Source: Deltaproteobacteria bacterium (GTDB lineage Bacteria > Myxococcota > Kuafuiibacteriia > Kuafuiibacteriales > Kuafuiibacteriaceae). From it: a stretch of 64,000 nucleotides of DNA. Both the position numbers and the translations under genes were made by a program. The stretch lies in contig JAVJQW010000070.1 in NCBI GenBank assembly GCA_040218735.1, positions 352,001 to 416,000 of the forward strand. Direction: 5' to 3'. Shown here one piece after another: positions 1 through 64,000 of the stretch; position 1 is the first letter of the stretch; the number at the start of each line of letters is the position of its first letter. The notes below the pieces were generated by a model that saw nothing but the letters and a program-made list of their open reading frames with translations, was not told the DNA's origin and did no database searches.

Positions 1-764
1 TAGAACGCGAGCCCGCCATCCACATCGATCGTGCGGCAGTTGAAGTACTCGCACTCGATGATGAACTGCACCGCGCGCCAGATATCCTCCGGCTCGCCGA
101 TGCGGCCCACCGGGATCGCGGCGACGAGCGCGTCGCGCGCCTTCTGGTTCATGCCCTGGGTCATCGGCGTCTCGATCATGCCGGGTGCGACGGCGCCGCA
201 GCGGATGCCGTAGCGCGCGAACTCGTGGCCCCACGTCTTGGTGTTGGCGGCGAGCGCGGCCTTCGCGGCGGAGTAGTTCGACTGGCCGCGGTTCCCGTAG
301 CGGGCGACCGAGGACATGTTCACGAGCACGCCCTTCTCGCCCTTGTCGATCATCTTCGCGACGACGTCGCGCGCCATGAAGGTGGCGCCCGTCAGGTTGA
401 CGTCGATGACCGCCTGCCACTGCGCGGCGCTCATCTTGGTGATCTCCCCGCTGTTGCGATCCTTCCGCACGAGGAGGCCGTCGCGGAGGATCCCTGCGTT
501 GTTCACGAGGCCGGTGAGGCCGCCCATCGTCTCGTGCGCCCAGTCGACGAACGCGCCGACGTCTTCTTCGTTCGAGACGTCGAGGCGACGCGTGTGGATC
601 GTGCCCGCGAACGCTTCGCTCTCGGACTGCAGAGAGGCGAGGCCCTCTTCGTTCACGTCGCCCACGGCGACGGTTCCGCCGGCTTCGGCGATGCGGACGG
701 CGAAGTGGCGGCCCATGCCCTGCGCGCCGCCCGTGACGATCATCTTCGTATCAGATAGCTTCAT
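1..764 (-). CDS. SDR family oxidoreductase (FabG-like 3-oxoacyl-ACP reductase); stop codon cut by the window edge
   Basis: Not in the ORF track. Manual translation from ATG at 764: MKLSDTKMIVTGGAQGMG (TGxxxGxG), VNNAGI, NYSAAK (YxxxK), C-terminal DVDGGLAF followed by a truncated TA at positions 2-1. Confidence 0.9.
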   Translation of the reverse strand, partial: MKLSDTKMIVTGGAQGMGRHFAVRIAEAGGTVAVGDVNEEGLASLQSESEAFAGTIHTRRLDVSNEEDVGAFVDWAHETMGGLTGLVNNAGILRDGLLVRKDRNSGEITKMSAAQWQAVIDVNLTGATFMARDVVAKMIDKGEKGVLVNMSSVARYGNRGQSNYSAAKAALAANTKTWGHEFARYGIRCGAVAPGMIETPMTQGMNQKARDALVAAIPVGRIGEPEDIWRAVQFIIECEYFNCRTIDVDGGLAF

Positions 765-809
765 GGCGCCTCGCTCTTAGGCAGCGTCGAGGTCGCGAGC
801 AAGCTCTAT

Positions 810-1979
810 ATGACGGACGAGAAGAAATTCGATCTGATCCCCGAGGCGGCCACCGTCGTCGAGATCAAGAAGTCGATTCCGCCCGACGCTGCGACCGTCC
901 TGGAGAATCAGACCCCCGCACCGTCGAAACCCCCGGGCGTCATCACGGGCGTCCTGCAGCACGCGACGGAGGCGTTGCCGTCGATCGACGTCCCGCCGCA
1001 CGCCGCGCGCCAGCTCGAGCGCAGCCCCACGCCGACGCCCTCGCCCACCGAGACCACCGCGCCGCGCATCGGCGAGTACGCGCTCATCGCCCGCTTCCCC
1101 TCCAGCTCCGCGGCCGACGTGTTCCTCGGCTACAAGGTCGCGCAGTTCGGCTACATCCGCCGCGCCGTCGTGAAGTGGACGGGCTCGGACCGCGAAGACT
1201 TCCGAATGCGGCGCCAGTCGCTCCTCGACGAAGCGCGCGCGATCTCCTTCGTCGACCACCCGAACATCGTCACGCTGCTCGACGTCGCGGACACCTCGAG
1301 TGGGACTTACTTCGCAGTCGAGTACGTCGCCGGCACCGACCTGCGGCGGGTGCTCACGACGCTCGCCGAGCGCGAGGAGCGGTTGCCGTTCGAGCTGTCG
1401 TGTTTCCTCGCGTGTGAAGTGCTCCGCGGGCTCGAGTACGTGCACACCGCGCGCGGCGCCGACGGCCAGCCGCTCGACATCGTGCACCGCGACGTGAACC
1501 CGTCGAACGTCCTCGTGTCCGAGGACGGGCACGTGAAGCTCACCGACTTCGGCACGGTGCTGATGCAAGGCCGCATGCAGGACGCCACCGCACCCGGGAT
1601 GGTGAAGGGCAAGGTCCGCTACCTCGCGCCGGAGTACATCGCCGACCAGACGTGCACGAAGAGCGTCGACCTCTACAGCGTCGGCGCGATGCTCTTCGAG
1701 ATGGTCACGGGACGACCGTGTTTCTCCGGGAACACCAACGCGTCGATCATGATGCGGATCGTCCGCGACGGGCTGCCGTACCAGGAGCTCGTGGACGCCA
1801 ACGTCCCGGAGGGGCTCGCCTCGATCGTCATGCGCGCGACGGCGCGCCACGCGGATGAGCGATACCCCACCGCCACGGACCTCGTGCACGCACTGGAATC
1901 GTATCTTTTGGAGTCATCCGCGTTCGTCAGTCCCTCGACCCTCGGGACGTACATGCACGCGCACGCACTCTTCGTGTGA
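810..1979 (+). CDS. Cytoplasmic Hanks-type Ser/Thr protein kinase with Pro/Thr-rich N-terminal extension
   Basis: VVK, HRDVNPSN, DFG, YLAPE and DLYSVG motifs; no TM segment; Gly-rich loop degenerate (FPSSSAADV). Confidence 0.9.
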   Translation: MTDEKKFDLIPEAATVVEIKKSIPPDAATVLENQTPAPSKPPGVITGVLQHATEALPSIDVPPHAARQLERSPTPTPSPTETTAPRIGEYALIARFPSSSAADVFLGYKVAQFGYIRRAVVKWTGSDREDFRMRRQSLLDEARAISFVDHPNIVTLLDVADTSSGTYFAVEYVAGTDLRRVLTTLAEREERLPFELSCFLACEVLRGLEYVHTARGADGQPLDIVHRDVNPSNVLVSEDGHVKLTDFGTVLMQGRMQDATAPGMVKGKVRYLAPEYIADQTCTKSVDLYSVGAMLFEMVTGRPCFSGNTNASIMMRIVRDGLPYQELVDANVPEGLASIVMRATARHADERYPTATDLVHALESYLLESSAFVSPSTLGTYMHAHALFV

Positions 1980-2014
1980 CGCCCCGGTGCGTATTAAGGT
2001 ACGTACCGCAACGG

Positions 2015-2785
2015 ATGTTCGGTTTTCTCAACAGCGTGATCCGACTGTCGGTCGGGCTGGTGTTCACCGGAGTGGTGGTGCTCACGGGCGTCATCGCGCT
2101 GATCCCGATCATCCCGTGGCACGACAAGCGCATCCGTCTGTCGAACCACCTCGGCACCGTCCTCGGCAGCGGCATCATGTGGATCTCCGGCTGCAAGGTG
2201 ACGGTGCACGGGCAGGAGAACATCGTGCCCGGTCAGCCCGCGATCTTCGCCGGCAACCACACCTCGATCTTCGACGCCTTCACGTCGATCTGGCTGTCGC
2301 CGCAGGGCACGGTCGGCGTCGCGAAGAAGCAGATCATCTACTACCCATTCTACGGCGCGGCGTGGCTCCTCGCCGGTCACCTCACCGTCGACCGCAGCAA
2401 CACCGCCAACGCGAAGGCGTCCATGAAACGCATGGGTGAGTTCGTGCGCGCGAAAGGCCTGAGCCTCTTCATGTGGCCGGAGGGCACGCGCTCCCGCAAC
2501 GGACGCCTGCTCCCCTTCAAGAAGGGCGTCGTCCACCTCGCGCTGCAGACCGGCCTGCCGATCGTCCCGATGGTCACCGCCGGCGCGCACCGCGCGTGGA
2601 AGAAGGCGACGCTGTTCACGCTGCGGAGTGTCCCGATCGACATCACGTTCCTGCCCGCGATCGACACGTCGGGGTGGACCGAGGAGCGGATGGAGGAGCA
2701 CCTCGAAGAGCTGCGCGCGGTGATCGCCGCGGCGCTTCCGAGCGAGCAGCGCCCCGCGGACCCGGTCGAGCTCGCCGCGGCATAG
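2015..2785 (+). CDS. plsC: 1-acyl-sn-glycerol-3-phosphate acyltransferase (PlsC/LPLAT family)
   Basis: NHTSIFD (HxxxxD) and WPEGTRS motifs, N-terminal hydrophobic helix; ATG at 2015 chosen as start. Confidence 0.85.
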   Translation: MFGFLNSVIRLSVGLVFTGVVVLTGVIALIPIIPWHDKRIRLSNHLGTVLGSGIMWISGCKVTVHGQENIVPGQPAIFAGNHTSIFDAFTSIWLSPQGTVGVAKKQIIYYPFYGAAWLLAGHLTVDRSNTANAKASMKRMGEFVRAKGLSLFMWPEGTRSRNGRLLPFKKGVVHLALQTGLPIVPMVTAGAHRAWKKATLFTLRSVPIDITFLPAIDTSGWTEERMEEHLEELRAVIAAALPSEQRPADPVELAAA

Positions 2786-2792
2786 CTCTTCG

Positions 2793-3686
2793 TCAGGCCA
2801 CCGGCCACGCCACCTGCGTCTTCCAATCCTTCGGATCCGGCACCTCGCCGGGGTCCGTCAGGTAGACCTCGCGCGGCGGGCCGTTCGGCTCGAGGCCTTG
2901 CTCGTGGACGTACGTCTCGAGCGCGGCGTGGGCGTCGGCGAGGCCGTCGTAGGGGCCCGTGTGGATCGTCACCGCGAGCCGTCCGGCGGGGAGCACCTCG
3001 GCCTTGGTGTCACCGTCGCCCTTCGATCCGGGAGCGACCGCGAGCCCCCCGCGCATCGTGACGAGGCCGGGGCCCCAGTGGGTGTAGAGCGTCATCGGCG
3101 GCCCCATCATCGCGATGCCGTTCTGCGTGACGTACCCGAAGACGGCCGGGAGCAGCCGGCCGAGGGTCTCGGCGATCGCCGCGTGCGGGCACGACGCCTC
3201 CTGGTAGAGGACGGTCATCTCGGGCGCGTCCTGCAGCGTGATGTCGTAGTTCATGGTTCGTTCCTTTCGAGGTTCTAGGGGGGTGCGGAAGAGTCCGATG
3301 CACGGTCCGACGTGCAGGAGGAGCTCGGCGTGACGGACGGCGTCGGCGAGGCCGGACCGCACGGCGTCGCGGCGGAACGCGCTCGGTGACTTGTCGAAGT
3401 GCGCGGCGAAGGCGCGCGTGAATCCTTCGTGACTCTCGAACCCGGATTCGAGCGCGACGTCGAGCACCGAGTCCTCACGCGTCAGGAGCAGGACCGCAGC
3501 ACACTCGAGCTGAAGCCGGCGCGTGTACTGCTTCGGGCTCTCCTTCACGACGCGCGCGAACGCACGTTGTGTGTAAGAAGCCGAGCGCCCGACCTGGTCC
3601 GCGATCGACGCCAAAGAGCGCCGCTCGCCCCGCGCGTGACTCAGCTCGGCGAGCAGCGGCAGCCAGGTCTCGATCGTGTCCGCCAC
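2793..3686 (-). CDS. AraC family regulator with C-terminal GyrI-like effector-binding domain
   Basis: N-terminal AraC HTH (VLDVALESGFESHEGFTRAF); C-terminal HTGPYDGL...REVYLTDP GyrI-like signature. Confidence 0.88.
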   Translation of the reverse strand: MADTIETWLPLLAELSHARGERRSLASIADQVGRSASYTQRAFARVVKESPKQYTRRLQLECAAVLLLTREDSVLDVALESGFESHEGFTRAFAAHFDKSPSAFRRDAVRSGLADAVRHAELLLHVGPCIGLFRTPLEPRKERTMNYDITLQDAPEMTVLYQEASCPHAAIAETLGRLLPAVFGYVTQNGIAMMGPPMTLYTHWGPGLVTMRGGLAVAPGSKGDGDTKAEVLPAGRLAVTIHTGPYDGLADAHAALETYVHEQGLEPNGPPREVYLTDPGEVPDPKDWKTQVAWPVA

Positions 3687-3743
3687 GAAAAAGACGCTAG
3701 CAGAGCCCGTCGGTCGCTTCTTGACCGAACTTGCACGGACCGC

Positions 3744-4772
3744 TCAACGGGGCTCGTCACGCCCGCCCCGATAGATTCGCCACAGCGCGTACAGCGCGAG
3801 GGGCACCAACACCACCGACACCGTCTGCGTCGTGGAGAACATACGCGGGTCGTCGGCGGGCCAGCGGATGAACGGGAACTCGCGCTCCGGGTCGTCGCGA
3901 ACCAGCTCGATCAGGAAGCGCACGACCGAGTACGCGAGGAAGTAACCCGCGACGATCGTGCCCGGGCGCGGCTTCTTCTTCAGGTAGATGAACAAGAGCA
4001 CGAAGCCGATCGCGAACGTGAGGAGCGACTCGTACAGCTGCGTCGGGTGGAGGTGCGGCGTCGGGTCCGTGGGGCCGATCTGCCCGAGGTACGCCATCGT
4101 GAACTGCGCGAGCGAGCCGACGGGGAAGCTCACCGCCCACGGCAGATCCGTGGGGCGCCCGTAGCAGCAGCCCGCCATGAAGCAGCCGATGCGCCCGAAG
4201 CCGTGCGTGAGCGCGACGCCCAGCGTCAGCGCGTCGAGCGCCGCGAGGCCGAGGCCGATCCGGCGGAGGTAGATGAACGCAAACGCCAACGCGCCGAGCG
4301 CGCCGCCGACGAAGGCCATGCCGCCGTCCCAGAACGTCAGCGCCGAGACCGGGTTCGCCGCGTAGTCCGACCAGTTCACGGACACGTGCAGGCCGCGCGC
4401 GCCGATCAACGCGCAGATGCCGCCGTAGACCCAGAGCGTGAGGATCTGCTCGCCGGTGAGGCCCGCACCGCGGCCGAAGTGACGCTGGATCAGAAAACAC
4501 GTCGTCATGCCGACGACGACCATCAGCCCCCACGAGCGCAGGTCGATCACCACCTCGGGCGGCAGCCGCTCGGGTGTCAGGAAGACGAGCGCCACGCCCA
4601 TCGACACGATGAAGAAACCCACCGCCTGCAGCAGCGTGACGGTGAGCTTCGCGCGGCCGTGGGTCTTCAGGCCGTCGTAGACGATGTAACCCGACAGGAC
4701 GAAGACGGCGACGAAGCCCAGCACACGCGCGGTGCCGGGGGACATCTCGAGGGTCGCGAAGACCGGATACAC
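3744..4772 (-). CDS. lgt: Prolipoprotein diacylglyceryl transferase
   Basis: GARGLHV, WDGGMAFVGG, GRIGCFMAGCCYG, HPTQLYE, RFLIELVR motifs; multiple TM helices. Confidence 0.88.
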   Translation of the reverse strand: MYPVFATLEMSPGTARVLGFVAVFVLSGYIVYDGLKTHGRAKLTVTLLQAVGFFIVSMGVALVFLTPERLPPEVVIDLRSWGLMVVVGMTTCFLIQRHFGRGAGLTGEQILTLWVYGGICALIGARGLHVSVNWSDYAANPVSALTFWDGGMAFVGGALGALAFAFIYLRRIGLGLAALDALTLGVALTHGFGRIGCFMAGCCYGRPTDLPWAVSFPVGSLAQFTMAYLGQIGPTDPTPHLHPTQLYESLLTFAIGFVLLFIYLKKKPRPGTIVAGYFLAYSVVRFLIELVRDDPEREFPFIRWPADDPRMFSTTQTVSVVLVPLALYALWRIYRGGRDEPR

Positions 4773-4784
4773 GGGCGCGGTTTA

Positions 4785-5252
4785 TCAGGTCACGGTGCCG
4801 GCAAGTCCACCCCAGTTTGGGACCCAGCCGTTGCGCTGCGCATCGACCAGCCACCCGCCCTTCGTGTACGGCATGTAGCCGCCCTTGCCGGTCGCGTTGT
4901 GTGCGGCCGCGATCCACGTGGGGTACTTGAACCCGCCCGCAAAGCGCTGGGCCAGCGCGCCGCCGAACATCGACATCGCCATCGTCTTGTAATAACGCGG
5001 GATGTCCGCGGCGTCGGAGCGGCGGAACGGCCGCGACCCCAGCGCAAACAGGTCGTTGGAGTCGACCTCCTGCTGCCACCCGCCGCGGGTGTAGCGCGAC
5101 TCGGAGTAGGCGCGATCCATGTCGTTGGCGTTGCCCTTGAACAGGCCGTACAGCAGCCCGCCGAGCGCGCCCTGACGGCCCGTGAGCTGCGGGAACAGCA
5201 TGTCGGCCAAGAGGCCGAGCCCGCCAAACATCATTCCGCTACTGACCTGCAT
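4785..5252 (-). CDS. Hypothetical Gly/aromatic-rich protein (155 aa), no obvious signal peptide
   Basis: ORF with strong GC3 bias from ATG 5252; fills the gap between lgt and the next gene; preceded by a sigma28-like promoter. Confidence 0.7.
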   Translation of the reverse strand: MQVSSGMMFGGLGLLADMLFPQLTGRQGALGGLLYGLFKGNANDMDRAYSESRYTRGGWQQEVDSNDLFALGSRPFRRSDAADIPRYYKTMAMSMFGGALAQRFAGGFKYPTWIAAAHNATGKGGYMPYTKGGWLVDAQRNGWVPNWGGLAGTVT

Positions 5253-5272
5253 GGAATGGTTCCCGTCGTGGG

Positions 5273-5299
5273 TTATCGGTGATCCTACCGAACCGTTTC
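5273..5299 (-). promoter_or_regulatory. sigma28/FliA-type promoter candidate
   Basis: Minus strand reads GAAA-N15-ACCGATAA against consensus TAAA-N15-GCCGATAA, 20 nt upstream of ATG 5252. Confidence 0.55.
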
Positions 5300-5340
5300 G
5301 CTTTTCTCCAAACCCGCGGGCTTGGTAAGGATTTGCGTAC

Positions 5341-5844
5341 GTGATTCGCCTGATCGCCCTCGCCTCCTGCCTCCTGTTCGCGGCCCCCGCGCTCGCCGAC
5401 ACCACCGTCTACGTCGTCCGGCACGCCGAGAAGGTGAAGAAGGAGGGCGAGAAGGACCCGAACCTCACCGCCGCCGGCCAGGCCCGCGCGAAGGCCCTCG
5501 CGGGCGCCCTGCGCTCCGTGCCGCTCGCCGCGATCTACACCACCAAGTACAAGCGCAACCGCCAGACCGTCGCGCCGACCGAGGCCCGGCAGAGCAAGAA
5601 GGCCGTCGTCTACGAAGCGCACGACACCGAAGGGCTCGCGAAGCGCATCGTCGAGCAGCACCGCGGAAAGGCGGTCCTCGTGGCGGGGCACTCCAACACG
5701 GTGCCGGGGATGCTGAAGAGCCTGGGCGTGAAGACGAAGCTCACCCTCGACGAGGACGACTACGACAACCTCTTCGTCGTGCGCGTCGACGACGCCGGCC
5801 GGGTGCACCTCGTGCACCTGCACTTCGGCGTCATGACGCCGTAG
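5341..5844 (+). CDS. Secreted histidine phosphatase superfamily protein (SixA/PGM-like)
   Basis: Signal peptide (..APALA-D), VRHAEK motif, LVAGHSN. Confidence 0.85.
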   Translation: MIRLIALASCLLFAAPALADTTVYVVRHAEKVKKEGEKDPNLTAAGQARAKALAGALRSVPLAAIYTTKYKRNRQTVAPTEARQSKKAVVYEAHDTEGLAKRIVEQHRGKAVLVAGHSNTVPGMLKSLGVKTKLTLDEDDYDNLFVVRVDDAGRVHLVHLHFGVMTP

Positions 5845-5847
5845 CGA

Positions 5848-6855
5848 TCAGAACTTCGGCTCGGGCAGCGTGAACGACTCGAAGCGCGCCTTGTTGCCGC
5901 GGACCTCGACCCACAGCGCCATGCCGTAGCCGGTCTTGCCGTTCAGCATCATCCACGGGTCCGGGTTCGCGGTGCCCGCGTTCACGAAGAGCTGCTTCGC
6001 CCACTTGCCCGGCTTCACGCGACGCTTGCCGTTCAGGTTCGAGCCGCGGCCGCCGGCCTCGAGGATGTGTCCGAAGATTCCGAACTGCACCTTCGTCGCC
6101 GTGAGGAGGTCCGTCATCTGCTGGTCGCCGACGTGGTCACCGTCCGTGACGATGTCGATGCCGTGTTTGCCTTTCATCTTCGGCGGGCCGTGCGAGATGA
6201 GGATCTTCGGGCCGGGGCCCGCCTTGATCATGTCCTTGAGGACTTGGAGGTCCTTCGGCTTGTACTTCTCCGCGCCGCCGGTGTGGGCGAACGCGCGATC
6301 GTAATAGCCGGGGAGCGTGTAGAGGACGCCGTCGTCCAGCTCGATCTGCCGCACCCAGTTCCCGTTCACGAAGTTCGGGTGCTTCTGGAAGACCGCCGTC
6401 GCCGCCTGGTTGAAGAGCCCGCACGACTCGGTGTTGCCGATGGTGACGATCGTCAGGACGCCGAGGCTCGCGAGCTTCGGGAACAGCGTCTCGTCCGGGT
6501 TGATCTCCTGCGACGCGAGGTCCCCGTTCACGACGAGGACGTCGACGCCCTTCTTCTTCACCTTCGCGAACAGGCGATCGATCGCGTCGAGCGTCTCCTT
6601 GCGATCGTCCTTCGTCGCCGAGAGCACCGCGATGCGCAGGTGATCGTCCTTGTCCTTGTCGACCTGCACCAGCCGGTGCCCCTCGAGCCGGTACTTGTGG
6701 CCGCCTGCGTCGATCGAGATCGGCATGTCGAGTCGACCGGGTTTGCCCTCGCACTCGCCGCGGCGCTTCTCCGCGAACTCTTCGTAGGTCCCCTCACCCG
6801 CCCAAGCGGTCGAGGTCAGGAGGAGGAGCGCGGTGCAGGCGCTGGCGATTTTCAT
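5848..6855 (-). CDS. Secreted calcineurin-like metallophosphoesterase family protein
   Basis: Signal peptide; VNGDL, IGNTE, SHGPP, FGHILE motifs. Confidence 0.75.
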   Translation of the reverse strand: MKIASACTALLLLTSTAWAGEGTYEEFAEKRRGECEGKPGRLDMPISIDAGGHKYRLEGHRLVQVDKDKDDHLRIAVLSATKDDRKETLDAIDRLFAKVKKKGVDVLVVNGDLASQEINPDETLFPKLASLGVLTIVTIGNTESCGLFNQAATAVFQKHPNFVNGNWVRQIELDDGVLYTLPGYYDRAFAHTGGAEKYKPKDLQVLKDMIKAGPGPKILISHGPPKMKGKHGIDIVTDGDHVGDQQMTDLLTATKVQFGIFGHILEAGGRGSNLNGKRRVKPGKWAKQLFVNAGTANPDPWMMLNGKTGYGMALWVEVRGNKARFESFTLPEPKF

Positions 6856-7006
6856 CGGTGGGGAGGCTATCACTTTTGAGTCCACGGCCCATCGGGCCCG
6901 CGACGCGCGAGGCGTCGTCGATGGAAACGGACGTCGGCGGCGGACCTTGAGCGACATTCGCTCCTCGGACGGTACACGCGGCCGGCGCATTCACGCGCGG
7001 TCTCCT

Positions 7007-8098
7007 TCACGCGCGGGTCCGAAGCAGCCGCAGCAACCCGCCGCCCAGGCCGGGCACCCCACCGACCGTCGCGACCAGCCTCGACGCCCAGCGCGGCGAC
7101 AGCAGCGCGGTCTGGAGCCGGCGCGCGAGCGCCATCCGTACGCCGAACCGACGGCGCCAACGCCGATCCCAGCTCCGACCGTCGCCGCCCTCCAACACCA
7201 GGTCCGCCAACAGCACCGCCGACTCGATCGCCATGGCCTGCCCGTCGCCCGCCAGCGGCGCGATCATCGCGGCGGCGTCCCCGACGAAGAGCACGCCGTC
7301 CTCGTGCCGTGTCTTGTCGACGAACGGGACCTGCGCCACCGCGAGCGGTTCCCCGGCCGGTTCCAGCGTGGCCAACCGCCGCGCCAGGGGTGCGCTCGCT
7401 TCGTTCAGGTGCGCCGCGACCCGGGACCACTCCGCCCCGCCGATCGAACGCACCACGCGCTCCTCCAGGAGCATGCACACGTTCACGATGCCCCCCTCGA
7501 CGTGGCTCATCCCGCAGTACCCCCCGTCGAACGTGTGAATCTCCACGCCGCCCGCGAGATCGTCCGCACCCCGGTGGTGGCGCTTGAGGCCGACGAACGG
7601 GTGACGCCGTTCGAGGAATGTTCGGTCGAGCTGTTTGTCGATCCGCGACCGCCGGCCCTGCGCCCCGATTACGAGGTCCGCCGCGTACGACGTGCCCCCG
7701 CCGTGCACGATCCACCCCGCCCCCGTCCGCTCGATGCGCTCCACCTCGCAGCCCTCGACGCCGGTCGCACCACTCGCGACGGCGTGAGCGAACAGCCGCT
7801 GGTCCAGGGTCCGCCGGCTCACGCCGATCGCGGGCGTCGGCAGATCGATGTGCGCCTCCGCGCCGTCCGCCGCGGTGAAACGTGCGCCAAAGATCCGCGG
7901 CGGCGACACCTCGTCGATCGCCGCCATCACCTCGAGCTCCGAGAGCCACGAGACGACGTCGCCGGAGAGGAACTCACCGCAGAGTTTGTCGCGCGGGAAC
8001 GTGTCGCGTTCGAGGATCGTGACGTCGCGTCCGGCGCGCGCGAGCCGCGCGGCGACCGTCGCGCCCGCGGGTCCGCCGCCGATCACCACGACGTTCAT
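7007..8098 (-). CDS. FAD-dependent oxidoreductase/monooxygenase (geranylgeranyl reductase-like) coupled to the type III PKS
   Basis: VIGGGPAG Rossmann motif, FPRDKLCGE, VGDAAAMIAPLAGDG; ATGA overlap with the PKS stop codon. Confidence 0.88.
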   Translation of the reverse strand: MNVVVIGGGPAGATVAARLARAGRDVTILERDTFPRDKLCGEFLSGDVVSWLSELEVMAAIDEVSPPRIFGARFTAADGAEAHIDLPTPAIGVSRRTLDQRLFAHAVASGATGVEGCEVERIERTGAGWIVHGGGTSYAADLVIGAQGRRSRIDKQLDRTFLERRHPFVGLKRHHRGADDLAGGVEIHTFDGGYCGMSHVEGGIVNVCMLLEERVVRSIGGAEWSRVAAHLNEASAPLARRLATLEPAGEPLAVAQVPFVDKTRHEDGVLFVGDAAAMIAPLAGDGQAMAIESAVLLADLVLEGGDGRSWDRRWRRRFGVRMALARRLQTALLSPRWASRLVATVGGVPGLGGGLLRLLRTRA

Positions 8099-9216
8099 CG
8101 AAGGACGTCGATCGTCGCGCCTTCCATCGTGAGCCCCGGGCCGAAGCCGAGCACACAGACGCGGTCCCCCGCCGAACGGCGCGCGAGCGCGCGGTCGAGC
8201 ACGAAGAGGATGGTGGCGCTGGAGAGGTTGCCGTGTTCGCGGAGCACGTCGAACGATGCGAACAGATCGTCCTTCGTCAGATCGAGCGCGTTGGCGACCG
8301 CTTCGACGATGCGTCGACCGCCGGGGTGCACCGCCCATCCGAGCGCGCCGGGAGCGTCATCGACGAGCGCCTCCACGAAGGCACGCGCGTGCTGCTCGAT
8401 CGTCTTCGGAACGGACGGGTCGAGGTGCATCACGAACCCGTGGTCGCCGATGTCCCAGCGCATCTGATCCGCGCTGTCGGCGGTAACCTCGGAGCGCGTC
8501 GCGCGCACACGCGCGCGGCCCGGCCCTTCGCTCGAATAGACCGCGGACGATGCGCCGTCCCCGAAGAGGAGGTTCGCGACCTGCAGCGAGGCGTCCGGCG
8601 TGCGTTGGTAGTGGAGCGAGCAGAGCTCCACCGCGACCTGGAGCACGACGGCCTTCGGGTCCGCGCGCACGATCTGATCCGCGAGGCGAAGCGCGTTGAT
8701 GCCGGCGTAACAACCCATGAAGCCGACGACCGTGCGCTGCACGTCCGGCCGCAGGCCGAGCCGACGGATGAGCTGGATGTCGGGCCCCGGCGCAAAGAAG
8801 CCGGTGCAGGTGCTCAGGACCAGGTGGGTGACGGACGCCGGATCCACGTCGCCGTCCGCGAGCGCGCGCCGCGCCGCTTCTTCGGCGAGGACGGGCGCCG
8901 CCTCGGTGTACCGCGCCATGCGCTGCGCGGTGGTGGGGAACGGGTCGAGCGACCACGACGCCGGGAAGAACTCGAAGCGCGCGGGCTCCTTCTCCAGGAA
9001 GTCCGGCAACACCGTCGCCCGCTGCTCGACGCCGGAGCGCTGCGCCATCGACGCCACCATCCGCACCAAGCGAGGTGTGCAGTCCGGCTGCGCCTCGAGC
9101 GCGCGGGTCAGGAACTCGACGGTGTCCTCGGTGCGCGCGGCGTGCGGCGGCACGGCGGTGCCGATGCCCCGCAGGATCGCCCCGCCTTGATCTGCGCGAC
9201 CGTTGGGCCTCAGCAT
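8095..9216 (-). CDS. Type III polyketide synthase (chalcone synthase-like)
   Basis: Catalytic triad motifs GFMGCYAG (Cys), AVHPGG (His), HGNLSSAT (Asn); ELCSLH, LFGDG, GFGPGLT. Confidence 0.93.
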   Translation of the reverse strand: MLRPNGRADQGGAILRGIGTAVPPHAARTEDTVEFLTRALEAQPDCTPRLVRMVASMAQRSGVEQRATVLPDFLEKEPARFEFFPASWSLDPFPTTAQRMARYTEAAPVLAEEAARRALADGDVDPASVTHLVLSTCTGFFAPGPDIQLIRRLGLRPDVQRTVVGFMGCYAGINALRLADQIVRADPKAVVLQVAVELCSLHYQRTPDASLQVANLLFGDGASSAVYSSEGPGRARVRATRSEVTADSADQMRWDIGDHGFVMHLDPSVPKTIEQHARAFVEALVDDAPGALGWAVHPGGRRIVEAVANALDLTKDDLFASFDVLREHGNLSSATILFVLDRALARRSAGDRVCVLGFGPGLTMEGATIDVLR

Positions 9217-9222
9217 GGTCGG

Positions 9223-9828
9223 GTGACGCTCCGTCTCATGGTGTACGACAAAACGTGTACCGGGCGGGGGCTGCTCCCGGGGCTCACGCACTCCTGGATG
9301 GCGGGCGCACGGCTGTACGGGGCGCTGGGCCGACTCGACGCGTCGTTCGGCGCGACGAGCTGGTCCGAAGCCCTAGACTTCTGCGCGACCTACCGACCGG
9401 AGGCGACGATACGCGAAATTCAGTTCTGGGGGCACGGAAACTGGGGCACCGCCAAGATCGACGGCGAGGTCCTGAGCGTCGATTCACTCCAGACGAACCA
9501 TCCGCACCGCCCGCTCCTCGAGCGCGTACGCGACCGCTTCGAGCCCGACGGCCTTTGGTGGTTCCGCACCTGTGAGACGTTCGGGACCGAACGCGGTCAG
9601 ACGTTCGCGGCCGCTTTCGCCGATTTCATGCGCGTCCGCATCGCCGGGCACACCTTCGTGATCTGGTGCGCCCAGAGCGGCCTGCACACGCTCCGCCCCG
9701 GCGAGACGCCCGACTGGCCCGTCGACGAGGGGCTGTCGCCGAAGACCGACCTGCGCGCCCGCTGGTCGACCGTCGGTGCACCGAACACCATCAGCTTCCT
9801 CACCGGGACGATCCCCGAGGGCTACTGA
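9223..9828 (+). CDS. Hypothetical protein, DUF4347-like (possible caspase-fold His/Cys protease)
   Basis: IQFWGHG and WFRTCETF motifs in the coding-like 3' part of ORF 8233-9828; start GTG 9223 or ATG 9238. Confidence 0.6.
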   Translation: MTLRLMVYDKTCTGRGLLPGLTHSWMAGARLYGALGRLDASFGATSWSEALDFCATYRPEATIREIQFWGHGNWGTAKIDGEVLSVDSLQTNHPHRPLLERVRDRFEPDGLWWFRTCETFGTERGQTFAAAFADFMRVRIAGHTFVIWCAQSGLHTLRPGETPDWPVDEGLSPKTDLRARWSTVGAPNTISFLTGTIPEGY

Positions 9829-9862
9829 TCGCGGCCGAGCCGCCGAAGGATCTCGTAGAGTG

Positions 9863-11002
9863 ATGGTGAGTCTCGGCGTCCTGACGCTAACCCTCGCGCT
9901 CGGCGCGAGCCCGGCCCCCGAGCCCACGACCCTCCGCGTCCTCACCTACAACATCTGGGGCATCCCGCTCATCACGCCGGCGCGCGCCGAACGTGTCGAG
10001 GCGATCGGCCGCGCGATCGCGGAGGTCGAGCCGGACCTCGTCGCGCTACAGGAGGTGTGGATGGAGCGCGACGCGATGGAGCTGACGCGCGCGCTCGAAC
10101 GCGCCGGGCTCCCGCACGTTCGACACTTCGCGACCACGTTCCCCGGCGGGAGCGGCCTGCTCGTCGCGTCGCGTTACCCGATCGAGCGCGACCACTTCCG
10201 CAAGTACTCGCAGGGTCAGGTGCCGCACACGCCGTGGCACCTCGACTGGATCGCCGGCAAGGGCGCAGCGGTCGTCGAGGTGCGGACACCGACCGGCCCG
10301 GTTCGCTTCTCCGCGACGCATCTGCAGGCCGGCTACGGCTCCGATGAGTACGTGCCGGTGCAGCTGTCGCAGATGCTGGAGGCGTCGGCGTTCCTCACGA
10401 AGCTCCCGAAGCGCGACGACGTCCCGCTGATCCTCGCGGGGGACCTCAACGCCGACTGGAGCGCGCTCCCCTTCCGCGTCCTCGCGGCGCGCGCGGGGCT
10501 GGTGCCGACCGACGCGCGGTGTGGGATCGACGCGATCTTGTATCGACCGGGGCGCCGCGTGGACGTGAAGACGGTAGCGGTGACGAAGGTCTTCGAAGCG
10601 CCGCGCGACGTGGACGGCGAGCGCATTCGCCTCTCGGACCACGGTGGCGTGTTGGCCCAGCTCGCGCTGGTGCCGGTGGAGCGCCCGGTCACGATGCTGG
10701 GCATGGCGCAGGATCGCTGGCGTACGATCGTCGAGGAGTCGAGCCTGCTCGTGGTCGCGCGGCTTCGTCGCGCGGAGGACGACCTCTTCCGCCACCGCGT
10801 GCTGGCGGCGGCGGGGTTCTTCTTGATGGTCGTCGCGCTCGTGTCGCGGCGCCGCTACGGCAAGGCCCGGCGGGTGATGGGGTGGACGTCGTTCGTGCTC
10901 GCATTCGTCGCGTCGTGGTATCTGTACCTCGGCGTTGCCTACGGCCCCTCCGAAATCGCGAGCCTCACGGATCTCTCGGCGCAGCTGTCGAGTCCGCCCT
11001 GA
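9863..11002 (+). CDS. Endonuclease/exonuclease/phosphatase family protein, neutral sphingomyelinase-like, with two C-terminal TM helices
   Basis: TYNIWG, LQEVW, GSGLLVASRYP, DWIAGKG, THLQ, AGDLN, LSDH motifs. Confidence 0.8.
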   Translation: MVSLGVLTLTLALGASPAPEPTTLRVLTYNIWGIPLITPARAERVEAIGRAIAEVEPDLVALQEVWMERDAMELTRALERAGLPHVRHFATTFPGGSGLLVASRYPIERDHFRKYSQGQVPHTPWHLDWIAGKGAAVVEVRTPTGPVRFSATHLQAGYGSDEYVPVQLSQMLEASAFLTKLPKRDDVPLILAGDLNADWSALPFRVLAARAGLVPTDARCGIDAILYRPGRRVDVKTVAVTKVFEAPRDVDGERIRLSDHGGVLAQLALVPVERPVTMLGMAQDRWRTIVEESSLLVVARLRRAEDDLFRHRVLAAAGFFLMVVALVSRRRYGKARRVMGWTSFVLAFVASWYLYLGVAYGPSEIASLTDLSAQLSSPP

Positions 11003-11942
11003 GATCTTCCTGCTCCTCACCGGCTGCGTGACGCAGCTGCCGCAGGTCACTTCGACGGAGCGTGTGCGCGGGCCACGAGACTTCGTGGCGCCGGTCGGTG
11101 ATGCGTTCACGCAGCGTCCGCTCGAAGCCGAGGACCCGCGGTGGCGCACCTTCCGGGTCGTCTACCCCGCGCACCGCCCCGACCGCGAGGAGAACAAGAA
11201 CTACGCGGCGACGGTGCGTTTGCCGGTGGGGATGCCGCGCGGGTTGATCGTCGTACTGCCGATCCTCGGCGGTGACTACGGTCCGAGCGAAGCGTTCGCG
11301 ACGCACCTCGCGGGCGCGGGGTTCACGACGATGCGGTTCGATCGCAAGGCGGAGATCTTCGACGCGTCGAAGGACTTTCGGCACGTCGCGATGATGATGA
11401 CGCAGGGGGTGATCGACGTCCGGCGCGGGCTCGCGTGGGCGCGTCGGTCGCGCCTCGCCGGGCGCGGTCGCATCGGCGTGTTGGGGATCAGCATGGGCTC
11501 GTTCGTCGGCACGCTCGTGGCGGCGACGGACCCGGATGTCGACGCCGCGGCGCTCGCGTTGGGGGGCGCCGGCTTGCCGAAGATCCTGTTCGCGGCGCAG
11601 AGCGAGAAAGAGATCGGCGCGTTGTTCGCCGGGCTGCGCGCTCGGGGCTACGACGACGACCGCATCCGCGCCGAGATGGTGCGCGACCTGTCGAGCGTGG
11701 ACCCGATTCACTACGCGAAGGCGCTGGACCCGACGCGGACGCTGCTCGTGCACGCGCGCCTCGACGGCGTAGTGCCGTTCGAGAACGGGCAGCAGATCTA
11801 CGAAGCGATGGGCCGGCCGCGCCGGCTGGTCACGATGACCGGGCACTACACGGCGGCGCTGCTGTTGCCGGTGATCCTCGCCGAGGTGGAGGCGCACTTT
11901 TCGCGGCAGCTCGATCCGGTGCCGACTTGGAGGGCGCCGTGA
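10935..11942 (+). CDS. Alpha/beta hydrolase, probable lipoprotein
   Basis: Lipobox LLTGC, nucleophile GISMG, DGVVP, GHY; start uncertain (TTG). Confidence 0.8.
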   Translation: MPTAPPKSRASRISRRSCRVRPEIFLLLTGCVTQLPQVTSTERVRGPRDFVAPVGDAFTQRPLEAEDPRWRTFRVVYPAHRPDREENKNYAATVRLPVGMPRGLIVVLPILGGDYGPSEAFATHLAGAGFTTMRFDRKAEIFDASKDFRHVAMMMTQGVIDVRRGLAWARRSRLAGRGRIGVLGISMGSFVGTLVAATDPDVDAAALALGGAGLPKILFAAQSEKEIGALFAGLRARGYDDDRIRAEMVRDLSSVDPIHYAKALDPTRTLLVHARLDGVVPFENGQQIYEAMGRPRRLVTMTGHYTAALLLPVILAEVEAHFSRQLDPVPTWRAP

Positions 11943-12373
11943 TCGAGCTCTACACGCCGGCCACGCTCACCGACGAAGCGCTCGCGGCGTGCCACGCGAT
12001 CCGGCGCGAGGTGTTCATCGAGGGGCAAGACGTCCCGGCGTCGATCGAGGTCGACGGCCGCGACGCCACGTGCGCGCACGTGTTGTTGCGGGTGGACGGT
12101 GCACCCGTCGCGACGGCGCGTCTTCGCGTCGCGGACGGCCACGCGAAGGCGGAGCGCGTCGCGGTGCTCGCGGCCCACCGGGGTCGGGGGTACGGGCACG
12201 ACCTGATGGAAGCGCTGGAGAGACACGCGGCGTCCGAGGGGCACGCCGAGATCATCCTCGGCGCGCAGGTGCAGGTGGTGTCGTTCTACGAAGCGCGCGG
12301 GTACGTCGCGTACGGTGAGCCGTACGAGGAGGCGGGCATCCAGCACCGCATGATGCGAAGGGCCCTGCCGTGA
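11939..12373 (+). CDS. GNAT acetyltransferase (ElaA/YjcF-like)
   Basis: IRREVFIEGQ, RVAVLAAHRGRGYG, FYEARGY; GTGA overlap with the upstream gene. Confidence 0.88.
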   Translation: MIELYTPATLTDEALAACHAIRREVFIEGQDVPASIEVDGRDATCAHVLLRVDGAPVATARLRVADGHAKAERVAVLAAHRGRGYGHDLMEALERHAASEGHAEIILGAQVQVVSFYEARGYVAYGEPYEEAGIQHRMMRRALP

Positions 12374-12843
12374 AGACCAACGCGTGCCGCGTGCTCGAAA
12401 AACACGGCGTCGACTACGAGCTGATCACCTACGAGGGCGACCCCACGACGATGGAGCCGGACGTGCTCGCGGCGGCGATCGGCCACCCGGCGGAGCAGAT
12501 CTTCAAGACGTTGATCGTCGAGGGCGACAAGACGGGCATCTTCATCGCGGTGGTCTCGATCGCGGAGTCGATCGACCTGCGCGCCCTCGCGCGCGCGACC
12601 AAGAACAAGAAGGTGCAGCTCGCGCCCATCTCTCGCCTGCGCGCGCTGACGGGTTACATGCGTGGCGCGGTGACGGCGCTGGCGACGACGCGCCCGTGGC
12701 CGGTGTGGGTCGACGAGAAGGTGATCCTCTACGATCGCTTCGGTGTGTCGGCCGGTGAGAAGGGGCTCGAGCTGTGGCTGGCGCCCGACGACTACCTGCG
12801 TGTGCTCGACGCGAAGACCGCGGAGTTCGGGGTCATCGCTTGA
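12370..12843 (+). CDS. ybaK: YbaK/EbsC family aminoacyl-tRNA deacylase
   Basis: MKTNACRVL, QIFKTL, TGYMRG, VSAG motifs. Confidence 0.85.
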   Translation: MKTNACRVLEKHGVDYELITYEGDPTTMEPDVLAAAIGHPAEQIFKTLIVEGDKTGIFIAVVSIAESIDLRALARATKNKKVQLAPISRLRALTGYMRGAVTALATTRPWPVWVDEKVILYDRFGVSAGEKGLELWLAPDDYLRVLDAKTAEFGVIA

Positions 12844-13591
12844 GATCCGCGATGCCGTCCTGCGGGCCGTCCAGGAACGCGAAGGCGGCCTCCCGGCGTG
12901 CCGACTCGCTCTGGATCGCATCGAGGTAGGCGTCGATCTCTTCGAGGCGCTTGCGCAGCGGTCCGAAGCTCGCCGCCGGGCCGATGCGCTCCGAGAGCTC
13001 GTGTTTCTCGGCGTCGAACGCCTCGATCTCGGCGCGAAGCGCCTTCGTCCGGCCCTCCACGAGTGCCGGCGCGGGCAGCGGTGGCGGCGTCGGCGCCTGG
13101 GGCGGCTTAGCCAGCTTCTGCGCGACGGGGTCCACCGAGAACGCCAGAGCGTAGTGCTCCGCCGTGACTTGGAGGTCGATGATGCGCAGCATCGGCGCCT
13201 CGTCACGGAGCACGCGGAGGACACGCCGAGCACCGTCACGACCGTCCCGGCCCTGAAGGATGATCGCCAGCGTCCCGCCCTCCGTCGTCTCCTCGGTGAC
13301 CTCGCACCCGGTCTTCCGCTGCAACCAACGAACCCGATCGACGTCTGGCGCGAGCGGCCCGAGCCGCGCGGCCACGCCGGCCTCGAGCTCGGCCATGTGG
13401 CGCCGGTACTTGTCGATGTTCGCGGGGTGCCCGATCGCTCGCAGATCCAAGAGCTCGAACTCGAGCTCGCGGTGCCGCCGGACGATCACGTCTTCGTCCG
13501 CCGCGGTGGGGAGCGCTGATGCGTAGAGCCCGACGCCCACGAGGGCGGTCACGATGGCGACGAGGACCAGGCGTCCGGCGGAGAGCTTCAC
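12833..13591 (-). CDS. Hypothetical membrane-anchored coiled-coil protein
   Basis: N-terminal TM helix after GTG 13591, Pro-rich linker, C-terminal coiled coil; lies just downstream of the tRNA. Confidence 0.6.
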   Translation of the reverse strand: MKLSAGRLVLVAIVTALVGVGLYASALPTAADEDVIVRRHRELEFELLDLRAIGHPANIDKYRRHMAELEAGVAARLGPLAPDVDRVRWLQRKTGCEVTEETTEGGTLAIILQGRDGRDGARRVLRVLRDEAPMLRIIDLQVTAEHYALAFSVDPVAQKLAKPPQAPTPPPLPAPALVEGRTKALRAEIEAFDAEKHELSERIGPAASFGPLRKRLEEIDAYLDAIQSESARREAAFAFLDGPQDGIADLKR

Positions 13592-13637
13592 CTCTTCCGA
13601 ACGTAACCACGGAGGGCCCGCGGTCCATCGCGGGGAG

Positions 13638-13711
13638 CACACCCAGAGGGACTCGAACCCCCAACCCCTGGATTCGAAGTCCAGTGCTCTATCCAATTGA
13701 GCTATGGGTGC
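13638..13711 (-). tRNA. tRNA-Arg, anticodon UCG; CCA not encoded
   Basis: GCACCCA-TAGCTCAATTGGATAGAGCA-CTGGA-CTTCGAA-TCCAG-GGGTT-GGGGG-TTCGAGT-CCCTC-TGGGTGT-G folds as a cloverleaf; followed by CTC. Confidence 0.95.
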
Positions 13712-13758
13712 GTAGCGGTCGCGGACCGTAGCAAACCGCGCCGAAAAAAACACCCCAA

Positions 13759-15066
13759 TCAGCGCAGGGCGAGGCGGGTCTGGAAGCGGGCGAAGTCGGC
13801 GTCGAAGGCCTCGATGCCCGCGCGCATCAGGGCGCGCAGCTCGACGCGCTCGGCGTCGGAGAAGCGGAGGCGCTGGGCGAGCCGGAGCAGGAAGGTGACG
13901 AAGTCCTGCTGCTCGAGCTCGACGTCCGCGCCGAAGGCAATCGCGCCGTTCGGCTGCGTGGGGAACGCGCTCCACCAGCGGGCGCCGACGCCGTTGCTCT
14001 GCGTCAGCACGCGGAAGAAGTCGCCGACGAGCGTCTCGAGGTCGGAGGGGATCAGGACGTCGACGAGCGTCGCGTCCACCGCGACGCGCGGCATGCGCTT
14101 CAGCGTGGAGACCAGCCGCACCTCGTCGTCGGTGCGAACCACGTCGGTCGTCACCGAGAGGTCGGCGATGTGCATCGACACGCCGGGGGAGTCGGAGTCG
14201 AGCTCCCACGTGGTCTGGTAGCGGCTCTTCTGCAGGCGCGCGAGGTTCAGCGGGAACGTCGCCACCGACTCACGGCGCGCGCTGTCGACCTTGGCGATCA
14301 GCACGGTCTTTTTGTCCGCTCCTTGGATGCGGAACCGCGAGCTCGCGAGGCCCGCGCCGCGCTCGAGCGTCGCGGCGACACCTGGGTAGTCCTTCGCGAG
14401 CGCCTCCAGCTTCAGCCGCGTGGAGATCCGCGCACGCACCCCCCCGCCGTCCGCGGCGACGAGATCCCTGAACTCGATGTACTTCTCGACGAGCGACGTC
14501 GTCGCCGGGAACGCGGAGCGCAGCTCGGCGCGCAGCTTCTCGTCGCAGGCGTCGAGGCCCTTCTTCGCCGTGCACCCGCGCGTCACCGCGTTGACCCAAT
14601 CGATGAGCCCGGCGCCCACCGCGACCAGCTCGTCCGCGGTGAGGCCGACGTGCATGCGAGCGTCCGATTGGAGGCGATACGGTTTGCCGTCGGTCGGGGA
14701 CAGCTTCAGCGTCAGGCGCCCGTCACCGGCGCGCCCGTCGACGCGTGGCCTCGACGTCTCGACGTCGTAGCGCCCGACCGGGTGAAGGCTGCCGAACACC
14801 TCGAACGTCCGGACCTTCGACTCGGTGTCGGGCAGCTCGGCGTACAGGCCTTCGAGATCGAACGCCCCGAGGTGCGAGCGCACGCCGTCGAGGCGCTTGC
14901 GTGCGTCGGGCGTGACGGCGCGCTGCTGCGTGAACGCGTTCGTGAGGCGCACGAGATCCGCGACGCGCACCACGACTGCCTGGTCGTCACCGAGCGCCGA
15001 CGTGCAGGACCACGCACCGAGCTCGGGGGGCAGCGCGAGTGCAACGAACAGTGCCCACCACCCCAT
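13759..15066 (-). CDS. Hypothetical exported protein
   Basis: Long ORF with GC3 bias and N-terminal hydrophobic segment (MGWWALFVALAL). Confidence 0.7.
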   Translation of the reverse strand: MGWWALFVALALPPELGAWSCTSALGDDQAVVVRVADLVRLTNAFTQQRAVTPDARKRLDGVRSHLGAFDLEGLYAELPDTESKVRTFEVFGSLHPVGRYDVETSRPRVDGRAGDGRLTLKLSPTDGKPYRLQSDARMHVGLTADELVAVGAGLIDWVNAVTRGCTAKKGLDACDEKLRAELRSAFPATTSLVEKYIEFRDLVAADGGGVRARISTRLKLEALAKDYPGVAATLERGAGLASSRFRIQGADKKTVLIAKVDSARRESVATFPLNLARLQKSRYQTTWELDSDSPGVSMHIADLSVTTDVVRTDDEVRLVSTLKRMPRVAVDATLVDVLIPSDLETLVGDFFRVLTQSNGVGARWWSAFPTQPNGAIAFGADVELEQQDFVTFLLRLAQRLRFSDAERVELRALMRAGIEAFDADFARFQTRLALR

Positions 15067-15161
15067 GCGCCCTACTCTACCCGATTGTCGCGCAGCCGGG
15101 CGCGACCCGATGTCGCACGGTTGCCGAGCGCGACACGCTGCGTTCACAGTGCGCGGCGATC

Positions 15162-16181
15162 ATGCTCCTCGGTCTCACCCCCGACGCGCTCGCGGCGCGC
15201 CTCGAGTCCGCGACGCGGGCGCGGATGGTGACGCGCGTGCTCGCCGAGGGCCGCGACCCGTGGACGGCCGAGGACGTCCCGGAGGGGGTGCGCCGACGCC
15301 TCGCTGCCACCTGCGCGCGCACGCCGCACCGCATCACGAACCGCACCGAGGCCGACGACGGCACCGAAAAGCTCCTCGTCGACCTGTCGACCGACGCACC
15401 CGGGCGCGAGGTCGAGACCGTCCTCATCCCCACCGCGAGCCGCAACACGGTGTGTGTCTCCAGCCAGGTCGGCTGCAAGCGGCGTTGTCACTTCTGCCTC
15501 ACGGGTACGATGGGGCTCGTGCACGACCTGCGCGCGGACGAGATCGTTCTGCAGGTGTGGCTCGCGCTCCAGCGGCGGCCGGTGCGGAACGTCGTGTTCA
15601 TGGGGATGGGGGAGCCGCTCGACAACTTCGACGCGGTCGCGGACGCCGTCACCGTGCTCACCCACGACCGGGGCTTCGGTCTGGCGCCGCGGCACGTGAC
15701 GGTGTCGACGGTCGGCCCGTCGCCGGAGGCGGTGCGCCGGCTGCGCGACCTCGACACCCGGGTCGCGTGGTCGCTGCACGCCGCGGACGACGACGTCCGG
15801 GCGCGGATCATCGGCACGCACCGGCACCCGGTCGCGGCGCTGCGCGATGCGTTCTTCGAGGTGGTGGGGAAGCAGCCGCTGTTCGTCGAGGTCACGCTCA
15901 TCGCCGAACACAACGACCGTGACGAGGACGCCGACGCGCTCGTCCAGCTCTTCGCCGACGCGCCGACCGAAGTCCGACTCAACCTCCTCCCGATGAACCC
16001 GATCGGCAACGCGCTCCGCCCCAGCGTCCGGGTCGACGCCTTCGCCGCGCGTCTGAAGGCGGCCGGGTTCTTCACGTCGGTCCGCCGCGCGCGCGGCGAC
16101 GATCAGCGCTCGGCCTGCGGGCAGCTGTACGCGACACCCCGGCGACGCGGCGCCCTTCGTTCGGGCGAGCGGTCCGTGTAG
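15162..16181 (+). CDS. rlmN: RlmN/Cfr family radical SAM RNA methyltransferase
   Basis: CVSSQVGCKRRCHFC (CxxxCxxC), NVVFMGMGEP, SLHA, C-terminal SACGQL; may be a second paralog. Confidence 0.85.
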   Translation: MLLGLTPDALAARLESATRARMVTRVLAEGRDPWTAEDVPEGVRRRLAATCARTPHRITNRTEADDGTEKLLVDLSTDAPGREVETVLIPTASRNTVCVSSQVGCKRRCHFCLTGTMGLVHDLRADEIVLQVWLALQRRPVRNVVFMGMGEPLDNFDAVADAVTVLTHDRGFGLAPRHVTVSTVGPSPEAVRRLRDLDTRVAWSLHAADDDVRARIIGTHRHPVAALRDAFFEVVGKQPLFVEVTLIAEHNDRDEDADALVQLFADAPTEVRLNLLPMNPIGNALRPSVRVDAFAARLKAAGFFTSVRRARGDDQRSACGQLYATPRRRGALRSGERSV

Positions 16182-16191
16182 GCTCCGCGGC

Positions 16192-17280
16192 GTGCGGGTC
16201 GAGCGCGTCGAGTCGATCGTCGAGTTCGAAGCGCTCGCCGAAGCGTGGTCCGACCTCGCCGACCGATCCGACACCGCGCACCTGTTCAACACCCACGCCT
16301 GGCTGAGCGCATGGTGGGAGGCGTTCGGGCGCGGCACCCCGCGGGTGTACGCGGTGTACGACGACCGGCTCGTCGCCGCGCTCCCGCTGCGCCTGGACGA
16401 CCGCGGGCTCACGGCGTGGTTCAACCACTACCTCGGGCGCAGTGACGTCCTCGTGGATCGCGACCGGCCCGACGCCTACCCAGCGCTCTTCGCTGCGCTG
16501 GGCGACGACCGCGCCGACTGGGACCACGTCGAGCTGACGCAGGTTCCGGAGGACTCCCCGACGATCGCCGCCCTCGCCCGCGGCGACGCGGATCCGTTGC
16601 GCATCCACGCGGTGCGCAACATCTGCTCGCCCTACCTGCTCTGCCGGGGCACTTACGACGCCTGGTACAAGTCCCGCTTCTCCGGTCGGAAGCGTCAGCA
16701 GGACCGCCGCAAGCTCCGGCAGGCGGAGAAACGCGGCGCGACGGAGCTCGTCTGGCACACCGACGTCGAGGCCGTGCAGGCCGCCTTCGAGCGCGGCGCG
16801 ATCGCGGAGGACAAGAGTTGGAAGGGCGAGGAGGCGAGCGCGATGCTGAAGAGCCCCGACGCCCTCGCCTTCATGCGCGACGTCATCGTTCGGTTCGCCA
16901 AGCTCGGTGCGGTGCGGCTGGTCGAGCAGACCGTCGGCGGCGAGACGGCGGCGTTCCTGCTCGGCTTCGTGCACGGCGACACCTTCTACTTCCACAAGAC
17001 CGGCTACGACCCCGAGTTCGCCGACGTGAGCCCCGGCCGCACCGTGCTGCTCGCGGCGATCGAGCGGTGCTTCGAGGAGGGGCTCGCGCGCTTCGACTTC
17101 CTCGGCGCGGACGACCCCTACAAGCTCGAGTGCTCCCCCCTCGTTCGCCCGCACGTCATCGCGTTTGTGTACCACCGCGGTCTGCGCTCGCGGATGCTGC
17201 GCGAGCAGAAGCGCCTCGTCCCGAAGGTCCGCGCCCTGCGCGGCGAGCCGATCGCGTTCCCCGTGCGACTGGACAGATGA
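16192..17280 (+). CDS. GNAT family acetyltransferase (CelD/BcsL-like)
   Basis: FNTHAWLSAWW, SWKG, GYDPEFADVSPG, FDFLGADDPYK. Confidence 0.82.
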   Translation: MRVERVESIVEFEALAEAWSDLADRSDTAHLFNTHAWLSAWWEAFGRGTPRVYAVYDDRLVAALPLRLDDRGLTAWFNHYLGRSDVLVDRDRPDAYPALFAALGDDRADWDHVELTQVPEDSPTIAALARGDADPLRIHAVRNICSPYLLCRGTYDAWYKSRFSGRKRQQDRRKLRQAEKRGATELVWHTDVEAVQAAFERGAIAEDKSWKGEEASAMLKSPDALAFMRDVIVRFAKLGAVRLVEQTVGGETAAFLLGFVHGDTFYFHKTGYDPEFADVSPGRTVLLAAIERCFEEGLARFDFLGADDPYKLECSPLVRPHVIAFVYHRGLRSRMLREQKRLVPKVRALRGEPIAFPVRLDR

Positions 17281-17306
17281 CTCGGGCGGGGCGATCGTAG
17301 GGGCGG

Positions 17307-18353
17307 ATGCCGCGCGGGCTCGAAGTCCACCCGATCGCCGACGAAGCCGATCCGCCTTGGCGCGCCCTCCTCGATCGTCACGTGATGGCGCGTTCGATCG
17401 TGCCGGCGTGGGAGGTTCTGGCGGGCTGGGAGAACGCGCCGTACGGCCTCTACGATCACGGTGAGCTCGTCGGCGGCTTCCTGCTCTCCACGCAGCGCAT
17501 CCCGTTCACGCCGCTGAAGTTCTCACGCATCAACTGCTTGATGGTCGGACCCCAGCGTCCGGTCGAAGGCTTGGACGCGTTGCTCGCGGCGTTGGATCGC
17601 ATCGCGATCAAGCGAGGCCTGATCGAGACGGAGCTGCGGCTTCGCATCCCGACCGTCGACGACATCCCCGGCTTCGAAGCCCACGCCCCGCTCCGCGCGA
17701 CGTTCGAGCGGCACGGCTACAACCCGCTCGGTAAGGTCGACACGACCTACTTCGTCCGCGTCGACCGCGACGACGACACGATGCTCGCGTCCTTCGACCG
17801 CAGCGCGCGAAACAAGATCCGCAAAGCGCAGCGCAGCGAGGTCCAGGTCGAAGTCTCGAGCGACTTCACGCTGCTCGACGACTTCTACGACGCGTACATC
17901 GACATGTGCCACCGCAAGAGCGCGCCGGTGCAGCCCGAGGCGCTCGTCGGTTACGGGCTCAAGCCGCTGATCGAGCGCGGCCACGCGCTGTTCGTCACGG
18001 AACGTTACGGCGAGCACGTCTCGAACATGGTCATCGTCGATACACTCGGCGTGCCCTGCTACGTGCTCGGCGCACGCGCCCCCGCGAACGTTCGCGGCAT
18101 CGTCCCCGGCGCGGCGCAGGTCGTTCAGTTCGAGATCATGCGCACCATGCGCGAGCGCGGCCACGTCTGGTACGACCTCGGCGGCTGTGAAGGCCCCGTG
18201 CCGATCGACCGCCACGAAAACTTCGGCGTGTGGCGCTTCAAGTACGGCTTCGGCGGGCGCTTCATCCGCTTCCTCCCCTACTTCCGCAAGATCCGCGGCC
18301 CGCTCCCGCGCGTCGTGCAGCTCACCCACGAGCTCCGCGGCGACTTCGTCTAG
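17307..18353 (+). CDS. FemAB/FemX-like double-GNAT (aminoacyl transferase-like) protein
   Basis: RNKIRKAQR, WYDLGG, GVWRFKYGFGG motifs typical of the FemAB superfamily. Confidence 0.75.
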   Translation: MPRGLEVHPIADEADPPWRALLDRHVMARSIVPAWEVLAGWENAPYGLYDHGELVGGFLLSTQRIPFTPLKFSRINCLMVGPQRPVEGLDALLAALDRIAIKRGLIETELRLRIPTVDDIPGFEAHAPLRATFERHGYNPLGKVDTTYFVRVDRDDDTMLASFDRSARNKIRKAQRSEVQVEVSSDFTLLDDFYDAYIDMCHRKSAPVQPEALVGYGLKPLIERGHALFVTERYGEHVSNMVIVDTLGVPCYVLGARAPANVRGIVPGAAQVVQFEIMRTMRERGHVWYDLGGCEGPVPIDRHENFGVWRFKYGFGGRFIRFLPYFRKIRGPLPRVVQLTHELRGDFV

Positions 18354-18359
18354 GTGCGC

Positions 18360-20294
18360 TCACGCGGCCTCGACCACTCGCGTCACCAGGTTCGCCTCGC
18401 CACCCGCCGGTTCGACCTCGAACTCCAGACGCCCCTCGTACGCGAAGCTCTTGGAGAGCTCACGCGCATAAGGCACACCCGAGCGCGCCAATCGCTCGAT
18501 GATCAGGTCCTGCGATGGACTCGACCTCGACCGGTGCAGCATCCCAAGGAGCGCGCGCGCCGCATGGAAGTCCTCCGCTCTCGGCGCCGCACCACGCGCC
18601 ACCGTCGACCAGACACTGCGCCGACGCGAGGAGGCGCGCCCATCGACGATGCGCCACTCGCTGGTGAGCCGTTCGAGTGCTCCCACCGCAGCGTCGCACG
18701 CGCCTATAACGCTCTCTGCGCTCGCCACGAGAGACTGCTCGAGCCCTCGCACCAGGAGCACAGCACGTTCGAGCTCCGAGAGCTTCGCATTCATCGCGAC
18801 GTCCAACAGCTCCGTTGCATCGTTGGTCAAACCACACGAATGAACGAAGACGTCACGAAGCCTGGCCTCATGAAGTCGCCCCGCAAACATCGACGACGCA
18901 CTTCGCGTGCTCTCGACGAACCCGTGCGCGGCCCAAAACGTAAGCCAGGTGGGATCGCAAGGGTGCCACCGCCGCGAGCTCTCCTGCACCACGAGGCCCG
19001 TTAGCTCGGCCACGTACGACAAGACCTCCCTCGCGATGGGGGGCGTAGGCCGAACCGAAGCCTCGTCGAGCCACGCCTCCTCCAGCGCGTCGCAACCCGT
19101 GTCGACGGCACGCAGCGCCATCCAGTGAAGCCAGTAGCGCACACGTGATGCCTTCGCCCAGGGCGCCGCGCGCCGGACATGACGACGTCGCGAATCACGC
19201 TCCGCGAACTCGGCGAGGCACGCATCTAGGACTTCGGTCTGTCGAAACCACGTCGAAGCACCGTCCGATCGCCCAGCCTTCAACGCGCCCTCGATGAGGA
19301 GTGGACGATTGAGGACGTCCGCGAGCTCGTCACGCTCCCAGAGTCGCCCGATGAACTCCGTTCGGACATCATCGGCGCGTCGACACAGAAGCCGCCAAGA
19401 CTCGCTCCGCGTGAGCGACTTCGCCTCGACTCGAACGAAGTCCTCGAGCCGGTCCAGCTCCGCTACCGGCCGCGACGTCACGATGGTCGGCCGACCGACA
19501 CTCCATCGCGAGATCGCCTCCGCCGCCAAGCTACGCTCATCGACCGCGATCTGATCGAACCCATCCGCAAACATCGGAACGGGGTCCTCGGACTCGGACC
19601 AGCTCGTCGACTCACACCACGCCCCCTCCGGCACTTGGCCAAGGTCGACGCGCCGCACCGTCCGACCGAAGTACTCCGCGAGCACGTTCGCGACGCTGCT
19701 CGACTTCCCCGTGCCGGCCTCTCCGAACACGATGACCCGTGGCGAGGAGCTAAGAGCCTCGACGAGATCGTCGCGGAGCGTTCCCACACAGGACGCATCG
19801 AGCCTCGTCTTCCGAGGCACCGGCTCCCGCCAATACGCGCCTGGCTTCGCGTCTTGGGCGATGGACGCCGACGCATCACCGCTCGAGATCTCCGCCGGCA
19901 TCGGCCGGGTCCCGCTGCGAAGCGCTTCCACCTGCTCCGAAATGGGTCGACCGCGTAGCTCTAGCATCGCGGCCTCGTAGGTCGTCTCCTCGAGGTACCG
20001 CGCCACGGAAGGGGCCATCCGTTCGCCGTGCGGCGACACCTGAGACGCTGGCCGCTCCGCCATCGCCCGGAAGGACTCCAAGGGCGCGCTCGGCGCCGAT
20101 GCGCTTCGCTCGACGACGTCGACGATGCGCCGAAGAACATCCGCTCTCGGGATCGTCCGATCGTTCACCCACTGCGAGATCGCCGAGGCGCTCACGCCCA
20201 GGTAGGTTGCCCACTCCGAGCGCTTGAACACGCCCGCTTCATCCAAGAGCCCGACGAGCGCTCGGGCGAACTTGCTCTGCCTTCGCTCGCTCAT
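18360..20294 (-). CDS. XRE-type HTH fused to a NACHT-like (STAND) NTPase
   Basis: N-terminal WATYLGVSASAISQWVNDRTIP (Cro/XRE HTH); Walker A GEAGTGKS; Walker B FADGFDQ; IVTSRP; NRPLLI; winged-helix-like PTWLTFWAA. Confidence 0.75.
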   Translation of the reverse strand: MSERRQSKFARALVGLLDEAGVFKRSEWATYLGVSASAISQWVNDRTIPRADVLRRIVDVVERSASAPSAPLESFRAMAERPASQVSPHGERMAPSVARYLEETTYEAAMLELRGRPISEQVEALRSGTRPMPAEISSGDASASIAQDAKPGAYWREPVPRKTRLDASCVGTLRDDLVEALSSSPRVIVFGEAGTGKSSSVANVLAEYFGRTVRRVDLGQVPEGAWCESTSWSESEDPVPMFADGFDQIAVDERSLAAEAISRWSVGRPTIVTSRPVAELDRLEDFVRVEAKSLTRSESWRLLCRRADDVRTEFIGRLWERDELADVLNRPLLIEGALKAGRSDGASTWFRQTEVLDACLAEFAERDSRRRHVRRAAPWAKASRVRYWLHWMALRAVDTGCDALEEAWLDEASVRPTPPIAREVLSYVAELTGLVVQESSRRWHPCDPTWLTFWAAHGFVESTRSASSMFAGRLHEARLRDVFVHSCGLTNDATELLDVAMNAKLSELERAVLLVRGLEQSLVASAESVIGACDAAVGALERLTSEWRIVDGRASSRRRSVWSTVARGAAPRAEDFHAARALLGMLHRSRSSPSQDLIIERLARSGVPYARELSKSFAYEGRLEFEVEPAGGEANLVTRVVEAA

Positions 20295-21009
20295 GATTCA
20301 CCTCTCTGCGCCCGATCGTCGAACGCGTACGCATCGTCGAAGTGCATGTGAATGCCTTCGTCCCAGTCCATATCCGGCGCACAGACGCCGGTGCTCCGCA
20401 GCCCCTTCGCGCGCGCCTCGCCGAGTTGCTGGAGCGCCTGGAGAGTGACTTCGCGCGCCGCCTCGAGCGTCATCGTCGCCCGCCCTGGCGACGCAAATAC
20501 GATCCCGTCACGGACCTCGATCCAAGGCTCCACAGCCTCGAGTCCCGTCGAGTCCCCCGGAATCACTTCGCGCCCCGCCGTGAACACTCCACCCCCGGCG
20601 CCTTGGCGCATTTCAGGCGGCAATGCCGCGAAGAACTCCGCTTCGTCCGCTGGCGTCACGATGCGGTCGTCGGGAGGCACGTAGTCGACGTACTTCGTCT
20701 TCACGCGTGTCCCCAGGACGGAGCGGCGGTGAGCGCGCCCTCGTATCGGCGCGTGTGAGGTCACGCTCCACCCCTTGACGAGGTCCACGTAGACCTCGAC
20801 GTCGAGTCCGTCGGGCGTGTCGATCACCCACAGCGGTGTCTGCTGCAACCACCCGTCCAGCGTGATGCCGATGGTCTTCGCCAACCACATCGTCGCCGCC
20901 CCGGCCGCGACGACAAGGACCGCCGGCTTCAGCTCGACGCCGCCGCGGTCCCCAGCAGCCCTCCGCCGAGGATGACCACGTCGCACGCGAACGCCTCCGT
21001 CCCGCTCAC
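20291..21009 (-). pseudogene. FAD-dependent oxidoreductase (DAO/glycine oxidase-like), internally deleted and frameshifted
   Basis: GTG 21009 gives MSGTEAFACDVVILGGGLLGTAAASS* (Rossmann motif, stop at 20931-20929); another frame continues VELKPAVLVVAAGA...FASPGRATM to 20291; the middle of a DAO-family protein is missing. Confidence 0.7.
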
Positions 21010-21015
21010 CGAAAC

Positions 21016-21044
21016 AAGATAGGGGAGCGAAGGCACGTCGTCAA
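21016..21044 (-). promoter_or_regulatory. sigma70-type promoter TTGACG-N17-TATCTT
   Basis: -35 at 21044-21039, -10 at 21021-21016, only 6 nt from GTG 21009. Confidence 0.7.
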
Positions 21045-21064
21045 GTCACTTCATGAAGTGACTT
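21043..21064. promoter_or_regulatory. Perfect 22-bp palindrome, candidate operator
   Basis: AAGTCACTTCATGAAGTGACTT is its own reverse complement; AT-rich; overlaps the -35 box. Confidence 0.7.
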
Positions 21065-21080
21065 CATTAGAATCGAAGGC

Positions 21081-21833
21081 CTATTGGGCAGCGCCTACGC
21101 CCTCGTCCTTCAGGTCGTCGAGCGGCAGCCCCTTCGCCGTGGCGAGGAGGTCCTTCATCGGCACCTTCCGGCCCTGGACCTCGACCATGAAGCGGTCGGC
21201 GAGGATCAGCTTCACCTCGCCGCGCATCGTCTTCGAGTTCCACTTCTCGTAGGACTTGTGGCCGTCGATCTTCGACGTGCGCTCGTAGCCGTCGTCCGAC
21301 TCGCGATCGATCTCCGCCATCGCCCAGCCCGCCGCCGCCATCGCCGCGAAGCCCTTCATCGAGCCCATGTCGATGATCTTCACGGTGAGCCGCTTGCCGT
21401 CCGCCTCGTACTTGCCCTCTGCGTTGGAGATCTTCATCCCCATCGCGCCCGCCTTCTCGCCCTTCGCGTTCGTACGCTTCAGGCCGGCCGCCTCGTCCGG
21501 GAGCATCTTCTTCAGCTCGCGGAAGTTCACCGGCTCCACGTTCGACGTGTTCTTCGCGATGGCCTTCTGCATCTCGGCCATCGCCTCCTGGAGGTTCTTC
21601 GGATCCGCGGCGTCGGTCGCGTCGTCCGCGGCCCCCTCGCCGTCGTCCGCCGCCTCCTTCGCGACCTTCGCCGCCTCCTTGGCGGCCTGCTCGGCGACCT
21701 TCGCCGCCTCCAGCGCCTGTTTCTTCGCGGCCTCGGCGTTCGCCATGGCCTCCTTCACCTTCGCCTGCTCGTCCTTGCAGCCGACGGCCACGATGAAGGA
21801 GACGAACAACCCGACAATCCAGACCTTCTTCAT
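21081..21833 (-). CDS. Hypothetical lipoprotein with Ala/Lys/Glu-rich coiled coil
   Basis: MKKVWIVGLFVSFIVAVGC lipobox; strong codon bias. Confidence 0.8.
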   Translation of the reverse strand: MKKVWIVGLFVSFIVAVGCKDEQAKVKEAMANAEAAKKQALEAAKVAEQAAKEAAKVAKEAADDGEGAADDATDAADPKNLQEAMAEMQKAIAKNTSNVEPVNFRELKKMLPDEAAGLKRTNAKGEKAGAMGMKISNAEGKYEADGKRLTVKIIDMGSMKGFAAMAAAGWAMAEIDRESDDGYERTSKIDGHKSYEKWNSKTMRGEVKLILADRFMVEVQGRKVPMKDLLATAKGLPLDDLKDEGVGAAQ

Positions 21834-21934
21834 GGGCTGGGACCGTAACCGGATCCCCGGGGTGGGATCCACGCGTGGCACGACCGCGCCAGAAAAACCG
21901 ACGAATCGACGAAGCACCGTGCACTGCCCAGATC

Positions 21935-23206
21935 ATGCGTACAATCTCGGTGCTCCTCGTCTCGTCGCTGTTCGCGTGCGGCACGGAGCGGATGGCGTCG
22001 ACGCCCGGCGACCGCGACGTCGGCGCCTCGGCCCCGGACGCCGGCTCAGGACGGACCGATGCAGGCCCCCGGGACGGAGGAGAGGTGACCGACGGGGGCG
22101 ACCCACACCGCGACGGGGGCGACGTCCCGCGCGACGGAGGCGATCCAGGCGGCTGTGTCCCGCTCCCCGCGACCCCGATTACGGAGGTCGCGGACGCCGC
22201 GTTCGGCATCCGTGGGCTCGTCGAGGTCGACGGGGGCTTCCTCGTCGCTTGGATCCGCAACCGGTCGATGGAGCCCTTCAACGCGATCGTGACCCACGTC
22301 GACGCGCAGCTGAACCGGGTCTCCTACGGCGAGGACCTGGGCCCCCTCCCCGACCGCGACGGACAACTCCTCCCCGCCGAGGACGGTGCCTGGTTCCAGG
22401 GCGTGCGCCCCTCGCTCGGCATGCAGAGGATCGAGCTCACCAAGCTCGGGCCGTCGGGCTCCATCGAGGGGCGGCACACGATCACCTCCACCACGATCGT
22501 GGGCTCCGACTTCGTCCGCACCGACGATGGGTACGCGGTCTCCTACAACGTCGGTCGGCGCGGGCACCCCTACGACCGCGCCGTGCTCCAGCGCCTCGAC
22601 ACCGACGGACGCCCGGTCGGCGACCCCGTCACCCTCATCGAAGGCCGGGGGGTCGATCAGCTCGTGTGGACGGGGTCCCAGCTCGGTGCGGTGGTGTTGT
22701 CCGGGGGGACGGAGTTCGGGCTCGTTCGGCTCGACGCGAACGGCACCACGCCCGAACCCGTGATGCCCCTCGTCTTCGACGAAGCGGTGGCAGGCCCGTT
22801 CTCCCTCGCCGCACACCCCGACGGCTTCCTGTTCGGCACGCGGCTGCAGGGCGACGAACGAAGCCTCTTTCGCTTCTTCGACGCCGCCGGGGCCCCGGTG
22901 GGGCGCGCTCAGCTGTTCGGGCTCTGGCCGGTCGAGGCGGTATACGACGGCGAGGTCTTCGGCCTGGCCGCCGAGGACTTCTTTTCTCGAGGGACGGCGA
23001 TGCAGTTCGCCGTCGCCGCGCCCGGACAGATCCGCGACGTTCGCGAGAGCGCGCTCTCCATCAACCCGACCAACCCGGCCGCGGCCAACGCACAGATCGT
23101 CGCCGTGGACGGCGGCTTCGTCCTGGCGTGGCTCGAGTGGACGTTCAACGTGAACCCGCTCACCGAGCCGGACTACCGCGTGGTCATGGCACGCGTGTGC
23201 CTCTGA
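21935..23206 (+). CDS. Hypothetical lipoprotein, probable beta-propeller
   Basis: LFAC lipobox, DGG-repeat linker, repeated 'GFLVAW/GYAVSY/GFVLAW' blade-like segments. Confidence 0.72.
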   Translation: MRTISVLLVSSLFACGTERMASTPGDRDVGASAPDAGSGRTDAGPRDGGEVTDGGDPHRDGGDVPRDGGDPGGCVPLPATPITEVADAAFGIRGLVEVDGGFLVAWIRNRSMEPFNAIVTHVDAQLNRVSYGEDLGPLPDRDGQLLPAEDGAWFQGVRPSLGMQRIELTKLGPSGSIEGRHTITSTTIVGSDFVRTDDGYAVSYNVGRRGHPYDRAVLQRLDTDGRPVGDPVTLIEGRGVDQLVWTGSQLGAVVLSGGTEFGLVRLDANGTTPEPVMPLVFDEAVAGPFSLAAHPDGFLFGTRLQGDERSLFRFFDAAGAPVGRAQLFGLWPVEAVYDGEVFGLAAEDFFSRGTAMQFAVAAPGQIRDVRESALSINPTNPAAANAQIVAVDGGFVLAWLEWTFNVNPLTEPDYRVVMARVCL

Positions 23207-23213
23207 CGCCCGT

Positions 23214-25736
23214 CTACTTGGCGATGAGGTTCAGGATCTTGCCGGGTTTGTAGATCACGCGGACGAGGTTCTTGCCCTCCAGCTGCCGCGCCACCGACTC
23301 GTTCGCCTTTGCGGCGGCTACGGCCGTCGCCTCGTCGGCGTCGACCGGGATCTCGATCTCCCCGCGCGTCTTCCCCATCACCTGGACGCCCATCTTCATG
23401 GTGTCCTCGACGAGGTACTTTTCGTCCGCCTCGGGCCACGCGGCGTAGCTGATCCCGCCCTCGTGACCGAGCCCCTTCGCCCACAGCTCCTCCGCGATGT
23501 GCGGCGCGAGCGGCTGGATGAGCTGCGCGAGCGGGCCGAGGATCGCCTTCGACGTCGTCTTCAGCTGGGTGAGATCGCGCGTCGCGATGTGCAGCGCGGA
23601 GACCGCCGTGTTGAGCGCGAGCTTTTCGTAGTCTTCGCTCACCTTCGCGATCGCCTTGTGGAGGATCTTCAGCTCCTCCGCCGTCGGCTCCGCGTCCGTC
23701 GCGCGCGGCGTGTCGTCGTCGCCCTCGAAGTACAGACGCCACACCCGCTCCAGCCACTTGAACTGCGCCTGGATGCCGCCCGGCGCCCACGGCTTGTCCT
23801 GGTCGAGCGGCCCGAGGAACGCGATGTAGACGCGCATCGCGTCGGCGCCATAGTCGCGGATGACGTCGTCCGGGTTCACGACGTTCCCCTTCCGCTTCGA
23901 CATCTTCTCGATGCGCTGCGTGAGCACCTCACCGGTGCCCTTCTCGACGTACGTGCCGTCCTTCTCCTCGACGTCGTTCCACGCGACGATCCGCTTGTCG
24001 TCGCGGTAGTACGTGAACGCCTGCACCATCCCCTGGTGGAACAGCTTCGTCGCGAACTCCGCGTCGCGCACGAGCCCCTCGTCGTGCAGGAACCGCTGCC
24101 ACATCCGCGAGTACATCAGGTGCCCCACGGCATGCTCCGGGCCGCCGACGTACAGGTCGACGGGCATCCAGTAGTCCGACTTCTCCCGCGCGCAGAACGC
24201 CTCGTCGTTGTGCGGGTCGCAGTAGCGCAGGAAGTACCAGCTCGACCCCGCCGAGCCCGGCATCGTCTGCGTCTCGCGCAGGAGCTTCTCGCCGGTCTTC
24301 GGATCGTCGACCTCCACCCACGCGCGCGCGAGCGACAGCGGCGACTCACCGGTGCCCGTCGGCGCGTACTGCTCGACCGCCGGGAGCTCGAGCGGAAGCT
24401 CGTCCACGTCCAACGCGCGCACCACCTCGCCCGCCGCGTTCTTCAGCACCGGGATCGGCTCGCCCCAGTAGCGCTGCCGCGCGAACGTCCAGTCGCGGAG
24501 CTTGTAGTTGATCGTGCCCTCGCCGAAGCCCTGCTCCGCGAGCCACGCCGTGACCTTCTTCTTCGCCTCGCCGTCCGCGGTCGGCGTGCCGTCGAAGTCG
24601 CCGCTGTTGATCATCTCGCCTTCGCCGACGTGCGCGCCTTCGGACACGTCGCCGCCCGAGATCACCGGCACGATCGACAGCTCCATCGCCTTCGCAAACG
24701 CCCAGTCGCGCTCGTCGTGTCCGGGCACGGCCATAATCGCGCCGGTGCCGTAGCCGTAGATCACGTAGTCGGAGATCCAGATCGGGATCTGCGCCCCCGT
24801 CGCCGGGTTCGTCGCACGCGCACCGGTGTCCGCGCCGGTCTTCTCCTTCGTGGTCTGCCGGTCGATCTCACTCATCGCCGCCGTGCGCGCCTGGTACGCC
24901 TCGACGGCCTCCCGCTGCGCGTCCGTGGTGATCTCGGCGACGATCGGGTGCTCGGGCGCCACGACCATGTACGTCGCGCCGAACACGGTGTCGGGGCGCG
25001 TCGTGAACACGCGGAGCTTCTCGTCGGAGCCTTCGATCAAGAAGTCGATGTGCGCGCCCTCCGAGCGCCCGATGCGCTCACGCTGCGCAAGTTTGGTTGC
25101 GTCGGCCCAGTCGATCGTCTCGAGCCCCTCGAGCAGCTTCTCGGCGTAGTCGGTGATGCGAATCATCCACTGCCGCATCCGCTTGCGCTCGACCGGGTGG
25201 CCGCCGCGCTCCGACTTGCCGTCGATGACCTCGTCGTTCGCGAGCACCGTCCCGAGCGCCGGGCACCAGTTCACGAAGGTGTCGGCCTCGTACGCCAGCC
25301 CCTTCTCGAGCAGCTTCGTGAAGATCCACTGCGTCCACTTGTAGAAGTCCGGCGACGCCGTCGAGACCTCGCGCGTCCAGTCGTACGAGAAGCCGCACAT
25401 CTTGAGCTGGCGGCGGAACGTCTCGATCGACTCCGCCGTCGACTGCTGCGGGGGGACGCCCTCGTCGATCGCCTTCTGTTCGGCGGGGAGCCCGAAGGCG
25501 TCGTAGCCCATCGGGTGGAGGACGTTGAAGCCCTGCGCGCGGCGCTTGCGGGAGACGACGTCCGCGCCGATGTAACTCGCCGGGTGGCCGACGTGCAGCC
25601 CCTTGCCCGACGGGTACGGGAACATGTCGAGCGCATAGAACTTGGGGAGGGAGAAGTCGTCCTTGGCGACGAAGGTCCCTTCGTCATCCCAGAACTTCTG
25701 CCAACGGGGCTCGATCTCGGTCGGGCGGTACGGCAT
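23214..25736 (-). CDS. leuS: Leucine--tRNA ligase
   Basis: MFPYPSGKGLHVGH (HIGH), KMSKR (KMSKS), FTTRPDT editing domain, RQRYWGEPIP. Confidence 0.97.
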   Translation of the reverse strand: MPYRPTEIEPRWQKFWDDEGTFVAKDDFSLPKFYALDMFPYPSGKGLHVGHPASYIGADVVSRKRRAQGFNVLHPMGYDAFGLPAEQKAIDEGVPPQQSTAESIETFRRQLKMCGFSYDWTREVSTASPDFYKWTQWIFTKLLEKGLAYEADTFVNWCPALGTVLANDEVIDGKSERGGHPVERKRMRQWMIRITDYAEKLLEGLETIDWADATKLAQRERIGRSEGAHIDFLIEGSDEKLRVFTTRPDTVFGATYMVVAPEHPIVAEITTDAQREAVEAYQARTAAMSEIDRQTTKEKTGADTGARATNPATGAQIPIWISDYVIYGYGTGAIMAVPGHDERDWAFAKAMELSIVPVISGGDVSEGAHVGEGEMINSGDFDGTPTADGEAKKKVTAWLAEQGFGEGTINYKLRDWTFARQRYWGEPIPVLKNAAGEVVRALDVDELPLELPAVEQYAPTGTGESPLSLARAWVEVDDPKTGEKLLRETQTMPGSAGSSWYFLRYCDPHNDEAFCAREKSDYWMPVDLYVGGPEHAVGHLMYSRMWQRFLHDEGLVRDAEFATKLFHQGMVQAFTYYRDDKRIVAWNDVEEKDGTYVEKGTGEVLTQRIEKMSKRKGNVVNPDDVIRDYGADAMRVYIAFLGPLDQDKPWAPGGIQAQFKWLERVWRLYFEGDDDTPRATDAEPTAEELKILHKAIAKVSEDYEKLALNTAVSALHIATRDLTQLKTTSKAILGPLAQLIQPLAPHIAEELWAKGLGHEGGISYAAWPEADEKYLVEDTMKMGVQVMGKTRGEIEIPVDADEATAVAAAKANESVARQLEGKNLVRVIYKPGKILNLIAK

Positions 25737-25908
25737 CGCGACCGCGTTCCTAACACCGGCGCGCGAGCGAATCGACCATTCGTCGGCCTGCGTCATCGTC
25801 CCCGCCGCGCCGGTGAGCGCCCTCACGATCGGCGCTCGGGATGAATTCGACTCGACGGTCGGTCCTTACCGCGCCGCTTCTGGATCCGAAGCGGTAGAGG
25901 GAGGGCTC

Positions 25909-28095
25909 ATGCACCGAAATCACTACGCGCTGCTCTGCGTCTTCGCGGTCGGCTGCCAGTGCGGCGACGGCGCGACCGAAGCGCTGTACGACCCGGACTG
26001 CTCGGGGTGCCGCGGCGAAGGGGAGTCGTGCACGTTCCCCATCAACTGCCGAGGCGGAACCGTCTGCAACAACGAGCGCTACGAGTACTACGACGCCGAA
26101 CAGCCCGCCGACATCTGCGTCACCTACGTCTGCCGCACCGACGACGACTGCATCCTGGACCGGGTCTGCACCCTCGAAAACCTCTGCCGCGCCCCCGTGT
26201 GCCAGACGGACGCGGACTGCGACGGCGCCGCCTGCGTCGGGGGCGTCTGCGGTGACACGCCCAACGCCAGCGCCGCCGTGCGCTGCGTGATCGTCTCGCC
26301 CCACCCCACGCTCGCGGTCGGCGACTCCGCGATGCTCGAAGCCATCGCGCTGGACGCCGACGGCCGCGTGCTCCCGCGGGCGGCGTTCAACTGGTCCTCG
26401 GCGGCGACCACCGCCGCGACGGTCGACGGCGCGATCGTCACCGGCGTCGGCGCGGGCGCCGCGCCGATCTCCGCGAGCATCCGCGACGCCCCCAACGTGC
26501 GATGCAGCGGACGCGTGGCCCAGGTCTTCGCGCCGATCGCGCCGACCGGGGAAGGCGCGCGGGTCGTCGTGGTCGACGCGGCCGACGGCGCCCCGATCGA
26601 AGACGCGGAAGTCACGCTCCTCGCCGACACGTCGCTGGTCCTCCGCACCGACGGCCGGGGTCACGTCGTCACCGCCTCGACCGCGACCATCACGGCGGTC
26701 ACCGTGACGAAACCGGGCTGGCGGTCCGTGTCGATCCTCGAGCCGGGCACGAACGACCTCTTCGTGACGCTCCCCCGCGCGCCGGACATCACGCGGGCTG
26801 GCGGGATCCGTGGGGGCATCGACGTTTCGGCCAACCCAACGATCGGCGACCTCGACGCCCTCGTCGTCTACCACGCGCGCTCGCCGGACCTGTTCGAGTA
26901 CCGCGCGCTGCCGGCCGTCGACATCGTGCCCACGCGCATCAACCTCGAAGGGCTGGACTTCGACGAGACACTCCCGCTCCCCGGCAACATGGTGCTCAGC
27001 TTCGGCTCCCGCGAGTTCACACGCGACGAGCGCCGCTGCGTCGGCACCAACCCCGAAGGCCTCGGCTGCTTCGCGACGCGCGCCCCCGTCGGCATGGGCG
27101 CCGCGTGGGTCATGGGCGGGCGCTACAAGCTCTCGACGATCACCATCCTGCAGGACCAGCTTCGGGGCTTCGAGCCCAAGCCCTACGACGCCGCGGCACG
27201 CGCGGAGCTGATACGTGCGTTCGTCGGGCTCACCACGGGCGGCTGGTTCGGCGCGCTGCCCTTCGTGGAGATCGAGGACGCTCCGCGGGTCCCGATCGGG
27301 CAGGGTGCCGACTGCAGCGATCCGGCGCAGGCGATTCGGTGTCGCGGGGACTTCAACACGTACACGTCGTCCAAGATCGCGCTCGACCAGCGCGCCGGTC
27401 TGCAGAGCGTGATCCGTGCACCGTCACAACCCGCGAGGCCCGACGGCGGCTGCGACGACACGCTCGTGGTGTCGCTCTACTCGGCGCTGACCGGCCGCGG
27501 GCTGGTGCTCACCGGGTTCGGCTCCGCAGAGGACCTGGACGACAACTGCATCGTCGACGGCACGCCGTACGCGTTCAGCCTGTGGTCGGATCCGATCCCG
27601 AACGGGACCCTCCCGCTCACGACGACCCCACAGCACTCGGGGCTCGAGGGAAGCGAACAGCTCGCGGTGCTCGTCGCGGTGGACCGCGGAGAGGACGCGG
27701 CGCCGCTCGACCTCGCGCTCGTGGCGGCGCCGGTGGACCGGGTCGACGGGGCGATGGACCTGTCGGGCCAGCCGTTCCTTTCGTACCCGGAGGCGACGAT
27801 CGATCGCGCCCGCGGAACGGCGACGGTCGTGGACGGAGAAGGAACGGGGCTCAGGTTCACCTTCGATGGCGTGGACGGCGGGTGGATCGTGTTTGCGCCG
27901 CGGGATGTCGGGGCGGTGATGCTGCCGGATTCGGACGTAGTGCGAGAGGCGGCCGTGGTGACGGTGCAGGCTTTTGCTGGTGGGGAGTATGCGCAGACTT
28001 GGGCGCTTGCCTCGCCGACGCGGTACGGGCGTACGCAGCCGGTGGCCGTGACGACGACGCAGTGCGGAGAAGACCGCCCGTGCACGCTCCGCTGA
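25909..28095 (+). CDS. Large Cys-rich myxobacterial-type lipoprotein with Ig-like domains
   Basis: AVGCQC lipobox, CxxDxDC repeats, Big_2-like segment (FNWSSAATTAATVD), carboxypeptidase-regulatory-like segment. Confidence 0.72.
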   Translation: MHRNHYALLCVFAVGCQCGDGATEALYDPDCSGCRGEGESCTFPINCRGGTVCNNERYEYYDAEQPADICVTYVCRTDDDCILDRVCTLENLCRAPVCQTDADCDGAACVGGVCGDTPNASAAVRCVIVSPHPTLAVGDSAMLEAIALDADGRVLPRAAFNWSSAATTAATVDGAIVTGVGAGAAPISASIRDAPNVRCSGRVAQVFAPIAPTGEGARVVVVDAADGAPIEDAEVTLLADTSLVLRTDGRGHVVTASTATITAVTVTKPGWRSVSILEPGTNDLFVTLPRAPDITRAGGIRGGIDVSANPTIGDLDALVVYHARSPDLFEYRALPAVDIVPTRINLEGLDFDETLPLPGNMVLSFGSREFTRDERRCVGTNPEGLGCFATRAPVGMGAAWVMGGRYKLSTITILQDQLRGFEPKPYDAAARAELIRAFVGLTTGGWFGALPFVEIEDAPRVPIGQGADCSDPAQAIRCRGDFNTYTSSKIALDQRAGLQSVIRAPSQPARPDGGCDDTLVVSLYSALTGRGLVLTGFGSAEDLDDNCIVDGTPYAFSLWSDPIPNGTLPLTTTPQHSGLEGSEQLAVLVAVDRGEDAAPLDLALVAAPVDRVDGAMDLSGQPFLSYPEATIDRARGTATVVDGEGTGLRFTFDGVDGGWIVFAPRDVGAVMLPDSDVVREAAVVTVQAFAGGEYAQTWALASPTRYGRTQPVAVTTTQCGEDRPCTLR

Positions 28096-28116
28096 CCTGA
28101 GGCACGCTAAAGAGCG

Positions 28117-28914
28117 ATGCTCCGCTCCGCCCGCGCGCACCCTGCCCTCGCGGGTGACGTCGTCGGTTACCGCCTCGTCGAGGACTGGGCGGGCGTGCAC
28201 GCGGGACGCCCGATCCGGACCGTCCCGATCCCCGGCGCCGTCCTGAGCGTGAACTTCGGGCGCCCGAACCAGCTCGTGGGCGGACCGCTCGCGCCGCGGG
28301 TGTCGCTGCTCGGCGTGCAGTCCGAGTCGCGCGCGTGGCGGTCGTGGGAGCGCACGTCATTTGTCATGGCGATCCTCACCCTGCGCGGGCTCGTGCGTTT
28401 GTTCCCCAACGCCGGTGACGCTTCGGCGGGGCAGCTCGTGGAGCTCGGTGCCCTCGTCGGCGACGCGGTGACCCACGCGCTGGCCGATGTGTGTGACGCG
28501 GCCGAGCGGTTCGACCGCATCGTGAACGCGCTCGACCGGTGGTTGCTGGCTCGCCTCCAGACCGTGCAGGCGCCGGCGGAACGGATCGTCGCTGCGCTGG
28601 ACGCGCTCGCGAGGCACCCCGTCGACGCCGTCGCTCAGGAGCTCGGTGTGTCGCGGCGACAGCTCCACCGCTGGAGCACCCGACACACGGGCGCTGCGCC
28701 GAAGGCCCTCGCGGATCTCTACCGCCTGGAGGCCAGCCTTCGCGCGGTGCAGACCGGCGTCGGCGATGCGCTCGCGGGCTTCGCGGATCAACCGCATCAG
28801 ATCCGCGCCTGGCGAAGACGCCTCGGCGTCACGCCGGGGCGCTACGTGCGCACGACGGGGTCCGAGATGGCGCGCGCCTTCGCGGCCCCCGACGCGCTTT
28901 CGTTTTATCTGTGA
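28117..28914 (+). CDS. AraC family transcriptional regulator
   Basis: C-terminal VDAVAQELGVSRRQLHR and GFADQPHQIR...GVTPGRY. Confidence 0.82.
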   Translation: MLRSARAHPALAGDVVGYRLVEDWAGVHAGRPIRTVPIPGAVLSVNFGRPNQLVGGPLAPRVSLLGVQSESRAWRSWERTSFVMAILTLRGLVRLFPNAGDASAGQLVELGALVGDAVTHALADVCDAAERFDRIVNALDRWLLARLQTVQAPAERIVAALDALARHPVDAVAQELGVSRRQLHRWSTRHTGAAPKALADLYRLEASLRAVQTGVGDALAGFADQPHQIRAWRRRLGVTPGRYVRTTGSEMARAFAAPDALSFYL

Positions 28915-28966
28915 GCGCGTCTCATTCGTTCAATACCAAAGCCGCGCGCTCCACGATCCTCGGCCC

Positions 28967-29674
28967 ATGAGCCACCAGGTCTACCCGGGCCCCGACGGGC
29001 GCCCGTACGAAGGATTCCTCGCGACCCCCGCCACCGACGAACCCCGGCCGCTGGTCGTGCTCGGCCACGACTGGAGCGGAATCAACGCGGCCACACGAGC
29101 GGTCGCCCGACGCGTCGCGAGCTACGGCTACGCCTGCTTCGCGATCGACGCCTACGGCCAAGGCGTACGCGGCGACGAACGCGGCGACAACGCACACCTG
29201 ATGGACCCCGTGCTCGCAGACCGCGACGACCTTCGTGCGCGCCTCCTCGCCGGTTATGGGTTTGGTCGCTCCCTCCCCAGCGTGCGGTCGGATCGCGTGG
29301 CGACGCTCGGCTTCTGCTTCGGGGGCATCTGCGCGCTGGACCTCGCACGCGCGCGAGCGCCCGGGCTCCTCGGAACCATCAGCGTACACGGCGGGCTCCG
29401 CACCCCGACGTCCGCGCCCCGTATCGACGGCCGGGTCCTGCTGCTGCACGGCTGGGCCGATCCGATCGCACCGCCCGAGGACGTCGTGGCGATCGCGCGT
29501 GAGCTGACGGACGCGGGCGCGGACTGGGAGCTACGCGCCTACGGACACGCGATGCATGCCTTCACATTCGAAGGAGCGAACCAGCCCGAGGCCGGGATCG
29601 CGTTCCACCCGACGGCCGCGACGCGCGCCTGGGATGCCATCGAAGCGTTCCTCGGCGAGGTCCTCGGCCCCTGA
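28967..29674 (+). CDS. Dienelactone hydrolase family protein
   Basis: HDWSG, GFCFGG nucleophile, HGWADP, HAFT. Confidence 0.9.
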   Translation: MSHQVYPGPDGRPYEGFLATPATDEPRPLVVLGHDWSGINAATRAVARRVASYGYACFAIDAYGQGVRGDERGDNAHLMDPVLADRDDLRARLLAGYGFGRSLPSVRSDRVATLGFCFGGICALDLARARAPGLLGTISVHGGLRTPTSAPRIDGRVLLLHGWADPIAPPEDVVAIARELTDAGADWELRAYGHAMHAFTFEGANQPEAGIAFHPTAATRAWDAIEAFLGEVLGP

Positions 29675-29677
29675 CGC

Positions 29678-31807
<2,130 letters not shown>

Positions 31808-31811
<4 letters not shown>

Positions 31812-32794
31812 GTGCTGCTCCGCAGCCGCGGGTCGGCCCAGCGGTACAGCGTGTCGGCGAGCGCCATCGCGATCATCGTCGCGGCGGCGTAGACGAGGAA
31901 CACGACCATCGCGACGAGGAGGTCCTGCGCGTGCACACTCTCGAAGAGCAGCAGCCCGACGCCGGGGTGCGCGAAGACCTGCTCCACGATCACCGCGCCG
32001 GAGAAGAGCGCGGGGAGCGACTGCGTCACGACGGTGATGAGCGGGAACAGCGCGTTCTTCACGGCGTGCCCCCACAGCACCTGCCGTTCGTCGAGCCCCT
32101 TGGCCCTCGCGGTCTGGACGAACGGCTCCGCGAGCGCATCCCGGACCGCGTCACGGACGAAGCGGCTCCAGCGCGAGACGAACACCACCATCAACACCGC
32201 GACCGGCAGCACGGCGTGGTACACGCGATCGAAGAAGCCGGTGTCGTCCACCGACGTGACGCCGCTCGCCGGGAACCAGCCGAGCGTCACCGCGAACAGG
32301 AACACCGCGAACAGCGCGGTCCAGTGGCCGGGCGTTGACAACCCGAGAAACGTCAACGCGCGCGCAACGCGATCCACGCGCGGGTCCGACGCGGCGAAGG
32401 CCCCCAGCGGCACCGCCACGAGCAGCGACAACAGCATCGCCGGGAACATCAGCGCGAACGTGATCGAGAACCGGCGCCACAGCAGCGGCGCGACGCGCTC
32501 GCGATGCACGGACGACCACCCCAGGTCGCCGAAGAGCACGCCCGAGCCCCCGGGCCACCAGGCGCAGAGGTCCCCGTGGTTCCCGAGGAGCCAGCACCCG
32601 TAGCGTTCGACGCCCGATCGATCGAGACCGCGCAGCGTGCGGATCCGATCGATCGCCTCCGGCGTCAGCGACGGGTTCTGCGCGAGGATCTGCTCCTCCA
32701 CGCTCCCGGGCATCACGTGCAGCAGCGCAAACGACAGCGCGGAGAGGACGAACAGCAGCACGCCGATCCCCACGATCCGCCGCGAGAAACGCAT
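31808..32794 (-). CDS. Peptide/nickel ABC transporter permease (OppB/DppB-like)
   Basis: GDLGWS, TARAKGL (EAA loop), HAVKNA, VIVEQVFAHPGVG. Confidence 0.9.
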
Positions 32795-32837
32795 CAGCGT
32801 TGCTCCTTCGCCGCGCGCGTGACCACCATCGCGCCCC

Positions 32838-34007
32838 ATGGAAGCAAAGGCTACGCCGCCCCTCGCCGACGTGCGACTTCCCGACGGCGTCGTCGATCAC
32901 CCCCCGGCCCGCGCGGGCGCCCTCGCCCGTCGCCTCCGCACCATCGACGACGTCCTCGACCGCGCGGGTTACGCGCGGGTCTTCACGCCGACCTTCGAGC
33001 TCCTCGACGTCCTCGAGCCGGGCCTCGGCGAGATCGCCAAACGCGCCGTCTTCCGCGTGGTGGATCCGGCCTCGGGCGAGGTCGTGGTGCTGCGCCCCGA
33101 CTTCACGGCGCAGGTCGCACGCATGGTGTCGGCGCGCCTCGCCGAGCGATGCCGCCCGCTGCGCCTCTCCTACAGCGGCCGCGTCGCCCGCGCGCGGGAC
33201 CCCCGCGGTCGTGACCTCTTCGCGCGTGACTTGTTCCAGACCGGCGTCGAGCTGATCGGCGCCGACGCCGCGTGGGCCGACGTCGAGATCCTCACGCTCG
33301 CGCTGGAGGTCTTCGAGCAGCTGGAGTGTGAGGTGACGATCGCGATCGGGCACGCGGCGTTCGTCGACGGCCTGCTCGATCCGAAACACGACGTCCGACG
33401 GGTGCGCGACGCGCTCGCCGAGAAGGACCGCGCCGCCGTGGAGCGGCTCGCCCCCGAGGTTCGGCCGCTCCTGGATCTGTACGGGGACCGCAGCATCCTC
33501 CACGAGGCGCGGCGCGTCCTGAACGGACCTGACGTCCTCGCCGCGCTCGACCGCCTCGATGCGCTCGCGGACGCGGTGGAACGTGTCGCGCCCAACGCTC
33601 GGCTCACGTTCGACCTCGGCGAGCAGCGCAGCCTCGGCTACTACACCGGCCCGTTCTTCCACGGGTACGTGCAGGGCGCGCCGGACGCCGTCCTCGCGGG
33701 CGGGCGCTACGACCGGCTGCTCGGGCGCTTCGGCGCGGAGGAGCCCGCGACCGGCTTCGCGATCGACGTGGGCGCCCTCCCCGACGGCGCCGAGGACGAA
33801 GCGCCGCGCGGCGTGGTGGTCGCGGACGACGACCCTTTGGACCCCACCGTCGTGAAGCTGCTGGAGACCTTGCGCGACACGGAAGGTCGCGCCGTCGTGG
33901 TCGCCACCGATGGGGCGTATCGCTACGCCGAGGACCATGGGTTTCGCGCCGTGGTGACGCGTGACGGTCGCCAACGATCGCTCGCATCCGACACCGAGGT
34001 GTCCTAG
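32838..34007 (+). CDS. hisZ: ATP phosphoribosyltransferase regulatory subunit
   Basis: HisRS-like motifs LRPDFTAQVAR, QTGVELIG, GYYTG, GGRYD. Confidence 0.88.
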   Translation: MEAKATPPLADVRLPDGVVDHPPARAGALARRLRTIDDVLDRAGYARVFTPTFELLDVLEPGLGEIAKRAVFRVVDPASGEVVVLRPDFTAQVARMVSARLAERCRPLRLSYSGRVARARDPRGRDLFARDLFQTGVELIGADAAWADVEILTLALEVFEQLECEVTIAIGHAAFVDGLLDPKHDVRRVRDALAEKDRAAVERLAPEVRPLLDLYGDRSILHEARRVLNGPDVLAALDRLDALADAVERVAPNARLTFDLGEQRSLGYYTGPFFHGYVQGAPDAVLAGGRYDRLLGRFGAEEPATGFAIDVGALPDGAEDEAPRGVVVADDDPLDPTVVKLLETLRDTEGRAVVVATDGAYRYAEDHGFRAVVTRDGRQRSLASDTEVS

Positions 34008-34019
34008 GCTCTCGCTGGC

Positions 34020-35306
34020 TTGGCGAAGGCTCCCGCCATCTTCGTGACGTTGGCCGCGAGCCTCGCGGCCGCGCCGTCGTACGCCGAGCCCGTCGACGTC
34101 GCCATCGCCGCGCGCGGGGTTCCGGTGAAAGGCAAACGCGCGAACCGCGTCGTCGACCTGCTGCGCGACGCCGCCGCGGAGCGCTCCGAGCTGCGGTTGT
34201 TCGACGCCGCGAAGGAGCGCCGCCTGTTCGCGACGCCGGCCCCCCGCGATCCGAGGAAGGCCGTGGAGCGTGCGACGAAGATCGTGGAGCGCGGGCAGGA
34301 GTCGCTGCGCAACTTCGACCTCGCGGACGCCGAGCAGAAGCTCGCGCGCGCCTTCCGGATCCTCAAGCCGTACCTTGGTCTTCCGGAGGCGCTCGAAGCC
34401 GACACGAAGCGCCTCTACCTCGGCGTCGCGCTCGCCCACGCGCAGCGCAACGAGACGGCGATGACCAACCTCCTCCTGGAGTACGCGACGCGCTACCCGG
34501 ACCGCCCCCCCTCCGACGCCGGGTGGCCGCCGGACGTCATGGAGCGCCTCGACAGCGTGAAGCGCCTCCCGCAGAGCTCGATCGTGGTGCGGTCCGAGCC
34601 CTCCGCGGAGACGTTCGTGGACGGCACCGCGCGCGGCCCGACCCCGCGCACCGTCTCGCCGGTGCCCGCCGGACGGCACCGCGTCGCGCTGGAGGCCCCC
34701 GGCTACTACCGCGCGACGAAGTGGGTCGACGCGCAGGCCGCCAAGTCGGTCGACGTCACGATCCCGCTCGCCCCGGACCTCGGCGACCGCCTCGCGAAGG
34801 ACGACGAAGACGCGCCCTCGGCGGAGACCGTGGCGGCGGTCGGGCGCATCGCGCGCGAGCGCAACATCGGCGCGGTGCTCCTCGTGCATCCGCAGAAGGA
34901 CAACCGCATGCGGGTGAGCTTCGTCTCCACCGGCGAGCGGCCGCGCGTCACCGCGGCGTTCGAGGTCGCGGCCTCCAAGGACGGTGCGAAGACCGCGATG
35001 TCGCAGATCGCGCTGCACCTGAAGACGCTCGAAGCGAAGCGCCCAGACGTCCCGATCTGGGCGTGGGTCGGCGCGGGCGCGGGCCTCGCCGCGGTCGGGA
35101 CCGGCGTCGCGCTGCGCATGGTCGCGCTCGGAACGCAGGACGAGTTCGAGCGCCGCGCCGGCACCGTCACCCAAGCGGACGCGTTCGACCTGCGCGACCG
35201 CGCCGAATCGCAAGCGCGCGGCGGTGCCGTGTTGCTCGGCGCCGGCGTCGCGACGATCGTCGGCGTCGCAAGCTGGGTTGCGCTGGATTGGATCGAGGGC
35301 GAGTGA
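34020..35306 (+). CDS. PEGA domain-containing membrane protein
   Basis: Signal peptide; VRSEPSAETFVDG..GPTP..GRHRVALEAPGY (PEGA); two C-terminal hydrophobic segments. Confidence 0.78.
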   Translation: MAKAPAIFVTLAASLAAAPSYAEPVDVAIAARGVPVKGKRANRVVDLLRDAAAERSELRLFDAAKERRLFATPAPRDPRKAVERATKIVERGQESLRNFDLADAEQKLARAFRILKPYLGLPEALEADTKRLYLGVALAHAQRNETAMTNLLLEYATRYPDRPPSDAGWPPDVMERLDSVKRLPQSSIVVRSEPSAETFVDGTARGPTPRTVSPVPAGRHRVALEAPGYYRATKWVDAQAAKSVDVTIPLAPDLGDRLAKDDEDAPSAETVAAVGRIARERNIGAVLLVHPQKDNRMRVSFVSTGERPRVTAAFEVAASKDGAKTAMSQIALHLKTLEAKRPDVPIWAWVGAGAGLAAVGTGVALRMVALGTQDEFERRAGTVTQADAFDLRDRAESQARGGAVLLGAGVATIVGVASWVALDWIEGE

Positions 35307-35530
35307 TGCGACGCTGGTTCGTGCTCACGCTGCTGTGCTCGGTCGTCGGCGTCGCGTGCCTCGACGACTTCGACGTCGAAGGCGAGACCTACCCTTGCCG
35401 CAAGGACGCCGACTGCGTCGACGGCTACCGCTGCGACGTGGTGCGCTGGGTCTGCGTCGAGTCGTCGATGGCGACGCTGGACGCCGGCTTCCCGGACGCG
35501 GGCACGAGCACGACGAGCACCACGTCCTGA
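35306..35530 (+). CDS. Small Cys-rich lipoprotein (74 aa)
   Basis: GVAC lipobox, CRKDADCVDGYRC..C; TGATG overlap with the PEGA gene. Confidence 0.75.
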   Translation: MRRWFVLTLLCSVVGVACLDDFDVEGETYPCRKDADCVDGYRCDVVRWVCVESSMATLDAGFPDAGTSTTSTTS

Positions 35531-35546
35531 GCTCGGCGGGGCTTCG

Positions 35547-36110
35547 CTACCACGTAGACTCGACGCGAGGGGCGTAACGCCCCAAGAACGCGTCCCGCCG
35601 ATCGGCGTCCGCGAACGCCGCGCCCCACGCCGGGATGCAGATGCTCCGGGGCGAGACCGAGGCCCCGAAGCAGTCCGGCCTCTCGGCACGCAACGCGATC
35701 GCGAACCCGAGCGCGAACCAGAAGAAGTGCGCGAACGACGACGCGATGAGACAGCTACCGTCGTCCTGCACCGCGGACCGCTCGATGCCATAGTCGTCCA
35801 CGAGATCCAGGGACGAGGCGAAGAAGACGGGGCTCGTCAGGTCCTCGCGATTTGCGGCGGAGACAAACGCATAGAAGCTGCGTTGGTTCTCGACCCAGAC
35901 CAGTCGTCGGTCGCGCTCGGACTTCCGCAATGGCTCATCGACGCGCGCGAACCGATCCTGCAGCGCTGGGTCGCGCGACAGTGTGTGTTGCTGCATCGAC
36001 GATAGGACGTCCGTGATCGACTGGGCGTCGCCGGGGCAGCGTTCGGACAGGAACGCCCCGAAGAAGCGGCAGGCGGACTCCAGCGAAGCGAAGTCGAAGG
36101 GCTCGGTCAT
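35547..36110 (-). CDS. Hypothetical protein, possible SMI1/KNR4 (SUKH)-like immunity protein
   Basis: VWVENQRSFYAF...SPVFF...IASSFAHFF resembles the SUKH core; weaker codon bias than neighbours. Confidence 0.5.
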   Translation of the reverse strand: MTEPFDFASLESACRFFGAFLSERCPGDAQSITDVLSSMQQHTLSRDPALQDRFARVDEPLRKSERDRRLVWVENQRSFYAFVSAANREDLTSPVFFASSLDLVDDYGIERSAVQDDGSCLIASSFAHFFWFALGFAIALRAERPDCFGASVSPRSICIPAWGAAFADADRRDAFLGRYAPRVESTW

Positions 36111-36123
36111 GACGACGCGCGGT

Positions 36124-38172
36124 TCAGCGCTGGCGGAGATCCATCATCACCGTCTTGTATGCGCCCGCCTTCACGTAGACGACGCTCTGCTTCGTCACCC
36201 CGGTGTTGGGGTTCGTCAGCGTGACGGTGTGTTTGCCGATCGGGAGCTCGATGCCGGCCTGCGGCGTCTGGTACGGCCACGCCTTGCCGTCGATCTTGAT
36301 CTGGCCCCACGGCTTCGCGCCGACGTTCAGGAAGCCGGTCTGGGTGGTGCGCTTCGCGACCGTGCGGCGCGGCGCGCGGCGCCGGCGTTCGACGCGCTTC
36401 GGCCTCGTCTTCACCGGGCGCGCCACGACGCGTTTCTCCGGCGGCGGAGCGGGCGGCGCGACCTCCACCGGCGGCGGCGTGGGCTTCGGCGCCTTCGCCG
36501 TCGGCGCGACGCGTTCGCGCTCCACCGGCGGCGCCGCGGCGGGCTTGGCTTTGTCGATGGTGATCGTCACCGGCGCGATCGTCGTCGGCGCCGGCTTCTC
36601 GATCGTCTCGGGGGTGTCGTCCGAGCCGCTGGAGAACGCGACCAGGCCCGCGACGAGCAACACGAGCGCCCCCACAGTCGGGATCACGACGGCCGGTCGC
36701 TGGTAGACCGGGCGCGGCGCCGACGTTCGCATCACGGTCTGCGCGGTGTTCGGCTGCGTCAGCGTCTGCAGGTTCATGCCCGCCGGCGCGAGCATCGGGT
36801 TGGATCGCGCCGCGGTCGCCGCCGCGTCGTCCGACAGCGCCTTGGGCACCACCGGCGGCGGTGTCGGCGTGGGCTGCGCGGTCTCGGCTTCGAGGAGTGA
36901 GGCGACCTGCACCTCCTTGCCCTCGATGTTCGCGCCCGTCTCCTCGAACATCGGCGGCTGCGCGACCGTCGCGTCGTCGTCGACGTGGACGTCCTCCGGC
37001 ATCGGCCGATCCGGCTGCGACGTGGAGCCCTCGCCTTCGAAGACGTCGGCCTGATCCTCGATCCCCTGCGCGCGGACGTTCTTGACCTCGGACTGCGAGG
37101 CCTCCTCTTCCTGCGAGATCGCGATGTGCCGAGCGTCGAGCCCGGTGTGGTCGTCGCGAAGCGCGGCGAAGTCCACGACGTCGAAGAGCGCGACCTCCTC
37201 TTCCTCGCGGATCAGCTCGCTCTCTTCCTCGTGTTTCTCCCACGAGAACGCCGTGCCGAGGTGCTCGACGAGCGCCTCGCGACCGTCGAAGTGGACCTCG
37301 TCGAGGAAGCTCCCGATCGCCTCGCACAGCGCCTGCGCGTCCTTGTAGCGACGCTTTTTGTCCTTCGCGAGGCAGCGCGCGAGGATGCGATCCACCTTCT
37401 TCGGGATCGCGCGGTTCGCGCGGCTCGGCGGGACGGGGCGCAGCCCCTGCACCCGTTCGAGCGTCGCGATCGGGTTCTGCGCGCGGAAGCAGTTCGTCCC
37501 CGTGAGCAGCTCGTAGAGCACGGTGCCGAGCGAGAAGACGTCGCTGCGCGCGTCGAGGTCTTCGCCGAGCGTCTGCTCGGGTGACATGTACGCGAACTTG
37601 CCGCGCAGCGTGCCGGTCTGGGTGTGGACGCCCTGCGTCTCGTTCATCCGCGCGACGCCGAAGTCGAGCACCTTCACGGCGCCGTCGTAGCCGACCATCA
37701 CGTTGCCCGGGCTGATGTCGCGGTGGACGATCCCGAGCGATCCGCCGTGGTCATCGACGAGCCGGTGCGCGTGCCCGAGGCCCTGCGCCGCGAGGTAGCC
37801 GATGTACAGGCCGATCTCGAACGGCAGTAACTCTCGCCCCTTCTTCTCGTTCTTCAGGAGGTGCGAGAGGTCGCGGCCGCGGACGTATTCCATCGCCAAG
37901 AACGGCCGATCCATCTCCTGGCCGTACTCGTAGATGGGTACGACGTTGGGGTGGTGCAGCTTGCTCGCGATGCGCGCCTCGCGTTCGAAGAGGCGCTCGC
38001 GCAGGTCCTCGTGACCGAGCGACGATCGCATCATCTTCACCGCGACCCAGCGCGCCGGCTCGGCGCCCGCTGCGCGTGTACGCGCACGATAGATCTCGGC
38101 CATGCCGCCGCGCGCAATGCGGCGTGTGATGATGTACTTGCCAAACGCGACGGGAGATCGCGCTTGGTTCAT
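36124..38172 (-). CDS. Transmembrane Ser/Thr protein kinase with C-terminal PEGA-like domain
   Basis: ARGGMAEIY, VAVK, HRDISPGN, DFG, YMSPEQ; TM helix, Pro-rich linker, GFLNVGAKPWGQIKIDG. Confidence 0.92.
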   Translation of the reverse strand: MNQARSPVAFGKYIITRRIARGGMAEIYRARTRAAGAEPARWVAVKMMRSSLGHEDLRERLFEREARIASKLHHPNVVPIYEYGQEMDRPFLAMEYVRGRDLSHLLKNEKKGRELLPFEIGLYIGYLAAQGLGHAHRLVDDHGGSLGIVHRDISPGNVMVGYDGAVKVLDFGVARMNETQGVHTQTGTLRGKFAYMSPEQTLGEDLDARSDVFSLGTVLYELLTGTNCFRAQNPIATLERVQGLRPVPPSRANRAIPKKVDRILARCLAKDKKRRYKDAQALCEAIGSFLDEVHFDGREALVEHLGTAFSWEKHEEESELIREEEEVALFDVVDFAALRDDHTGLDARHIAISQEEEASQSEVKNVRAQGIEDQADVFEGEGSTSQPDRPMPEDVHVDDDATVAQPPMFEETGANIEGKEVQVASLLEAETAQPTPTPPPVVPKALSDDAAATAARSNPMLAPAGMNLQTLTQPNTAQTVMRTSAPRPVYQRPAVVIPTVGALVLLVAGLVAFSSGSDDTPETIEKPAPTTIAPVTITIDKAKPAAAPPVERERVAPTAKAPKPTPPPVEVAPPAPPPEKRVVARPVKTRPKRVERRRRAPRRTVAKRTTQTGFLNVGAKPWGQIKIDGKAWPYQTPQAGIELPIGKHTVTLTNPNTGVTKQSVVYVKAGAYKTVMMDLRQR

Positions 38173-38308
38173 CGTCGTTCGCGGTCGCTTCTCGGCTGCG
38201 CGCACGTGTCCAACCTGGTGATCCAAACGGATCACCGCACGCTGAGCGTACGGCCTGCGCTGTCATCCGTCCATCCGCCCGCGGTGACTCGCGTCCCCGC
38301 ACGCGTGT

Positions 38309-39829
38309 TCAGTCGGACGTCAGACGCCAGGCCTCCGCGTTCCAGGTCACCGGGGTGGTGGTTCCCGTAGGGCGCCATCCTTTCAGGCGTTTGGGTCGCA
38401 CGCTGACGGCCGGTCGGTACGCGAGCGGGAGGAGCGGGAGGTCCCGCCGGAACAGGCGCTCGACCGTGCGTAGATGATCCCCCCACGCGGTGGGGTCCAC
38501 CGTCGTCTGCGCGCGGGTGAGACTTTCGGCCACCTCCGGATCGGCGTAGCCCGTGAAGTTCCGGGTGCCCCCCTTCGTGAGCGCGCTGGCGCCGTCCCAA
38601 TCCGGCCGCCACCGAAACGCGAGGAGGGTCAACGGCGCGGGAGACTCGCGGAGGTGTTTCATGACCACGGCCGGCGGCGCCGCCGACAGCTCCGTCGCGA
38701 GGCCGCCCTTCTTCAGCGCGTCGGCGACGAACGCCGCCGCGCGCGCGCTGGCCTGGCTCCCGGACATGTACTCGAGGCGGATCGGATCGGCGCCTTCGAC
38801 GAGCGTCGCGAGCGGCGGCGCCTCGGGTGCAAAAGCCGCCTCGACGTGGCCCGGGTGGCGCGGCGGGTAGAAGCCGGTCGCCGGGCGGGCGCGCGGGCCG
38901 TAGACCAGCGCGCAGAGCGCGTCGCGATCCACCGCCGAAAAGATCGCGCGCCGGACTTCGACGCGCGCGAGCAGCGGGTGCGCGAGGTTCGGCGACAGGT
39001 GCAGCATCAACCCCGAGTCCGCGTACTCCACGACGTGCGTCGGCTCGAGCTGCGACGCGAGGTTCTGCACGCGCTCGAGCCCGAGCCCCGACGCTTCACC
39101 GACCGCGTCCACGCCGCCCGCGACGAGCTCGGCTTCGAGCGCGTCCTCGCTCGGGAAGAAGCGGTAGACGATGCGCTCGATCGTGGGGCGCGTCCCGCCG
39201 AAGTGCGGGTTCGGTTCGAAGATCGCGTGCTGCCCCGGCACCCACTGGGTGAGGCGGTAGGGCCCGGAGGCCGGCGCGCTGGTCCGGGCGACACCGGCGA
39301 ACGCGGCGCCCGTCGGCTTCGGGTACGCGTGCGCGGGCAACACGGCGTGGACCTTCGGGGCCGCGAAGTCCGCGAACGGCTGATCCCACGTGACCTCGAA
39401 GCCGCCCTCGCCCGCGCGGATCGAGGCGCGCCGAGCGACGTCGTGGTTGGGGGTGTCGAGCTGGTCGTCGGCTTCGATGCCGTGCGCGAAGACGACGTCC
39501 GCGCCGGTGATCGCGGCGCCGTCGGACCAGCCGTAGCCGGGGCGGAGGCGCCACCGAACCGTCATGCCCGCAGTCGACGTCTCGGCCTCGGGGACCGCGG
39601 CGGCGAGGCGCGGGACGACGCGCCAGGCGTCGTCGTGCTCGGTGAGCTCGAGGTAGGCGAGGCGCGCGAGCTCTTGCGAGGCCGCATCCGAGGCGAAGGC
39701 CGGATCGATCGAAGCGGGCTCGGTCGTCGTCCCGAACACGAGCTGCGTGACGCGCTTTTCGGGGCTGCACGACTTCGGCGCGCAGGCCGCCGGGAGCAGG
39801 AGCATCATCACTGCGGCCGCCCTGTTCAT
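38309..39829 (-). CDS. Peptide ABC transporter substrate-binding lipoprotein (family 5)
   Basis: PAAC lipobox, EPASIDP, WSDGAAITGADV, SGPYRL, WNAEAW. Confidence 0.88.
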   Translation of the reverse strand: MNRAAAVMMLLLPAACAPKSCSPEKRVTQLVFGTTTEPASIDPAFASDAASQELARLAYLELTEHDDAWRVVPRLAAAVPEAETSTAGMTVRWRLRPGYGWSDGAAITGADVVFAHGIEADDQLDTPNHDVARRASIRAGEGGFEVTWDQPFADFAAPKVHAVLPAHAYPKPTGAAFAGVARTSAPASGPYRLTQWVPGQHAIFEPNPHFGGTRPTIERIVYRFFPSEDALEAELVAGGVDAVGEASGLGLERVQNLASQLEPTHVVEYADSGLMLHLSPNLAHPLLARVEVRRAIFSAVDRDALCALVYGPRARPATGFYPPRHPGHVEAAFAPEAPPLATLVEGADPIRLEYMSGSQASARAAAFVADALKKGGLATELSAAPPAVVMKHLRESPAPLTLLAFRWRPDWDGASALTKGGTRNFTGYADPEVAESLTRAQTTVDPTAWGDHLRTVERLFRRDLPLLPLAYRPAVSVRPKRLKGWRPTGTTTPVTWNAEAWRLTSD

Positions 39830-39910
39830 CGCGCATTGGCTGGATACCACGGCTGGCCGCGCGTTGCCGCGCGTTGCCGGACCGACGCGCGAGTGGGATG
39901 TTCGACGGCG

Positions 39911-40495
39911 GTGCGGATCTTCGGGCTCGTGGTGTTGCTGGTGTTCGGGGGCGTGACCGTCGCGCTCGCGCACCGGTTCGAGCACCCGAAGGTCCTGCGG
40001 ATCGGCGTGCAGGCGGAGCGCCTCGTCATCGCGTGGAACTTCGACGTGAACCCGGGCCCCGACGCGCTGCGGACGCGGGGCCTCTTCGACCGGGACGCCG
40101 ACGGGCGGCTCGACGACGGTGAGCGCAAGAAGCTCGAGAAGTACCTGCTCGACACCACCCTCCTCTTCCTGCGGATCCGGATCGACGGCGCCGCGGTGGA
40201 TCTGACCGGGGCCCGCGTCGAAGCCCACCGGATGGATCGTCCGGCGGCCGACGACTCGACGCTCGGGATCTCGGCGTTGGTCACCGTGCCGCGACCGGCG
40301 GGTGCGTTCGAGCTGGTGGTCGAGGATCGGGACAAGGACGCGACGAAACACGTACCGGTCGTGGTCGACCTCGCCGTCGCAGAGCCGGTGGCGCTCGCTT
40401 CCCAGGGTGAGCTCGATCCGGCGGCGCGTCGGATCCACGGCATACGCCTCGAACGGGGCCGTCCGTTCGTTCTGCGGCTCGGCGCGCAACCTTGA
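39911..40495 (+). CDS. Hypothetical exported protein with EF-hand-like loop
   Basis: Signal peptide ending ALA-H; DRDADGRLDDGE EF-hand-like motif. Confidence 0.68.
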   Translation: MRIFGLVVLLVFGGVTVALAHRFEHPKVLRIGVQAERLVIAWNFDVNPGPDALRTRGLFDRDADGRLDDGERKKLEKYLLDTTLLFLRIRIDGAAVDLTGARVEAHRMDRPAADDSTLGISALVTVPRPAGAFELVVEDRDKDATKHVPVVVDLAVAEPVALASQGELDPAARRIHGIRLERGRPFVLRLGAQP

Positions 40496-40534
40496 ACGAC
40501 GGGTGGACCCGTGCTACCCCGCAAGGCGGTTCAG

Positions 40535-41719
40535 ATGGCGAAGACGATCCTCGTTGCGGACGACAGCAAGACGATCCAGAAGGCCGTCGAACTGACTTTC
40601 GGATCCACCGAATATCAGGTCGTGGCGGTCGGTGACGGCCAGTCCGCGCTGGCCCGAATCCAAGAGCAGCGGCCCGACGCGGTCCTCGCGGACGTCGCGA
40701 TGCCGGGGCTCGACGGGTACGACCTCTGCGCGCAGATCAAGAGCAACGCCGCGACGAGCGGCATCCCGGTGCTGCTGCTCGCGAGCGCGTTCGATCCCTT
40801 CGACGACGGGCGCGCCGCCGCCGCGAACGCGGACGGCCACATCAAGAAGCCCTTCGACACGCAGTCGCTCCTCGCGCTCGTGGCCGACGCGACCGGAGGC
40901 GAGGCCCCGCAGGCCAACGCGCCGCTGTCGTTCGCCGCGGCGTTGAAGAAGCGGCAGGAGCAGGAGCAAGCGGCGCAGGCCCCGGCCCCCGAGCCGCCCG
41001 CGCCCGTTTTCGAGCCGCCGGCGCCGGCGTTTCAGGCGCCCGAGCCCACGTTCCAGCCCCCGGAGCCTGCGTATCAGCCTCCGACGCCCGTGTTCGAGCC
41101 GCCGGCGATGGCGCCGTCGCTCGAGCCGCGCCCGCCCGCGCCCGCGGCGGATCTCGCGGCGCCGACGCCCGCTTCGGATCTCGAGGCGCCCGCGCCGGCG
41201 ACGATACCGATCGACCCGCCCTCGATGGGCGCGGTCTCGGACGACATCATCATCGACGAGCCGGACGAGGTCCTCGAGGAGATCGAGGTCATCGAGAGCG
41301 GCGACATGATCCCGACGGGGCCGACGCTCGAGCCCCCGACGCCGCCTTCGGAGATGAGCGAGCCCCGTCCGAACGTGGACATGTGGGCGCTCACCGACGA
41401 CGCAAACGCGGACCCCGTCGAGGAGATCGCAATCGACGAGCCCGAGGACGACATCCTCGGCGCCAACACGCCGGACCCGATGCACGTGGCCTCGGTCGTC
41501 GCGGACGCCGCCGCGCATGCCGCCGCCGAGGCGATGGCCGACGCCGCCGCGGAGCCGGTCGCAGCCGCCGCGCAGGTGGCCGTGCCGGGCCTGCCGCGCG
41601 AGGAGCTGCTGCAGATCGCCCGCGAGGTGATCGAGCAGGTCGCGTGGGAGGTCGTGCCGGACCTCGCGGAGACGATCATCCGCGCCGAGCTGGATCGCCT
41701 GGTCCGCGAAGAGATCTAG
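40535..41719 (+). CDS. romR: RomR-like polarity response regulator
   Basis: N-terminal receiver (ADDS..LADVAMP..KPF), Pro/acidic linker, C-terminal REVIEQVAWEVVPDLAETIIRAELDRL matching the conserved RomR C-terminal motif. Confidence 0.82.
   Translation: MAKTILVADDSKTIQKAVELTFGSTEYQVVAVGDGQSALARIQEQRPDAVLADVAMPGLDGYDLCAQIKSNAATSGIPVLLLASAFDPFDDGRAAAANADGHIKKPFDTQSLLALVADATGGEAPQANAPLSFAAALKKRQEQEQAAQAPAPEPPAPVFEPPAPAFQAPEPTFQPPEPAYQPPTPVFEPPAMAPSLEPRPPAPAADLAAPTPASDLEAPAPATIPIDPPSMGAVSDDIIIDEPDEVLEEIEVIESGDMIPTGPTLEPPTPPSEMSEPRPNVDMWALTDDANADPVEEIAIDEPEDDILGANTPDPMHVASVVADAAAHAAAEAMADAAAEPVAAAAQVAVPGLPREELLQIAREVIEQVAWEVVPDLAETIIRAELDRLVREEI
40994..41105 (+). repeat. Degenerate 21-bp coding tandem repeat (P-x-P-x-[FY]-[EQ]-[PA]) in the RomR linker
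   Basis: PAPVFEP PAPAFQA PEPTFQP PEPAYQP PTPVFEP; boundaries approximate. Confidence 0.75.
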
Positions 41720-41783
41720 TTCGGTTTTCGGACTTCGTTCGGTTTTCGGACTTCGTTCGAATTTCGGACTTCGTTCGAACTTC
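41719..41783. repeat. 18-bp tandem repeat, about 3.6 copies
   Basis: GTTCGGTTTTCGGACTTC x2, GTTCGAATTTCGGACTTC, partial GTTCGAACTTC between convergent romR and yraN. Confidence 0.9.
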
Positions 41784-42156
41784 ACTCCACCACGAACGCG
41801 TCCTCGATGATCTCGATCTCGGTCGGGCCCCAGCGCCGATCCACGATCGACACGACGTCGAATCGCACCACTGGTTCGGTGCCGGGTGCGAAGCGCTGCG
41901 CGAGGTAGGCCATGGCGCCGCGGATCAGGTGGCGTTGTTTGGTACGCCCGATCGTCTCCGCAGGGGTGCCGCAGGCGTCGTTTTCGCGGGCCCGGATCTC
42001 GACGATGCACAGGACTTCGCGGTGCCAGGCGATGCGATCGATCTCGGCGCCCGCGCCGCGCCAGTTGCGTTCGACGATGCGGTAGCCGGCGCGGCGCAGC
42101 GCGCGTTCGGCGTCGGCCTCGCGGTCGGCGCCCCAGCGTTGACTTGGACTCGGCAT
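41782..42156 (-). CDS. yraN: YraN (UPF0102) family putative endonuclease
   Basis: GYRIVERNWR..AEIDRIA..IVEIRAR..VRFDVV. Confidence 0.88.
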   Translation of the reverse strand: MPSPSQRWGADREADAERALRRAGYRIVERNWRGAGAEIDRIAWHREVLCIVEIRARENDACGTPAETIGRTKQRHLIRGAMAYLAQRFAPGTEPVVRFDVVSIVDRRWGPTEIEIIEDAFVVE

Positions 42157-42217
42157 GACGCCGAACCACTCAGCAGGTACTGTGCCGACGTTGGGGCTGT
42201 ACGAGCTACTGTGTGAG

Positions 42218-42496
42218 GTGGCGGACGCCGAGACGGTCGGCGCGCCCCGTCCGGAGCGCGCGCTGGAGCAGGTCGTGACGGATCGACTGCGGGCGTACGC
42301 GTCGAAGCTGCAGGGCCACACCCCTCGCGACCTGTACGCGCTGATCATGCCGCAGCTCGAGCGCCCGCTGATTCGCGTCGCGATGGAGCTCGCGGGCGGC
42401 CAGCAGGTCGGCGCGGCGCGGATGCTCGGCATCCACCGCAACACCCTCCGTGTCCGGCTGCGCGCGCTGGGGATCGCGAAGGAGCGCTCGTCGTGA
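42218..42496 (+). CDS. Fis family DNA-binding protein
   Basis: DLYALIMPQLERPLI..GQQVGAARMLGIHRNTLR; GTG 42218 preferred over ATG 42155, which overlaps the yraN start. Confidence 0.82.
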   Translation: MADAETVGAPRPERALEQVVTDRLRAYASKLQGHTPRDLYALIMPQLERPLIRVAMELAGGQQVGAARMLGIHRNTLRVRLRALGIAKERSS

Positions 42497-43201
42497 GGCC
42501 GCGCATCGTGATCACGCTCGACACCGGTGAGGCGCTGCGCCGCGGCGTTCCGTTTCCGACGGTCCATACCAAGGCGGCGTACGTCGCGGCGGTGGAGCGC
42601 GCGGGCGGGCTCCCGATCCTGGTCGCTCCGACCGCGGACGACGAAGTCGCCGACGCGCTCTTCGCGTTGGCGGACGGGCTGGTCGTCACGGGCGGTGACT
42701 TCGACATCCCGCCCGAGCAATTCGGCGCCGCGCCGGCGTCCGGGACGCGGGTGGATCCGCCGAAGCCGTTGCGCACGCGGTTCGAGTGGCGCATGACCGA
42801 AGCGGCGCTGGCGCGCGGCGTCCCGGTGCTGGGGATCTGCGGCGGGATGCAGCTGCTGAACGTGGTGCTCGGCGGGACGCTGCACCTGCACATCCCGGAC
42901 GTGATCGACGGAGCGCTCGAGCACGAGCAACCGACCTCCCCCGCCGCGCCGGCGCACCCCGTGGTGCTCGAGCCCGGCGGGTTGTTGCAGCGCCTCGTGG
43001 GTCGAGCGGAGATCGCGGTGAACACGACGCACCACCAGGCGGTCGCCGAGCTCGGCCGCGGCTTGGTGGTCGAGGGCCGCGCGCCGGACGGCGTGGTGGA
43101 GGCCATCGCGGCGACGGAAGGCTTCGCGCTGGGCGTGCAGTGGCACCCGGAGCTGCTGGGGGATGACGTGAGCGCGGCGGTGTACGGGGCGCTGGTCGCC
43201 C

Positions 43202-43215
<14 letters not shown>
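42493..43215 (+). CDS. Gamma-glutamyl-gamma-aminobutyrate hydrolase family (peptidase C26, PuuD-like)
   Basis: [15 protein letters not shown] (Cys), HHQAV, GVQWHPE. Confidence 0.9.
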
Positions 43216-43806
<591 letters not shown>

Positions 43807-43814
43807 TTCCCTTG

Positions 43815-46217
43815 CTAGGGCTCGGGAGGGAGGAACCCCCGCACCCGAACGCCCTCCTCCCCCACCACCACCGTCACCGCGCCGTCCCGATCCGTCCGCC
43901 ACACCTGCGCCCCCGCGGCGCGCCAGCGCTCGACGACCTCCGCGTGCGGGTGGCCGAAGCGATCCCGGTGGCCCACCGTGAACACCACGTGCGCCGCGCG
44001 CGTCGCCGCGACGAAGGGATCCGTCGACGACGTTCGGCTCCCGTGGTGCGGCGCCTTCACGACGTCGGCCCGCACCGCGCTCCCCGCCAACAACCGCGCT
44101 TCGGCGTCGGCCTCGATGTCGCCGGTCAACAGCACGCGTCGGTCCCCGAGCGCGATCTCCAAGACGATCGAGGCGTCGTTCTCGCTCGCGTAGGTCGTCG
44201 GGTCGTCCGGCGCGAGGACGCGCACCGTCGCCTCACCGAAGGTGAACGTGTCCCCCGCGCCGACCCGGCGTGTCTTCGCCCCCTCCAACCCCTCGATCGG
44301 CTGGCGCGCGTCGCCGTTGATCCACACCTCGCCGACGTCGAGCCGCTCCATCACCGTCGGCAGCGACCCGGCGTGGTCCGCGTCGGCGTGGGAGATCACC
44401 ACGACGTCCGCGCGGCGTTGGCGGCGGTTGAGGAGGAACGGCACCACCACGCGCTCCGCCGCGTCGCGGCCCCAGCCCGGCGGTCCCGTGTCGACCAACA
44501 TCGTCGCGCCGCCCGGGAGCTCGACCCACACCGCGTCGCCGTGGCCGACCGGGAGGAACGTCAGCGTCACGTCGTCGGACGTCCACCGCGCGACGTAGGT
44601 CGATCCGATCGACGCCATCATCATCGCGAGACACAACGACCCCACCGCGATCCACCGCCTGGCGAACGGACGGTTCGTGAACCCGATGACCGCGCCGTAG
44701 AAGAGGATCGCCTCGGGGATGGTCGGCGTCGGCAACACCACCGACGACAGCGGCCACGACGCCGACCACATCGCGAGCCACACCAACACCTCCGCCGCCC
44801 AACCCGCCACCGCGAGCACCGGCGCCGCGAGGACGTCGCTCACACAACCGAGGAGCCCGCCGAGCAACGACAAGGGCACCAACACCAGCGACGACAGCGG
44901 CGCCGCCGGCACGTTGGCCACGAGGCCGGCCAAGGAGAGCCGGTTGAAGTGTCGTGCGACGAGCGGCGCCGTCCCGATCGTCGCCGCGAGGCTCGCGAGG
45001 AAGACTTCGCCCGTCGCCCGCGTGCCGCGCGGCCACGTCGACAGACGTGTGACGTCACGCAGCGCCGGATAGATCCGCAGGAGCGCGACGACCGCGGCGA
45101 AGGACAGCTGGAACGAGACGTCTCCGAGCGTCGTCGGATCCCACGCGACCATCACGATCAGCGCGAAGGCCAACATGCTCCAAGCCTCGGCGACCCGCCC
45201 CACGAGCCGCGCCGACAACAGCGCGAGCACCATCGCGCCCGCGCGCACCGCCGACGGCGAAGCGCCGACCAGCAACGTGTAGAGCACGACGAACGGGATC
45301 GCGATGAGCGCCGACGTCGGCTTCACACCCCACCCCAACGCCACACGACGGACGCGGCGCAGGATCCACGCGACGCCGATGACGAAGAGCCCGGAGACGA
45401 TCGCGAGGTTCAGGCCGCTCACCGCGAGGAGGTGCGAGAGGCCGGACCGAACGAAGGCGTCGTTCGTGTCCGGCGGGATGCCGGAGGTGTCACCGGTGGC
45501 AAACGCACGAACCACCGCGGCCGACTCGGCGGGGAGCGCGCGACCGACGGCGTCGTGGAGCGCGGCGCGGAGGCGCTCCATCGTCGTCACCAACCCGCCG
45601 CGCTCCGCCGGGGCGAGCACGAGACAATGCGACGGCGCTTTGGCGTTCGCGTACGCGGTGATGCCGCGGCGGGCCGCGAGCGCTCGACGGGGGACCCCGC
45701 CGGGGAAGTCGTTCGCGCGGACGGGCGCGACCTTCGCGAACACGCGGATGCGATCGCCCGGTGCTCCGCAGGCCGCGTCGGCGCCGTCGATCGACACGCC
45801 GAGCCGCCCCTCGACCGGCGACAACGGGACGCCGATGGCGGTCGCCGTGCCCACCAGGTCGACGTTCATCTGCACGCGGTCGGGCCGGAGCTGCGGGGCC
45901 TCGCGGACCAGCCCCTCCAGGAGGACGGGGGCGGTGTGCTCCGGGCCGACGACCGTGGAGAGGGATTCTTGGGGCGGGAGGCGGAGCTGGCCGGTGACGA
46001 TCCCCGCGAAGAAGAACGCGAGGGGCACGAACGCGACGGCGAGGACCCGACGGTAGTGCGCGAGCGCCAGCGTGAGGGCGACGAACAGCGCAGTCGCGAT
46101 GAGGTTGTCGACGAGTTTGTGGCCGTCGACGAGGGCACCGAGCGCGTAGGCGGTCGCGGCGAGCACGAGAGGCCGGCCGCGGCCGCGGGGGCTGCTCGTC
46201 GGGGTCACGGCGCGCAC
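43815..46217 (-). CDS. comEC: DNA internalization competence protein ComEC/Rec2
   Basis: [23 protein letters not shown] competence domain; MBL domain [26 protein letters not shown]. Confidence 0.93.
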
Positions 46218-46318
46218 GCTGACAGCGATGTGCGGCGGGCGTCACGGGTGGAGGCGCGAAATCCGCCCGAAAATCGTTCCGTTGACCGGGTGAGTGCACC
46301 TTGCTAGCCGATGCGATC

Positions 46319-47524
46319 ATGAGACTCGGACGTATCGGTTCCGTGGCCCTCGTGGCCCTCCTCGCCGGCTGCCCGGCCAACGACAACAAGCCCGAGCCGG
46401 CGGCCGGCGCGAGCGCGACGGCCAACGAGGGTGCCGCGTCGAAGAACACGACGAAGGCGCCGCCGAAGCCGAACACCACGATCCCCGAGATCGTGCTCCC
46501 GCCCGGTGACGGACCGGCGGCGATCGTCGGTGGCGTCGAGGTCCCGCGCGCGGTCTTCAACCGCGAGTACAAGCAGACGCTCGAGCGCTACTACCGTGCG
46601 CGTCACGACGTGAAGCCGCCGCTGATGGAGCGCCTGAAGGACAACATCGTCCGGCGCCTCATCGACGCGGAGCTCATTCGCCAGCAGGCGAAGGCGCTCG
46701 GCGTGAAGGTCGACGAGACGGAGTTCGCGGAGAAGTGGAAGAAACACAAGGAGCGCTACGGGAGCGAAGAAGGCTTCAAGGCGTTCCTCGAGCGCGCGGG
46801 CACGACGTCGGAGGATGTCGAGCGGCAGTTCCACGACAACCTCCTTCGCGAGCAGGTCTTCCAGAAGGTCTCCGAGGGCGTGAAGGTCGACGCGAAGGAC
46901 GTCAAGGCGTTCTACGAGAAGAACGAGAAGCGCTACCAGGAGCCCGAGAAGGTCAAGGCGAGCCACGTCCTGATCAAGGTCCCGCCGAACGCGTCGGAGG
47001 ACGAGGTCGCGAAGGCGAAGGCGCGCATCGAAGAGGCGAAGAAGAAGCTCCAGGGCGGCACCGCGTTCGAGCAGGTCGCGAAGGAGTACAGCATGGACAA
47101 CACGAAGGACCGCGGCGGCGACCTCGGGTTCTTCATCAAGGGCCGCATGGTGAAGCCGTTCGAAGAGGCGGCGTGGAAGGCCAAGGTCGGCAAGGTGGTC
47201 GGGCCGGTGAAGACGCAGTTCGGCTGGCACCTCATCAAGAAGACCGACCACGTGAAGGCGCGGAAGCGCCCCTTCTCCGAGGTGAAGGATCAGATCGCAC
47301 GCTCGCTCGAGGCACGTCAGCGCAACCAGACGATCCGCGAGTCGCTGGAGACGTGGCGCAAGGAGACGAAGATCGACGTCCTCATCAAGGGCGACCCGAA
47401 GATCATCAGCAGCGCCGCCCCGCCGAAGTTCAACAAGAGCGTGAAGAACATCCAGCCCAAGAAGCTCGACCTGAAGGGCATGCAGCGCCGCGGACCGGAC
47501 ACCTCGGACCAGCCCGCCCAGTAA
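46319..47524 (+). CDS. Parvulin-type peptidyl-prolyl isomerase lipoprotein (PrsA/SurA-like foldase)
   Basis: LAGC lipobox; ASHVLI, GGDLGFF, MVKPFE, KTQFGWHLI. Confidence 0.92.
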   Translation: MRLGRIGSVALVALLAGCPANDNKPEPAAGASATANEGAASKNTTKAPPKPNTTIPEIVLPPGDGPAAIVGGVEVPRAVFNREYKQTLERYYRARHDVKPPLMERLKDNIVRRLIDAELIRQQAKALGVKVDETEFAEKWKKHKERYGSEEGFKAFLERAGTTSEDVERQFHDNLLREQVFQKVSEGVKVDAKDVKAFYEKNEKRYQEPEKVKASHVLIKVPPNASEDEVAKAKARIEEAKKKLQGGTAFEQVAKEYSMDNTKDRGGDLGFFIKGRMVKPFEEAAWKAKVGKVVGPVKTQFGWHLIKKTDHVKARKRPFSEVKDQIARSLEARQRNQTIRESLETWRKETKIDVLIKGDPKIISSAAPPKFNKSVKNIQPKKLDLKGMQRRGPDTSDQPAQ

Positions 47525-47675
47525 GTCGAACCTGATCTCAGGGTCGGATCTGGAATACGGGTCTACAGAAATTGATCCGAAAACAAACTTCGCTGCACGA
47601 CATCACCCGGACTCAGCCGTAGGATGCGCGGGTTCGCCCCGCCAGCCTCGCGGGGTGTTGGGGAGGGTCGGTGTC

Positions 47676-50600
47676 GTGCGGCGTGTATCCATCTTCTGTC
47701 TTCTCGTTTCGATCGTCTCGGTCGGCGCGTGCAGCCCGGACGGGCCGAGCGTCACCGTCGCGTTCGATTGGTCGGACGGCGCGCCCACGGGGTCGCAGCT
47801 GTTCGCGCGAGCGCGCGTCGAGACCACGGACGGCCGAACCCTGTCCGAGTCCCCGGTCGTTGCGTACGCGCCCGGCGTAGCGCTGCAGCTCCCTTCGATC
47901 CCGATCGGCGCGGAGCGTGTCATTCGCGCCGAGCTCGTCGCCGAGCCGAACCTCGCGGCGCGCGCGCTCTACTACGGCGTGTCGGAACCCTTCGAGCTCA
48001 CGGCCGACGCCGACGTCACCGCGAGCGTGCGCGTAGCGATGCACGGCGCCCCGACCATCGACTGTAGCTCGGGCTTCGGAGGGCTCTTGGTGCGAGGCGC
48101 TCAGCGCAACGTCGTCGGTCGTGAGGACATCGAGCTGTTGGTCCCAGCGCGGGATGCGGTGAGCGTTCGGCGCTCGGAGGGCGCCGCGCCGACGACGTCG
48201 ACGGAGGCCATCCCGATCGCCGACCGCGTCGTGACTTCGACCGCGAGCCCGACGTTCACGACCTACGCGGTCCCGTGGACGCTCACCTCGTGCGCGCGGG
48301 CCGAAGTCTGTCAGCGCACCGTGTTCGTGGAGGCGGTCGACGCCGAGGGCTACGCGTCCGCGGTGTGTCGCGCGCAGGTCGAGCTCGATCAGCTCGGCCC
48401 GACGATCGTCGACGAGACGTTCTCGATGACGATCACGCCGCCGCCCGACAGCCTGTTGCGCGAAGTGGACGACGCGAAGCTCGGCGCGCTCGTGCGGGTG
48501 AGCGTCGGCCTGTCCGAACCGCTCGAGGACACCGCTCCGAGTCTGGACGCGGTGTCCGCCTCGGCCGTCATCCCGTTCACGTTCGTGCAACGCCAAGGCA
48601 CGCTGGTCGTCTTCGAGCTCCTCGTCGACACGACGCACGCGAGCGACACGTACGACCTCGAGCTCATGTCGAGCGACCTCTTCGGCAACATCGCGTCCCA
48701 CGTGCTCGAGAGCCCGCTGACGATCGACAAGGAGGCCCCGCCGCCGGTCATCAACACGCCCGGGGCGTCGATGCAGCTGCACGTCACGCCGCGCGGGAGC
48801 ACCGCGACCAACAGCGTCCCGCGGCTGACGATCACGGCCTCGCCCGGGTCGTTCCTCGATACGCAGGCGATCGCGGTTCGCGCGCCGGGGACGAACCAGC
48901 TCTTGGGGATCCCGTTCGTGGACGAGACCCGAGGGCTGCCCGAAACAGAGCTGGTCCCGCTGGATGTCGCGACGGTCGAGGTCCTCTCGATCGACGCCGC
49001 CGGCAACGTCGGCGATCCGCGGATCGTGCGCGACGTGCTGCGAACGGTGCGTGTCGCCGACGACACCGAAGTCGACGTTCGGTACGCCCCGCAGACCCGA
49101 ACGTCGGCGTGGCAGCAGCTCGATCGGCTCGGCATACCGATCACGGCGACGCAACGCGAAGGGCTACGCGCCATGGACGGCTCGACGATCGAGAGCGTCG
49201 CGCAACCGCGCTGGCGAGAGACGCGTCGCTCGAAGCTGAGCCCGCTGGATCGCTCGCACCTCGACATGGTCTACGACCCGATTCGCGGACGCACCGTGAT
49301 GTTCGGAGGCAACGGTGGGCTCGCCAACACCTACCGAGGTCCGACCTGGGAGTGGGTGCGCGACGAGTGGCGCGACGTCTCGCCCCCGACCGAAGCCCCG
49401 ACGCGCTGGGGCCACGCGATGGTGTTCGACCGCAAGCGCGGGCGGACCATGATGTTCGGCGGCATCGACAACCTGGATATCCGCGGCGACGTCTGGGAGT
49501 GGGACGGCGCGGACTGGATCGAAAACGCGCAGGCCGGAGAGATGAACGTGCTCCGCCGGTACCACTCCGGCATCGCCTACGACTCCACGTTGGGTCGAGT
49601 GATGGTCTGCGGCGGCTGGCTCCCCGTCGGGACGCAACCGCTCATCTACGATGATTGCTGGTACTGGGACGGCTACGCGTGGACGCCAGGCCCAACGCTC
49701 CCCGACCAACGGTGGCTCCACGACATGGCCTACGATCCGGTGCACGCAAGGTTCGTCATCTTCGGCGGCCGAGACGAGAGCTATGCGTTCCTGCGGGACG
49801 TTCTCTACAACGACGGCGTCGGCTGGACGGTGGCGGCAACCGAGCAGCCGACCATGTTCGTCCCGCGATTCGTTTGGGAACCCGTCAGCAGCGCGCTGTA
49901 CGCCTACGGTTTCGAGCTCATGCCGTCGGGCAACCCGCACCCGAACCCGCAAGACCTCTGGCGATGGGACGACACCCAGGCGCAGCTGGAACCGGTCACC
50001 TCCAGCCCGGGACGACCGCCGCTGCGGATCGATCAGGCCGTCGCCGTCGACGAGGAGGACGGTACGATTCTGCTGTTCGGAGGCTCCACCGACTATCCCG
50101 ACTACGAAGGGTATCTGGACACGTGGGCCTTGAAGGACGGCACCTGGTACGACGCGACACCGCGTCTGACGGGGCCGTCGACCCGCTCCGGGCACGCACT
50201 GGTCTACGACTCCGTTCGTCAGGTCACCCTGCTCTTCGGCGGGTTCGAACGACCGGGCGTCCTTCGCGCCGACCTCTGGGCCTGGGACGGCTTCTCGTGG
50301 CGGTGCCTCAAGGCCGACGCGCTCAGCCCAGTCTCCGACGCGTGCGCGGACGGAGCGGGCGGAAACGCTCCGACGCCGCGGATGGCCGTCGCCGCAGCGT
50401 TCCACGCGAACACGGGGTCGATGGTCGTGCACGGCGGCTGCGAAGTCGGCAACAACCGCGGAGAGTGCGTGGCCAACGCGGCTCGCCTCGATGAGACCTG
50501 GGTGTGGGACGGAACGGCCTGGAGCCAGCTTCCGGGTCCGCCTCCACGATCCGACGCCGCCATGACGGCGATGGGCCCCGGACAGCTCCTCCTCGTGGGC

Positions 50601-51560
50601 GGTTGCGACGCCACGACCTCGCCCGACTTCTTCGCGCGCTGCATCTCGCTCGGCGACGCGTGGCTCTTCGAAGGCGCGAGCTGGCGGCCCGTCGCGCAGT
50701 CCAGCACCACGAGCCACGCACGCCCGTCGCTCACCTACGTGGACGGTGTCGGCGCCGTGCTGTTCGGGGGCTGTGACGCGGTCTCGAACCTTCAGGGCGG
50801 CGCTAACCCACGCGCCTGCCCGACGGGGACGTTCGTCCTGCCGAACGCCGACGCGCCCGCGTGGATCGAAGTATCCACGTCGACCGCGCCAGCCGTGCGA
50901 TCCGGTGCCGCCTTCGTTTACGACGCGCGACGTCAGCACGCCGTCTTGTTCGGCGGCGAGGATCCTGCGAACGGCCGCTTCCGCGACACGTGGTTCTTCG
51001 ACGGCAACGACTGGTCACGCCGCGTCACGCGCGCCAGCCCAACGCCCCCCGGCAACAACGGCCGTCGCGCGGTCTACGACCGTGCGCGCGAACGCGTCGT
51101 GCTCTACGGCGACGGCGATCCGTTCGGCCTCAACTCGGGGGTCTGGGAGTACGCGTACGATCGCGAGGAGCGCCCGGCCTGGGTCATGACGTTGAGGTGG
51201 AACCAGCTGTTCGCCTCACTGTTGGATGTCCAGTCGGTGCAGATCGCGGCGGTCGCCGGCGGGAGCGGCGTCTCCGACGCGATGGTCCCCCAGGTGGGCG
51301 CTCAACTCGAAGCCTGGGACGCCGTCCGAGGCGCCTGGGAGCTCATCGAACAGCACGACCAACCCCGCCTCGACACCCTCCAGCTCGACGCCGCCGATCC
51401 CACCGCCGCGAACCGCTGGTTCGTGGAGCGCGACGCGCAGCTCTACCTCCGCGTCACGCCGCGCGGCTACGACCTCGGCCCGACGCCCGCGCAGGTGTCG
51501 CTCGACTACGTCGAAGCGACGGTGCGGTACACCCTCCCGGAAGCCCCTTTGGTGCCCTGA
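47676..51560 (+). CDS. Large Kelch/galactose-oxidase-type beta-propeller lipoprotein, paralog 1
   Basis: GGAGG RBS, SVGAC lipobox, beta-rich N-terminal domains, about 12 repeats of R..HA(M/L)xYD..LFGG..DTWxWDG..W. Confidence 0.85.
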   Translation: MRRVSIFCLLVSIVSVGACSPDGPSVTVAFDWSDGAPTGSQLFARARVETTDGRTLSESPVVAYAPGVALQLPSIPIGAERVIRAELVAEPNLAARALYYGVSEPFELTADADVTASVRVAMHGAPTIDCSSGFGGLLVRGAQRNVVGREDIELLVPARDAVSVRRSEGAAPTTSTEAIPIADRVVTSTASPTFTTYAVPWTLTSCARAEVCQRTVFVEAVDAEGYASAVCRAQVELDQLGPTIVDETFSMTITPPPDSLLREVDDAKLGALVRVSVGLSEPLEDTAPSLDAVSASAVIPFTFVQRQGTLVVFELLVDTTHASDTYDLELMSSDLFGNIASHVLESPLTIDKEAPPPVINTPGASMQLHVTPRGSTATNSVPRLTITASPGSFLDTQAIAVRAPGTNQLLGIPFVDETRGLPETELVPLDVATVEVLSIDAAGNVGDPRIVRDVLRTVRVADDTEVDVRYAPQTRTSAWQQLDRLGIPITATQREGLRAMDGSTIESVAQPRWRETRRSKLSPLDRSHLDMVYDPIRGRTVMFGGNGGLANTYRGPTWEWVRDEWRDVSPPTEAPTRWGHAMVFDRKRGRTMMFGGIDNLDIRGDVWEWDGADWIENAQAGEMNVLRRYHSGIAYDSTLGRVMVCGGWLPVGTQPLIYDDCWYWDGYAWTPGPTLPDQRWLHDMAYDPVHARFVIFGGRDESYAFLRDVLYNDGVGWTVAATEQPTMFVPRFVWEPVSSALYAYGFELMPSGNPHPNPQDLWRWDDTQAQLEPVTSSPGRPPLRIDQAVAVDEEDGTILLFGGSTDYPDYEGYLDTWALKDGTWYDATPRLTGPSTRSGHALVYDSVRQVTLLFGGFERPGVLRADLWAWDGFSWRCLKADALSPVSDACADGAGGNAPTPRMAVAAAFHANTGSMVVHGGCEVGNNRGECVANAARLDETWVWDGTAWSQLPGPPPRSDAAMTAMGPGQLLLVGGCDATTSPDFFARCISLGDAWLFEGASWRPVAQSSTTSHARPSLTYVDGVGAVLFGGCDAVSNLQGGANPRACPTGTFVLPNADAPAWIEVSTSTAPAVRSGAAFVYDARRQHAVLFGGEDPANGRFRDTWFFDGNDWSRRVTRASPTPPGNNGRRAVYDRARERVVLYGDGDPFGLNSGVWEYAYDREERPAWVMTLRWNQLFASLLDVQSVQIAAVAGGSGVSDAMVPQVGAQLEAWDAVRGAWELIEQHDQPRLDTLQLDAADPTAANRWFVERDAQLYLRVTPRGYDLGPTPAQVSLDYVEATVRYTLPEAPLVP
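51306..51538 (+). repeat. 233-bp near-identical direct repeat, copy 1 (3' end of paralog 1)
   Basis: Matches 55307-55539 with 4 mismatches by manual comparison. Confidence 0.88.
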
Positions 51561-51637
51561 TGATGATCGATTCGCGTCCGTCACGTCACGTGTTCCGCAG
51601 TGTTCGTCTCGCCACGGACGAGCGGGAGGTCAGCTCG

Positions 51638-54600
51638 ATGCGCCGAGTCTTCGTCTTCTTTGGTTTATTGCTCGGGACCGCGTGCTCCGCCGAGGGACCT
51701 CAGATCGAGGTGATCTTCGACTGGGCCGGTGCAAGGCCGAACGTGTCGGAGCTCTTCGCGCGGGCGCGCGTCGAGTCGACGGACCGTCGGACGCTGTCCG
51801 AGTCGACCATCCTTCCCTACGCTCCCGACGCGAGCCTCGAGCTCCCTTCCATTCCCATCGGGACGGACCGCATCATCCGCATCGAGCTCACGGCGGAACC
51901 GGATCCCACGACACGCGCGCTCTTCTACGGAATCTCCGAGCCCTTCGATCTCGCCGCCGACGTCGACGTAGCACCATCCGTGCGGGTCGCCATGCGGCCC
52001 GCGCCCCGCATCGACTGCAGCGGAGGTTTTGGCGGAATCACCGTGCGCGGAGCGGCGCGAAATGTCGTTGGTGACGAAGACGTCGAGCTGATGGTGGCAA
52101 CCGACTACGGATCCAGCGTCCGCGTGTCCGAGGGCGGCCCGCCGTCACCGGCGACGCCGCGGATCGAGCTGGTCGCGCCGGTCGACTCGCCGTCGACCGC
52201 GTCCTTCCCGATGTTCGCCGTCCCCTGGACACTCGCCTCGTGCAACACGGGTGAAGTCTGCCAGCGGCGCGTGTTCGTCGAGGCGCTCGACGAGGAAGGC
52301 TACGCGTCGGCCGTGTGCCGGGCGGAGATCGACCTCGACCAAGAGGGCCCCACACTCGTCGATGAAACGTTCTCGCTGACGATCACACCTCCGCCCAACA
52401 GCCTCCTCCGCGAAGTCGATCGCGCGACGGTGGGCGCCAACGTGCGGGTGAGTGTTGGCCTGTCAGAACCGCTCGCCGACATCGATCCGCAGCTCGAAGC
52501 CGTATCGTCGTCGGTGCTCGGCTTCACGTTCCTCCAGCGGCAAGGCACGCAGGTCGTGTTCGAGCTCGACGTGAAGGGGACCCACGCGGACGGCGTCTAC
52601 GCCCTCGAGCTCGTCTCCACCGATCGCTTCGGAAACGCGAGCGCGCACCAGCTCCCGCTGACCCTCACGATCGACAAGCGCCCACCACCACCGGCCGTCA
52701 ACGACCCCGGCGATCCGCATTCCACGGGAGGCCCCGTCTGGGCGCCTGGCGCCGCTCGCACCCGTTCGATGACGGTTCACGTGTCCCCGGCCGGAAGCGC
52801 AGCCACGAACGGTCGACCGAGCCTCACGATCCAGGCACAGCCGCGCACGTTCGATGGAGCGACCGCCATCGCCGTTCGTGCGCCGGGCACCAACCAGATC
52901 CTCGGCATCGCCGCGGTACGTCCCGACGGCGGCCTCGAGGAGACCGATCTCGTTCCGCTCGACGTCGCTACCGTACAAGTCCTTACGATCGACGCGGCCG
53001 GAAATGTTGGCGCGCCGAGGATCGTCCGCGACGTGATTCGAACGGTCCACGTCGTGGAGAGCGCCGATGATGCGGAGGTCGAGGTCCGAAGGGCACCTCA
53101 GACCCGGACTTCCGCGTGGCAACAACTCGACCGCCTCGGCACGCCGATCACGGCACGAGACAGAGCGGCCCTGAGCGGCCGCGACGGTTCGATCGTCAGC
53201 GTGGACGCGGAACCCCGCTGGCGTGAGACGCGGCGCTCCAAGCGCAGCCCGGCGGACCGCTCCAACCCCGGCCTTGCTTACGATGCGATCCGCGGACGCA
53301 CCGTTCTGTTCGGGGGGCACGATGGCGTCGTGAACCTCAGCCGAACGCCGACGTGGGAGTGGGTCGCCGACGAGTGGCGCGACGTCTCCCCCGCGACCGA
53401 GGTCCCGGCGCGGTGGGGGCACCGCCTGGTCTACGATCGCAAACGCGGACGCACCGTTCTGTTCGCCGGCATCGATCCGCGCGCCATTCGTGGCGACCTC
53501 TGGGAGTGGGACGGCTCGGACTGGGTCGAGAACGTCGAGGCCGGCGAGATGTCCGTGCTCCGGCGCTACCACCACGCGATGGCCTACGACTCCACGCACG
53601 GCCGCACGCTGATGTGCGGAGGTTGGCTGCCGCGCTACCCCCCGGGCGTGACCGTGATTCACGAGGACTGCTGGTACTGGGACGGCTACGCCTGGACTCC
53701 GGGGCCCGACATGCCCGGCCGGCGGTGGCTCCACGACATGGTCTACGACCCCGTCGCGCAGCGCTTCGTCGTGCACGGCGGGCGGTTGGGTGAAGCACAG
53801 AACTACGCGTACATCGGCAGCGTGTTGTACGGCGATGGCGCGCGTTGGACGAAGGCAACGACGACCGCCAAGCCCGACATGAGCAACCACCGCATCTTCT
53901 GGGATCCCGTGACCACGTCGGTCTTCGCGTACGGTCTGGTGCCCTTCAAGTACGACTTCTGGCGATGGGATCCGGTCAGCGCCGGCCTCGAGCCGGTGCC
54001 TTCGGGCGGGGTGCGACCGCCGGAGCGGCTCGACCACGCCATGGCCTACGATGAAGACGCGGGCGCCGCGCTCCTGTTCGGAGGCACGAGCAGCTACCCG
54101 GACTTCGAGCAGCACAGGGATACCTGGGGGTTCAAGGACGGCGCCTGGATCGACATGACCCCCAGCCAACGCGGCCCGTCCACGCGATCCGGACACGCGC
54201 TGGCCTACGACGCCCGACGTGGCGTGACCGTGCTCTTCGGCGGCATCGACCGCGCCGGAACGCTCCGCGCGGACGTCTGGTCCTGGAATGGCTTCCAGTG
54301 GAGCTGCGAAGCCGGCGACGCGCTGAGCCTGCCGAGCGACGGATGCGCCTCCGTCCCGTCCCCCGCCCCGACTCCACGCATCGCGATGGCGAGCGCCTAC
54401 CTCGCCACATCGAACCAGGTCGTGATTCACGGCGGCTGCGAGATCGGCTCGAACCGCGGCGAGTGTGATCCAACCGCGCCGCGCCTCGACGAAACATGGA
54501 TGTGGGACGGCAACACGTGGTCGCAGGCGGAAGGTCCACCGGCTCGCGCCGACGCCGCGATGACGGCCGTAGGGCCGGGACAGCTCCTCCTCTTCGGCGG

Positions 54601-55549
54601 CTGCGATCAGACGACGTCGAACGAGATGTTCGCGTCGTGCGAGCCGCTCGACGACACGTGGACCTTCGACGGCGCCACCTGGACGCGCGTCGCCGCGACG
54701 CTCCCCCCGAGCCCACGTGCTCGTCCGTCGCTGACGTACCACGAGGGTGTCGGCGCCGTACTCTTCGGCGGCTGCGATGCAGTTTCGAACCCACAGGGTG
54801 GGCTCAATCGTCGTGACTGTCGGCCCGGCACGTTCGTACTCGCCGACACCAACGCGATGTCCTGGATCGAAGTGGCGACATCGACGACGCCGGATGGCCG
54901 CTCGGGCGCCGCCTTCGTCTACGACGAGGTCCGGCGTCACAGCGTGCTCTTCGGCGGCGAAGATCCGACGAACGGTCGGCACCGGGACACGTGGTTCTTC
55001 GATGGCGTCGACTGGTCACACCGCAAGACCAGCACCAGCGCGACGCCCCCCGGAAACAACGGACGGCGCGCGGTGTTCGATCGTGGGCGACAGCGCATCG
55101 TCTTGTACGGCGACGCCGACGCCTACGACCTCAGCTCGGGCGTCTGGGAGTACGACTACGGCCGTTCGGAACGCCCGGCGTGGGTCATCGCACTGAAGTG
55201 GAACCAGGTGCTCGCGGAGCTCTCCGACGTTCAGTCCGTCGAGATCTCCGCCGTCGCGAACGGGGTTGGCGCGTCCGACGCGCTCGTCGCCGAGGCAGGG
55301 GCCAGGCTCGAAGCCTGGGACGCCGTCCGCGGCGCCTGGGAGCTCATCGAACAGCACGACCAACCCGGCCTCGACACCCTCCAGCTCGACGCCACCGATC
55401 CCACCGCCGCGAACCGCTGGTTCGTGGAGCGCGACGCGCAGCTCTACCTCCGCGTCACGCCGCGCGGCTACGACCTCGGCCCGACGCCCGCGCAGGTGTC
55501 GCTCGACTACGTCGAGGCGACGGTGCGGTACACCCTCCCCGACCGCTAG
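51638..55549 (+). CDS. Large Kelch-type beta-propeller lipoprotein, paralog 2
   Basis: GGAGG RBS, LGTAC lipobox, colinear with paralog 1 over its whole length. Confidence 0.85.
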   Translation: MRRVFVFFGLLLGTACSAEGPQIEVIFDWAGARPNVSELFARARVESTDRRTLSESTILPYAPDASLELPSIPIGTDRIIRIELTAEPDPTTRALFYGISEPFDLAADVDVAPSVRVAMRPAPRIDCSGGFGGITVRGAARNVVGDEDVELMVATDYGSSVRVSEGGPPSPATPRIELVAPVDSPSTASFPMFAVPWTLASCNTGEVCQRRVFVEALDEEGYASAVCRAEIDLDQEGPTLVDETFSLTITPPPNSLLREVDRATVGANVRVSVGLSEPLADIDPQLEAVSSSVLGFTFLQRQGTQVVFELDVKGTHADGVYALELVSTDRFGNASAHQLPLTLTIDKRPPPPAVNDPGDPHSTGGPVWAPGAARTRSMTVHVSPAGSAATNGRPSLTIQAQPRTFDGATAIAVRAPGTNQILGIAAVRPDGGLEETDLVPLDVATVQVLTIDAAGNVGAPRIVRDVIRTVHVVESADDAEVEVRRAPQTRTSAWQQLDRLGTPITARDRAALSGRDGSIVSVDAEPRWRETRRSKRSPADRSNPGLAYDAIRGRTVLFGGHDGVVNLSRTPTWEWVADEWRDVSPATEVPARWGHRLVYDRKRGRTVLFAGIDPRAIRGDLWEWDGSDWVENVEAGEMSVLRRYHHAMAYDSTHGRTLMCGGWLPRYPPGVTVIHEDCWYWDGYAWTPGPDMPGRRWLHDMVYDPVAQRFVVHGGRLGEAQNYAYIGSVLYGDGARWTKATTTAKPDMSNHRIFWDPVTTSVFAYGLVPFKYDFWRWDPVSAGLEPVPSGGVRPPERLDHAMAYDEDAGAALLFGGTSSYPDFEQHRDTWGFKDGAWIDMTPSQRGPSTRSGHALAYDARRGVTVLFGGIDRAGTLRADVWSWNGFQWSCEAGDALSLPSDGCASVPSPAPTPRIAMASAYLATSNQVVIHGGCEIGSNRGECDPTAPRLDETWMWDGNTWSQAEGPPARADAAMTAVGPGQLLLFGGCDQTTSNEMFASCEPLDDTWTFDGATWTRVAATLPPSPRARPSLTYHEGVGAVLFGGCDAVSNPQGGLNRRDCRPGTFVLADTNAMSWIEVATSTTPDGRSGAAFVYDEVRRHSVLFGGEDPTNGRHRDTWFFDGVDWSHRKTSTSATPPGNNGRRAVFDRGRQRIVLYGDADAYDLSSGVWEYDYGRSERPAWVIALKWNQVLAELSDVQSVEISAVANGVGASDALVAEAGARLEAWDAVRGAWELIEQHDQPGLDTLQLDATDPTAANRWFVERDAQLYLRVTPRGYDLGPTPAQVSLDYVEATVRYTLPDR
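55307..55539 (+). repeat. 233-bp near-identical direct repeat, copy 2 (3' end of paralog 2)
   Basis: Matches 51306-51538 with 4 mismatches. Confidence 0.88.
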
Positions 55550-56457
55550 TCGTCGCGGAGCTCGGCGAGGAAGTCTTCGTTCGTCAGGACGCCCTTCTTC
55601 GCCAGGACACGCATCAGCGCCCAGAACTTTCGCTCCAGCCGCTGGAAGGCCTCCGCGTTGACGGCGTCACCCGCGGCGTCGATCAGGGCGCCGAGGCTCG
55701 CGTCGAACTCCGGGCGCGGCGGGTTCGGTTGGCGCTTCACCGACGTCAGCGGGATCGGCGGCGACGTGGGCGGAGACGTCAGCGGACTCTCGGCCGACAG
55801 CGGCGTGGAGTCGGAGACCTCCTCGGTGAGCAAGAGCGCCGAGTCGTCGCGCGGCGGGGCCGGCTTCGGGACGTCGGACGTGTCGACGAAGGGCGTGGGG
55901 ATCGGCCCGGTCTCCGTGTTCACCTGCTCCTCGCCACCGCCCGGGCGAAGGATCGTCATCTGCGGGATGTCGGTGTTCAGACGGACGGCGGCCGCGCGGT
56001 GCCGGTTCGGGTCCTCGAGGCGCGCGCCGTAGTAGTGGCGGATCGCCATGTCGATGTCCGACGCGCCCGCGATCGTCGCGTGGATCGTCACGTCGGCCAC
56101 GAACCCCAGCTCGTCGATGACACGCACGTCGAGCGGATCCGACATCGCGACCGTCAGCACCGTCCGCCCGCGGATGCGCTCCAGCCGGTACGGGAAGAGA
56201 TCGTGCTCCGACGCGAAGCCCCGACGCACGCGACTCAACGCCTCCGGGTCCGGCTCGACCTGCGAGAGGTCCACCGCCTGGACGTTGAACAGGCTAGCCA
56301 GCGCCGCGACGAGCTCCTTCTCCTCCAGGTGACCGCGCGCGATCAGCGCCGCGCCGAGCCGCATCCCGTTGCGGCGCTGAAGGGTGAGCGCGTCCGAGAG
56401 CTGCGCGGGCGTGATGACGCGCCGCTCGAGCAACAGCTCGCCGAGCTTCTTCTTCAT
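55546..56457 (-). CDS. Stand-alone MshEN (GspE/PilB N-terminal) domain protein without ATPase
   Basis: KLGELLLERRVITPAQLSDALTLQ-RRNGM-RLGAALIARGHL tandem motif, VAMSDPLD; no Walker A. Confidence 0.8.
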   Translation of the reverse strand: MKKKLGELLLERRVITPAQLSDALTLQRRNGMRLGAALIARGHLEEKELVAALASLFNVQAVDLSQVEPDPEALSRVRRGFASEHDLFPYRLERIRGRTVLTVAMSDPLDVRVIDELGFVADVTIHATIAGASDIDMAIRHYYGARLEDPNRHRAAAVRLNTDIPQMTILRPGGGEEQVNTETGPIPTPFVDTSDVPKPAPPRDDSALLLTEEVSDSTPLSAESPLTSPPTSPPIPLTSVKRQPNPPRPEFDASLGALIDAAGDAVNAEAFQRLERKFWALMRVLAKKGVLTNEDFLAELRDD

Positions 56458-56482
56458 CCGGCCGAAAGCCTACCAGGAAACC

Positions 56483-59029
56483 TCACCAGGCGCCGTCACC
56501 GTCCCCGTCCACGAACAGCGGGTTCGTCAGCGCAAACGACGGGCGGTTCGACGCAAACGCCCCGTGGCGCCGGTCGCCCCGCACCGACACCGCAATCCAA
56601 GTGTCCTGCCCCGCCGGCACGTTCACGCGCAGCTCGTCTTCGAACCGCACCGTGCCCGTCGACTCCGGGACGTCGTAGGTCTCGACCACGACACCCCCGA
56701 CGATCACCTCGACCACGTCCACGTCCATCCACGACGGCGCCGCGACGTGCACCTCGATGTCCACACCACCGTCCGCCGCCGCGACGATGTCGCCGATCTC
56801 CGCCGCGCCCGCGCGCATCGTGACGAACGGCCCGCAGGAGAGCGTGAGGCGCCCGCCGAAGAAGGCCGCCGCGAGGTCCTCGACCTTCGCCTCCACCGGG
56901 TCGTCCGTCGGCATCCGCACGTACGTGCGCGGGTAGCCCATGTCGCCGCCCGAAGCGCGGTGGTTGTCCGTCGACGCCGTTCCGACCTTGCGGACGCCGC
57001 GGTTGAGGAAACCGAACCAGTCGCGGATCGGCTGCTGCTCGATCGTGCCGTTGCCGCAACCGTTGAGCACCTCGATGCCGTCGAAGTCCGGCGACCACTG
57101 CTCGGTCCGCTCGACCGCCCCGCTGTCCTGCGCGAGCCCCATCGCGGAGAAGTACCCACCGATCGACGGGCTGCGCGGGTGGTTCACCTGGATGAATGGC
57201 TCCGCCGGGTTCTCGCGGATCGCGGCGAACGTGTCCGCCGGCTTCAACCCGTACCAGTCGACACGACCGTTCCCCGGCCGCGAGAAGTCCGGCGTCATCG
57301 GGTACGCGTTGAAGTGTCCGTACGTGAACGTCGTGACCTCGGAGCCCGTCACACCCTGCATCCAGCGCTCGAGGCCCAGCTCGCGGATCGCCGGGTTGAA
57401 GTCGCCGATCGCCTCGTGCTCGGTGCTGATCGGGAGCTCCAACCCCTCGACCACCATCGTCCGCACCTTGAACGGATAGAGGTCGGGGCTGTCCGGCGAC
57501 AGCTGCGCGTGGATGTGGGTGTCCGTCGACATCCAGCCGGGCGTGTCGACGGAGCGCGCCAGCGTCACCTCGACGTCCGTCGTCATGTCCTCGGTCACCG
57601 TGACGGTCCGCGCCTCGACCTCGTACTCGTTCCCGCGCGAGAACGTGAGGGTGTAGTCGCCGGCCGGCAGCGCGAGCGTGCCCTCGCCGGTGTGCGCGAA
57701 CTCGATCGCGAACAGGTTCCGGTTCCCACGCGTGACCCCGTAGCGCGCCGGGAGGCTCTCCAACGCCTCGGAGTCGCGCTGCACGCTGATCTTCACGGGG
57801 AGCTGCGTGCCCGCGTCGTCCTTCACGCTGTAGCGAACACCGCCGGGGACCGGCACCTCCAGCCGAACCGTCTGCGGTCCGCCGGTCGTCATGAGCTCGC
57901 TCGCCGACACGAGCCCGGCGTCCGTCGAAGCGACGATGCGGTACGCGCCCGGGTCGAGGCGCAGGCTGAATGCGCCGGCTTCGTCGGTGACCGTGTAACT
58001 CGCGTAGTCGGTGTCGCCGCGGTCGTCGAAGGCCGCGTGCACGCGCGCGCCGACGACGGGGCGCCCCGCGGCGTCGACGACCTCGCCGGTCACGAGGTCC
58101 GACGCTTCGGCGGCGACGGCCTTGCGCCACAGCTCCTGCGTGTTCGACAGATCGCCGTCCCCGATCACGAGGATGTGGCTGTAGCTGAAGACGTCGCGCG
58201 CGATGACGTCGAAGCCGTCGCCGTGTCCGGTGACGACGACGCCGGCCTCGGTCACGAGGAGGTTCAGGTTCGTGTCGGCGGCGCCGTAGAGGTAGCTGAC
58301 GTCCTCGCCGATCGCGCCGTAGTACGGCGCGGTGACGCCGCCGCCGGGGACGTCGAAGCCGTGGCCCTGGACGAATGGATCCGCGCCGTCGCCGAACATG
58401 AACGCGGAGATGCGCAGGCCGAAGTCGGCGGTCTCGCGCTCCAGGTTCTTCACGCGGTAGTCGAGGCGGAGGTGGTCGGCGCCCGGTTCGAGGACGTAGT
58501 CGAGCGTCCACTCCAGGTCGTAGGCGCGGGGGGTGAAGAGGCCGGAGAGGAGCGCGTCGAAGAGCGGCATCACGTCGGAGCCGCCGGTGACGCGGACGAC
58601 GGCGGCCTCGCCGTCGCGGCCGTCGGCGACGACTTCGACGGCGTCTGCGCGGAGCACCACGAGGTCCAGCGCCGCGATCACCTCGCCGAACGCGGAGTGA
58701 CCGGCGGGGCCGGTCGGCGTCATGCGGTCCGCGTCGAGGAGCACGCCGCCGTACGGGTGGTAGCCGCGCGAGGAGCCGGCGGCGGCGATCACCACGCCGA
58801 TGCGATCGTTGTAGAGCTTGAAGTCACCGACGCGCCCGCGGGCGGTGAGCCCGGGGAGGAGCTCGCTCGCCTGCGTGATGACGCCGCCGCGGACCTCGCC
58901 GGGTCCGAGCGGGACGTCGAGCGTGGTCTGGACGGCGACGGGATCCTCGCGGAAGACACAGGCCTTCTGACCGAGGACGGCGACGGCGAGCAGGACGAAG
59001 CCGAAACGTGCGCGGTGAGAGCGGTGCAT
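56483..59029 (-). CDS. CehA/McbA-like PHP-family metallohydrolase, exported or lipoprotein
   Basis: DTHIHA..SPDS, STEHE, GSEVT..GHFN, VNHPR, STDNH; carboxypeptidase-regulatory-like domains. Confidence 0.8.
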   Translation of the reverse strand: MHRSHRARFGFVLLAVAVLGQKACVFREDPVAVQTTLDVPLGPGEVRGGVITQASELLPGLTARGRVGDFKLYNDRIGVVIAAAGSSRGYHPYGGVLLDADRMTPTGPAGHSAFGEVIAALDLVVLRADAVEVVADGRDGEAAVVRVTGGSDVMPLFDALLSGLFTPRAYDLEWTLDYVLEPGADHLRLDYRVKNLERETADFGLRISAFMFGDGADPFVQGHGFDVPGGGVTAPYYGAIGEDVSYLYGAADTNLNLLVTEAGVVVTGHGDGFDVIARDVFSYSHILVIGDGDLSNTQELWRKAVAAEASDLVTGEVVDAAGRPVVGARVHAAFDDRGDTDYASYTVTDEAGAFSLRLDPGAYRIVASTDAGLVSASELMTTGGPQTVRLEVPVPGGVRYSVKDDAGTQLPVKISVQRDSEALESLPARYGVTRGNRNLFAIEFAHTGEGTLALPAGDYTLTFSRGNEYEVEARTVTVTEDMTTDVEVTLARSVDTPGWMSTDTHIHAQLSPDSPDLYPFKVRTMVVEGLELPISTEHEAIGDFNPAIRELGLERWMQGVTGSEVTTFTYGHFNAYPMTPDFSRPGNGRVDWYGLKPADTFAAIRENPAEPFIQVNHPRSPSIGGYFSAMGLAQDSGAVERTEQWSPDFDGIEVLNGCGNGTIEQQPIRDWFGFLNRGVRKVGTASTDNHRASGGDMGYPRTYVRMPTDDPVEAKVEDLAAAFFGGRLTLSCGPFVTMRAGAAEIGDIVAAADGGVDIEVHVAAPSWMDVDVVEVIVGGVVVETYDVPESTGTVRFEDELRVNVPAGQDTWIAVSVRGDRRHGAFASNRPSFALTNPLFVDGDGDGAW

Positions 59030-59117
59030 GCGCCCTCAGGCTGCCCCGAGTTCACACAACTGTCACTCGGGCCGGCGGCTGGTCCGAAGGTGTGCGAACG
59101 TGCTACGCCGCCGCGTC

Positions 59118-60584
59118 GTGAGTGACCGACCCGTTCGCGTGAGAATCGGACCGAGCCCGACGGGGGAGCCGCACGTCGGCACCGCGTACATCGCGCTCTT
59201 CAACCTCGCCTTCGCGCGTAAGAACGGCGGGAAGTTCGTGCTGCGCATCGAGGACACGGACCAGGAGCGGAGCAAGCCGGAGTGGGAGGCGCAGATCATG
59301 GCGTCCCTGAAGTGGCTCGGGCTCGATTGGGACGAGGGCCCCGACGTGGGCGGGCCGTTCGGGCCGTACCGGCAGAGCGAGCGGCAGGACATCCACAAGG
59401 CCCACGCGATGCAGCTGCTCGAGGCCGGGCACGCGTACCGGTGCTTCGCGACGAAGGAGGAGCTCGACGCCCTTCGCGCGGAGCAGATCGCGAAGAAGGA
59501 GACGCCGCGCTACGACGGACGCCACCGCGAGCTTCCGCAGGACCAGATCGACGCGTACCTCGCCGAGGGGCGCCCGTTCGTCATCCGCATGAAGATGCCG
59601 ACGGAGGGCTCGACGGTGTTCCACGACGAGCTCCGCGGCGACGTCGAGATCGACAACGCGCAGGTCGACGATCAGATCCTCCTCAAGAGCGATGGCTTCC
59701 CGACGTACCACCTCGCGAACGTCGTCGACGATCACCTCATGGGCATCACACACGTGATTCGCGCGGAGGAGTGGATCTCGAGCACGCCGAAGCACGTGGT
59801 GCTCTACGACATGTTCGGGTGGGAGCGGCCGAAGTTCGTGCACATGCCGCTGCTCCGGAACGAGAACGGCTCGAAGATCAGCAAGCGCAAGGCCCCGGTC
59901 TCGCTGATGGACTACAAGTCGCGCGGGTTCCTGCCGCAGGCGGTCGTGAACTACCTGTCGCGGATGGGCTGGTCGATGCCGGACGAGCGGGAGATCTTCT
60001 CGTTCGACGACTTCGTGGAGAACTTCACCTTCGAGCGCGTGTCGCTCGGCGGGCCGAAGTTCGACATCGACAAGATGAGCTGGGTGAACGGCAAGTACTA
60101 CCGCGAGGTGCTCGACGAGAAGCAGTTCGGCGACCACCTGCTCGACTACGTCTTCGCCGAAGCGCGACTTCGAAAGCTCGTGCCGCTGGTGCGCGAGCGC
60201 ATGGATCGCGGCGAGGACTTCATCCCGCTCACCGAGTACTTCTTCTCGGGCGACGTCACGATCGAGCCGGAGCAGATCAAGCCGAAGAAGCAGACCTTCA
60301 AGGCGCTCGCGCAGGTGTTCGAGAAGTACGCCGATCTCCTCGACCGGCAGGACGACTACTCCCCGGCCGCGCTCGAAGAGGTCACGCGCACCTTCGTCGA
60401 AGCCGAGGCGTGGAAGACCCGCGACTTCTTCATGCCGCTGAGGATCGCGATCACCGGGCGCAAGGCCTCCCCGCCTCTGTTCGACGTGATGACGATCCTC
60501 GGGCGCCCCCTCGTCCGGCGCCGCCTGCGCGCGGCGGTCCATGTCGCGAAGCTCGGCGCGAAGCAGGAAGCCAAAGCGAAGTAA
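59118..60584 (+). CDS. gltX: Glutamate--tRNA ligase
   Basis: RIGPSPTGEPHVG, RIEDTD, PTYHLANVVDD, KISKR. Confidence 0.96.
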   Translation: MSDRPVRVRIGPSPTGEPHVGTAYIALFNLAFARKNGGKFVLRIEDTDQERSKPEWEAQIMASLKWLGLDWDEGPDVGGPFGPYRQSERQDIHKAHAMQLLEAGHAYRCFATKEELDALRAEQIAKKETPRYDGRHRELPQDQIDAYLAEGRPFVIRMKMPTEGSTVFHDELRGDVEIDNAQVDDQILLKSDGFPTYHLANVVDDHLMGITHVIRAEEWISSTPKHVVLYDMFGWERPKFVHMPLLRNENGSKISKRKAPVSLMDYKSRGFLPQAVVNYLSRMGWSMPDEREIFSFDDFVENFTFERVSLGGPKFDIDKMSWVNGKYYREVLDEKQFGDHLLDYVFAEARLRKLVPLVRERMDRGEDFIPLTEYFFSGDVTIEPEQIKPKKQTFKALAQVFEKYADLLDRQDDYSPAALEEVTRTFVEAEAWKTRDFFMPLRIAITGRKASPPLFDVMTILGRPLVRRRLRAAVHVAKLGAKQEAKAK

Positions 60585-60621
60585 CCTTGACCTCGCGCCC
60601 GCGGAGCGCGAGTCGATCCGT

Positions 60622-61830
60622 ATGCTCCGGCACCTCGGCGCCCGCCTGTTCATCGACCACGCCAGCGAGATCTGCGTCCCCGACGCCGACGGCCCGGGGG
60701 TCACGCGCCTCGTGGACCACGCCGTCTACGTCGACGAGGGCCGCATCAAGTGGATCGGTCCGCGCGCCGAACGCCCCGCCGAGAGCGAAGGCGCCCACAC
60801 CTACGACGCCGGCGGCGGCGCCGTGCTCCCCGCGCTGGTCGACTGCCACACCCACCTGGTCTTCGGCGGCGACCGCGTCGCGGACTTCGCGCGTCGCGCG
60901 AGCGGGATGACCTACGCCGAGATCGCCGCCGAGGGCGGCGGCATCCTCACCACCGTTCAGGCGACGCGGCGGGCGAGCTTCGACGCGCTCCTCGACGGCA
61001 CCCGCGCGCGCCTCGAACACCGCGCGCAGCACGGCATCTGGACCACGGAGATCAAGAGCGGCTACGGCCTCACCATCGAGCACGAGATCCGGATGCTCGG
61101 GGTCGTATCGCGCCTGAAGACCGAGGGGTGGGATCTCGAGGGCACCCTCCTCGGCGCCCACGCGGTGCCGAAGGATCGCGACCGCGACGGCTACGTGGAC
61201 GACGTCGTCACGAAGATGATCCCCAAGGCCGCCAAGGGGGAGCTCGCGCGGTTCGTCGACGTCTTCGTGGAGCGCGGCGCCTACACCCTCGACGAGGGGC
61301 GCCGGGTCTTCGCGGCCGCGAAGGAACACGGCCTCATCCCTCGGGTGCACGCGGATCAGATCACCGCGGGCGGTGGCGCCGAGCTCGCGGCGGAGGTCGG
61401 CGCGGCCTCGGCGGACCACATCGAAAACCTCACCGACGCGGGCGCCCAACGTATGGCCGAGGCCGGCGTCGTGGGGGTGCTCCTCCCCGGCGCGATGACC
61501 TACCTCGCGGACCGCGCGCCCGACCTCGGTCGACGCCTCGTGGAGGCGGGCGTCGAGGTCGCCGTGGCGACGGACCACAACCCGGGGTCCTCGCCCACCG
61601 CGAACCTCCCGCTGATGGCGACGCTCGCGACGACGCAGATGGGCCTCACCGCCGAGCAAGCGTTGCGCGCCGTGACGCGCGGCGCCGCGTCCGCGCTCCG
61701 GCGCGACGACGTCGGACGGATGGAGGTCGGCGCCCGCGCACGCTTTGCTGTGCTGTCACACGCCGACAGCCGCGCGCTCGTGGCCGCGTTCGGGGAGCCG
61801 GTGGTTCGGGATTTGGTGGTCTGCGCGTGA
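60622..61830 (+). CDS. hutI: Imidazolonepropionase
   Basis: DCHTHLVFGG, EIKSGYGL, HADQ, ATDHNPGSS. Confidence 0.93.
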   Translation: MLRHLGARLFIDHASEICVPDADGPGVTRLVDHAVYVDEGRIKWIGPRAERPAESEGAHTYDAGGGAVLPALVDCHTHLVFGGDRVADFARRASGMTYAEIAAEGGGILTTVQATRRASFDALLDGTRARLEHRAQHGIWTTEIKSGYGLTIEHEIRMLGVVSRLKTEGWDLEGTLLGAHAVPKDRDRDGYVDDVVTKMIPKAAKGELARFVDVFVERGAYTLDEGRRVFAAAKEHGLIPRVHADQITAGGGAELAAEVGAASADHIENLTDAGAQRMAEAGVVGVLLPGAMTYLADRAPDLGRRLVEAGVEVAVATDHNPGSSPTANLPLMATLATTQMGLTAEQALRAVTRGAASALRRDDVGRMEVGARARFAVLSHADSRALVAAFGEPVVRDLVVCA

Positions 61831-61840
61831 AGCGCAGCGC

Positions 61841-62359
61841 CTAGGCTATGCCGCGCGCCTGCTTGAGCTGACGGACGACCTTCTCGTACTCGATGTCCCA
61901 CTCGGCGGAACCCTCGCGCAGGTTCTTCAGCCGGCTGCGGGCTTCGCGGTCGATCTCCTCGTCGATGCCCAAGTACTTGCGCATCGTGTCGGTGATCTTC
62001 TTACGCATCTCGTGGTCTTCGGCGAAGACCTCTTCGATGTTCCGCGAGTGCATCAGGGCTTCGAGCATCTGGTTGATGACGTACTCGGCGCCCTCTTCCC
62101 CGGTCTTGTGCTGGCGAGCCTCCGCGAGGCCCTTCTTCACCTGACCGAAGCGCTCCGCCGACAGGCCGCGCCGCGTCAGCGCGTCCTTCGTCTCCTGGTT
62201 GAGGCGATCCTCGGCGTTGCAGTACTCGACCAGAATGGCCGCGACGTCCAGCTCGGCTTCCTCGAGCTTCTGATCGTCGATTTCGACGTCACCGTCGCCC
62301 CGTAGGGTGGCGATGATTTCCTTGGACATCTTCGGGATGATCTTTCGGTAGAGACGCAT
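61841..62359 (-). CDS. DUF507 family protein
   Basis: MRLYRKII N-terminus and IDREARSRLKNLREGSAEWDIEY C-terminus. Confidence 0.75.
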   Translation of the reverse strand: MRLYRKIIPKMSKEIIATLRGDGDVEIDDQKLEEAELDVAAILVEYCNAEDRLNQETKDALTRRGLSAERFGQVKKGLAEARQHKTGEEGAEYVINQMLEALMHSRNIEEVFAEDHEMRKKITDTMRKYLGIDEEIDREARSRLKNLREGSAEWDIEYEKVVRQLKQARGIA

Positions 62360-62414
62360 CGTTCCTCAGCGCCGAGCCTGCAAACCCCGCTCGGGGCCCG
62401 GCAACGGCCCTTCC

Positions 62415-62443
62415 CGCCTATGCGGTACAAAATGTGAAGTCAA
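62415..62443 (-). promoter_or_regulatory. sigma70-type promoter candidate TTGACT-N17-TAGGCG
   Basis: AT-rich intergenic segment upstream of the DUF507 gene. Confidence 0.4.
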
Positions 62444-62448
62444 CACAA

Positions 62449-64000
62449 TCAGTCGGGCTCGGCCACTTCGGGATGAAGCGCACGGAACAGCGCCTTCGCC
62501 GCCTTCTCGCCGATTCCCGGCACGGCGGACAGCTCGGCCACCGAAGCGCCCTTCACGCGGGCCAGGCTCCCCAGGTGCGCCAGCAGCGCGCGTTTGCGCG
62601 CGGGCCCGATCCCCTTGATGTCGTCCAGCGAAGACTTCAGACGCGACTTCTGCCGCAGGTTTCGCTGGTAGGTGATCGCAAATCGGTGCGCCTCGTCCCG
62701 GATCCGCGCCAGGAGCAGCAGCTCCGGGGAGCGCTGCGACAGCACGATGGGATCCTTCGCCCCCAACGTGAAGACACGCTCCGCGGATCGGACCGGCGCC
62801 TCGTCCCGATCGATCCCCTCGACCCGGCTCTTCGCGAGCGAGATGAGATCCACCCCCTCCACGTCGAGATCCTTGAGCGCCGCGTTCGCCGACGCGAGCT
62901 GCCCCTTGCCGCCGTCGACCACGATGAGGTCCGGCAGATCCCGCTCGTGCTGCCCGCGCGCGAGGCGCCGCATCAGAACCTCGTACATCGACGCGAAGTC
63001 GTCCTGCCGCTCCGTCGACTTGATCCGGTACCGGCGATAGAGGCTCTTGTTCGGGAGCGCCCCCACGAACACCACGCGCGACGCGACGATCCCCTCCCCC
63101 TGGAAGTTCGAGATGTCGTAACACTCGATCCGCGCCGGCAACCGCCCGAGGCGCAGCTTCTTCCGCAGGCCGGTGAGCGTCCGCTCCAGTGCGCCGTTCT
63201 TGCGCCGCTGCTCGTGAAACCCGTGCTCCGCGTTCTCGGCCGCGAGCGCGACCAGCTGCACACGATCCCCGCGCTGCGGGTGCCAGACCCGGACCTTCTT
63301 GCCCCGCTTCTCGCTGAGGAGCTCCGCGAGGACTTCGCCGCCCTCCAACGGGATCGGCGTGAGCACCTCGTCCGGGACGACGACCTCCGCTTCGTAGCGG
63401 AGGAGGATCGTCTGCTCCAGCAGGTCGAGGTCGTTCGCGGAGGTCTGCTCGAAGAGGTTCGTCGAGATGTTCTGCGCGCGCCCGCCGCGCACCTCGACGA
63501 TCGCGACGCCGACGTCGTCCCCCTCGCGGTACAGGCCGAACACGTCCTGGTCGATCAGCGAGGCCGCCGCGACGTTCTGCTTCGCGAGGGTCTTCTGCAC
63601 CGCGCGCAGCTGGTCGCGGTAGTGCGCCGCGACCTCGTAGTCGGTGCGCTCCGCGGCTTCCCACATGCGCTGCTCGAGGCGACGCGCGAGCTGGTCGCCC
63701 TTGCCGTCGAGGAACATCAACACGTCGTCGACGTTCTCCTTGTACGCGTCGCGATCGATCTCGAAGACACACGGCGCCGGGCACCGACCGATCTGGTACT
63801 CCAGGCACGGGCGCGTGCGGTTGTAGAGCACCGAGTCGCGGCAGGTGCGGAGCTGGAAGTGCCGGTTCACGACGCGCAGCGTCTGCCGCGCCGCGGACGC
63901 GGAGTGGTAGGGGCCGAAGTACTTGGCGTCGTCCTTCTTCACGTTCCGGACGACCTGCACCCAGGGGTACTCGTGGTTCGGATCCACGCGCAGGCAGAGG
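62449..64000 (-). CDS. uvrC: Excinuclease ABC subunit C (5' end outside the window)
   Basis: YFGPY, RPCLEYQIGRCPAPC, UVR domain, RIECYDISN, VDGGKGQ, RDEAHRFA, HhH motifs. Confidence 0.96.
   Translation of the reverse strand, partial: LCLRVDPNHEYPWVQVVRNVKKDDAKYFGPYHSASAARQTLRVVNRHFQLRTCRDSVLYNRTRPCLEYQIGRCPAPCVFEIDRDAYKENVDDVLMFLDGKGDQLARRLEQRMWEAAERTDYEVAAHYRDQLRAVQKTLAKQNVAAASLIDQDVFGLYREGDDVGVAIVEVRGGRAQNISTNLFEQTSANDLDLLEQTILLRYEAEVVVPDEVLTPIPLEGGEVLAELLSEKRGKKVRVWHPQRGDRVQLVALAAENAEHGFHEQRRKNGALERTLTGLRKKLRLGRLPARIECYDISNFQGEGIVASRVVFVGALPNKSLYRRYRIKSTERQDDFASMYEVLMRRLARGQHERDLPDLIVVDGGKGQLASANAALKDLDVEGVDLISLAKSRVEGIDRDEAPVRSAERVFTLGAKDPIVLSQRSPELLLLARIRDEAHRFAITYQRNLRQKSRLKSSLDDIKGIGPARKRALLAHLGSLARVKGASVAELSAVPGIGEKAAKALFRALHPEVAEPD

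Follow-up and report, generated by a model that had tools for sequence, protein, structure and literature searches.

A decayed copy of a two-gene operon of a DAO-family flavoenzyme and an XRE-type HTH protein

Described systems closest to the locus

Regulators of the MalT/AfsR type combine a DNA-binding domain with a STAND NTPase and a sensor region, and MalT itself carries a C-terminal LuxR-type HTH. HigBA and MqsRA are type II toxin-antitoxin pairs in which the toxin gene comes first and the antitoxin is of the XRE-HTH kind. In PutA, an enzyme and a DNA-binding function with a ribbon-helix-helix fold are united in one polypeptide, and trigger enzymes are further examples of enzymes that also control transcription. 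For bacterial NACHT/NLR-related proteins, the text of Kibby et al. (bioRxiv 10.1101/2022.07.19.500537) gives a D[GAS]hDE Walker B signature and a tripartite layout of N-terminal module, NACHT and C-terminal region, and it counts HTH and 'transcription regulatory/DNA-binding domains' among the N-terminal 'adaptor' modules; the word 'oxidoreductase' does not occur in its main text.

The stretch of DNA analysed here as a whole (64,000 nt; the window) contains an intact 644-aa ORF, P0001 (18360-20294, minus strand). The P0001 family shares the tripartite layout and a D[GAS]hDE-type Walker B with the bacterial NACHT proteins, and the P0001 fold model matches animal NLRs; the likeness is one of sequence and predicted fold. 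Unlike the proteins of Kibby et al., the N-terminal domain of P0001 accompanies a flavoenzyme encoded by a separate gene and is also found in proteins that lack NACHT. P0001 resembles the MalT/AfsR-type regulators in this combination of parts, and by analogy ligand- and nucleotide-driven oligomerisation could control operator binding. In contrast to MalT, its HTH is XRE-type and N-terminal and its NTPase is of the NACHT kind; moreover, the gene of a P0001-type regulator follows, and is coupled to, the one gene that the regulator putatively controls, and the regulator is predicted to bind the product of that gene. The similarities to HigBA and MqsRA are a first gene coupled to an XRE-HTH gene, predicted binding of the two products and a palindrome at the promoter, whereas the differences are a first gene for a 400-aa flavoenzyme, a large second protein with sensor or NTPase modules, and a predicted interface that leaves the active site uncovered. 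As in PutA and the trigger enzymes, DNA binding at the promoter of a flavoenzyme gene would be physically linked to the flavoenzyme itself, but, unlike in PutA, two proteins are involved and the link between them is a predicted one.

The first-pass annotation had not recognised the pairing as a named system. Neither PADLOC nor NCBIfam contained a model naming an oxidase and HTH pair, and a published description of it was not found in the literature. In PADLOC, P0001, P0007 and P0009 had no significant match (best E 2.6e-4, over a short P-loop stretch), and 3 of 117 proteins with the N-terminal domain matched at 1e-5; the NCBIfam model EruA yielded 21 bits against a cut-off of 1000. The two-gene module has apparently not yet been described.

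The locus in the window

By comparison of linkage, upstream repeat and the break in its first gene, the locus is a decayed copy of a two-gene operon (Table 1). The first-pass annotation had listed a palindromic operator, a sigma70 promoter, an ATGA overlap coupling the two genes and, by eye, a lower GC3 than in the flanks, and computation bore out the palindrome, a promoter-like site, the overlap and the lower GC3. The palindrome is perfect and the longest in the window; arms of at least 11 nt arose in 26 of 200 first-order Markov simulations, so that a 22-bp palindrome alone is not rare. It can be read as TCAAG-N16-CTTCA (21041-21066), with two mismatches to the TTAAG-N14-CTTAA repeat of related loci (see below), and because of these mismatches and the spacer of 16 it is connected to the outside repeat by resemblance only. 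One sigma-70-like site was found where 0.2 were expected from shuffles, and its predicted -35 hexamer extends into the right arm of the palindrome. The stop/start overlap ATGA of the two ORFs lies at 20291-20294, and the GC3 values of the two ORFs are 0.78 and 0.80, compared to 0.89-0.96 in the flanking genes. Neither the palindrome nor a consensus-type repeat (up to one mismatch) was found elsewhere in the window, and direct or inverted repeats flanking the module were not detected either. The palindrome was rejected as a terminator of the upstream lipoprotein gene, as the terminator scan had no site there; its sole match was at 18853-18873. The plus-strand 628-aa ORF at 21367-23253 was also rejected as a gene and, because of its GC3 of 0.64, was regarded as an antisense shadow.

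Table 1. Features of the locus (positions refer to the window)
Feature	Position	Strand	Remarks
Perfect palindrome, 22 bp, candidate operator	21043..21064	.	AAGTCACTTCATGAAGTGACTT
Sigma-70-like promoter TTGACG-17-TATCTT, predicted	21016..21044	-	consensus match only, 9/12 positions
DAO-family N-terminal remnant	20929..21009	-	GTG start, 26 codons with GxGxxG FAD-binding motif, then TGA
P0002, 231-aa ORF	20291..20986	-	DAO-family C-terminal ~215 aa from ~20947 downward
P0001 N-terminal domain, aa 1-127	19914..20294	-	XRE-type HTH and conserved helical extension
P0001 NACHT-type P-loop NTPase core, aa 170-345	19260..19787	-	Walker A, Walker B, SRP motif
P0001 helical and winged-helix part, aa 346-445	within 18360..19259	-	structure model
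P0001 C-terminal helical/alpha-beta part, aa 446-644, and stop codon	within 18360..19259	-	structure model

The claim that the locus contains an intact FAD oxidoreductase gene did not hold. The motif CDVVILGGGLLGTAAA lies outside the frame of the 231-aa ORF, P0002, and its own frame (20929-21045) stops at the TGA. This N-terminal remnant of about 26 aa, whose frame differs from that of P0002, is 54% identical to the N-terminus of an intact relative (L006). Positions 199-409 of a 410-position profile align to 20309-20944 of the window (E 1.7e-55), whereas alignment to intact relatives revealed that positions ~30-198, about 170 codons, are absent, with the deletion junction at ~20935-20950. P0002 has no match to Pfam DAO (PF01266), unlike the intact relatives; it retains 11 of 14 conserved C-terminal columns, with R315 lost, and 26 of the 42 conserved oxidase columns belong to the missing part. 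An independent metagenome contig of 29,452 nt, obtained in a different study, has an identical break; it differs from the window by 14 substitutions and one 9-nt insertion elsewhere, without any difference at the junction. Because an independent strain assembly has the same break, comparison of the two indicates that it is real and not an assembly error. Within the remnant frames the two strains differ by six substitutions, five of them synonymous. In the 96.5%-complete genome, neither a second oxidase of the same subfamily nor a second HTH domain of the same type was detected. As judged from these alignments, the locus is a relic, and P0002, annotated as a "hypothetical protein" of 231 aa, is the tail end left from a broken oxidase gene. 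Since the flavoenzyme gene is broken, the copy in the window is not a working pair.

The second gene fared better, and its earlier description as a 644-aa protein with an XRE-HTH and a NACHT-like NTPase was upheld. Residues 29-60 of P0001 match HTH_3 (PF01381) with 24.0 bits at a gathering cut-off of 23, and the same model is matched by 11 of 33 family members and 24 of 117 relatives of the N-terminal domain. The Walker A motif is GEAGTGKS (191-198), of which G194, G196 and K197 are invariant in all 33 members, and the SRP motif is located at 274-276. The Walker B motif is DGFDQ (244-248), while the family has DG[LF]DE; D244, G245 and D247 are kept, but the last acidic residue, an E in 31 of the 32 other members, is a Q, which may cripple nucleotide hydrolysis. 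In Pfam, P0001 itself reached just 20.7 bits with nSTAND1 (cut-off 27.1), also matched AAA_16 and failed to match the NACHT model, which is matched by 22 of 33 family members (E up to 1e-3, best 3.5e-12). The structure model (pLDDT 84.6) has the fold of a nucleotide-binding domain, a helical domain and a winged helix, and its top Foldseek matches are NLRC4, NAIP, NLRP14, NLRP3 and NOD2 (E 6e-8 to 6e-7); MalT (8bob) is also among the fold matches. Residues 346-644 form a putative sensor region. As a lead, the C-terminal part resembles the C-terminal helical domains of NACHT proteins. P0001 departs from the family consensus in 9 of 72 conserved columns (other members, 1-11), differs from the sister-strain protein at 5 of 644 residues and is preceded by a Shine-Dalgarno-like GAGG.

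The operon in other bacteria and its predicted complex

The P0001 family comprised 419 phmmer matches, 34 of them at 1e-30 or better; identity is 29-35% for full-length members and 40-57% for the N-terminal domain alone across other architectures. A word-index homologue search with both proteins returned self-matches only, and a sequence search of the PDB returned generic P-loop and Rossmann matches only. Among 14 loci with the HTH domain (L006-L019), from bacteria and metagenomes, a DAO-family ORF lies directly upstream on the same strand in 11. The other three are uninformative, two because the match is at a contig edge (L013, L016) and one because the domain match is weak (L019), so that linkage was found in 11 of 11 informative loci. 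Two pairs among these, L009/L017 and L011/L012, consist of close loci, so that not every locus counts as independent. The distance between the two genes ranges from an overlap to 43 nt in nine loci and is 232-437 nt in two. The shared HTH domain of ~130 aa is fused to NACHT, GAF or unrecognised C-terminal parts, with one TIR fusion among 117 proteins, and linkage of the NACHT type rests on two outside loci plus the window. At loci of other NACHT genes without this HTH domain the oxidase was present in 0 of 12 cases. For this reason, the conserved partner of the flavoenzyme, as far as gene neighbourhoods tell, is the HTH domain and not NACHT, which is one of several C-terminal modules. Of the pairing of flavoenzyme and HTH-NACHT protein proposed in the first-pass annotation, the linkage thus proved to be conserved, whereas the NACHT part turned out to be variable.

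Co-occurrence of an upstream palindrome with the pair was likewise observed. An inverted repeat TTAAG-N14-CTTAA precedes the oxidase gene in 9 of the 11 linked loci. A search for TTAAG-N12..16-CTTAA with up to one mismatch gave 12 matches in the 14 related loci (77.5 kb), 11 of which are at most about 130 nt upstream of the oxidase start. The repeat is therefore a conserved candidate operator at the promoter of the module.

The intact flavoenzymes match Pfam DAO with E values of 4.7e-15 to 1.2e-18 (6.2e-5 for L009), and the conserved residues suggest a working enzyme. Their subfamily comprises 69 clusters. No NCBIfam equivalog was reached (best 25 bits, cut-offs at least 250). A model of the intact oxidase had a pLDDT of 95.3, and its best fold matches are iminodiacetate, sarcosine and glycine oxidases. 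With monomeric sarcosine oxidase, glycine oxidase ThiO, iminodiacetate oxidase and NikD (6pxs, 9u3e, 4ysh, 2q6u) it has the two-domain DAO fold (TM 0.6-0.72) and the N-terminal GxGxxG motif in common, but the identity is just 14-20%, and, unlike them, it has its own C-terminal tail and a predicted HTH-docking surface.

This surface emerged from modelling of the oxidase together with the HTH domain, for which the cognate pair of L007 was used and not the broken gene of the window. The score was 0.94 in each of three runs, compared to 0.00 for the best of three controls. In the calibration, 58 of 80 solved complexes attained the mark, as did 2 of 110 mismatched pairs; these counts are only roughly valid because the authors' own alignments were used. 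At least 96% of the contacts were common to the runs, and the partner pLDDT was at least 91. These predictions support binding of the HTH domain to the FAD-binding domain of the oxidase via the helices flanking the recognition helix and via the C-terminal extension, with the recognition helix left free. The predicted interface, which involves oxidase residues 70-90 and 353-369 and residues 109-132 of the HTH protein, is situated on the FAD-binding domain, away from the active site, and so does not look like a toxin-neutralising plug.

The distribution of the module is patchy. No relatives of P0001 were found in 60 related genomes; P0002 had three weak matches there (E 6e-4 to 7e-3), which were judged to be chance. 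Of 401 sampled genomes of one class, one contained a full-length member; eight had matches, seven of these being other NACHT proteins without the HTH domain. Horizontal acquisition, which the first-pass annotation had suggested, is plausible because of the lower GC3, the absence of relatives from the 60 genomes and the patchy distribution, but insertion boundaries around the module were not found. The neighbours in the window are ordinary (a leucyl-tRNA synthetase, a lipoprotein, FemAB/GNAT genes and a radical SAM gene), and the locus is not a defence island. The only tRNA of the window is 4.6 kb from the module. At L007, an RdrB-like deaminase is encoded upstream (PADLOC E 9.5e-22) and a P4-type integrase downstream; a recognised defence gene accompanies the module in 1 of ~6 loci with readable flanks. 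A conserved transporter or further pathway gene was not seen beside the pair.

Possible roles of the intact module

We favour, with a probability of about 0.5, a conflict-type or toxin-antitoxin-like module that regulates its own expression and couples a flavoenzyme to a sensor; the window contains a decayed copy of it. In intact copies, the first gene encodes a ~400-aa flavoprotein with the D-amino-acid/sarcosine/glycine oxidase fold, and the second, translationally coupled gene a protein with the ~130-aa XRE-type HTH domain and a variable C-terminal module, i.e. a NACHT NTPase with a helical region in the window and GAF or unrecognised domains elsewhere. The HTH domain would repress the operon at the inverted repeat and simultaneously attach the oxidase to the sensor part. 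The C-terminal module would read a signal, in the NACHT case through nucleotide-dependent oligomerisation, and in response the bound oxidase would change its state and the HTH domain its DNA binding. As output, an amine or a metabolite resembling an amino acid would be oxidised to an imine, with formation of reduced flavin or H2O2. In the genome of the window, the oxidase gene has lost ~170 codons and its frame, leaving the HTH-NACHT gene alone whole.

We read the module as a conflict-type one, defence-like or toxin-antitoxin-like, rather than as housekeeping catabolism, on the hints of its patchy distribution, its lower GC3, its decay here, the neighbours at L007 and the one TIR fusion. The ordinary neighbours in the window, the single defence gene at ~6 loci the 3 PADLOC matches among 117 proteins and a predicted interface that leaves the active site uncovered speak against this, and the GAF fusions and the candidate operator overlapping the promoter fit an ordinary ligand-controlled regulator equally well. 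A more specific version can be put forward tentatively: in a conflict system of a hitherto unrecognised class, the XRE-type HTH would be a dedicated 'docking' domain that holds a DAO-fold flavin oxidase to exchangeable sensor modules such as NACHT, GAF or TIR-containing ones, the activated oxidase would be the effector, acting by amine or amino-acid depletion or by peroxide, and the same domain would autoregulate the operon.

A possible, though rather unlikely, alternative is an ordinary catabolic unit. The oxidase would degrade a specific amine or amino-acid derivative, the HTH protein would be its dedicated autoregulated repressor or activator, contact with the enzyme would provide substrate feedback in the manner of trigger enzymes, and the C-terminal modules would add inputs. 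The fold is that of amine and amino-acid oxidases with residues typical of a probably active enzyme, the candidate operator overlaps the promoter, GAF domains are classic small-molecule sensors, and the housekeeping neighbours and few PADLOC matches agree with such a role. It is harder to reconcile with the wide diversity of C-terminal modules, NACHT and one TIR among them, that accompany one enzyme family, with a rare and patchy pair (0/60 relatives; 1/401 in the sampled class), with the lack of a conserved adjoining transporter or pathway gene, and with loss of the oxidase here without replacement. It is improbable that the HTH-NACHT protein now acts alone as a MalT-like STAND transcription factor for itself or other genes, with the oxidase remnant as debris. 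Its intact ORF with 5 of 644 residues changed in the sister strain, its own GAGG, a number of deviating conserved columns within the range of other members and MalT among the fold matches would suit this role, yet the window has no further palindrome or consensus-type repeat, and the Q in Walker B may impair hydrolysis. We give almost no credence to the version of the first-pass annotation, an intact oxidoreductase that forms a working sensor module with the HTH-NACHT protein in this genome. It is true that the locus has the predicted promoter, the palindrome, the ORFs and the stop/start overlap and that 5 of 6 substitutions in the remnant frames are synonymous, but against this weigh the out-of-frame FAD-binding motif followed by a stop, the conserved columns (26/42) in the missing part, the lack of a Pfam DAO match in P0002 and a break that is no assembly artefact.

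The favoured reading, a sensor-coupled flavoenzyme module, is directly testable, because the module is small, with two genes in ~3.3 kb, has a clear operator prediction as well as a predicted interface between the proteins, and is intact in a cultured soil bacterium, Steroidobacter gossypii (L006). Should the intact module prove to be a sensor-gated flavoenzyme, a redox enzyme would join the effectors of NLR-like and toxin-antitoxin-like systems, and the HTH domain would be at once an operator binder and an enzyme adaptor.

An interrupted oxidase gene upstream of P0001

The window has a G+C content of 70%, and the assembly containing it comprises 11.6 Mb. On the minus strand, the stop codon of a lipoprotein-like gene is followed by an intergenic stretch of 71 nt that contains a palindrome and a promoter-like site, and then by the ORFs of P0002, the C-terminal remnant of a DAO-family oxidase, and of P0001, the HTH-NACHT protein. 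The two ORFs are linked through an ATGA overlap. Palindrome, promoter-like site and overlap had all been claimed by the first-pass annotation, and all of them are present. The length of the palindrome alone is unremarkable, as it was reached in 26 of 200 simulations. The lower GC3 that had been noticed by eye was borne out by measurement, with values of 0.80 and 0.78 for the P0002 and P0001 ORFs versus 0.89-0.96 in the six flanking genes measured. The radical SAM and FemAB/Acetyltransf_6 genes of the region look like a peptide- or cell-wall-modifying cluster without relation to the module, i.e. a DAO-family oxidase gene plus a gene for an N-terminal HTH domain with a variable C-terminal part.

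Features of the locus (window positions) and parts of the P0001 AlphaFold model (residues)
Feature	Position	Strand	Remark
tRNA-Arg(TCG)	13637-13711		beyond the radical SAM/FemAB genes
Radical SAM gene and two tandem FemAB/Acetyltransf_6 genes	15039-18353		FemAB pair at 16192-17280 and 17307-18353
P0001 ORF	18360-20294	minus	644 aa
P0002 ORF	20291-20986	minus	231 aa
Promoter-like site	21044..21016	minus	TTGACG-17-TATCTT
Perfect 22-bp palindrome	21043-21064		longest in the window
Lipoprotein-like gene	21081-21917	minus	stop codon TAG at 21081-21083
P0001, helical N-domain	residues 1-127		
P0001, disordered linker	residues 129-169		
P0001, NTPase core, then helical and winged-helix part	after the linker		
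P0001, C-terminal part	residues 446-644		

An intact oxidoreductase gene, as had been proposed, does not exist at this locus. Pfam gave no DAO match in P0002, and the dinucleotide-binding motif (20929-21045) lies in a frame different from that of P0002 and terminates in TGA. Twenty-six codons starting with GTG at 21009 align with the N-terminus of intact relatives, and P0002 aligns from about residue 14 onward with their C-terminal ~215 residues; this comparison shows that both pieces derive from one gene. A profile of 57 relatives matched the window solely at positions 199-409 of 410 (20309-20944, E 1.7e-55). Because the N-terminal and C-terminal matches are in different frames and the middle is absent, about 170 codons are missing and the frame is shifted. 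The lost part comprises 26 of the 42 conserved columns of the intact oxidases, while P0002 retains 11 of the 14 in its own part, R315 being lost. A second copy of the oxidase subfamily was not found by a profile search of the genome, which is 96.5% complete.

Misassembly does not account for the break, because an independent metagenome contig of 29,452 nt from another study covers 19800-21600 and its junction is unchanged. Over this range, the contig differs from the window by 14 substitutions, and it carries one insertion of 9 nt at 21111; the junction is also crossed by a contig from a second run. The insertion in this sister strain preserves the frame of the lipoprotein-like gene and is close to its 3' end. 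Within the oxidase remnants (20291-21009), five of the six substitutions that separate the sister strain from the window genome are synonymous when read in the ancestral frames; this is odd for a dead gene, but six substitutions are too few to interpret.

P0001 and the linkage of its HTH domain to the oxidase

The claimed fusion of an XRE-HTH with a NACHT-like domain was supported for P0001. In Pfam, HTH_3 was barely over the threshold, and nSTAND1 and AAA_16 were under it. An exhaustive phmmer search yielded 419 matches, 34 at 1e-30 or better, and the strong matches, 650-740 aa long, align over their full length with 29-35% identity. An alignment of 33 family members revealed a conserved Walker A, a DG[LF]DE Walker B and an SRP motif, and Pfam NACHT was matched in 22 of them. 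The best structural matches of the AlphaFold model (pLDDT 84.6) were NLRC4, NAIP, NLRP3 and NOD2, with MalT and Avs4 further down. P0001 deviates from the consensus at 9 of 72 conserved columns (range in other members 1-11), including a change of the Walker B glutamate to Q. This architecture by itself is not new, since Kibby et al. (bioRxiv 10.1101/2022.07.19.500537) list HTH-type N-terminal modules of bacterial NACHT proteins as 'adaptors', and XRE-HTH plus STAND NTPase clusters are also present in the Atlas.

Residues 1-130 of P0001 were found again, with 40-57% identity, in many proteins of differing length. Among 117 proteins sharing this domain, Pfam detected NACHT in seven, GAF_2 in three, and TIR_2 and adh_short in one each; in most of them nothing except the HTH was seen. 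The TIR_2 match has an E value of 3.9e-9, and the short-chain dehydrogenase domain occurs in another single protein.

Pattern scans of genome and metagenome collections yielded 14 outside loci with the HTH domain (L006-L019). A DAO-family ORF is located immediately upstream on the same strand in 11 of the 14, and the remaining three could not be judged (two at contig edges, one with a weak domain match). L009/L017 and L011/L012 are near-duplicates, which brings the count of independent lineages closer to eight. The second gene encodes a NACHT-type protein in two loci, L006 (Steroidobacter gossypii) and L007 (an alphaproteobacterial MAG); L009 and L017 have GAF-type products, and those of the remaining loci are unrecognised. 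Twelve loci whose NACHT genes lack this HTH domain served as a control, and the oxidase was absent from all 12. A full-length member was present in 1 of 401 sampled genomes of one class. The proposed pairing of oxidoreductase and HTH-NACHT protein thus recurs elsewhere as a linkage, but the sequence comparisons point to the HTH domain as the conserved partner of the oxidase, NACHT being one module among several.

Several loci showed additional features. The gap between oxidase and HTH genes is unusually long in L011 and L012 (232-437 nt). In L013, whose upstream side ends at a contig edge, a radical SAM gene (L013:2120-3562) immediately follows a 640-aa protein with the HTH domain. A RelA/SpoT-domain gene (L018:2-1147, Pfam E 5.4e-10; PADLOC candidate PDC-S33, E 8.8e-6) is divergently oriented upstream of the module in L018. 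The module in L007 is preceded by a 724-aa adenosine-deaminase-like gene (L007:92-2263, PADLOC RdrB match, E 9.5e-22) and followed by a P4-type integrase (L007:6410-7612; Phage_int_M, Phage_integrase, Arm-DNA-bind_3), and these flanking genes suggest a mobile island that includes a RADAR-like component.

Predicted contact and candidate operator

The intact oxidases match Pfam DAO and reach no equivalog in NCBIfam, and their names in public sources are generic only (69 clusters at 1e-10 or better). Based on structural matches of the model (pLDDT 95.3) to iminodiacetate, sarcosine and glycine oxidases, NikD and L-amino-acid deaminase (TM 0.6-0.72, 14-20% identity), the oxidase is predicted to be an amine or amino-acid oxidase-like flavoprotein. 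For the cognate L007 pair, a complex of the oxidase and partner residues 1-135 was predicted using a separate alignment per chain. All three runs scored 0.94, against 0.00 for the best of three controls. In the calibration, 58 of 80 solved complexes attained the score mark, as did 2 of 110 mismatched pairs; this calibration is only roughly valid for the L007 pair because custom alignments were supplied. At least 96% of the contacts were common to the runs, and the partner pLDDT was at least 91. On the oxidase, the predicted interface is confined to the FAD-binding domain (residues 23-29, 70-90, 119-125, 168-172 and 353-369); on the HTH protein it comprises residues 25-36, 55-69 and 109-132, leaving the recognition helix (~40-46) outside. 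The modelling supports a putative binding of the oxidase by the HTH protein. To our knowledge, no such complex has been solved. The oxidase side of the interface lies mostly within the part deleted from the window.

An inverted repeat, TTAAG-N14-CTTAA, is present upstream of the oxidase gene in related loci. With spacers of 12-16 and at most one mismatch, 12 matches were found in 77.5 kb. Eleven of them, distributed over 9 of the 11 linked loci, lie at most ~130 nt upstream of the oxidase start. L011 and L012 each contain two copies, 56 nt apart (L011:1373-1452, L012:1554-1633). By eye, the AT-rich spacer or one of the arms of the repeat overlaps -10-like or -35-like hexamers. The window palindrome reads TCAAG-N16-CTTCA, with two symmetric mismatches and a longer spacer as in L006, and is plausibly a diverged member of the same predicted operator family. 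In the model libraries and literature searched, supplementary tables (which might list the clade) excepted, neither a dedicated pairing with a DAO-fold flavoprotein nor the shared predicted operator nor the predicted HTH-oxidase docking nor the exchangeable C-terminal module was found.

Possible roles of the module

The module would be an autoregulated operon, the second product of which would bind the operator and also hold the first product, while its C-terminal sensor may be exchangeable. We favor, with a probability of about one half, this anatomy as part of a conflict-type module, either defence-like or toxin-antitoxin-like. In its favour are the exchangeability of the sensors (NACHT and one TIR), the rare and patchy occurrence of the pair, the lower GC3 and decay in the window genome, and the position of the L007 module between an RdrB-like deaminase and an integrase. 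The GAF fusions, the housekeeping neighbours in the window and the scarcity of PADLOC matches would instead fit a catabolic unit with trigger-enzyme feedback, which we regard as less likely. A third, unsupported possibility is that P0001 persists in the window genome as a regulator on its own.

In summary, the initial observation was confirmed in part and its interpretation supported in part. The window copy is a relic, and the module that it indicates merits testing in an intact host.
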